Shown here one piece after another: positions 1 through 12,073 of a stretch of 12,073 bases of DNA; position 1 is the first letter of the stretch; the number at the start of each line of letters is the position of its first letter. The DNA is from a virus. The stretch is taken from the UHGV virus genome UHGV-0372056. One strand, 5' to 3'. The notes below the pieces were generated by a model that was not told the DNA's origin, ran no database searches, and worked only from the letters and a program-made list of their open reading frames with translations. The position numbers and the translations under genes were made by a program.

Positions 1-960
1 GGCACTGGCTGAGGCCTGCCCGGCACTTGTTGACGCGGCACTGGCAGATAATGCAGCCGCTGTTTTTGAACCTGCCGCAGCTGAGGCGCTCTGTCCCGCT
101 GCTGTTTCAGAAGACTTAGCGTTCGTCTCGGACGTTTTTGCCGCCTTCGCGGAATTTCCTGCCGCCGTTGCCGAGGAAGCTGCACTACTGGCACTTGATG
201 ATGCATTCGTTTCTGAAGATTTCGCTGCCTCTTTTGAGGCCGCCGCACCCCGTGCCGAGGTGGCAGCTTCTGACGCCTTCGTGGTCGCTGTGGATGCAGA
301 AGTGGCTGCCGATTTTTGTGATGCTGCGGCATTCGTTTCTGACGTTTTCGCGGCACTGGCGCTGGTAGCTGCCGCGCTTTTTGATGACTCTGCAGCAGCA
401 GCACTTTTTGCTGCTTCACGGGCCTTTGTCGATGCCGTTCCTGCGCTGGAAGACGCTGACTGAGCCGACGACGCGGCCTGTCCGGCTGACGTGCTGGCGG
501 CACGTGCTGAGGCTGCAGCATCGGTTGCATGAGTTGCCGCCTCGCTGGCTGATGCACTGGCATCGCTGGCTGATTTTTTCGCGGCTGCCGTATTCTGTGC
601 AACCGCGGAGGCGTTACGTGACACCTCTTCCACCATCTGCTCAAAGCGGCGCAGTGCCTCCGGTCGGACATCATCCTCCGTCATGGCACCGAGAAAATCA
701 TTCAGCGTACCTGGTCTGGAACCTTCATAGACGGTAATGGTCCCGGCATGTGAAGGCGGAAAACCTTCAACCAGCAGGGTGACGCTGTACTGACCATGCT
801 CAACATCCATGCTGTAACGTCCGGCTTCATCCGGATTTTCAGAGGCCACCGTGTTCACCACCACCGTGCTGCTGGTTCGTCTGGCCTTCAGCACAATGGT
901 GCAGTTCTGTACTGGTTTTCCTGTGCCATCTTTAAGCACGCCAGAAATTTTTACTGTCAT
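1..960 (-). CDS. stf: Side tail fibre protein Stf, N-terminal 320 codons; gene continues beyond the left edge of the window
   Basis: Minus-strand translation from ATG at 960 gives MTVKISGVLKDGTGKPVQNCTIVLKARR...VYEGSRPGTLNDFLGAMTEDD..., closely matching the recalled lambda/Rac Stf N-terminus (MAVKISGVLKDGTGKPVQNCTIQLKARR...), followed by the characteristic Ala/Ser/Thr-rich low-complexity repeats. Open through position 1 in frame (960 nt = 320 codons). Confidence 0.85.
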   Translation of the reverse strand, partial: MTVKISGVLKDGTGKPVQNCTIVLKARRTSSTVVVNTVASENPDEAGRYSMDVEHGQYSVTLLVEGFPPSHAGTITVYEGSRPGTLNDFLGAMTEDDVRPEALRRFEQMVEEVSRNASAVAQNTAAAKKSASDASASASEAATHATDAAASARAASTSAGQAASSAQSASSSAGTASTKAREAAKSAAAAESSKSAAATSASAAKTSETNAAASQKSAATSASTATTKASEAATSARGAAASKEAAKSSETNASSSASSAASSATAAGNSAKAAKTSETNAKSSETAAGQSASAAAGSKTAAALSASAASTSAGQASASA

Positions 961-973
961 ACTTTTCCACCAA

Positions 974-1006
974 TAAAAAAAGCCCGCAGCAGTGACGCCA
1001 CGGGCT
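974..1006 (-). terminator. Rho-independent terminator-like hairpin immediately upstream of stf
   Basis: Minus-strand RNA GCCCGUGGCG-UCACU-GCUGCGGGC (about 9 bp stem including G-U pairs) followed by UUUUUUU. Lambda has an analogous hairpin plus T-run between lom and stf. Confidence 0.6.
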
Positions 1007-1032
1007 TCAGGACAGTGTAACTTTACGTTTCC

Positions 1033-1290
1033 TCAAACGCAGTTCACCCCATAAGGTGGATGAACCTGCGTATCATAACAATATTTACAGAAGATAAATC
1101 GGCGTCTGTTGTCAGAAACGGTATCTGCATCCAGCTCTTCACCGGTATACTCTGCATCCGTCAGATAAACCGCGATCGCAGGAAAATCCTCTTCGTCAAA
1201 AACAACGGGGCGACCATCAAACAGCGTCGCCCCGTGTTCATGCTGCTCGAGTGCATCCAGCACTGCGGCACGAATGTCAGTGTGTTTCAT
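1033..1290 (-). CDS. U: Tail terminator protein U, truncated: first ~57 aa are U-like, last ~28 aa are unrelated read-through (probable pseudogene)
   Basis: MKHTDIRAAVLDALEQHEHGATLFDGRPVVFDEEDFPAIAVYLTDAEYTGEELDADT matches recalled lambda U (MKHTELRAAVLDALEKHDTGATFFDGRPAVFDEADFPAVAVYLTGAEYTGEELDSDT). Similarity stops abruptly at about plus 1119/1120, after which the ORF reads Cys-rich sequence to a stop. Lambda U is 131 aa. Confidence 0.7.
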   Translation of the reverse strand: MKHTDIRAAVLDALEQHEHGATLFDGRPVVFDEEDFPAIAVYLTDAEYTGEELDADTVSDNRRRFIFCKYCYDTQVHPPYGVNCV

Positions 1291-1862
1291 CGTTTTATCG
1301 CAATCCTCAGTTGTTGTTTCAGCGCGTATGCCAGTTCTTTAGGCAGGCGTTCACGCCGGATACGGTCAACATTCTCATCAAATGCCTGTTTCAGTGGGGC
1401 CGCCATCGGGATTTTCACCACCTGAATGGGAAGGCGATTACGCTTTTTCCTTCCCTTGTCGTCATTGCCCTCCTCATATCTGGCCTGGGGAAGACGTTGC
1501 ATAACATGCCAGCGCCCATTATTTAATCGCTGGATAAATGCCCGCTGATAACGATGCTGACCGGCTTTGAGTATGCTGTCCGGACGACGCCCCAGCATTC
1601 TGATCCCCAGCTTAATCACAGGGAGATCACCGCGGTTAACGATAATTCTGGCATTCGGATTTCTGACCGTCGCCCGTTTCAGTCTGGACCGTTCCTTTAC
1701 CAGTTTCCGTCTCACCCTGGTTTCCCGGGCAACCTGTGACGAAGACTGATTAATCGCCGTTATGGCCACGCGGTTAATGGTCATTGCAGAAGCAGCCGGA
1801 ATGGCGTTTTTACGAACCCGGCTCAGATTGTCAATCGCCTGATCAAGCCCTTTTATCGCCAT
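1287..1862 (-). CDS. Z: Tail completion protein Z
   Basis: 191 aa, MAIKGLDQAIDNLSRV...RRERLPKELAYALKQQLRIAIKR, collinear with recalled lambda Z (192 aa, MAIKGLEQAVENLSRI...RRERLPKELGYALQHQLRMVIKR). Stop overlaps the U start by 4 nt. Confidence 0.9.
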   Translation of the reverse strand: MAIKGLDQAIDNLSRVRKNAIPAASAMTINRVAITAINQSSSQVARETRVRRKLVKERSRLKRATVRNPNARIIVNRGDLPVIKLGIRMLGRRPDSILKAGQHRYQRAFIQRLNNGRWHVMQRLPQARYEEGNDDKGRKKRNRLPIQVVKIPMAAPLKQAFDENVDRIRRERLPKELAYALKQQLRIAIKR

Positions 1863-1876
1863 AATTCACCCTGCGT

Positions 1877-2230
1877 TTATCGTCGCCGGTTAACTGCGGG
1901 TGGTTGCCCACGGTTGAGCCAGAGATAACAGCTGCCCCCGTCATCCGGAGAAACACGATCCACCCAGAATGTCTCACCATTAATGGTCAGCGTGTCACCA
2001 CGCCGCACGGCACGAACCGTATCCGTCCGCACAAATAATGACGGGCAGCTTCCTTCAATACGGACCCCGCCACCGGCAAACCCCAGCGACTCCGGATCGT
2101 CAAAAACCCCCTGAACTTCGCTGCCACACTGTGCCCCCGAGGTGAACTGCGCACAGAGTCCCATCACTTCAACGATCGTACTGTCTACCCCGGCGAGGGC
2201 AGCATCAAAGGCATTCTGAAAATCACGCAT
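1877..2230 (-). CDS. FII: Head-tail joining protein FII
   Basis: 117 aa, MRDFQNAFDAALAGVDSTI...FWVDRVSPDDGGSCYLWLNRGQPPAVNRRR; near-identical C-terminus to recalled lambda FII (...FWVDRVSPDDGGSCHLWLGRGVPPAVNRRR). Confidence 0.9.
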   Translation of the reverse strand: MRDFQNAFDAALAGVDSTIVEVMGLCAQFTSGAQCGSEVQGVFDDPESLGFAGGGVRIEGSCPSLFVRTDTVRAVRRGDTLTINGETFWVDRVSPDDGGSCYLWLNRGQPPAVNRRR

Positions 2231-2606
2231 ATTCAGCCGTTCCGTGCTGTATCATGGCCGTTGCCAGTGATGATGGCACCAGAACACGCATACCCCGTAA
2301 CGCCAGCTCAACGGGACGACCTGTCTCCGGGCAATACCCCATTACTTGCAGGCACTTCCGTACCCGGACGGCTTTAACATCATCCGGAGCATCCGTGTTG
2401 TTCAACTGCTCACCATCGTCTGTGTGATTTTGATCAGCCCCGCTCTCATCAGAGTGCATAATGCCCTCCGGGGAAACAGCAAGCTCCTCTTCCCACTCAG
2501 ACACACGTTGCGCAATATCCGCAGCACTCCCCGACATATCCGCCTCGCGCCCCAGCAGGCCAGCCAGTTGACGAAGACGATTCAGATTTTCTTCTTTTGT
2601 TGCCAT
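2223..2606 (-). CDS. FI: DNA-packaging protein FI
   Basis: Start chosen at MATKEENLNRLRQLAG... (ATG at 2606, with AGGAGG about 7 nt upstream on the minus strand) rather than the longest ORF start at 2654, which would run through the E-FI hairpin. Resembles recalled lambda FI N-terminus (MTKDELIARLRSLGEQL...); acidic middle region is typical. 8-nt overlap with the FII start. Confidence 0.8.
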   Translation of the reverse strand: MATKEENLNRLRQLAGLLGREADMSGSAADIAQRVSEWEEELAVSPEGIMHSDESGADQNHTDDGEQLNNTDAPDDVKAVRVRKCLQVMGYCPETGRPVELALRGMRVLVPSSLATAMIQHGTAEYA

Positions 2607-2620
2607 CTCAGCCTCCTGTG

Positions 2621-2649
2621 AAAAAAGACACGGGGGCATTTCGCCCCCG
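2621..2649 (-). terminator. Intrinsic terminator/attenuator-like hairpin between E and FI
   Basis: Minus-strand RNA CGGGGGC-GAAAU-GCCCCCG followed by UGUCUUUUUU. Lambda has an analogous GC hairpin in the E-FI intergenic region. Confidence 0.6.
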
Positions 2650-2657
2650 CTCACGGA

Positions 2658-3331
2658 TTATTTCACCTGCACCACCACAAACTCATCCGGATCCGGCAGC
2701 ACCATCAGCGGTGCGGACTGCGTCATGGTGAATTCACGGGCCGGATCGCCCACAGTCAGCCAGTGTTTCGGATAACGGGAAGAGGCCACCACACCTTCGG
2801 ACAACGCCTGCGCATCCTGAATGGCACCATAGCAACGAATGCCCTCTGCTGCCGTATTCCCCAGGACCAGTGTGCCCACCGGCAGATAACGTTTTTCGGT
2901 ACCGTCGTCTGCCACATAAGACGTTTTCGCCACCACAATGGCCAGATCGCCGTAATACCCCTTGAAAGACACCACCGCTCCCAGGTCTTTCACTGCCGTT
3001 TCGAGTTGTGAATTTGAGCCGCGACGGGTAGCTGAGCCGGATCTTCACCAGGAAGGCGCTCAACCGCCTGCTGGTAATTAAATTCGTGTTTGGGCTTGAC
3101 GTAGCCCGGACGTAACACGCGGGTTTCACCACCGCGATGGCGAAGCACTTTTCCTTCAACGATCGGGGAGACATAGGCCGCCACCGGCGTTTTTCCGGTA
3201 ATTTTGTCCAGCATCACCTCTTCGGTGTGGAAATTCACCGTACGGCGGAAAAACAGCTCCAGAAACAGCGCACGGAATTTAACTTTTTGTTCGGTATAAC
3301 CGAGTAACTGGCGGGTCGTAAACAATCCCAT
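2658..3331 (-). pseudogene. E: Major capsid protein E, disrupted by an internal out-of-frame deletion (N-terminal and C-terminal fragments in different frames)
   Basis: ORF 2990..3331 (MGLFTTRQLLGYTEQKVKF...VSPIVEGKVLRHRGGE...PGYVKPKHE...RLPGEDPAQLP) matches recalled lambda E residues ~1-105 then diverges and stops. ORF 2658..2993 (...KDLGAVVSFKGYYGDLAIVV...YPKHWLTVGDPAREFTMTQSAPLMVLPDPDEFVVVQVK) matches the lambda E C-terminus. Junction lies near plus 3029/3030 with a frame change. Total 224 aa of E-like sequence versus 341 aa in lambda. Confidence 0.8.
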
Positions 3332-3350
3332 AAATCAGTTCCTTTCATTA

Positions 3351-3370
3351 AGAAATCAGTCAGGCCAACG
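3351..3370 (-). promoter_or_regulatory. Hairpin in the D-E intergenic region (possible attenuator)
   Basis: Inverted repeat caggcca/tggcctg with a 6-nt loop; lambda also carries a hairpin between D and E. The downstream U-tract is weak. Confidence 0.3.
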
Positions 3371-3388
3371 CGGTGGCCTGATAACGTG

Positions 3389-3736
3389 TTACGGCAGCGC
3401 CGCGTGACTCAGGGCACTGCCGGTAAAGGCGTTGGCCTTTTTGTGTTCATCCACACTGTCAGGCCAGCGGATTGCCTCCGTCGCAAAGGTCCCCGACTTG
3501 TAATAGGTCAGCACCGCCTCTGTGCCTTCAAGCGGCAGTACCAGTATGCCAACCGCACTACCGGCTTTCTGTCCGTCCCAGACCACCAGTTTCCCGGTGG
3601 CCCCATCCAGCATCAGGGGTGTCAGTGCCGGTGTTGCCGAGGAAATCCCGCTGCTGCCTGTGGCGGTGTGAGCCGGATCATTACCGGCAAAAATACGTAC
3701 TTCCGCACGCTGTTCAGTGATGGTTTTCGTCACCAT
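3389..3736 (-). CDS. D: Head decoration protein D
   Basis: 115 aa, MVTKTITEQRAEV...TPLMLDGATGKLVVWDG...; resembles recalled lambda gpD ([52 protein letters not shown]...), similar length. Confidence 0.85.
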   Translation of the reverse strand: MVTKTITEQRAEVRIFAGNDPAHTATGSSGISSATPALTPLMLDGATGKLVVWDGQKAGSAVGILVLPLEGTEAVLTYYKSGTFATEAIRWPDSVDEHKKANAFTGSALSHAALP

Positions 3737-3772
3737 ATTGTTAAAACCTCGTATTGATGTTCAGCACTGACT

Positions 3773-4375
3773 TCATGGCATGGCCATGAGCATTTTCACG
3801 TCCGCATCACCGTCTTCTGACGCCTGTGACACGCCCCCCTGGACCGCAGCCGGTGAATGGTTCGCCATGAAATGTTCAAACAGGGCGGTTGTGGATGCAG
3901 AGACCGGTTCTGCCTTACCTGATCCCGCAGCCAGCACAGCCCGGGCGCTCTCCACGGTCATTCCCGGGCAGGCCGCCAGTTTTTCAGCCTGCGCTTCTGC
4001 CCCTTTTGCCTCATCCAGGGCCATGATCTGATCACGAAGTGAGGGCCCGGCATCCGCCAGTGGTGCAGCCGCCAGGATCGGGCGGGCTTTTTCCACCGTC
4101 ATCTCCGGCATCGCCGCCAGCGTTGCCGCCAGTTGTTCACGACCGTTCGCTTCTTCACACGCCATAATGCGATCGGCTTCACTCTGCGCGGATGCCACCG
4201 GCTGCTGCGGTGCCGCCGCGGCCAGAATCGCCCGGGCCTGTTCAACGCTCATGCCCTGTTGCCCTGCCAGCATCGTGGCAAGCTGTTCACGTCCTTTCGC
4301 TTCCTGGCATGTCAGGATCCCCATCACTCGCTGGTTCTCCTGCACGGCGGCTTCCGTTGCAGTTAATTGCGGCAT
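3773..4375 (-). CDS. Nu3: Scaffolding protein Nu3, nested in-frame in the 3' part of C
   Basis: Internal ATG at 4375 preceded by GGAGG (minus strand gtcagaGGAGGcactATG), in frame with C; product MPQLTATEAAVQENQRVMGILTCQEAKGRE... parallels lambda Nu3 (internal start, ...ENSRIMGILNCEEAHGRE...). Nested initiation is inferred by analogy with lambda. Confidence 0.6.
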   Translation of the reverse strand: MPQLTATEAAVQENQRVMGILTCQEAKGREQLATMLAGQQGMSVEQARAILAAAAPQQPVASAQSEADRIMACEEANGREQLAATLAAMPEMTVEKARPILAAAPLADAGPSLRDQIMALDEAKGAEAQAEKLAACPGMTVESARAVLAAGSGKAEPVSASTTALFEHFMANHSPAAVQGGVSQASEDGDADVKMLMAMP

Positions 4376-5278
4376 AGTGCCTCCTCTGACATTACTGTTC
4401 AGCGCCGTGGCCATCACACTGATGGCATCCGACGCATTGATTAATTCATCCGCCAGCCCGGCCTCAATGCCGGACTGACCTTCAAAAACGGCGGCCTCTG
4501 TTCCCGTGACCGCATCCACAGACAACCCGGTATACATCGCCACTTTTTCGGCAAACATCCGGTGCGCCGCATCAATCCGCTGCTGCATATCCTGGCGAAC
4601 CTCTGCCGGCAACGCTTCAAACTGATTGCCATCCACCTTGTGCGCCCCGGCATAAATCAGCGTGATATCCACACCGGCCTGCGCCAGATGACCGGCATAG
4701 CTGACATGGCTCATCATCACGCCAATGGAGCCGATACGGGATGTCTGGGTAACCAGCCGTCGGGAGCAGGCCGACGCCAGCAGCATGGCTGCAGAACAGG
4801 CCGTGTCATTGCACAGTGCCCAGACCGGCTTCTGCTGACGGAGGCGGTAAATCATGTCAGCGCAGTCAAACGCGCCGGCGGCCTGCCCGCCCGGACTGTC
4901 AATGTCCAGCAGTATGCCCCGCACCTGGCTATCTGCCATTGCCTGCTGAAGACAGGCGACAATGCCGTCATAGCCAGTCATTCCGGAAAATGGCCGCATC
5001 CCCCCCAGCCGGTGCACCAGCGTGCCGGTCACCGGCAGTACCGCAATACCGTTCACCACCCGGTAAACACGGGCCGGTCGTTTACCTCCGGCCATGTACT
5101 CGTCCGTTTCAGCCAGCATTCCGGGAGCATCAAGCTGTACCTGCTGTTGCGGTACCGAAAGACTTGCTGCCCCCATCTCGCGCCCCAGCGCGCAAAAGAA
5201 AACCCGCGCATAGGCGGGCTCCAGAAGCAGCGGTTCATTGAATGCTGCTGCAATAATGTGTGAAAGATTACGTCTCAC
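3773..5278 (-). CDS. C: Head maturation protease / minor capsid protein C (S49 ClpP-like peptidase) with C-terminal scaffold domain
   Basis: 501 aa; ...AFNEPLLLEPAYARVFFCAL...NGIAVLPVTGTL...SGMTGYDGI...GILLDIDSPGG...AFDCADMI...KPVWALCND...RRLVTQTSRIGSIGVMM... is collinear with recalled lambda gpC. The C-terminal part holds three copies of a ~41-aa motif where lambda has one. Confidence 0.9.
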   Translation of the reverse strand: MRRNLSHIIAAAFNEPLLLEPAYARVFFCALGREMGAASLSVPQQQVQLDAPGMLAETDEYMAGGKRPARVYRVVNGIAVLPVTGTLVHRLGGMRPFSGMTGYDGIVACLQQAMADSQVRGILLDIDSPGGQAAGAFDCADMIYRLRQQKPVWALCNDTACSAAMLLASACSRRLVTQTSRIGSIGVMMSHVSYAGHLAQAGVDITLIYAGAHKVDGNQFEALPAEVRQDMQQRIDAAHRMFAEKVAMYTGLSVDAVTGTEAAVFEGQSGIEAGLADELINASDAISVMATALNSNVRGGTMPQLTATEAAVQENQRVMGILTCQEAKGREQLATMLAGQQGMSVEQARAILAAAAPQQPVASAQSEADRIMACEEANGREQLAATLAAMPEMTVEKARPILAAAPLADAGPSLRDQIMALDEAKGAEAQAEKLAACPGMTVESARAVLAAGSGKAEPVSASTTALFEHFMANHSPAAVQGGVSQASEDGDADVKMLMAMP

Positions 5279-6860
5279 GTGGTGTTGTCTCCTCTTCCGG
5301 CCTGCGACTCTCCGCTATCTGCTGCTGATACGCCTGCGCTATCCACACCGGACGTGAGAGTCCGGCTTTTTCCCGCTCTGCAGATTCCCTGACCTGCTGG
5401 CGGAAAATGTCCTGATAATCCTCGCCCATCAGCGCCAGCTCTTTCTCATACGTGCTCAGTCCGGCCTCAATGCGCATCACTGATTCCTGAACCTCCTTGA
5501 GCCCGTCAATGGCCATTCTTCCGGCTCCAATCCACTCAGCCCGTGACCAGGCTGATCGCGCCTGATAAAAATCAAAACGTGCCCGTGGCGGACGAATAAT
5601 CCCCCGAAGAAGTGCCTCTTCCAGCCAGCAGGAAAACATCTGCGTGGCCAGCCGGGACGCAATAAATTTTCGCCGCCCCATAAAATAGCGCCACGACTCA
5701 TTGGCGGATGCGCGGGCACTTGAATAACTGACCTTCGAGTAATCACGGGACAACTGTTCGTAGGAAACGCCAAGACCGGCGGCGATATACCGCAGCAGCG
5801 CCTGTTCAAGCGCCGAAAATCCATTGTCTGAATCCTGCGCGGTCTGAAGTTTCAGATCATCACCGGGGAAAAGGTGCGGAATTTTGACACCGCCCAGCGT
5901 CACGCTATTCGTGTCATACCAGGTGGAGAACTTATCCAGAATATTAATAAGCGGATTATCCTTCTGCCCCTGCGGCGCACCGGCGATATATTCAAAGGCC
6001 TTTTCGGTATCAAGGTCACTTTCAATCGTCGCTGCATACATCGCCTTCACTATGGCCGACTGAAGCTGTGTTGCCTGCAGGGAATCGAGCATCTTCAGCC
6101 GTTCCATTACGCTGTAAAACTGATTGGCCCCACGGGTCTGCCCGTCCTCCACCGGCTCGAAAATATGCAGCATGGCCGGACGCCCGGTGGGAAGTTCACG
6201 CGGGATCCGTTCCCATCGTCCACTCCCAGAGAACGGAAAATCATCCTCACAGATATGGTACGCAACGGCACGGCCATATCGATCGACCTCCACACCGGCC
6301 CGCAGAAAACGGTTCCCGATACCGTGTCCTGGCGTGTCCACCCGTTTCGGACTCACGGCTTTAAAACGCGTACGAAACAGTTGCGTGCTCTCCGTATCCC
6401 AGACCGGCTGCACAAAGATTTCGCCGTTAAACGCATGAACGCCCACACCTTCACGGATAAATTCCGTAAACGTGCGTTTCCCTTCCACGTCGATCTCGCC
6501 AAACATCCCTTCGGCGTATTCCGACCAGGCCGCCTCCACCTCATCGACAAAACTTTTTGCCGCAGTCTCCCGCATCCCCAGCCAGCGCCAGTTCGGACGG
6601 TAGCTGATCAGAAACATATGCCCGACAATATGATCCTTATGCAGGGCCACCGCATTAGCCGCTATCCCGTTATTGCGCACCAGATCATCTGCCCGGGCAT
6701 TCCCCAGACGCAACGCAGGCAGCAGGGCTGCATCGGCACTCTGCGCCGGTGGCAACCACTCCGCCATTTGCCCGCCAAATCCTGCGCCGCCCCCGTTGTA
6801 GCTGAGACTCTCACGAAGCGGAACGCCGTTCACATCAATCAGGACAGGCGTTCGTTTCAT
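5268..6860 (-). CDS. B: Portal protein B
   Basis: 530 aa; MKRTPVLIDVNGVPLRESLSYNGGGAGFGGQ...IFEPVEDGQTRGANQFYSVMERLKMLD...SAIVKAMYAATIESDLD... matches recalled lambda gpB along its length (lambda 533 aa). Overlaps the W stop by 4 nt and the C start by 11 nt. Confidence 0.95.
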   Translation of the reverse strand: MKRTPVLIDVNGVPLRESLSYNGGGAGFGGQMAEWLPPAQSADAALLPALRLGNARADDLVRNNGIAANAVALHKDHIVGHMFLISYRPNWRWLGMRETAAKSFVDEVEAAWSEYAEGMFGEIDVEGKRTFTEFIREGVGVHAFNGEIFVQPVWDTESTQLFRTRFKAVSPKRVDTPGHGIGNRFLRAGVEVDRYGRAVAYHICEDDFPFSGSGRWERIPRELPTGRPAMLHIFEPVEDGQTRGANQFYSVMERLKMLDSLQATQLQSAIVKAMYAATIESDLDTEKAFEYIAGAPQGQKDNPLINILDKFSTWYDTNSVTLGGVKIPHLFPGDDLKLQTAQDSDNGFSALEQALLRYIAAGLGVSYEQLSRDYSKVSYSSARASANESWRYFMGRRKFIASRLATQMFSCWLEEALLRGIIRPPRARFDFYQARSAWSRAEWIGAGRMAIDGLKEVQESVMRIEAGLSTYEKELALMGEDYQDIFRQQVRESAEREKAGLSRPVWIAQAYQQQIAESRRPEEETTPRET

Positions 6861-7063
6861 AACCTCACTCCCAGCGGACGACGGCGACGTCGGGTTGTCC
6901 CCAGTACCGACTCCGCATCATTGATCGCCCGGTTAAGCTCATCCAGAGAAGCCGCCGTATATTCAATTCTGCGACCATCTTTCTGGACAGACACCACCCG
7001 TTTACCGGTTAATAAATCAAGGCGCGCCTGACGCAGCGCCTGTAGTTCAGCGACTGTAACCAT
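6857..7063 (-). CDS. W: Head-tail connector / DNA stabilisation protein W
   Basis: 68 aa; ...LLTGKRVVSVQKDGRRIEYTAASLDELNRAINDAE... versus recalled lambda W ...[35 protein letters not shown]...; same length. Confidence 0.85.
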   Translation of the reverse strand: MVTVAELQALRQARLDLLTGKRVVSVQKDGRRIEYTAASLDELNRAINDAESVLGTTRRRRRPLGVRL

Positions 7064-8975
7064 TCACTCCTCCGGACAGCTTCGCTGCCAGTTCTTTAAG
7101 GGTTGGCCGGGTCGTCTCTTCTTCCCGGGATTTTGCCAGTACAGCCAGATCAAGCTGCCAGCGTTGCACGGACACACGTAATGCCGCATAGGCATACACC
7201 AGACAGTCCAGCGCTTCGTTACGCCGCTTTTTGTTATCCCACAGCAGACGCATCTTTCCTTTTTCCCACTTCTCCACAAGCTCTTCCGCGACCAGTTGCT
7301 GCGCCTCTGTCTGCGAAAAAATCTCCGGATCATCAGGAAAACGGATGGCATACGACGTGGCTTCATCCGCAGGCGTGGGATCGGCTTTCATACGGGCATA
7401 GAGAATTTCTTTTGCGGTGTCCGTCCCCACTTCACACAGATACACGCCCCGCTGATTGCGGGTTTTCGGCATGGTGATCACCGGCTTGCCATAGACAGAT
7501 GCGCCTTTTACCGGCAGCACCCGGAAAACACCGTGTTTTTTTGACCTCTGATAGACAATTTCACCATCGATCCCCCCGGTGTCCCAGCAGACACGGGAAA
7601 TGGTCATTTCGGTTCCGTCTGCATGGCAGTATTTTTTGTTGATCGCCGCATCCACACGTAACAGCGTCTCTTCCTCATCGGGACGGCCCATAATGATGAT
7701 TTTATCCACCAGAAAAGCTTCCTCTCCCGGTGCCCATCCCCAGACATACATCTCAAAACGGTTTCGCTGCGAGTCAATGCCCGCCGTCAGATAAACCACC
7801 CGGGCTGGCACCGCCGCCGTGTAATGCACGACCTTATCCATCAGTACCTGGTGATCGAGTTTTTCGCCCACGGCCTCTTCCCAGGTCTCGCCCAGCGTGG
7901 TGTTCACAAAGGTTTTCAGGCCGTTGGGATCTTTCAGTGCATCCAGCCAGTCATAGACTATCTGTACCCAGGTGGTGAACGGACTGTACGCCGTCCAGAT
8001 ATGGAACGTGATGGAGCGCGGCGGCGGAATTTCATTATCCGCGGCGCTGAAAAACGTCAGACCGTCACGGGTCCACATCCCCGTGTTTTCACAGATCCAC
8101 CGCCCGTTGCTCTGGTCAAGCTCAGACTGATGGAACACGCAGCCATGATGTTCACAGAGGTAGAAAACGCTTTCGGGGCTGTCCTTCTCCCATTTTAGGC
8201 CAAAAGGCGTGGATTCATCGCCAAATTTCAGATACTGCTCCTCCCCACAGTGTGGGCAGGGCACATAAAAACGCATGAAATGCGCCGACTCGTTGGCCGC
8301 TTTTTCGATCTGGCAGGTGCCTTTGATTTTAGGCGTCGAGCCGCGAATGGATTTGGGCCATACAGAGCCCTCAATACGTTTATCCCCAAGCAGGGTTGGC
8401 GAACCCTCTTTTTCGACATCCGGTTCGAACGAGGAAAGTTCGTCATAGCAGACCACGTCCACGGATTTTTCACGGTAGTTTTTAGCGGCAGCCCCGCCCA
8501 GGCACCAGAAGCCCACGCCCGATGAAAAACGTTTCAGCGTGAGGGTATTATCACGATGTTTACGCCCAAACCACGGTGCAAGATCGAGTAAAACCGGCAC
8601 ATCCCTGATCGTGGGTTCCACATGAGATTTCATAAAATCTTCAGCAGCAGAATCCGTGGGCTGGAAAAGAAGGCTGTTGCGTGATTTATGCTCAATAAAA
8701 TAAGCCTCCACTCCCAGCAACATCTTTGTATAACCAACACGGGCAGATTTAATCAGATTAACAGTGCGGATCCGGTCATTCCCCATGCTGTTCATGATGG
8801 CAACCTGAAACGGCAGTGTTTCCCACCGCCCCGGGGTGTAAGATGACTCTTTCGGAAGGTAATAATGTCGATCTGCCCACTGAACTGTCGTCAGAGGGAC
8901 AGGAATTTTTAGCGCAAGGAGGCCGGTTGCTATCGCTCCTGCAGAATTAGCCGCCCTCAGTTCGTCTGAAATCAT
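7047..8975 (-). CDS. A: Terminase large subunit A
   Basis: Matches recalled lambda gpA over nearly its whole length ([33 protein letters not shown]..., [66 protein letters not shown]...). Start placed at ATG 8975 (MISDEL..., analogous to lambda MNISNS..., overlapping the Nu1 3' end); the longest ORF would start at 9017. Confidence 0.9.
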
Positions 8976-9495
8976 CAATCCACCTGCGCACATTCTCACC
9001 GGCTTCAGAAGCCACATCGGATGCTTTCGCGATTTCAGTTTTCACAGCATCAAGATGTACGGGTGATATATCAGGGTATTTACGCTGCAGTGTCTGAGGG
9101 ACACGGACAAGGATCCCTGATATATTCTGTGCCACTCGCTGAAAGATGTAGGTAAATAACTCCGTCTCGAGGACAAGGCCTTCCTCACGAGCATTTTTCA
9201 GCTCCTGTGCATCGGCCTGTGCCTTCGTCAGTCGGTAACGTTCGTAATCAATGGTGCCGGGCTGAAGGTCTGATTCGCTGGCAGCCCTCAAATCCTCGAT
9301 CTCTTTACGGAGTTTTTCGTTTTCAATATCAGCTTCCCTCTGCGCATACCACTGAATGGCAGCAGTTGTATCAAAAACTGATTCAGTCCCTTTCCCTCCA
9401 CCAGAAACTAGTGGTAACCCCTGACTCTGCCAGGCGGTGATGGTCCTGACATCAACGCCAAAAATATCGGCCAGTTTTTTCTTATTGACGTTCAT
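8947..9495 (-). CDS. Nu1: Terminase small subunit Nu1
   Basis: 182 aa; the N-terminal ~105 aa ([36 protein letters not shown]...[47 protein letters not shown]) match recalled lambda Nu1, while the C-terminal third is diverged. GGGGGAG precedes the ATG. Confidence 0.85.
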
Positions 9496-9499
9496 ACAC

Positions 9500-9676
9500 T
9501 CCCCCGGGAACCAGAAAGGATCTGAAAATGGCGTTTTCTAACAAAAACAGCCTTTGTCAGATCCTTTTATATTTTTAAAATTCTATTGATAATCAATCAG
9601 TTAAAAAGAAGAAGAACGGATCTGATTTTTCCCTAAAAATTTTCATAAATAGCGAAAACCCGCGAGGTCGCCGCCC
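9500..9676 (-). other. cos: cos site: cosN (9665..9676) plus cosB with three putative Nu1 R-elements
   Basis: Plus 9665..9676 aggtcgccgccc is the reverse complement of lambda's 12-nt cohesive end GGGCGGCGACCT. The adjacent minus-strand sequence CTCGCGGGTTTTCGCTATTTATGAAAATTTT matches the recalled lambda left end. Downstream are a CCGTTCTTCTTC element (R3-like) and an inverted pair AAAGGATCTGA (9515..9527) / TCAGATCCTTT (9557..9568), analogous to lambda R2/R1. Confidence 0.8.
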
Positions 9677-9899
9677 CGTAACGGTCTGGATCACCGGAAA
9701 GGACCCGCCAACGACTTTCGCGTGCAGGCATTAAAAATTTTGCAGTTCCATGCCTAGTTGAAACCTCGATTTCTATAACATCCAATTTTGTAAATTTAGA
9801 TATAGCTCAACTTTTCCCAATGTTTTCAAGTGTATAAAAACAATTGGCGTTACGCCATAACACTATACTTAGGATAAGTAAAGATTTTAAGGAGTTTTA

Positions 9900-10967
9900 A
9901 TGAGTCAACATCAATATTATCCACAGCTGAAATGGAAGCCTGCTGAATATGAATCTCTGATGCTTTTAGATCAAACTACGCTCTCTGGTTTTACTCCGAT
10001 CATTACCATTCCAGACATAGACTGGGATTATGAAAACGAATGCTACAAGAAGAGTTTGAGTTCTTACTTATCTGACTTCGGTATTAACCTTGCGGCATCC
10101 TGGAAAGCCAATCGTCCTGTTTTGCTGGATGTTAAATATTTAGATAAACATGGTTCGAGCCGCCATCATCCTCTAGATATGTGTATCCAAGATGCTAGAG
10201 TAAATGGTAAGGAAATTATCCCTGTTGTTTCTCCCGCATATTCAACAAACTATATACATGCTGTTCAACGCAACTTAATCAATGGGCTCGCTATATCTAT
10301 CACCCCCCAGACATGGCACCAATTCACAAGTCTGGTTAACCACTTAAATATTCATCCTAGTTTAATTGATGTAATCATTGATTTTGGAGATATTCAAAAC
10401 GCAACTGATAGTTTAAAACAACAAGCATTAAGCATGGTCAACACATTATCAGGCCAAGCTCCGTGGAGAAACTTGATTTTATCTTCAACCGCATACCCAG
10501 CATCACAGGCAGGGATACCGCAACATCAAGTTCATCATATTCCGCGCCATGAATACGATCTTTGGATGTACGTAGTACAGAATTTTAGCAATGGAAGAAC
10601 GCCAAGTTTTAGTGATTATCCCACCGCTAGCTCTACCATTACGAGCGTAGACCCACGCTTCATGTCTCAGTATGTCTCAGTGAGATATTCGAACGATACC
10701 TCATGGATCTTTGTAAAAGGTACCGCAGTTAAAGGAAATGGATGGGGCCAAACTAAAAACTTATGTACTACCCTTGTTAGTTCGCCAGAGTATCAAGTCT
10801 TTGGTTCCAAATTTAGTTGGGGGGATGATTACATTTACCAAAGATCATTAGGCGCTAACAAATCTGGCGGCTCTAAAGAATGGCGTAAAGTTGCACATAC
10901 GCACCATATTACGTTAGTCGTGAGACAGCTTTATTGGTTGGCGCAGACTCAGCCTGCCAAGCCTTAA
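9900..10967 (+). CDS. Hypothetical protein (355 aa), unknown function; cargo gene in the Rz-cos region
   Basis: Long ORF with AGGAG 8 nt upstream of the ATG. AT-rich coding sequence, visibly unlike the flanking phage genes. No N-terminal hydrophobic segment (MSQHQYYPQLKWKPAEYESL...). Aromatic-rich, with His clusters (SSRHHP, QHQVHHIPRH, AHTHHI). I do not recognise it as any lambda gene. Confidence 0.7.
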   Translation: MSQHQYYPQLKWKPAEYESLMLLDQTTLSGFTPIITIPDIDWDYENECYKKSLSSYLSDFGINLAASWKANRPVLLDVKYLDKHGSSRHHPLDMCIQDARVNGKEIIPVVSPAYSTNYIHAVQRNLINGLAISITPQTWHQFTSLVNHLNIHPSLIDVIIDFGDIQNATDSLKQQALSMVNTLSGQAPWRNLILSSTAYPASQAGIPQHQVHHIPRHEYDLWMYVVQNFSNGRTPSFSDYPTASSTITSVDPRFMSQYVSVRYSNDTSWIFVKGTAVKGNGWGQTKNLCTTLVSSPEYQVFGSKFSWGDDYIYQRSLGANKSGGSKEWRKVAHTHHITLVVRQLYWLAQTQPAKP

Positions 10968-11529
10968 CTTTCCAGCCTACGCGTTTCTTTAAGGCTGTTC
11001 TGACTTCAAGCCTGAGATTCGCTATTGGAATATTTTCCGCAATAATATTCCATAACTCAAATCGGGGCTTGCTTTTGATTCCTTTGGAATAGCCCCATCG
11101 TTCAAGTACGTCGATACATTCATCTTTCCAAAGCAATTGAGCGAGCATCAATGTGTCATGGTTTCGATTAAGCTTTTCTCCACGCATGTGCTTTATAAGA
11201 ATGGCGCCTTTTGGCCCAACAGAAACCGTTTTAACGCCCCACCAACCTGGGATTAACTTTAATGCTCCCTCAAGATGTTTCTCAGCTACGACAAGAGTAA
11301 CCTTGTCCATTACAGAAGAATAATGCTTGATTTGAAGAGGCAAACGCTCCAAAGAGTCATATTCACTTTTGAGCTCGTACCCGTGTATAACACCATTTAT
11401 TACAGCAATGTCTGCTCTACTGGCGCCAAGGGATATGGAAAATTCATCGACCACAAGGCAGTCTGGATCTAAATGCGATTCTTTCAAAAGCTTATGATGC
11501 ACCGCGAACCTAACATCTTGATCTTTCAT
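10909..11529 (-). CDS. Hypothetical protein (206 aa) with PD-(D/E)xK-like nuclease motif
   Basis: AAGGAG 7 nt upstream of the ATG at 11529. N-terminal region shows helix, then VVDEF, then RADIAVING, then GYELKS, i.e. the E...D-hydrophobic...E-x-K arrangement of restriction-endonuclease-fold / Hjc-like nucleases. AT-rich; 3' end overlaps the converging 355-aa gene by 59 nt. Confidence 0.7.
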   Translation of the reverse strand: MKDQDVRFAVHHKLLKESHLDPDCLVVDEFSISLGASRADIAVINGVIHGYELKSEYDSLERLPLQIKHYSSVMDKVTLVVAEKHLEGALKLIPGWWGVKTVSVGPKGAILIKHMRGEKLNRNHDTLMLAQLLWKDECIDVLERWGYSKGIKSKPRFELWNIIAENIPIANLRLEVRTALKKRVGWKVKAWQAESAPTNKAVSRLT

Positions 11530-11557
11530 GACTTCTCCTTACTCCCTCCGTTATTGA

Positions 11558-11563
11558 ATTATA
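11558..11563 (-). promoter_or_regulatory. Candidate -10 element (TATAAT) upstream of the 206-aa gene
   Basis: Perfect TATAAT on the minus strand about 29 nt upstream of the ATG at 11529; no convincing -35 hexamer found, so weak. Confidence 0.3.
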
Positions 11564-11880
11564 GCGCACTGCATTTTACTGCATTTGAGAGATTTGACCA
11601 CTTCAATCACAAAATGCTTATCTGCAGCAACAAGATTCATAGCCATACGACTATGGTGATTACCTTTTGTCTGGAAAACTGACCATTCCACGAAGATCAG
11701 ATAGGTCTATAGAATCTTGGTTTGTCATAGCGTTCGCCTTACTTTGAGATGAACCTTTGCTGCATAGGAGATCAGCCCGTCAAGGCTCACCAGCACTAAC
11801 TGACTACTCAAAGGCTCATTCCAAAGGGTTTGGTTCGACGTGGTTGAGTGCACTGCGGTGCGCGGTGAAATACCTGTACA

Positions 11881-11908
11881 AAAATGCCCCGCATCTGCGA
11901 GGCATTTT
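11881..11908 (-). terminator. Hairpin with U-tract downstream of Rz (terminator-like)
   Basis: Minus-strand RNA AAAAUGCCUCGC-AGAU-GCGGGGCAUUUU (about 12 bp stem including one G-U pair) followed by UGU, about 40 nt after the Rz stop. The plus-strand version also ends in UUUU, so it could act in both directions. Confidence 0.4.
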
Positions 11909-11945
11909 CCTGAAAGTCACGTATTAAATTTCAGTGAAATTAAAA

Positions 11946-12073
11946 TTATTTTAAGCACTGCGTCCTGATGTACTCCTGCAGGTAGTTGACCTGCGCGGTT
12001 ATCTTGTCGATTCCACTTCGGAGACGGTAATAATTGAGTTCAGCATCTGCTGTAAGTCTTGGGCTTTCTCCAT
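11946..12073 (-). CDS. Rz: Spanin inner-membrane subunit Rz, C-terminal 41 codons (gene starts beyond the right edge)
   Basis: Frame open from the window edge: ...PRLTADAELNYYRLRSGIDKITAQVNYLQEYIRTQCLK*, matching the recalled lambda Rz C-terminus ...PRLADTAERDYFTLRERLITMQKQLEGTQKYINEQCR*. Confidence 0.7.
   Translation of the reverse strand, partial: GESPRLTADAELNYYRLRSGIDKITAQVNYLQEYIRTQCLK
11999..12073 (-). CDS. Rz1: Spanin outer-membrane lipoprotein Rz1, C-terminal fragment, embedded in Rz in the +1 frame
   Basis: Alternate frame ends ...QQMLNSIITVSEVESTR*, resembling the recalled lambda Rz1 end ...QTPLNGIISPSERG*; its stop lies 53 nt before the Rz stop, as in lambda. Only 24 codons are visible. 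Confidence 0.35.
   Translation of the reverse strand: MEKAQDLQQMLNSIITVSEVESTR

What the first reader, a model, noticed from the sequence alone, without database searches (positions are those of the whole stretch)
2658..3331. Major capsid gene E carries an internal out-of-frame deletion of about 120 codons
The N-terminal ~105 codons and C-terminal ~110 codons of an E homologue are both present, but they are joined near 3029/3030 in different frames and the middle third is missing. Without an intact major capsid protein the prophage cannot assemble heads, even though terminase, portal, protease-scaffold, D and cos look intact.
Basis: partly seen in the sequence, partly recalled or inferred. 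Interest (0 to 1): 0.55.

Follow-up and report, generated by a model that had tools for sequence, protein, structure and literature searches.

The report
Broken capsid gene in decaying prophage
The major capsid gene of an integrated lambda/phage-21-like virus in E. coli has lost 355 internal bases and is dead, and with a second 11-kb deletion of the tail genes this is ordinary prophage decay.

Summary
Window 2658-3331 (minus strand) is a homologue of lambda E / phage 21 gene 7. Near-identical intact copies are 1029 nt (342 codons). Here E nt 303-657 (355 bp, 118 codons plus 1 nt) are missing. The junction lies at window 3029/3030 with only 1 nt of microhomology. The frame shifts, giving 101 native residues, 12 missense residues and a TGA stop. 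The last 123 codons survive untranslated in another frame.

It is not an assembly artefact. The same junction occurs in six independently assembled contigs, four of them 100% identical to the window. It is not a natural short capsid family either. Over 1,500 complete E. coli genomes and isolated phages carry the full-length gene, and none of 5,426 complete genomes has this junction.

It removes the end of U, then V, G, T, H, M, L, K, I, J and lom. The prophage can therefore make neither heads nor tails.

E. coli 20AR0300 carries the same prophage, intact, at the same ompW/yciE-trpA site. It is 99.8-100% identical over the aligned blocks, so the deletions are recent. Interest is low.

The parts
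3030..3331 (-). 5' remnant of the major capsid gene E (E nt 1-302, codons 1-101). ATG at 3331.
   Evidence: Identical over 302 nt to the intact E of L001 and L004. Pfam PF03864 profile positions 1-93.
3029..3030 (-). Deletion junction. 355 bp (E nt 303-657) are missing. One shared base (A on the + strand, T on the coding strand) is the only microhomology.
   Evidence: The longest k-mer shared by the two endpoint regions is 7 nt (CGGCTCA) and is out of register with the junction.
2990..3029 (-). Out-of-frame read-through after the junction: 12 missense codons (PVAAQIHNSKRQ) and a TGA stop at 2990-2992.
   Evidence: Translation.
2658..3029 (-). 3' remnant of E (E nt 658-1029, codons 220-342 plus stop), in a different frame from the 5' remnant. 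The listed 111-aa ORF 2658-2993 starts at internal GTG codon 232, which overlaps the upstream TGA as GTGA.
   Evidence: Pfam PF03864 profile positions 228-329.
3389..3736 (-). Head decoration gene (D / phage 21 shp homologue), full length at 115 aa.
   Evidence: Pfam PF02924. Same length as in L004, L001 and L002.
3773..5278 (-). Head protease/scaffold gene (C/Nu3 homologue, S49 peptidase), full length at 501 aa.
5268..6860 (-). Portal gene (B homologue), 530 aa.
6857..7063 (-). Head-tail joining gene W, 68 aa.
7047..8975 (-). Terminase large subunit (A homologue), 642 aa as annotated in relatives.
8947..9495 (-). Terminase small subunit (Nu1 homologue), 182 aa.
9665..9676 (-). Exact match to the cosN core GGGCGGCGACCT upstream of Nu1.
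   Evidence: 1 match, 0.09 expected by chance.
2223..2606 (-). FI DNA-packaging gene, 127 aa as annotated in relatives.
1877..2230 (-). FII head-tail joining gene, 117 aa.
1287..1862 (-). Minor tail gene Z, 191 aa.
1126..1290 (-). Truncated tail gene U: the first 55 codons only. The ORF then runs on to 1033 through unrelated sequence, 85 aa in all.
   Evidence: Pfam PF06141 profile positions 1-61 of 130. Alignment to L004.
1120..1125 (.). Junction of the second deletion, 11,256 bp (L004 2184-13439), which removes the 3' part of U, V, G, T, H, M, L, K, I, J and all but the last 14 nt of lom. One copy of a 6-bp direct repeat (GGTATC on the + strand) is retained.
1..960 (-). 5' part of the side tail fibre gene (1008 aa in relatives). 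It runs off the left end of the window.
   Evidence: 100% identity to L004 1059-2183, annotated 'prophage tail fiber N-terminal domain-containing protein'.

Best explanation
This is a pseudogene made by a spontaneous 355-bp internal deletion in the major capsid gene of a lambdoid prophage whose head genes are of the phage 21 type.

Shown:
- The deletion removes E nt 303-657 (residues 102-219), with only one base of homology at the endpoints.
- It shifts the reading frame, so translation ends after 101 native and 12 missense residues.
- The same lineage carries a second deletion of 11,256 bp between 6-bp GGTATC repeats. It removes the tail genes from mid-U through J, plus lom.
- A close relative carries the same prophage intact at the same chromosomal site.

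Inferred:
- Both deletions arose by illegitimate recombination or replication slippage. This rests on the 1-nt and 6-nt junction homologies.
- The 113-residue product keeps the N-arm and E-loop but lacks the spine helix and most of the A-domain of the HK97 fold. It therefore cannot form capsomers, and the prophage can make neither heads nor tails.
- The remaining late genes are intact only because the deletions are recent. There is no evidence that they are kept for a purpose.
For: - Size, position and frame of the deletion.
- The intact homologue aligns end to end and almost without gaps with lambda gpE (PDB 7vi9, E 2e-135), so the lost part equals gpE residues 102-219.
- Intact 342-codon copies occur in isolated phages (PhiR12_2_star 99.1%, phage 21 92.6%) and in more than 1,500 complete E. 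coli genomes.
- Strain 20AR0300 has the same prophage, intact, next to ompW'/yciE-yciF-yciG-trpA. The deletion-bearing contig L005 is collinear with it at 99.8-100% identity over every aligned block, chromosomal flank included, apart from the two deletions.
- The exact 113-aa product and junction are found on contigs from ENA metagenome assemblies, Logan SRA assemblies and NCBI. L005-L008 are 100% identical to the window. L005, L006 and L007 also span the tail junction. One Logan contig is shared by 12 samples.
- Other prophages of this type show different, independent losses in the same module. L017 has a truncated terminase joined directly to Z, L014 has an integrase in place of E, and P0015 is a different frameshifted E.
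- The literature reports preferential loss of packaging and lytic genes, and retention of tail fibre genes, in incomplete prophages (PMC7744054 abstract).
Against: - Nothing in the data contradicts the explanation.
- Loss of capsid function is inferred from the fold, not measured.
- Only 10 kb on either side of E could be read in the deletion lineage. Whether the immunity, replication and integrase modules are intact is therefore unknown.
- L009 and L010 carry the same junction with clustered sequence differences. The allele has thus persisted through some diversification or recombination. That is compatible with neutral persistence but does not prove it.
Confidence: 0.93

Rival explanations
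1. Assembly or sequencing artefact: the real genome has a full-length E, and the 355 bp were lost by mis-assembly or repeat collapse.
For: No complete RefSeq E. coli genome, GTDB representative, JGI metagenome contig or IMG/VR contig has the junction, so the allele is rare.
Against: - The identical junction occurs in six contigs from different samples and different assembly sources (ENA metagenome assemblies, Logan assemblies).
- One Logan contig recurs in 12 samples, and the exact protein is also listed from NCBI.
- No repeat flanks the deleted segment that could cause collapse. There is 1 nt of homology, and the best shared k-mer is 7 nt and out of register.
Confidence: 0.02
2. A natural short capsid protein, or a gene rejoined by programmed frameshifting, that yields a functional product of about 224 residues.
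For: The C-terminal frame is open from just upstream of the junction, so a -1 shift in a short stretch would fuse the halves.
Against: - Every close relative is 342 codons.
- 134 of 329 Pfam profile positions would still be missing.
- I found no X XXY YYZ slippery heptamer on reading the sequence between the junction and the stop.
- The allele is confined to one rare lineage.
Confidence: 0.01
3. The defective prophage is retained for a function. One version is a helper-dependent element that keeps cos and terminase and is packaged by a co-resident phage-21-type phage. Another is that the 113-aa N-arm/E-loop fragment poisons capsid assembly of superinfecting relatives.
For: - cosN, Nu1, A, W, portal, C and D are intact.
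- Head genes of this type are present in about 35% of complete E. coli genomes, so helpers are common.
- The allele is found in many samples and in two sequence variants.
Against: - Intactness is explained by recency. There are only 6 substitutions over the window's 12 kb relative to the intact prophage in 20AR0300.
- No satellite-type hijacking genes were seen.
- The junction is absent from IMG/VR viral contigs.
- Other prophages of the family show unrelated, haphazard losses.
- There is no evidence that the fragment is expressed or stable.
Confidence: 0.04

Closest known systems
Lambda gpE and phage 21 gene 7 major capsid protein (Pfam PF03864 Phage_cap_E, HK97 fold; PDB 7vi9, 7sj5)
   Same: - The intact allele of this gene aligns with lambda gpE over residues 1-341 (E 2e-135).
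- The region is 92.6% identical in DNA to phage 21.
- The gene order is the same: D/shp, E, FI.
   Different: Residues 102-219 are deleted and the frame is broken. Only 101 native residues can be translated from the normal start.
Cryptic or defective lambdoid prophages of E. coli (Rac, DLP12, Qin and e14 in K-12, from my own knowledge; 'grounded' prophages, PMC6379469, title and abstract only)
   Same: It is a chromosomally integrated lambdoid element that has lost essential virion genes by deletion. It keeps the tail fibre gene and accessory genes, the pattern reported for incomplete prophages (PMC7744054).
   Different: It is much younger. It is 99.8-100% identical over the aligned blocks to an intact prophage at the same site in another strain, and only two lesions were seen in the 12-kb window.
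Intact sister prophage in E. coli 20AR0300 (NZ_CP195498.1) and isolated phage PhiR12_2_star (PV340551.1)
   Same: - The 20AR0300 prophage has the same gene order, the same integration site (ompW'/yciE-trpA) and 6 substitutions across the window's 12 kb.
- PhiR12_2_star is 99.1% identical over the D-E-FI region.
   Different: Both have the full 1029-nt E gene, and they show the full-length tail genes U, V, G and T. 20AR0300 also carries H, M, L, K, I, J and lom.

Membership tests
Phage major capsid protein E family (PF03864; lambda gpE / phage 21 gp7) | Significant sequence match to the family profile | tested here: met
   The two remnants score 59.2 and 79.1 bits against a 22.9-bit cut-off.
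Phage major capsid protein E family (PF03864; lambda gpE / phage 21 gp7) | One continuous reading frame of about 340 codons covering the whole profile | tested here: not met
   Profile positions 94-227 are absent and the two halves are in different frames. The locus is a pseudogene derived from a member, not a functional member.
Phage major capsid protein E family (PF03864; lambda gpE / phage 21 gp7) | Position between the decoration gene (D/shp) and FI in the head operon | tested here: met
   D at 3389-3736, the E remnant at 2658-3331 and FI at 2223-2606, as in L001, L002 and L004.
Phage major capsid protein E family (PF03864; lambda gpE / phage 21 gp7) | Assembles into T=7 capsid shells | not testable with these tools
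   This needs expression and electron microscopy. Loss of residues 102-219 makes it very unlikely, but that is an inference from the HK97 fold.
Defective (cryptic) lambdoid prophage | Integrated in the host chromosome | tested here: met
   In L005 the element adjoins yciE, yciF, yciG and trpA, collinear with strain 20AR0300.
Defective (cryptic) lambdoid prophage | Loss or disruption of genes essential for virion production, relative to intact relatives | tested here: met
   E is frameshifted by a 355-bp deletion, and the 3' part of U through lom is lost in an 11,256-bp deletion.
Defective (cryptic) lambdoid prophage | Fails to yield infectious particles on induction | not testable with these tools
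   This needs induction and a plaque assay.
cos-type phage satellite (PICI-like or P4-like helper-dependent element) | Dedicated genes that redirect helper capsid assembly or packaging, and a small satellite-sized genome | tested here: inconclusive
   No such genes are seen in the window or in the 20-kb loci L005 and L006. The element is a full lambdoid prophage minus two deletions. The rest of the element could not be read.

The most novel reading that the evidence does not exclude
The doubly deleted prophage is not just debris. It keeps cos, terminase, portal, protease and the decoration gene. It might therefore persist as a helper-dependent element that is packaged and transferred by co-resident phage-21-type phages supplying E and tails. 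Alternatively, its 113-residue N-arm/E-loop fragment might interfere with capsid assembly of related superinfecting phages.
Probability: 0.04. Interest if true: 0.4.

Novelty: already known. Interest (0 to 1): 0.1.

Why it matters
It matters little beyond annotation. The locus should be called an E pseudogene. The prophage should be scored as defective, and prophage-prediction tools that count 'head, portal, terminase' hits might otherwise score it as intact. The pair formed by this lineage and the intact prophage in strain 20AR0300 is a clean, datable example of the first steps of prophage decay. It shows two deletions with 1-nt and 6-nt junction homology and otherwise near-identical sequence. 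That could be useful as a natural control in studies of prophage inactivation, or as a clonal marker for this E. coli lineage in gut metagenomes.

Tried and rejected
1. I looked for the junction elsewhere. Complete E. coli genomes gave none with a 161-nt query or a clean 60-nt query. The 39-nt junction sequence gave none in the GTDB representative genomes, JGI metagenome contigs or IMG/VR. Only the exact-protein look-up found it.
2. I looked for a flanking direct repeat that could explain the E deletion or an assembly collapse. There is only 1 nt in register, and a 7-mer (CGGCTCA) out of register.
3. I tried to read further upstream in the deletion lineage through the sce7726/cII-like protein. 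It returned other strains only, all with intact or differently decayed head modules. The state of the immunity, replication and integrase modules in this lineage stays unknown.
4. I considered frameshift rescue. No slippery heptamer is seen, and the core of the fold would still be missing.
5. I considered translational re-initiation at the GTGA overlap at 2990-2993. No convincing Shine-Dalgarno sequence lies upstream, and a 111-residue C-terminal piece could not complement the loss. I rejected it as unlikely but did not test it.
6. Literature searches for gpE domain boundaries, the PhiR12 phages and P4 gop-beta-cII gave only general background. One search failed on a term that was too short.
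7. The PDB sequence match to lambda gpE already fixes which residues are lost.

Full report
**What is in the window**

All phage genes lie on the minus strand, in the order of the lambda left arm.

| Feature | Window coordinates |
|---|---|
| cosN core GGGCGGCGACCT | 9665-9676 |
| Nu1 | 8947-9495 |
| A | 7047-8975 |
| W | 6857-7063 |
| portal B | 5268-6860 |
| protease/scaffold C-Nu3 | 3773-5278 |
| decoration gene D/shp | 3389-3736 |
| two ORFs with capsid-E similarity | 2658-3331 |
| FI | 2223-2606 |
| FII | 1877-2230 |
| Z | 1287-1862 |
| shortened U | 1033-1290 |
| start of a side tail fibre gene | 960 down to 1 |

The head module is of the phage 21 type. The D-E-FI region is 92.6% identical to phage 21 (genes shp and 7). 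It is 99.1% identical to the isolated phage PhiR12_2_star.

**Checking the observation**

- The 113-aa ORF 2990-3331 matches Pfam Phage_cap_E profile positions 1-93 of 329. The 111-aa ORF 2658-2993 matches positions 228-329.
- Against 5,426 complete E. coli genomes, window 2400-3600 finds 1,559 genomes with at least 80% coverage. The best are 99.8% identical. They always align in two pieces that span 1556 bases for 1201 query bases.
- Direct comparison with the intact 1029-nt gene of strain Ecol_AZ146 shows that the first 302 nt are identical. The last 373 nt carry two substitutions, and the two arms overlap by one base.
- The deletion is therefore 355 bp (E nt 303-657).
- Because 355 = 3x118 + 1, the frame shifts. 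Codon 101 remains Leu. Twelve missense codons (PVAAQIHNSKRQ) follow, then TGA at 2990-2992.
- Codons 220-342 are still present but in another frame.
- The endpoints share one base only. The longest k-mer common to both endpoint regions is 7 nt and out of register.

**Is it real?**

The exact 113-aa product was looked up in the large assembly collection. The look-up read nine contigs and showed six places.

- Four are ENA metagenome assemblies and two are Logan assemblies of SRA runs. One Logan contig is shared by 12 samples.
- The cluster look-up also lists NCBI as a source of the same sequence, on a contig of 153 kb.
- L005, L006, L007 and L008 are 100% identical to the window over 6.7-12 kb, E junction included.
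- L009 and L010 have the same junction but carry clustered differences at 2967-2985 and 3816-3948. They are a second sequence variant of the same allele.

Independent assemblies with no flanking repeat rule out an assembly artefact. The allele is rare. It is absent from all complete RefSeq E. coli genomes, GTDB representative genomes, JGI metagenome contigs and IMG/VR.

Aligning the whole window to E. coli 20AR0300 (L004) gives three collinear blocks:

| Window block | L004 block | Identity |
|---|---|---|
| 1-1125 | 1059-2183 | 100% |
| 1120-3030 | 13434-15344 | 4 substitutions |
| 3030-12073 | 15699-24742 | 2 substitutions |

- Besides the E deletion there is a second deletion of 11,256 bp (L004 2184-13439). 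It is bounded by a 6-bp direct repeat, GGTATC, of which one copy remains at window 1120-1125.
- It removes U from codon 56 onward, then V, G, T, H, M, L, K, I, J and all but the last 14 nt of lom. The truncated U ends up next to the tail fibre gene.
- No complete genome has this junction either.
- L005, L006 and L007 carry both junctions.

**Ancestral state**

- In 20AR0300 the same prophage sits beside a truncated ompW, yciE, yciF, yciG and trpA.
- The deletion-bearing contig L005 is collinear with it into that chromosomal flank, at 99.8-100% identity over every aligned block, apart from the two deletions.
- The intact prophage at the same site in a close relative shows that both deletions are recent losses in one lineage.

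**Consequence (inferred)**

- The intact allele aligns almost without gaps with lambda gpE (PDB 7vi9, residues 1-341, E 2e-135). The lost segment therefore corresponds to gpE residues 102-219.
- The HK97 fold consists of an N-arm, an E-loop, a P-domain with a long spine helix and an A-domain with a five-stranded sheet. [quoted passage not shown]
- The surviving 101 residues would cover the N-arm and E-loop. In HK97-fold proteins the spine helix follows the E-loop, so the deletion should take out the spine helix and a large part of the A-domain. This is my inference from the fold, not a measurement. Such a fragment cannot build capsomers.
- With the tail genes also gone, induction could at most give lysis without virions. 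The lysozyme and Rz genes are present upstream in L005.

**Rivals**

- A natural short capsid family is excluded. All close relatives are 342 codons.
- Frameshift rescue is unlikely. I saw no slippery heptamer between the junction and the stop, and 41% of the profile would still be missing.
- A retained function cannot be excluded. It could be helper-dependent mobilisation through the intact cos and terminase, or a dominant-negative capsid fragment. The intactness of the neighbouring genes is sufficiently explained by recency.
- Other prophages of the family show unrelated losses in the same module. In L017 a truncated terminase is joined to Z. In L014 an integrase replaces E. P0015 is a different frameshifted E.

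**Comparison with the known**

This is the ordinary early stage of prophage decay. [quoted passage not shown] That fits the second deletion, which stops just before the tail fibre gene. The locus is a pseudogene derived from a member of the gpE/gp7 family, not a functional member.

**Verdict**

- The kind of event is already known.
- Interest is about 0.1.

Noticed in passing
window 1033-1290, junction at 1120-1125: A second, much larger deletion of 11,256 bp between 6-bp GGTATC direct repeats. It removes the 3' part of U, then V, G, T, H, M, L, K, I, J and nearly all of lom, and joins U codon 55 to the lom-stf intergenic region. It is absent from all 5,426 complete E. coli genomes and present in L005, L006 and L007.
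   Followed up: yes
window 9900-10967 (+) and 10909-11529 (-): A convergent, overlapping gene pair lies between cos and the lysis genes. The partners are a 'beta family protein' (Pfam Beta_protein; PADLOC PD-Lambda-2_C 4e-32 and beta 3.5e-10) and an 'sce7726 family' / P4 cII-like protein (PADLOC cll 4e-31). It resembles two of the three genes of the P4 gop-beta-cII locus, a comparison from my own knowledge, and no gop was seen. The pair is very common at this position in lambdoid prophages, including an Stx phage (L013). The index lists it in 8,256 blocks of the collection.
   Followed up: partly
L009 and L010 (window equivalents 2967-2985 and 3816-3948): Two metagenome contigs carry the identical E junction but differ from the window in tight clusters of substitutions. 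These look like recombination patches from related prophages, or strain mixing in the assembly. If real, the deletion allele exists in at least two sequence backgrounds.
   Followed up: partly
L017 12530-14674; L014 16289-19626: Other prophages with the same cos-proximal module show independent decay. In L017 a truncated terminase large subunit (531 aa) is followed directly by Z. In L014 the C and E genes are missing and an integrase gene follows D.
   Followed up: no
window 2990-2993 (-): The TGA that ends the frameshifted N-terminal ORF overlaps an in-frame GTG of the C-terminal remnant (GTGA). In principle this could allow termination-reinitiation and give a 111-aa C-terminal fragment. I saw no clear ribosome-binding site upstream.
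   Followed up: no
L011 8646-8771; L005 about 17100-20342: The prophage is integrated at a truncated ompW gene next to yciE, yciF, yciG and the trp operon. Near-identical head and tail modules in other strains sit at a different site (yecD/aspS in strain 09-02E, L003). This shows module exchange among lambdoid prophages.
   Followed up: partly

What the first reader, a model, noticed from the sequence alone, without database searches (positions are those of the whole stretch)
9900..11529. AT-rich two-gene insert between Rz and cos: unknown 355-aa protein converging on a PD-(D/E)xK-like 206-aa protein
In lambda the segment between Rz and cos holds bor and small morons. Here it holds two genes I cannot place among lambdoid core genes: a 355-aa protein on the plus strand (opposite to all late genes) and a 206-aa protein on the minus strand with a nuclease-type motif (VVDEF ... 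RADIAV ... YELKS). Both are markedly AT-rich relative to the flanking structural genes, which suggests foreign origin. The Rz-cos junction is an established moron/accessory slot in lambdoid phages, so this pair is a plausible prophage-encoded defence or superinfection-exclusion module, or a toxin-antitoxin-like pair. From an unverified recollection, the N-terminal Y-Y-P-x-L-K-x-K pattern of the larger protein and the size of the pair resemble the poorly characterised 'beta protein / sce7725-like' with 'sce7726-like' gene pairs; this needs HMM confirmation.
Basis: partly seen in the sequence, partly recalled or inferred. Interest (0 to 1): 0.85.

Follow-up and report, generated by a model that had tools for sequence, protein, structure and literature searches.

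The report
Minimal beta–cII prophage defence gene pair
Between the lysis genes and cos of a decayed lambda-like prophage sit two convergent, overlapping genes (a TIM-barrel 'beta' protein and a nuclease-like 'cII/sce7726' protein); this pair is the shared core of two validated anti-phage systems, but here it lacks their toxin genes.

Summary
The 355-aa ORF (9900-10967, +) converges on the 206-aa ORF (10909-11529, -) with a 59-nt 3' overlap. Both lie in an AT-rich segment (GC 0.38-0.44, against 0.53-0.63 in the late genes) between cosN (9665-9676) and the Rz-like gene.

The large protein is a full-length Pfam Beta_protein (PF14350, E 8e-56). The small one is NCBIfam sce7726 (E 2e-54), the PADLOC 'cll' / P4 cII family.

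The pair is the core of P4 gop-beta-cII (defends against lambda and P1) and of PD-lambda-2, but gop, HigB and the HTH-M78 peptidase are absent here.

In 78/78 cII-seeded loci from many phyla, and in 7/7 loci seeded on other genes, beta and cII converge. They overlap in 76/78, and the spacing of their 3' cores is identical in 75/86.

Beta models confidently as an orphan TIM barrel (pLDDT 97). The cII-like protein keeps an invariant E..D..ExK..QxxxY nuclease motif.

Most likely this is a prophage-borne defence module with a nuclease effector and a TIM-barrel partner. Function and mechanism are inferred, not shown.

Verdict: new variant of a known kind, moderate interest.

The parts
9900..10967 (+). 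beta gene: 355-aa Beta_protein family member (PF14350), predicted orphan TIM barrel
10909..11529 (-). cII-like / sce7726 gene: 206-aa protein with an N-terminal PD-(D/E)xK-type motif and a helical C-terminal part
   Evidence: ORF. NF033832 2e-54. PADLOC 'cll' 4e-31. phrog_984. 27% identity to P4 cII, E 1e-18.
11320..11445 (-). Codons for the conserved nuclease motif: E29 (11443-11445), D40 (11410-11412), E52-x-K54 (11368-11376), Q66...Y70 (11320-11334)
   Evidence: E, D, E, K and Q are invariant and Y is conserved in at least 90% of a 32-sequence alignment (numbering there is offset by -1). P4 cII HHpred hits to PD-(D/E)xK families.
10909..10967 (.). 59-nt tail-to-tail overlap of the two coding regions; no intrinsic terminator lies between them
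   Evidence: The same convergent overlap is found in 76/78 loci from many phyla. The relative register is conserved.
9889..9894 (+). Shine-Dalgarno AAGGAG of beta
   Evidence: Sequence read directly.
11535..11540 (-). Shine-Dalgarno AAGGAG of the cII-like gene
   Evidence: Sequence read directly.
11573..11600 (-). Sigma-70-like promoter candidate (TGGTCA-16-TAAAAT) upstream of the cII-like gene; consensus match only
   Evidence: The number of such sites in the region is not above the shuffle expectation.
9665..9676 (-). cosN cohesive-end sequence GGGCGGCGACCT; marks the left limit of the accessory slot
11946..12073 (-). 3' part of the Rz-like lysis gene; right flank of the slot
   Evidence: Annotation of the 100%-identical E. 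coli 20AR0300 locus.
9500..12000 (.). AT-rich tract (GC 0.38-0.45) that contains cos, the pair and about 420 nt of non-coding DNA

Best explanation
The two genes are the bare 'beta-cII core', a mobile two-gene module that also forms the invariant core of the anti-phage systems gop-beta-cII (satellite P4) and PD-lambda-2.

Here the core sits in the Rz-cos accessory slot of a lambda-like prophage. It faces away from the late operon and each gene has its own ribosome-binding site, so I infer that it is expressed from the lysogen and protects the host and prophage against other phages.

Proposed mechanism (inferred):
- The 206-aa cII-like protein is a PD-(D/E)xK (RecB/MmcB-like) DNA nuclease with a helical C-terminal domain. 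It is the only plausible effector in this two-gene form.
- The 355-aa beta protein is an enzyme-like TIM barrel with conserved acidic, basic and histidine residues. It is the obligate partner that senses infection or licenses and restrains the nuclease.
- The convergent, overlapping, terminator-less arrangement couples the expression of the two genes through transcriptional interference or an antisense overlap.

What is shown: family membership, the conserved architecture, the beta fold, purifying selection and the conserved catalytic motif.

What is inferred: the defence function of the two-gene form, nuclease activity, the role of beta and the regulatory role of the overlap.
For: Family identity.

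Same beta -> <- cII arrangement in P4, where gop precedes beta.

Defence function of relatives:
- gop-beta-cII protects against lambda and P1 (PMC9122126).
- It is triggered to kill by phage orf184 (bioRxiv 10.1101/2023.04.06.535777).

Obligate pairing:
- 78/78 cII-seeded loci from Proteobacteria, Firmicutes, CPR, Bacteroidetes and other phyla have a convergent beta, and 76/78 overlap.
- 4/4 loci seeded on PD-lambda-2_B and 3/3 seeded on beta also carry the cII-like gene.
- The spacing of the two conserved 3' cores is identical in 75/86 loci.

Mobile and lysogenic-conversion contexts:
- lambda Rz-cos slot;
- Rac-like phage next to hok;
- Acinetobacter prophage directly downstream of the S24 repressor;
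- Vibrio prophage next to the integrase;
- P4-like elements next to the primase;
- Gordonia phage between the integrase and HicAB.

Nuclease evidence: invariant E29/D40/E52/K54/Q66 (+Y70); HHpred for P4 cII; the 'exonuclease' annotation of Powerball gp32, which is an sce7726 member.

Beta fold: pLDDT 97.3, TIM barrel, with conserved E16, D77, D161, R216, D239, R262, H335 and H336.

Selection: dN/dS 0.04-0.08.

Retention: the pair is 100% intact in a prophage that has lost its capsid and tail genes. It is present in 124 of 5426 complete E. coli genomes.
Against: No experiment has tested a gop-less, HigB/M78-less beta-cII pair. I found none in the papers held.

In the two validated relatives, the only components shown to be toxic are Gop (a 2-TM protein) and PD-lambda-2B. 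Both are missing here.

The published PD-lambda-2 clone extends only 396 nt beyond the beta gene. It may therefore have lacked an intact cII-like gene and still defended, which would argue against cII as a universal effector.

The fold of the cII-like protein was not modelled confidently (single-sequence pLDDT 42). Neither a PDB profile search nor Pfam scans hit any nuclease.

Promoter matches are no more frequent than chance.
Confidence: 0.55

Rival explanations
1. Addiction or toxin-antitoxin-like module. The nuclease-like protein is a toxin and beta its antidote, or the reverse. The main role is to stabilise the prophage or element by post-segregational killing rather than to exclude phages.
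For: Beta was described as suppressing Gop toxicity in P4, and gop-beta-cII and PD-lambda-2 are described as TA-like. The pair travels on many kinds of mobile element. It persists intact in a decayed prophage.
Against: The genes are convergent with separate promoters, unlike typical type II TA operons. Beta is a large, enzyme-like TIM barrel, not a small labile antitoxin. In PD-lambda-2, beta is not needed to neutralise toxicity but is needed for defence. TA and abortive-infection roles are not mutually exclusive.
Confidence: 0.15
2. Restriction-modification-like logic. Beta is a TIM-barrel enzyme that modifies DNA or a nucleotide pool to mark self, and the cII-like nuclease cuts unmarked (incoming) DNA. 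The convergent overlap times the expression of the two genes, as in convergent R-M systems.
Against: DpdA and TGT are no better matches than about 60 unrelated TIM barrels. There is no methyltransferase or known modification motif. gop-beta-cII behaves as a triggered cell-death system, not as restriction. The pair defends in relatives without any reported modification.
Confidence: 0.12
3. A function in the life cycle of the carrying element rather than in immunity. For example, a regulator of lysogeny (P4 cII takes its name from a clear-plaque phenotype; from memory), or a DNA-processing function near cos.
For: The historical P4 genetics is recalled from memory; Ghisotti 1990 could not be read. 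The pair lies next to cos here and in P4. The C-terminal helical part of the cII-like protein could bind DNA (weak).
Against: The pair sits in many unrelated positions: next to a repressor, integrase or primase, in the nin region, and in chromosomal contexts with no phage genes. P4 lacking this region is viable; it is called the 'nonessential region'. The catalytic residues are invariant across phyla whatever the host element.
Confidence: 0.1
4. Inert cargo: decaying foreign genes with no current function in this defective prophage.
For: The prophage in the window has lost part of its capsid gene and its tail genes.
Against: Both ORFs are intact and 100% identical to those in an intact sister prophage. 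dN/dS is 0.04-0.08. All family-invariant residues are retained.
Confidence: 0.03

Closest known systems
gop-beta-cII of satellite phage P4 (DefenseFinder/PADLOC 'Rst_gop_beta_cll'; Rousset et al. 2022, PMC9122126)
   Same: The same two protein families: beta is 355 aa in both, and both cII proteins carry the E..D..ExK motif. The orientation is the same convergent beta -> <- cII. Both loci lie next to cos of a mobile element.
   Different: There is no gop, the 133-aa 2-TM toxin encoded immediately upstream of beta in P4. Upstream of beta here lie cos and Nu1. Identity is only 22% (beta) and 27% (cII). P4 cII is 264 aa with a C-terminal extension, and in P4 the genes are separated by a terminator instead of overlapping. 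The host element is a lambdoid prophage, not a P4-like satellite.
PD-lambda-2 (Vassallo et al. 2022, PMC9519451)
   Same: The beta protein scores best against the PADLOC PD-Lambda-2_C models (4e-32). PD-lambda-2-type loci also carry a convergent, overlapping cII-like gene: 19-20 of 72 cII-seeded loci are of this type, and all 4 loci seeded on component B have it.
   Different: The HigB-like component A and the HTH-Peptidase_M78 component B, the toxic one, are absent from the window. The published system is described as three genes and does not mention the cII-like gene.
MmcB-like / RecB-like PD-(D/E)xK nucleases (Pfam clan PDDEXK)
   Same: The motif order E - D - ExK - QxxxY, with spacing typical of minimal PD-(D/E)xK domains. 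HHpred gives 99.8% for P4 cII against MmcB-like.
   Different: There was no direct HMM hit to any PDDEXK Pfam family or PDB chain in my searches. No activity has been shown. An extra C-terminal helical domain is specific to this family.
lambda Rz-cos morons (bor, lambdap78, lambdap79)
   Same: The same genomic slot, and the same logic of accessory genes with their own signals and atypical composition.
   Different: Unrelated proteins. None of bor, lambdap78 or lambdap79 is present.

Membership tests
Pfam PF14350 Beta_protein (355-aa protein) | Full-length HMM match above the gathering score | tested here: met
   190.4 bits against a cut-off of 27, residues 6-342 on profile positions 1-342 of 342. 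All 56 sampled relatives also match.
NCBIfam NF033832 sce7726 family / Pfam PF26915 Phage_P4_cII (206-aa protein) | HMM match above the curated cut-off | tested here: met
   184.1 bits against a cut-off of 70, residues 1-183 on profile positions 1-182 of 184. Homologues carry precomputed PF26915.
   No such hit at E<=1 for the window protein, nor for nine other beta partners, including myxobacterial ones. I cannot tell whether the model is in this release.
gop-beta-cII system | gop (small 2-TM toxin) immediately upstream of beta | tested here: not met
   There is no ORF of this kind. The 400 nt upstream of beta hold cos and the Nu1 start. P4 gop hits the PADLOC 'gop' model, and nothing in the window does.
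gop-beta-cII system | beta and cII homologues in convergent orientation | tested here: met
   PADLOC 'beta' 3.5e-10 and 'cll' 4.3e-31. Pairwise E 3e-7 and 1e-18 against the P4 proteins. Arrangement as in P4.
gop-beta-cII system | Anti-phage activity / triggered cell death | not testable with these tools
   Known only for the P4/ECOR59 three-gene loci.
PD-lambda-2 | HigB-like component A and HTH-Peptidase_M78 component B upstream of the beta-family component C | tested here: not met
   Only component C is matched in the window. A and B are readily detected in other loci but are absent here.
PD-(D/E)xK nuclease superfamily (206-aa protein) | Catalytic D...(D/E)xK motif, conserved across the family | tested here: met
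   E29, D40, E52, K54 and Q66 are invariant and Y70 is at least 90% conserved in 32 sequences at 39-83% identity. The motif is retained in P4 cII and in Powerball gp32.
PD-(D/E)xK nuclease superfamily (206-aa protein) | alpha-beta-beta-beta-alpha-beta restriction-endonuclease-like fold | tested here: inconclusive
PDB profile search, Pfam scans and hhalign against lambda Exo were negative. Support is indirect: published HHpred for P4 cII.
TIM (beta/alpha)8 barrel fold (355-aa protein) | Confident model with alternating beta/alpha elements that matches solved TIM barrels | tested here: met
Type II toxin-antitoxin operon | Co-directional bicistronic operon with a small antitoxin | tested here: not met
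   The genes are convergent with separate starts, and neither product is small (355 and 206 aa).
Restriction-modification system | A recognisable DNA methyltransferase or other modification enzyme next to the nuclease | tested here: not met
   No methyltransferase domain in either protein. Beta matches DpdA and TGT only as one TIM barrel among many.

The most novel reading that the evidence does not exclude
Beta-cII is an ancient, self-sufficient two-enzyme immune module: an orphan TIM-barrel enzyme plus a PD-(D/E)xK nuclease. Its register-locked, terminator-less tail-to-tail overlap is itself a regulatory device. Gop and HigB/HTH-M78 are lineage-specific add-ons, which would make gop-beta-cII and PD-lambda-2 two decorations of one undescribed core system. 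In this reading beta makes, destroys or senses a small molecule or nucleic-acid mark that gates the nuclease.
Probability: 0.3. Interest if true: 0.75.

Novelty: new variant of a known kind. Interest (0 to 1): 0.55.

Why it matters
Two experimentally validated anti-phage systems, gop-beta-cII and PD-lambda-2, have no known mechanism and are catalogued as unrelated three-gene systems.

The evidence here suggests they share one invariant core: beta plus a convergent cII-like nuclease gene. That core also circulates on its own, for example in about 2% of complete E. coli genomes in the classic lambda moron slot.

If the bare pair defends, three things follow:
- It would be the minimal system in which to work out what the beta TIM barrel does.
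- Detection rules that demand gop, or HigB plus the M78 peptidase, would be missing most occurrences.
- The near-universal overlapping convergent arrangement would become a tractable example of gene-arrangement-encoded regulation in bacterial immunity.

Tried and rejected
1. A single-sequence AF2 model of the 206-aa protein was poor (pLDDT 42). This used one of the two structure jobs, and I spent the other on beta. The nuclease fold therefore rests on motifs and on published HHpred results.

2. Profile searches of both families against PDB sequences found only chance hits: TAF1 bromodomain at E 0.11 and ELKS at E 0.17.

3. Pfam scans of 32 cII-like and 56 beta homologues at lenient E-values found no second family.

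4. hhalign of the cII-like profile against lambda Exo gave probability 0.1. A single-sequence template is uninformative.

5. I looked for an 'empty site' to define the insert boundaries, using a chimeric query made of the two flanks. No E. coli genome has them within about 1 kb of each other. Every genome examined with the right flank also has the pair. The boundaries therefore remain undefined, except for a mosaic junction near 9627.

6. The afdb50 fold library was unavailable. BFVD returned only a family member, Gordonia phage Powerball.

7. Rfam found nothing in the window.

8. Several literature searches were swamped by TGF-beta and amyloid-beta papers, and one search returned only general phage-defence papers with no mention of MmcB. 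Ghisotti 1990 is not held.

9. I tried to retrieve the E. coli PD-lambda-2 locus through homologues of component B. No E. coli entry was among the 120 listed.

10. I considered and rejected a fused beta+cII structure job.
Full report
**1. The observation**

The window carries lambda-like late genes on the minus strand: Nu1 8947-9495, A 7047-9017, W, B 5268-6860, C 3773-5278, D 3389-3736, a remnant of E, FI, FII, Z and a truncated U. The lambda cohesive-end sequence GGGCGGCGACCT is at 9665-9676 on the minus strand. An Rz-like lysis gene starts at about 11946.

- 9900-10967 on the plus strand, 355 aa;
- 10909-11529 on the minus strand, 206 aa.

They converge, and their 3' ends overlap by 59 nt. 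Both have AAGGAG Shine-Dalgarno sites. GC drops to 0.38-0.45 across about 9500-12000, against 0.53-0.63 in the structural genes. In lambda this slot holds bor, lambdap78 and lambdap79.

**2. Identity of the two proteins**

The 355-aa protein is a full-length Pfam Beta_protein (PF14350, E 8e-56). It also matches PADLOC PD-Lambda-2_C (4e-32) and 'beta' (3.5e-10), and phrog_9159.

The 206-aa protein is an NCBIfam sce7726 family member (E 2e-54). It also matches PADLOC 'cll' (4e-31) and phrog_984. Its homologues carry the newer Pfam PF26915 Phage_P4_cII.

RefSeq already annotates the identical E. coli genes as 'beta family protein' and 'sce7726 family protein'. The segment is present at 80% coverage or more in 124 of 5426 complete E. 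coli genomes.

Against the P4 prototypes the identities are low but significant: beta 22% (E 3e-7) and cII 27% (E 1e-18). No 'sce7725' model hit any beta partner.

**3. What is known about the relatives**

In P4 the order is gop (+), beta (+), cII (-), so beta and cII converge there too.
- Rousset et al. showed that gop-beta-cII protects against lambda and P1, and they cite Gop as toxic without beta (PMC9122126).
- Gop has two transmembrane segments.
- A preprint showed that the phage gene orf184 triggers cell death by gop-beta-cII.
- Vassallo et al. described PD-lambda-2 as HigB-like A, HTH-peptidase B (toxic alone, neutralised by A) and C, 'related to a P4 antitoxin'. [quoted passage not shown]

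No paper I could find gives a mechanism for beta or cII, or tests a two-gene form.

**4. The pair is an obligate, architecture-locked unit**

I fetched 80 loci, one genome per species, seeded on the cII-like protein. They span Proteobacteria, Firmicutes, Myxococcota, Bacteroidetes, Patescibacteria, Nitrospirae, Atribacterota and others.
- In all 78 loci with enough flanking DNA, a Beta_protein gene lies immediately downstream in convergent orientation.
- In 76 of those 78 the coding regions overlap, with a median of 50 nt.

Sampling that did not depend on cII gave the same answer.
- 4/4 loci seeded on PD-lambda-2_B homologues carry the cII-like gene.
- 3/3 loci seeded on beta representatives carry it too, in one case as an ORF the gene caller had missed.

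The distance between the conserved 3' cores of the two genes is identical, to the nucleotide, in 75 of 86 loci. The overlap length is 2 mod 3 in 83 of 86. The window's clade has an extra 39 nt.

Among the immediate neighbours of 72 distinct pairs, the only recurrent partner is the PD-lambda-2 A/B module: Peptidase_M78 in 20 loci, confirmed by PADLOC at E 2e-150 for B and 1e-40 for A. A DUF6932 gene recurs in six alphaproteobacterial loci.

The other neighbours are heterogeneous and often belong to mobile elements: P4-like primases, S24 repressors, integrases, Rz genes and resolvases.

So gop-beta-cII and PD-lambda-2 look like two decorations of one beta-cII core, and the window carries the undecorated core. 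The published PD-lambda-2 clone reaches only 396 nt past its beta gene. Whether it contained a functional cII-like gene is unresolved, and this matters for the mechanism.

**5. Folds**

With a 149-sequence alignment, beta models at pLDDT 97.3 and pTM 0.94, with alternating beta/alpha elements, a beta-hairpin and a C-terminal helical cap.

Beta is therefore an orphan TIM barrel. Its conserved residues (E16, D77, D161, R216, D239-Y240, R262-Y263, Q284, D309, W328, H335-H336) look like those of an enzyme, but no superfamily can be named.

For the cII-like protein my single-sequence model failed. PDB and Pfam profile searches found nothing. The nuclease assignment rests on three things:
- E29, D40, E52-x-K54 and Q66 are invariant, and Y70 nearly so. 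This is a RecB/MmcB-type motif.
- Published HHpred results for P4 cII give MmcB-like 99.8%, plus AHJR-like, NucS, DpnII-MboI, HSDR_N_2, several PDDEXK families, RecU and YhcG_C.
- Powerball gp32, which converges on and overlaps that phage's beta gene, is an sce7726 member and is curated as 'exonuclease'.

**6. Selection and state of the host element**

dN/dS against four enterobacterial orthologues is 0.05-0.08 for beta and 0.04-0.07 for the cII-like gene.

The window is 99.8-99.98% identical to a prophage of E. coli 20AR0300 from position 1120 to the end. The exception is a 355-nt frameshifting deletion in the major capsid gene. Left of 1120 the truncated U gene is joined to tail-fibre/Lom DNA, so the tail genes are missing. 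Neither junction occurs in any complete E. coli genome searched.

The accessory pair is thus intact in a prophage that can no longer make virions. This fits a host-beneficial function but does not prove one.

**7. Most likely mechanism**

I commit to a prophage-borne anti-phage module.
- The PD-(D/E)xK protein is the DNA-cutting effector. It is the only candidate in this two-gene form.
- The TIM-barrel beta protein is its obligate partner, acting as sensor, licensing factor or restraint.
- The convergent overlap has no terminator. It couples the expression of the two genes.

My confidence by level:
- Identity and architecture: about 0.95.
- Defence function of the bare pair: about 0.6.
- The specific division of labour: about 0.35.

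Rivals are an addiction/TA-like role, an R-M-like logic with beta as a modifying enzyme, a role in the element's own life cycle, and inert cargo. Each is listed with evidence and refutation tests.

The main counter-evidence is that the components shown to be toxic in the validated relatives are absent here. In addition, PD-lambda-2 may work without cII.

**8. Comparison and novelty**

The pair works like, and is homologous to, the core of gop-beta-cII and PD-lambda-2. It fails the membership test for either complete system, because gop and components A and B are absent. I file it as a new variant of a known kind.

As far as the papers held show, three things are new:
- Beta and cII form an invariant convergent pair across bacterial phyla, with a locked register.
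- PD-lambda-2-type loci contain a fourth, cII-like gene.
- Beta is an orphan TIM barrel.

**9. Limits**

- There is no experimental evidence for this pair.
- The nuclease fold was not modelled.
- No empty site was found to delimit the insert.
- The promoter calls are at chance level.

Noticed in passing
window ~3030 (ORFs 2658-2993 and 2990-3331): The major capsid gene carries a 355-nt frameshifting deletion relative to the otherwise 99.98%-identical prophage of E. coli 20AR0300. The gene is split into 113-aa and 111-aa ORFs, so this prophage cannot make capsids.
   Followed up: partly
window 1-1125, junction ~1120: The gpU-like ORF (1033-1290) is truncated and joined to DNA that elsewhere encodes a tail-fibre N-terminal domain and a Lom-family protein. 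The tail genes V to J are missing. No complete E. coli genome searched has this junction or the capsid deletion.
   Followed up: partly
L012-L103 and window 10909-10967: Register lock. The spacing between the conserved 3' cores of the cII-like and beta genes is identical (11 nt by my measure) in 75/86 loci from many phyla. Overlap lengths are 2 mod 3 in 83/86. The window's enterobacterial clade has +39 nt, and P4 is the outlier with no overlap. The cause is unexplained.
   Followed up: partly
L046 5995-9116; L097-L100: PD-lambda-2-type loci (HigB-like, HTH-Peptidase_M78, beta) always carried a fourth, convergent, overlapping cII/sce7726-like gene that the published three-gene description does not mention. 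The published clone extends only 396 nt beyond its beta gene.
   Followed up: partly
window ~9627: Mosaic junction. Other E. coli prophages share 9627-12073 (cosN, the pair, Rz) at 99.9% identity but have a different cosB/Nu1 to the left.
   Followed up: no
window 9515-9537 / 9545-9567: A 23-nt inverted repeat (83% complementary, 7-nt spacer) between the Nu1 start and cosN, in the cosB region.
   Followed up: no
L059, L075, L076, L081, L082, L087 (upstream of beta): A DUF6932 protein, with a weak match to PADLOC PDC-M63A, recurs upstream of beta on the same strand in six mostly alphaproteobacterial loci. It may be a third kind of add-on to the core.
   Followed up: no
L003-L005, 7871-8620: In Acinetobacter prophages the beta gene lies directly downstream of the CI-like HTH/Peptidase_S24 repressor gene on the same strand. 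This position resembles rexAB downstream of lambda cI and suggests expression in the lysogen.
   Followed up: no

What the first reader, a model, noticed from the sequence alone, without database searches (positions are those of the whole stretch)
10909..10967. Convergent genes overlap by 59 nt at their 3' ends
The 355-aa ORF ends at 10967 and the 206-aa ORF ends at 10909 on the opposite strand, so the last ~19 codons of each are encoded antisense to the other. Their transcripts must be complementary at the 3' ends, which could couple their expression (transcriptional interference or RNA duplex formation). A long 3'-3' overlap is uncommon and constrains both C-termini.
Basis: seen in the sequence. 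Interest (0 to 1): 0.5.

Follow-up and report, generated by a model that had tools for sequence, protein, structure and literature searches.

The report
Interlocked tail-to-tail phage-defence gene pair
The 59-base overlap is real. It is the local form, lengthened by one lost stop codon, of an ancient tail-to-tail arrangement that almost every copy of this two-gene phage-defence-associated module shares across bacterial phyla.

Summary
Observation confirmed. ORFs 9900..10967 (+) and 10909..11529 (-) overlap by 59 nt, and RefSeq annotates them identically.

They are a Beta_protein (PF14350, P4 beta-like, TIM-barrel model) and an sce7726/Phage_P4_cII protein (PD-(D/E)xK-like model). They form a gop-less two-gene module between cos and Rz of an E. 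coli lambdoid prophage.

48 of the 59 nt are a lineage-specific read-through. The closest relatives have TAG where the window has TGG (base 10958, synonymous in beta). Their overlap is 11 nt. The added 16-aa tail is predicted disordered, and its length matches a recoding null.

The convergent overlap itself is a family hallmark:
- 56/56 genome loci are convergent and 53 overlap.
- 76/80 viral contigs overlap.
- 6/6 beta-seeded look-ups overlap.
- In 44/56 loci the codons for the last conserved residues of the two proteins lie exactly 1 nt apart, without indels.

No terminator or conserved RNA structure sits at the junction. The two mRNAs must therefore be 3'-complementary. Whether this couples their expression is plausible but untested.

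In many loci the same pair closes a HigB / Peptidase_M78 / Beta operon, which is the PD-lambda-2 architecture.

The parts
9900..10967 (+). beta gene (355 aa): Pfam PF14350 Beta_protein, a homologue of satellite phage P4 beta and of PD-lambda-2 component C. The model is a TIM barrel with a long C-terminal helix.
10909..11529 (-). sce7726 / P4 cII-like gene (206 aa), with a putative PD-(D/E)xK nuclease-like fold.
   Evidence: NCBIfam NF033832, 184 bits. PADLOC 'cll' 4e-31. Homologues carry PF26915 Phage_P4_cII. AF2 pLDDT 88. Best Foldseek hit is SfsA 4dav, E 7e-4, with low TM-score. Invariant E29, D40, E52, K54.
10909..10967 (.). The reported 59-nt 3'-3' overlap, in the antisense phase where codon position 1 faces position 1 and position 2 faces position 3.
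10957..10967 (.). The 11-nt overlap present in the closest relatives, from the beta stop codon to the former sce7726 stop codon.
   Evidence: Gap-free DNA alignment with Edwardsiella, Klebsiella, Pantoea and Pectobacterium loci. Those loci overlap by 11 nt. Nine IMG/VR loci do the same.
10957..10959 (-). sce7726 codon 191: TGG (Trp) here, TAG (stop) in the relatives. The changed base is 10958. On the + strand it is the third position of beta Ala353 (GCC here, GCT in relatives), so the change is synonymous in beta.
   Evidence: and the sequence.
10909..10956 (-). Read-through part of sce7726: codons 192-206 plus the stop. Together with Trp191 it forms the 16-aa tail WQAESAPTNKAVSRLT (residues 191-206), encoded antisense to beta residues 337-353.
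   Evidence: Absent from the 190-aa relatives. pLDDT < 50 for residues 192-206. Lies beyond the end of the NCBIfam model match.
10932..10971 (.). 40-nt spacer between the codon of beta Leu344 (10929-10931) and the codon of sce7726 Trp186 (10972-10974). In most of the family this spacer is 1 nt, so this clade carries an in-frame +39-nt insertion.
   Evidence: spacing 1 nt in 44/56 loci, and 40 nt in the window plus L004-L007.
11573..11600 (-). Promoter-like site (TGGTCA-16-TAAAAT) upstream of sce7726. A candidate only.
   Evidence: The number of promoter-like sites in the region does not exceed the shuffled controls.
9845..9857 (-). Terminator-like hairpin on the minus strand just upstream of the beta start codon. 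It is the first such site that a sce7726 transcript would meet after crossing beta in antisense. A candidate only.
9640..9676 (.). cos region: the reverse complement of the lambda left end, with cosN at about 9665-9676. It places the module between cos and the lysis gene Rz.
   Evidence: Sequence compared with the lambda left-end sequence from my own knowledge. Flanking terminase and Rz annotations.

Best explanation
WHAT IT IS (shown). The two ORFs are a Beta_protein gene and an sce7726/P4-cII-like gene. They form a two-gene accessory module inserted between cos and Rz of an E. coli lambdoid prophage. It is the gop-less core of the module known from satellite phage P4 (gop-beta-cII) and from PD-lambda-2.

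THE FAMILY ARCHITECTURE (shown). Across bacterial phyla the two genes are always convergent. Their conserved C-terminal cores are packed against each other. In most loci the codon of the last invariant Trp of sce7726 and the codon of the last conserved Leu/Ile of beta's terminal helix lie exactly 1 nt apart. The next sce7726 codon (Arg187) shares two bases with that beta codon. Each protein's short tail is therefore read from the antisense of its partner's core. Overlap length (10-158 nt) depends only on where a stop codon happens to fall.

HISTORY OF THIS LOCUS (shown). The window's clade gained an in-frame 39-nt spacer, which cut the overlap to 11 nt. In the Escherichia lineage a single TAG-to-TGG change then removed the sce7726 stop codon. 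That change is synonymous in beta. It added 16 disordered residues and produced the 59-nt overlap. The length of the overlap is a passive by-product.

CONSEQUENCE (inferred). There is no room for, and no sign of, an intergenic terminator. Each mRNA must run into the other gene. The two messages are 3'-complementary, and the two promoters fire into each other. I think this most likely makes expression of beta (putative antitoxin or sensor) and of the cII-like putative nuclease mutually antagonistic, through transcriptional interference and/or duplex-dependent decay.
For: Identity of the genes.

Context.

Read-through:
- Relatives are 190 aa and end in WKVRV*.
- In the gap-free junction alignment TAG aligns with TGG.
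- The tail is predicted disordered.
- An outgroup (Photobacterium) also has a short tail.
- A second, independent read-through variant exists in Cronobacter (P0002).

Family hallmark:
- 56/56 loci convergent, 53/56 overlapping, 48/56 in the same phase.
- 40 clusters at 70% identity, of which 38 overlap.
- 76/80 IMG/VR loci overlap, all in the same phase.
- 6/6 beta-seeded look-ups with independent gene calls overlap by 50-53 nt.
- Partner genes in six distant loci match Pfam Beta_protein at full length.

Fixed spacing: 1 nt in 44/56 loci. The DNA alignment of 39 loci is gap-free over about 140 columns. Codon-level display.

Passive length: the synonymous-recoding null reproduces the observed tails; the smallest P(>=observed) is 0.125.

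No terminator or structure. No Rfam family.

Precedent: the P4 record annotates a rho-independent terminator for cII in the 27-nt gap before beta. From memory of the abstract of Ghisotti et al. 1990 (PMID 2403440; not held), mutating that terminator gives a temperature-sensitive phenotype ascribed to defective beta expression.
Against: - No transcript data were available. Promoters are only weak consensus matches. Rho-dependent termination cannot be predicted here.
- P4 itself, and two other loci, have no overlap. P4 gop-beta-cII is nevertheless an active defence system (PMC9122126). An overlap as such is therefore not required.
- The fixed 1-nt spacing could be a frozen accident, because a 1-nt spacer offers almost no target for indels. 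Several independent spacing changes did occur: +39/+40, +5, +11 and -5 nt.
- The toxin/antitoxin roles of the two proteins in a gop-less module are unknown.
- The nuclease assignment rests on one weak Foldseek hit (TM 0.34) plus a motif.
Confidence: 0.72

Rival explanations
1. The interlock is selected for RNA-level coupling. Under this reading, the 3'-complementary mRNAs or the colliding polymerases are an integral control element of the defence module, a protein-coding analogue of type I toxin-antitoxin pairs with 3'-overlapping antisense RNAs. That selection would be why orientation and spacing are conserved.
For: Convergent orientation in every pair examined, apart from one IMG/VR locus whose arrangement I did not look at. 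Spacing invariant across phyla. No terminators at the junction. P4 terminator-mutant phenotype (memory of Ghisotti 1990; the terminator is annotated).
Against: Overlap length shows no sign of selection. There is no conserved RNA structure. Loci without overlap exist, including the functional P4 system. No expression data.
Confidence: 0.3
2. The arrangement is a pure frozen accident with no regulatory consequence. It is kept only because the two cores leave no neutral site for indels and because the two genes must be inherited together. Transcripts would be terminated by Rho, or be too rare to interact.
For: Tail lengths match the null. Spacing did change several times without loss of either gene. 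The window's tail is disordered. 0 of 32 differences between two E. coli variants fall in the overlap, which is unremarkable for 59 nt of coding sequence.
Against: Strict conservation of a convergent, non-operonic gene order across phyla is unusual for unlinked regulation. The mRNAs are complementary by construction if both genes are expressed in one cell.
Confidence: 0.3
3. The added sce7726 tail, or the tails in general, act at the protein level, for example as a beta-binding peptide or a degron.
For: Tails exist in most family members: median about 11 residues after Trp186 in 148 representatives.
Against: The window's tail is absent in relatives of 82-86% identity and is predicted disordered. 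Tail sequences follow from the partner's conserved residues. Tail lengths match the null.
Confidence: 0.06
4. Annotation artefact: one of the ORFs is not a gene, or a sequencing error created the long ORF.
For: In a published survey most long convergent overlaps were 3'-extension artefacts (124 of 178, PMC2478687).
Against: Both products match curated families at full length. The identical ORF ends are seen in 126 complete E. coli genomes and 30 IMG/VR contigs. The extension is a real mutation, not an error.
Confidence: 0.02
5. A bidirectional intrinsic terminator embedded in the overlap insulates the two genes from each other.
For: Three Firmicutes loci have a conserved 12-bp palindrome just after the beta stop codon. 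Four loci have a hairpin plus T-run 30-40 nt after the sce7726 stop codon.
Against: Nothing of the kind is present in the window. Terminator-like sites are no more frequent than in controls: 6/56 after the sce7726 stop and 6/56 after the beta stop, against 7/112. RNAalifold predicts no pairs.
Confidence: 0.04

Closest known systems
Satellite phage P4 gop-beta-cII (DefenseFinder/PADLOC 'Rst_gop_beta_cll'; Ghisotti 1990; Rousset 2022, PMC9122126)
   Same: It has beta (355 aa, PF14350) and a cII/sce7726-family gene in convergent orientation next to cos on a mobile element. The system protects against lambda and P1. A phage accessory gene triggers cell death through it.
   Different: There is no gop homologue in the window or in any of about 140 related loci. 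P4 cII is 264 aa, with a roughly 80-aa extension. P4 has a 27-nt gap with an annotated terminator instead of an overlap. P4 is thus the atypical member of the family.
PD-lambda-2 (Vassallo 2022, PMC9519451): HigB-like A, Xre-peptidase B, P4-beta-like C
   Same: The window's beta matches the PADLOC PD-Lambda-2_C models (4e-32). In 21-24 genome loci and 6/6 look-ups, a HigB_toxin / Peptidase_M78 / Beta_protein operon ends in the same convergent overlap with a cII-like gene.
   Different: The window has no HigB or peptidase gene. The published system is described with three genes. The cloned ECOR42 fragment extends only 396 nt past the C gene, too short to hold a complete convergent cII-like gene. 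I could not check whether ECOR42 has one.
Convergent overlaps created by stop-codon loss (group iii of Palleja 2008, PMC2478687; Rogozin 2002)
   Same: 48 of the 59 nt arose in this way, by a point mutation in a stop codon. The phase (overlap length = 2 mod 3, called 'phase 1') is the commonest one for natural convergent overlaps longer than 4 nt.
   Different: Here the extension sits on top of an older overlap that is conserved across phyla. Published long convergent overlaps are mostly conserved only among very close species.
Type I toxin-antitoxin loci with 3'-overlapping convergent transcripts (e.g. B. subtilis txpA/RatA, bsrG/SR4), and the 'excludon' and non-contiguous-operon concepts. 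Named from my own knowledge.
   Same: Convergent units whose 3' ends are complementary. This gives a plausible antagonistic control of a toxic function.
   Different: Both partners here encode proteins of 206 and 355 aa. No antisense regulation has been demonstrated, and no RNA element is conserved.

Membership tests
Pfam PF14350 Beta_protein | Match to the family model above the gathering score, over its full length | tested here: met
   190.4 bits against a cutoff of 27; model positions 1-342 of 342.
NCBIfam NF033832 sce7726_fam / Pfam PF26915 Phage_P4_cII | Match to the family model above the curated cutoff | tested here: met
   184.1 bits against a cutoff of 70; model positions 1-182 of 184. 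Homologues carry PF26915.
Beta / cII-like convergent pair (defined in this report) | The cII-like gene lies immediately downstream of beta, convergent, with 3' ends overlapping in the phase where length = 2 mod 3 | tested here: met
   59 nt, 59 mod 3 = 2.
Beta / cII-like convergent pair (defined in this report) | 1-nt spacing between the Trp186 codon and the Leu344 codon | tested here: not met
   The spacing is 40 nt in the window and its four closest genera, and 1 nt in 44/56 loci. The window belongs to a derived sub-clade.
gop-beta-cII anti-phage system (P4) | gop gene (small membrane toxin) upstream of beta on the same strand | tested here: not met
   phmmer with P4 Gop finds only P4 itself. 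There is no ORF of 40 aa or more on the + strand between 9496 and 9899.
gop-beta-cII anti-phage system (P4) | beta and cII homologues present | tested here: met
   PADLOC 'beta' 3.5e-10 and 'cll' 4.3e-31.
gop-beta-cII anti-phage system (P4) | Confers phage resistance or abortive infection | not testable with these tools
   Needs plaque assays with the cloned module.
PD-lambda-2 | HigB-like toxin (A) and Xre-peptidase (B) genes upstream of the beta-like gene (C) | tested here: not met
   Upstream of beta lie cos and the terminase genes on the other strand. A and B are present in other loci of the family.
PD-(D/E)xK nuclease superfamily (for sce7726) | Restriction-endonuclease-like fold with a D...(D/E)xK catalytic motif | tested here: inconclusive
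   Best Foldseek hit is SfsA 4dav, E 7e-4, but TM-score is only 0.34. Invariant D40, E52 and K54 fit the motif. A sequence search of the PDB finds nothing.
Antisense or type-I-like 3'-overlap regulation | Both transcripts present and overlapping in vivo; expression of one depends on the other or on RNase III | not testable with these tools
   No transcriptome data. The only evidence is the absence of terminator-like sites.
Bidirectional intrinsic terminator between convergent genes | G+C-rich hairpin flanked by an A-tract and a T-tract at the junction | tested here: not met
   No site within 10850-11050 on either strand. Folding z-scores -0.8 and +1.0.

The most novel reading that the evidence does not exclude
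The Beta / cII-like pair is an obligately interlocked convergent unit, and the tail-to-tail packing is part of its control logic. Under this reading the two promoters, or the 3'-complementary mRNAs, set up reciprocal repression between a TIM-barrel sensor or antitoxin and a PD-(D/E)xK-like effector. This two-gene unit would be the common core of P4 gop-beta-cII and PD-lambda-2. It would also make the cII-like gene an overlooked fourth component of PD-lambda-2-type systems.
Probability: 0.25. Interest if true: 0.7.

Novelty: new variant of a known kind. Interest (0 to 1): 0.5.

Why it matters
1. A feature that looks like a local curiosity, or an annotation error, is the derived form of a deeply conserved gene architecture. 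Conserved convergent overlaps across phyla are rare, and I found no description of this one in the papers I searched.

2. It defines a minimal two-gene core, beta plus cII-like, that is shared by two experimentally validated defence systems (P4 gop-beta-cII and PD-lambda-2). It also suggests that the cII-like gene has been left out of work on PD-lambda-2.

3. It gives a clean natural system for testing whether convergent transcription and 3'-complementary mRNAs regulate a toxin-like module. Natural controls are available: an 11-nt variant, a 59-nt variant, and non-overlapping variants including P4.

4. Practically, annotation rules that flag long convergent overlaps should not trim these genes.

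Tried and rejected
- Intrinsic terminators in or near the overlap: none in the window and no enrichment across 56 loci.
- Stable or conserved RNA structure: z-scores near 0; RNAalifold finds 0 pairs on 39 loci.
- Known RNA families and tRNAs: none.
- A gop homologue as third gene: none anywhere except P4.
- Selection for long tails through stop-codon avoidance: rejected by the synonymous-recoding null.
- Sequence matches to solved structures: none meaningful.
- NCBIfam names for the beta partners (asking whether sce7725 equals beta): no NCBIfam hit for any beta tested, so that equivalence was not established.
- Reading Ghisotti 1990 for P4 transcript data: not held, and two literature searches did not recover a quotation.
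- Finding E. coli PD-lambda-2C, to see whether ECOR42 has a convergent cII-like gene: the profile search returned only environmental relatives in its top 120.
- Promoter prediction: hits do not exceed shuffled controls.
- One IMG/VR locus scored as 'other' orientation and one with no beta were not examined further. L011 (Xenorhabdus) has an orphan cII-like gene, and L097 has a frameshifted beta.
Full report
OBSERVATION

The ORF list gives 9900..10967 (+), 355 aa, and 10909..11529 (-), 206 aa. The shared segment is 10909-10967, which is 59 nt (sequence). RefSeq/PGAP annotates the same two CDSs with the same overlap in a 100%-identical E. coli chromosome and in a 98.8%-identical one. It names them 'beta family protein' and 'sce7726 family protein'. 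126 of 5,426 complete E. coli genomes carry at least 80% of the 2.6-kb region. So do 30 IMG/VR contigs.

WHAT THE GENES ARE

- The 355-aa product matches Pfam Beta_protein PF14350 over the whole model (E 8e-56). It also matches the PADLOC models PD-Lambda-2_C and 'beta'.
- The 206-aa product matches NCBIfam sce7726_fam (184 bits, cutoff 70) and PADLOC 'cll'. Its homologues carry Pfam PF26915 'Phage_P4_cII'.
- In the satellite phage P4 record the genes are gop (+), beta (+, 355 aa) and cII (-, annotated 'sce7726 family').
- Rousset et al. showed that gop-beta-cII protects against lambda and P1. They cite Ghisotti 1990 for Gop being toxic without Beta (PMC9122126). Silas et al. found a phage accessory gene that triggers cell death through this system.
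- Vassallo et al. describe PD-lambda-2 as HigB-like A, Xre-peptidase B and a 'P4 antitoxin-like' C with PF14350.
- Structure predictions. Beta is a confident TIM-barrel model (pLDDT 92) with a long C-terminal helix at residues 325-350. The sce7726 protein is a confident alpha/beta model (pLDDT 88). Its best solved match is the PD-(D/E)xK protein SfsA (E 7e-4, low TM-score). It has invariant E29, D40, E52 and K54. The nuclease assignment is therefore plausible but not established.

CONTEXT

The window is a lambdoid prophage. Portal, head-tail joining, large and small terminase genes lie on the minus strand. Then comes cos: 9640-9676 is the reverse complement of the lambda left end (my knowledge of that sequence). 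The two genes follow, and then Rz, lysozyme and holin on the minus strand. Homology to other E. coli prophages and to P22-like phages breaks at about 9628 and about 11725. The pair therefore looks like an accessory insertion ('moron') of roughly 2.1 kb. There is no gop homologue and no HigB or peptidase gene. It is a two-gene version of the module.

WHY THE OVERLAP IS 59 NT HERE

- sce7726 homologues are mostly 188-193 aa. The closest ones (82-86% identity: Cronobacter, Enterobacter, Klebsiella, Pantoea, Proteus, Pectobacterium) end '...DWKVRV*' at residue 190. The window protein continues with 16 more residues.
- Beta homologues are all 353-357 aa with 99-100% coverage.
- A gap-free DNA alignment of the junction shows TAG in four other genera exactly where the window has TGG, at codon 191 (window 10957-10959).
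- The changed base, 10958, is the third position of beta Ala353 (GCC here, GCT in relatives). It is silent in beta.
- Those relatives overlap by 11 nt. A more distant outgroup (Photobacterium) also has a short tail. The long tail is therefore the derived state.
- The added residues are predicted disordered (pLDDT < 50 for 192-206). The beta residues encoded on the other strand belong to the confident terminal helix.
- A Cronobacter protein (P0002, 202 aa) shows a different, independent read-through past the same stop position.

48 of the 59 nt are therefore a lineage-specific read-through extension.

THE OVERLAP AS A FAMILY HALLMARK

I fetched 65 loci from one-genome-per-species contigs with an sce7726 profile. 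I located both genes with my own HMMs.

- Orientation and overlap. Of 56 analysable pairs (55 genomes plus P4), 56 are convergent and 53 overlap, by 10 to 158 nt. The commonest lengths are 50 nt (12 loci), 41 nt (6), 56 nt (5) and 11 nt (4).
- Phase. 48 pairs have a length equal to 2 mod 3, as does the window's 59.
- Taxa. The loci come from Gamma- and Betaproteobacteria, Myxococcota, Desulfovibrionaceae, Patescibacteria, Bacteroidota, Acidobacteriota, Ignavibacteriota and Firmicutes.
- Redundancy. After clustering at 70% identity there are 40 clusters. 38 of them overlap and 35 share the phase.
- Independent confirmation of the partner. Pfam assigns the partner genes in six distant loci to Beta_protein at full length.
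- Viral contigs. 80 IMG/VR loci give 78 convergent pairs, of which 76 overlap, all in the same phase.
- Search from the other gene. Six Beta proteins from an independent profile search all sit in contigs whose own gene calls show Beta_protein followed by a convergent Phage_P4_cII gene. The overlaps are 50, 50, 50, 50, 53 and 50 nt.
- Family size. The family has 5,166 representatives at 50% identity with E <= 0.001.
- Exceptions without overlap: P4 (27-nt gap), one Photobacterium locus and one degraded Xenorhabdus locus.

FIXED SPACING

I anchored each locus on the invariant Trp of sce7726 (W186) and on the conserved Leu/Ile that ends beta's terminal helix motif NHH..V..Q(L/I) (L344).

- The distance between the two codons is exactly 1 nt in 44 of 56 loci. 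In 39 of them both anchor residues are canonical. The distance to the invariant His336 codon is 25 nt.
- A DNA alignment of 39 such loci has no gap over about 140 columns, at only 54% mean identity. One search shows the codons.
- The sce7726 codon after Trp (CGA or AGA, Arg187) shares two bases with beta's xTC codon. The two cores therefore share nucleotides.
- All variation in overlap length comes from stop-codon position.
- The window's clade has a spacing of 40 nt, an in-frame gain of 39 nt. Other departures are +5, +11 and -5 nt (the last in the Firmicutes clade, which has a different phase).

IS THE LENGTH SELECTED?

For each locus I recoded the partner gene synonymously 1,000 times, using the locus's own codon usage, and read off the tail length. 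The observed tails are typical of the null. The smallest P(>=observed) over all loci and both genes is 0.125, and null medians often equal the observed value. Tails are common and variable in the family: the median is about 11 residues after W186, and 34 of 148 representatives have 20 or more. Overlap length is therefore a passive consequence of the partner's protein sequence. The phase is also the commonest one among natural convergent overlaps longer than 4 nt. What is conserved is the orientation and the abutting cores.

TERMINATORS AND RNA STRUCTURE

- The window has no terminator-like site within or next to the overlap on either strand. Folding energies are unremarkable.
- Across 56 loci, terminator-like sites after either stop codon are as rare as in mid-gene controls: 6/56 after the sce7726 stop and 6/56 after the beta stop, against 7/112.
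- RNAalifold finds no conserved pair. No Rfam family matches.
- It follows logically that if both genes are expressed, each mRNA must contain at least the 59 nt complementary to the other. Without a terminator it probably contains much more. The first terminator-like hairpin on the minus strand lies at 9845-9857, beyond the whole beta gene.

MECHANISM

Shown:
- the identity of the genes;
- the stop-codon loss;
- the family-wide interlock;
- the absence of junction terminators.

Inferred:
- Convergent transcription and 3'-complementary mRNAs make the two genes antagonise each other's expression.

The P4 record annotates a rho-independent terminator for cII just before beta. From memory of the Ghisotti 1990 abstract, mutating it impairs beta function. 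I could not read that paper. If my recollection is right, it is a direct precedent that cII transcription running into beta matters.

Against a required role for the overlap: P4 works without one, and the spacing could be frozen simply because a 1-nt spacer offers no neutral indel site.

I put about 0.7 on the combined statement. I regard its evolutionary part as near-certain. I put about 0.3-0.4 on the regulatory inference taken alone.

COMPARISON AND NOVELTY

The locus fails the defining three-gene composition of gop-beta-cII, because it has no gop. It also fails that of PD-lambda-2, because it has no A or B component. It shares the beta / cII-like core with both. It is best called a gop-less two-gene variant of a known kind.

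I found no published statement of the conserved convergent interlock in the searches I ran. Published surveys say that long convergent overlaps are mostly stop-loss extensions, and that the possibly real ones are mostly conserved only among very close species (PMC2478687). E. coli K-12 has 75 convergent overlapping pairs among 4,131 adjacent pairs (PMC4161906).

VERDICT

The 59-nt overlap itself is ordinary in origin: a stop-codon loss that added a disordered tail. It does, however, point to a family-wide tail-to-tail architecture that is unusual and easy to test. Interest 0.5.

Noticed in passing
L024, L027, L029, L030, L033, L038-L040, L043-L050, L052, L055, L057-L060, L066; L149-L154: In 21-24 genome loci and in 6/6 beta-seeded look-ups, beta is the last gene of a HigB_toxin / Peptidase_M78 (IrrE-like) / Beta_protein operon, which is the PD-lambda-2 architecture. 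It is always interlocked with a convergent Phage_P4_cII gene (overlap 50-53 nt in the six look-ups). The published PD-lambda-2 has three genes, and its cloned fragment ends 396 nt past gene C, too short for a complete cII-like gene.
   Followed up: partly
window 9496-12073, minus strand: sce7726 has the same orientation as the phage late genes (Rz, then cos, then the terminase genes). Beta is antisense to them. During lytic growth, anti-terminated late transcription would read sce7726 in sense and beta in antisense. This is inferred from lambda biology and was not tested.
   Followed up: no
L061, L063, L064 (Streptococcaceae, Enterococcus, Listeria), 13 nt after the beta stop, inside the sce7726 CDS: A 12-bp palindrome followed by a T-rich tract is conserved in the three loci. 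Paired changes keep the stem (GAGTATCATAAA / TTTATGATACTC and variants). It may be a terminator for beta embedded in the partner's coding sequence. This clade also has a different overlap phase (10 and 31 nt).
   Followed up: partly
L038, L040, L048, L053, 30-40 nt after the sce7726 stop, inside the beta CDS: A G+C-rich hairpin followed by a run of T lies on the sce7726 strand. The same bases encode beta's conserved Lys-x-Thr-Gly region. It may be an embedded terminator in part of the 50-68-nt clade. It is not general.
   Followed up: partly
L151 1834-4143: Two tandem Beta_protein genes (375 and 380 aa) follow HigB and the peptidase. Only the second is interlocked with the cII-like gene.
   Followed up: no
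window 9640-9720: The cos site (cosN about 9665-9676, with cosQ-like sequence to its right) lies 180-230 nt upstream of the beta start codon. Beta's promoter must therefore sit in a very short stretch next to the packaging site. P4 also carries its module next to cos.
   Followed up: partly
P0002 (Cronobacter turicensis, 202 aa); L113 / P0045 (206 aa, 59-nt overlap): These are independent C-terminal extensions of sce7726 proteins in other lineages. The Cronobacter one reads through the same stop position. This suggests that loss of this stop codon recurs and is tolerated.
   Followed up: partly
L011 (Xenorhabdus koppenhoeferi), L012, L097: Decayed copies: an orphan cII-like gene with no detectable beta (L011), a beta with a damaged C-terminus (L012), and a frameshifted beta (L097).
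   Followed up: partly
window 11880-11905, minus strand: A G+C-rich hairpin followed by TTTTTGT (GCCTCGCAGATGCGGGGCATTTTTGT) lies just downstream of Rz and upstream of the module. I saw it by eye. It may be a terminator separating the lysis cassette from sce7726.
   Followed up: no
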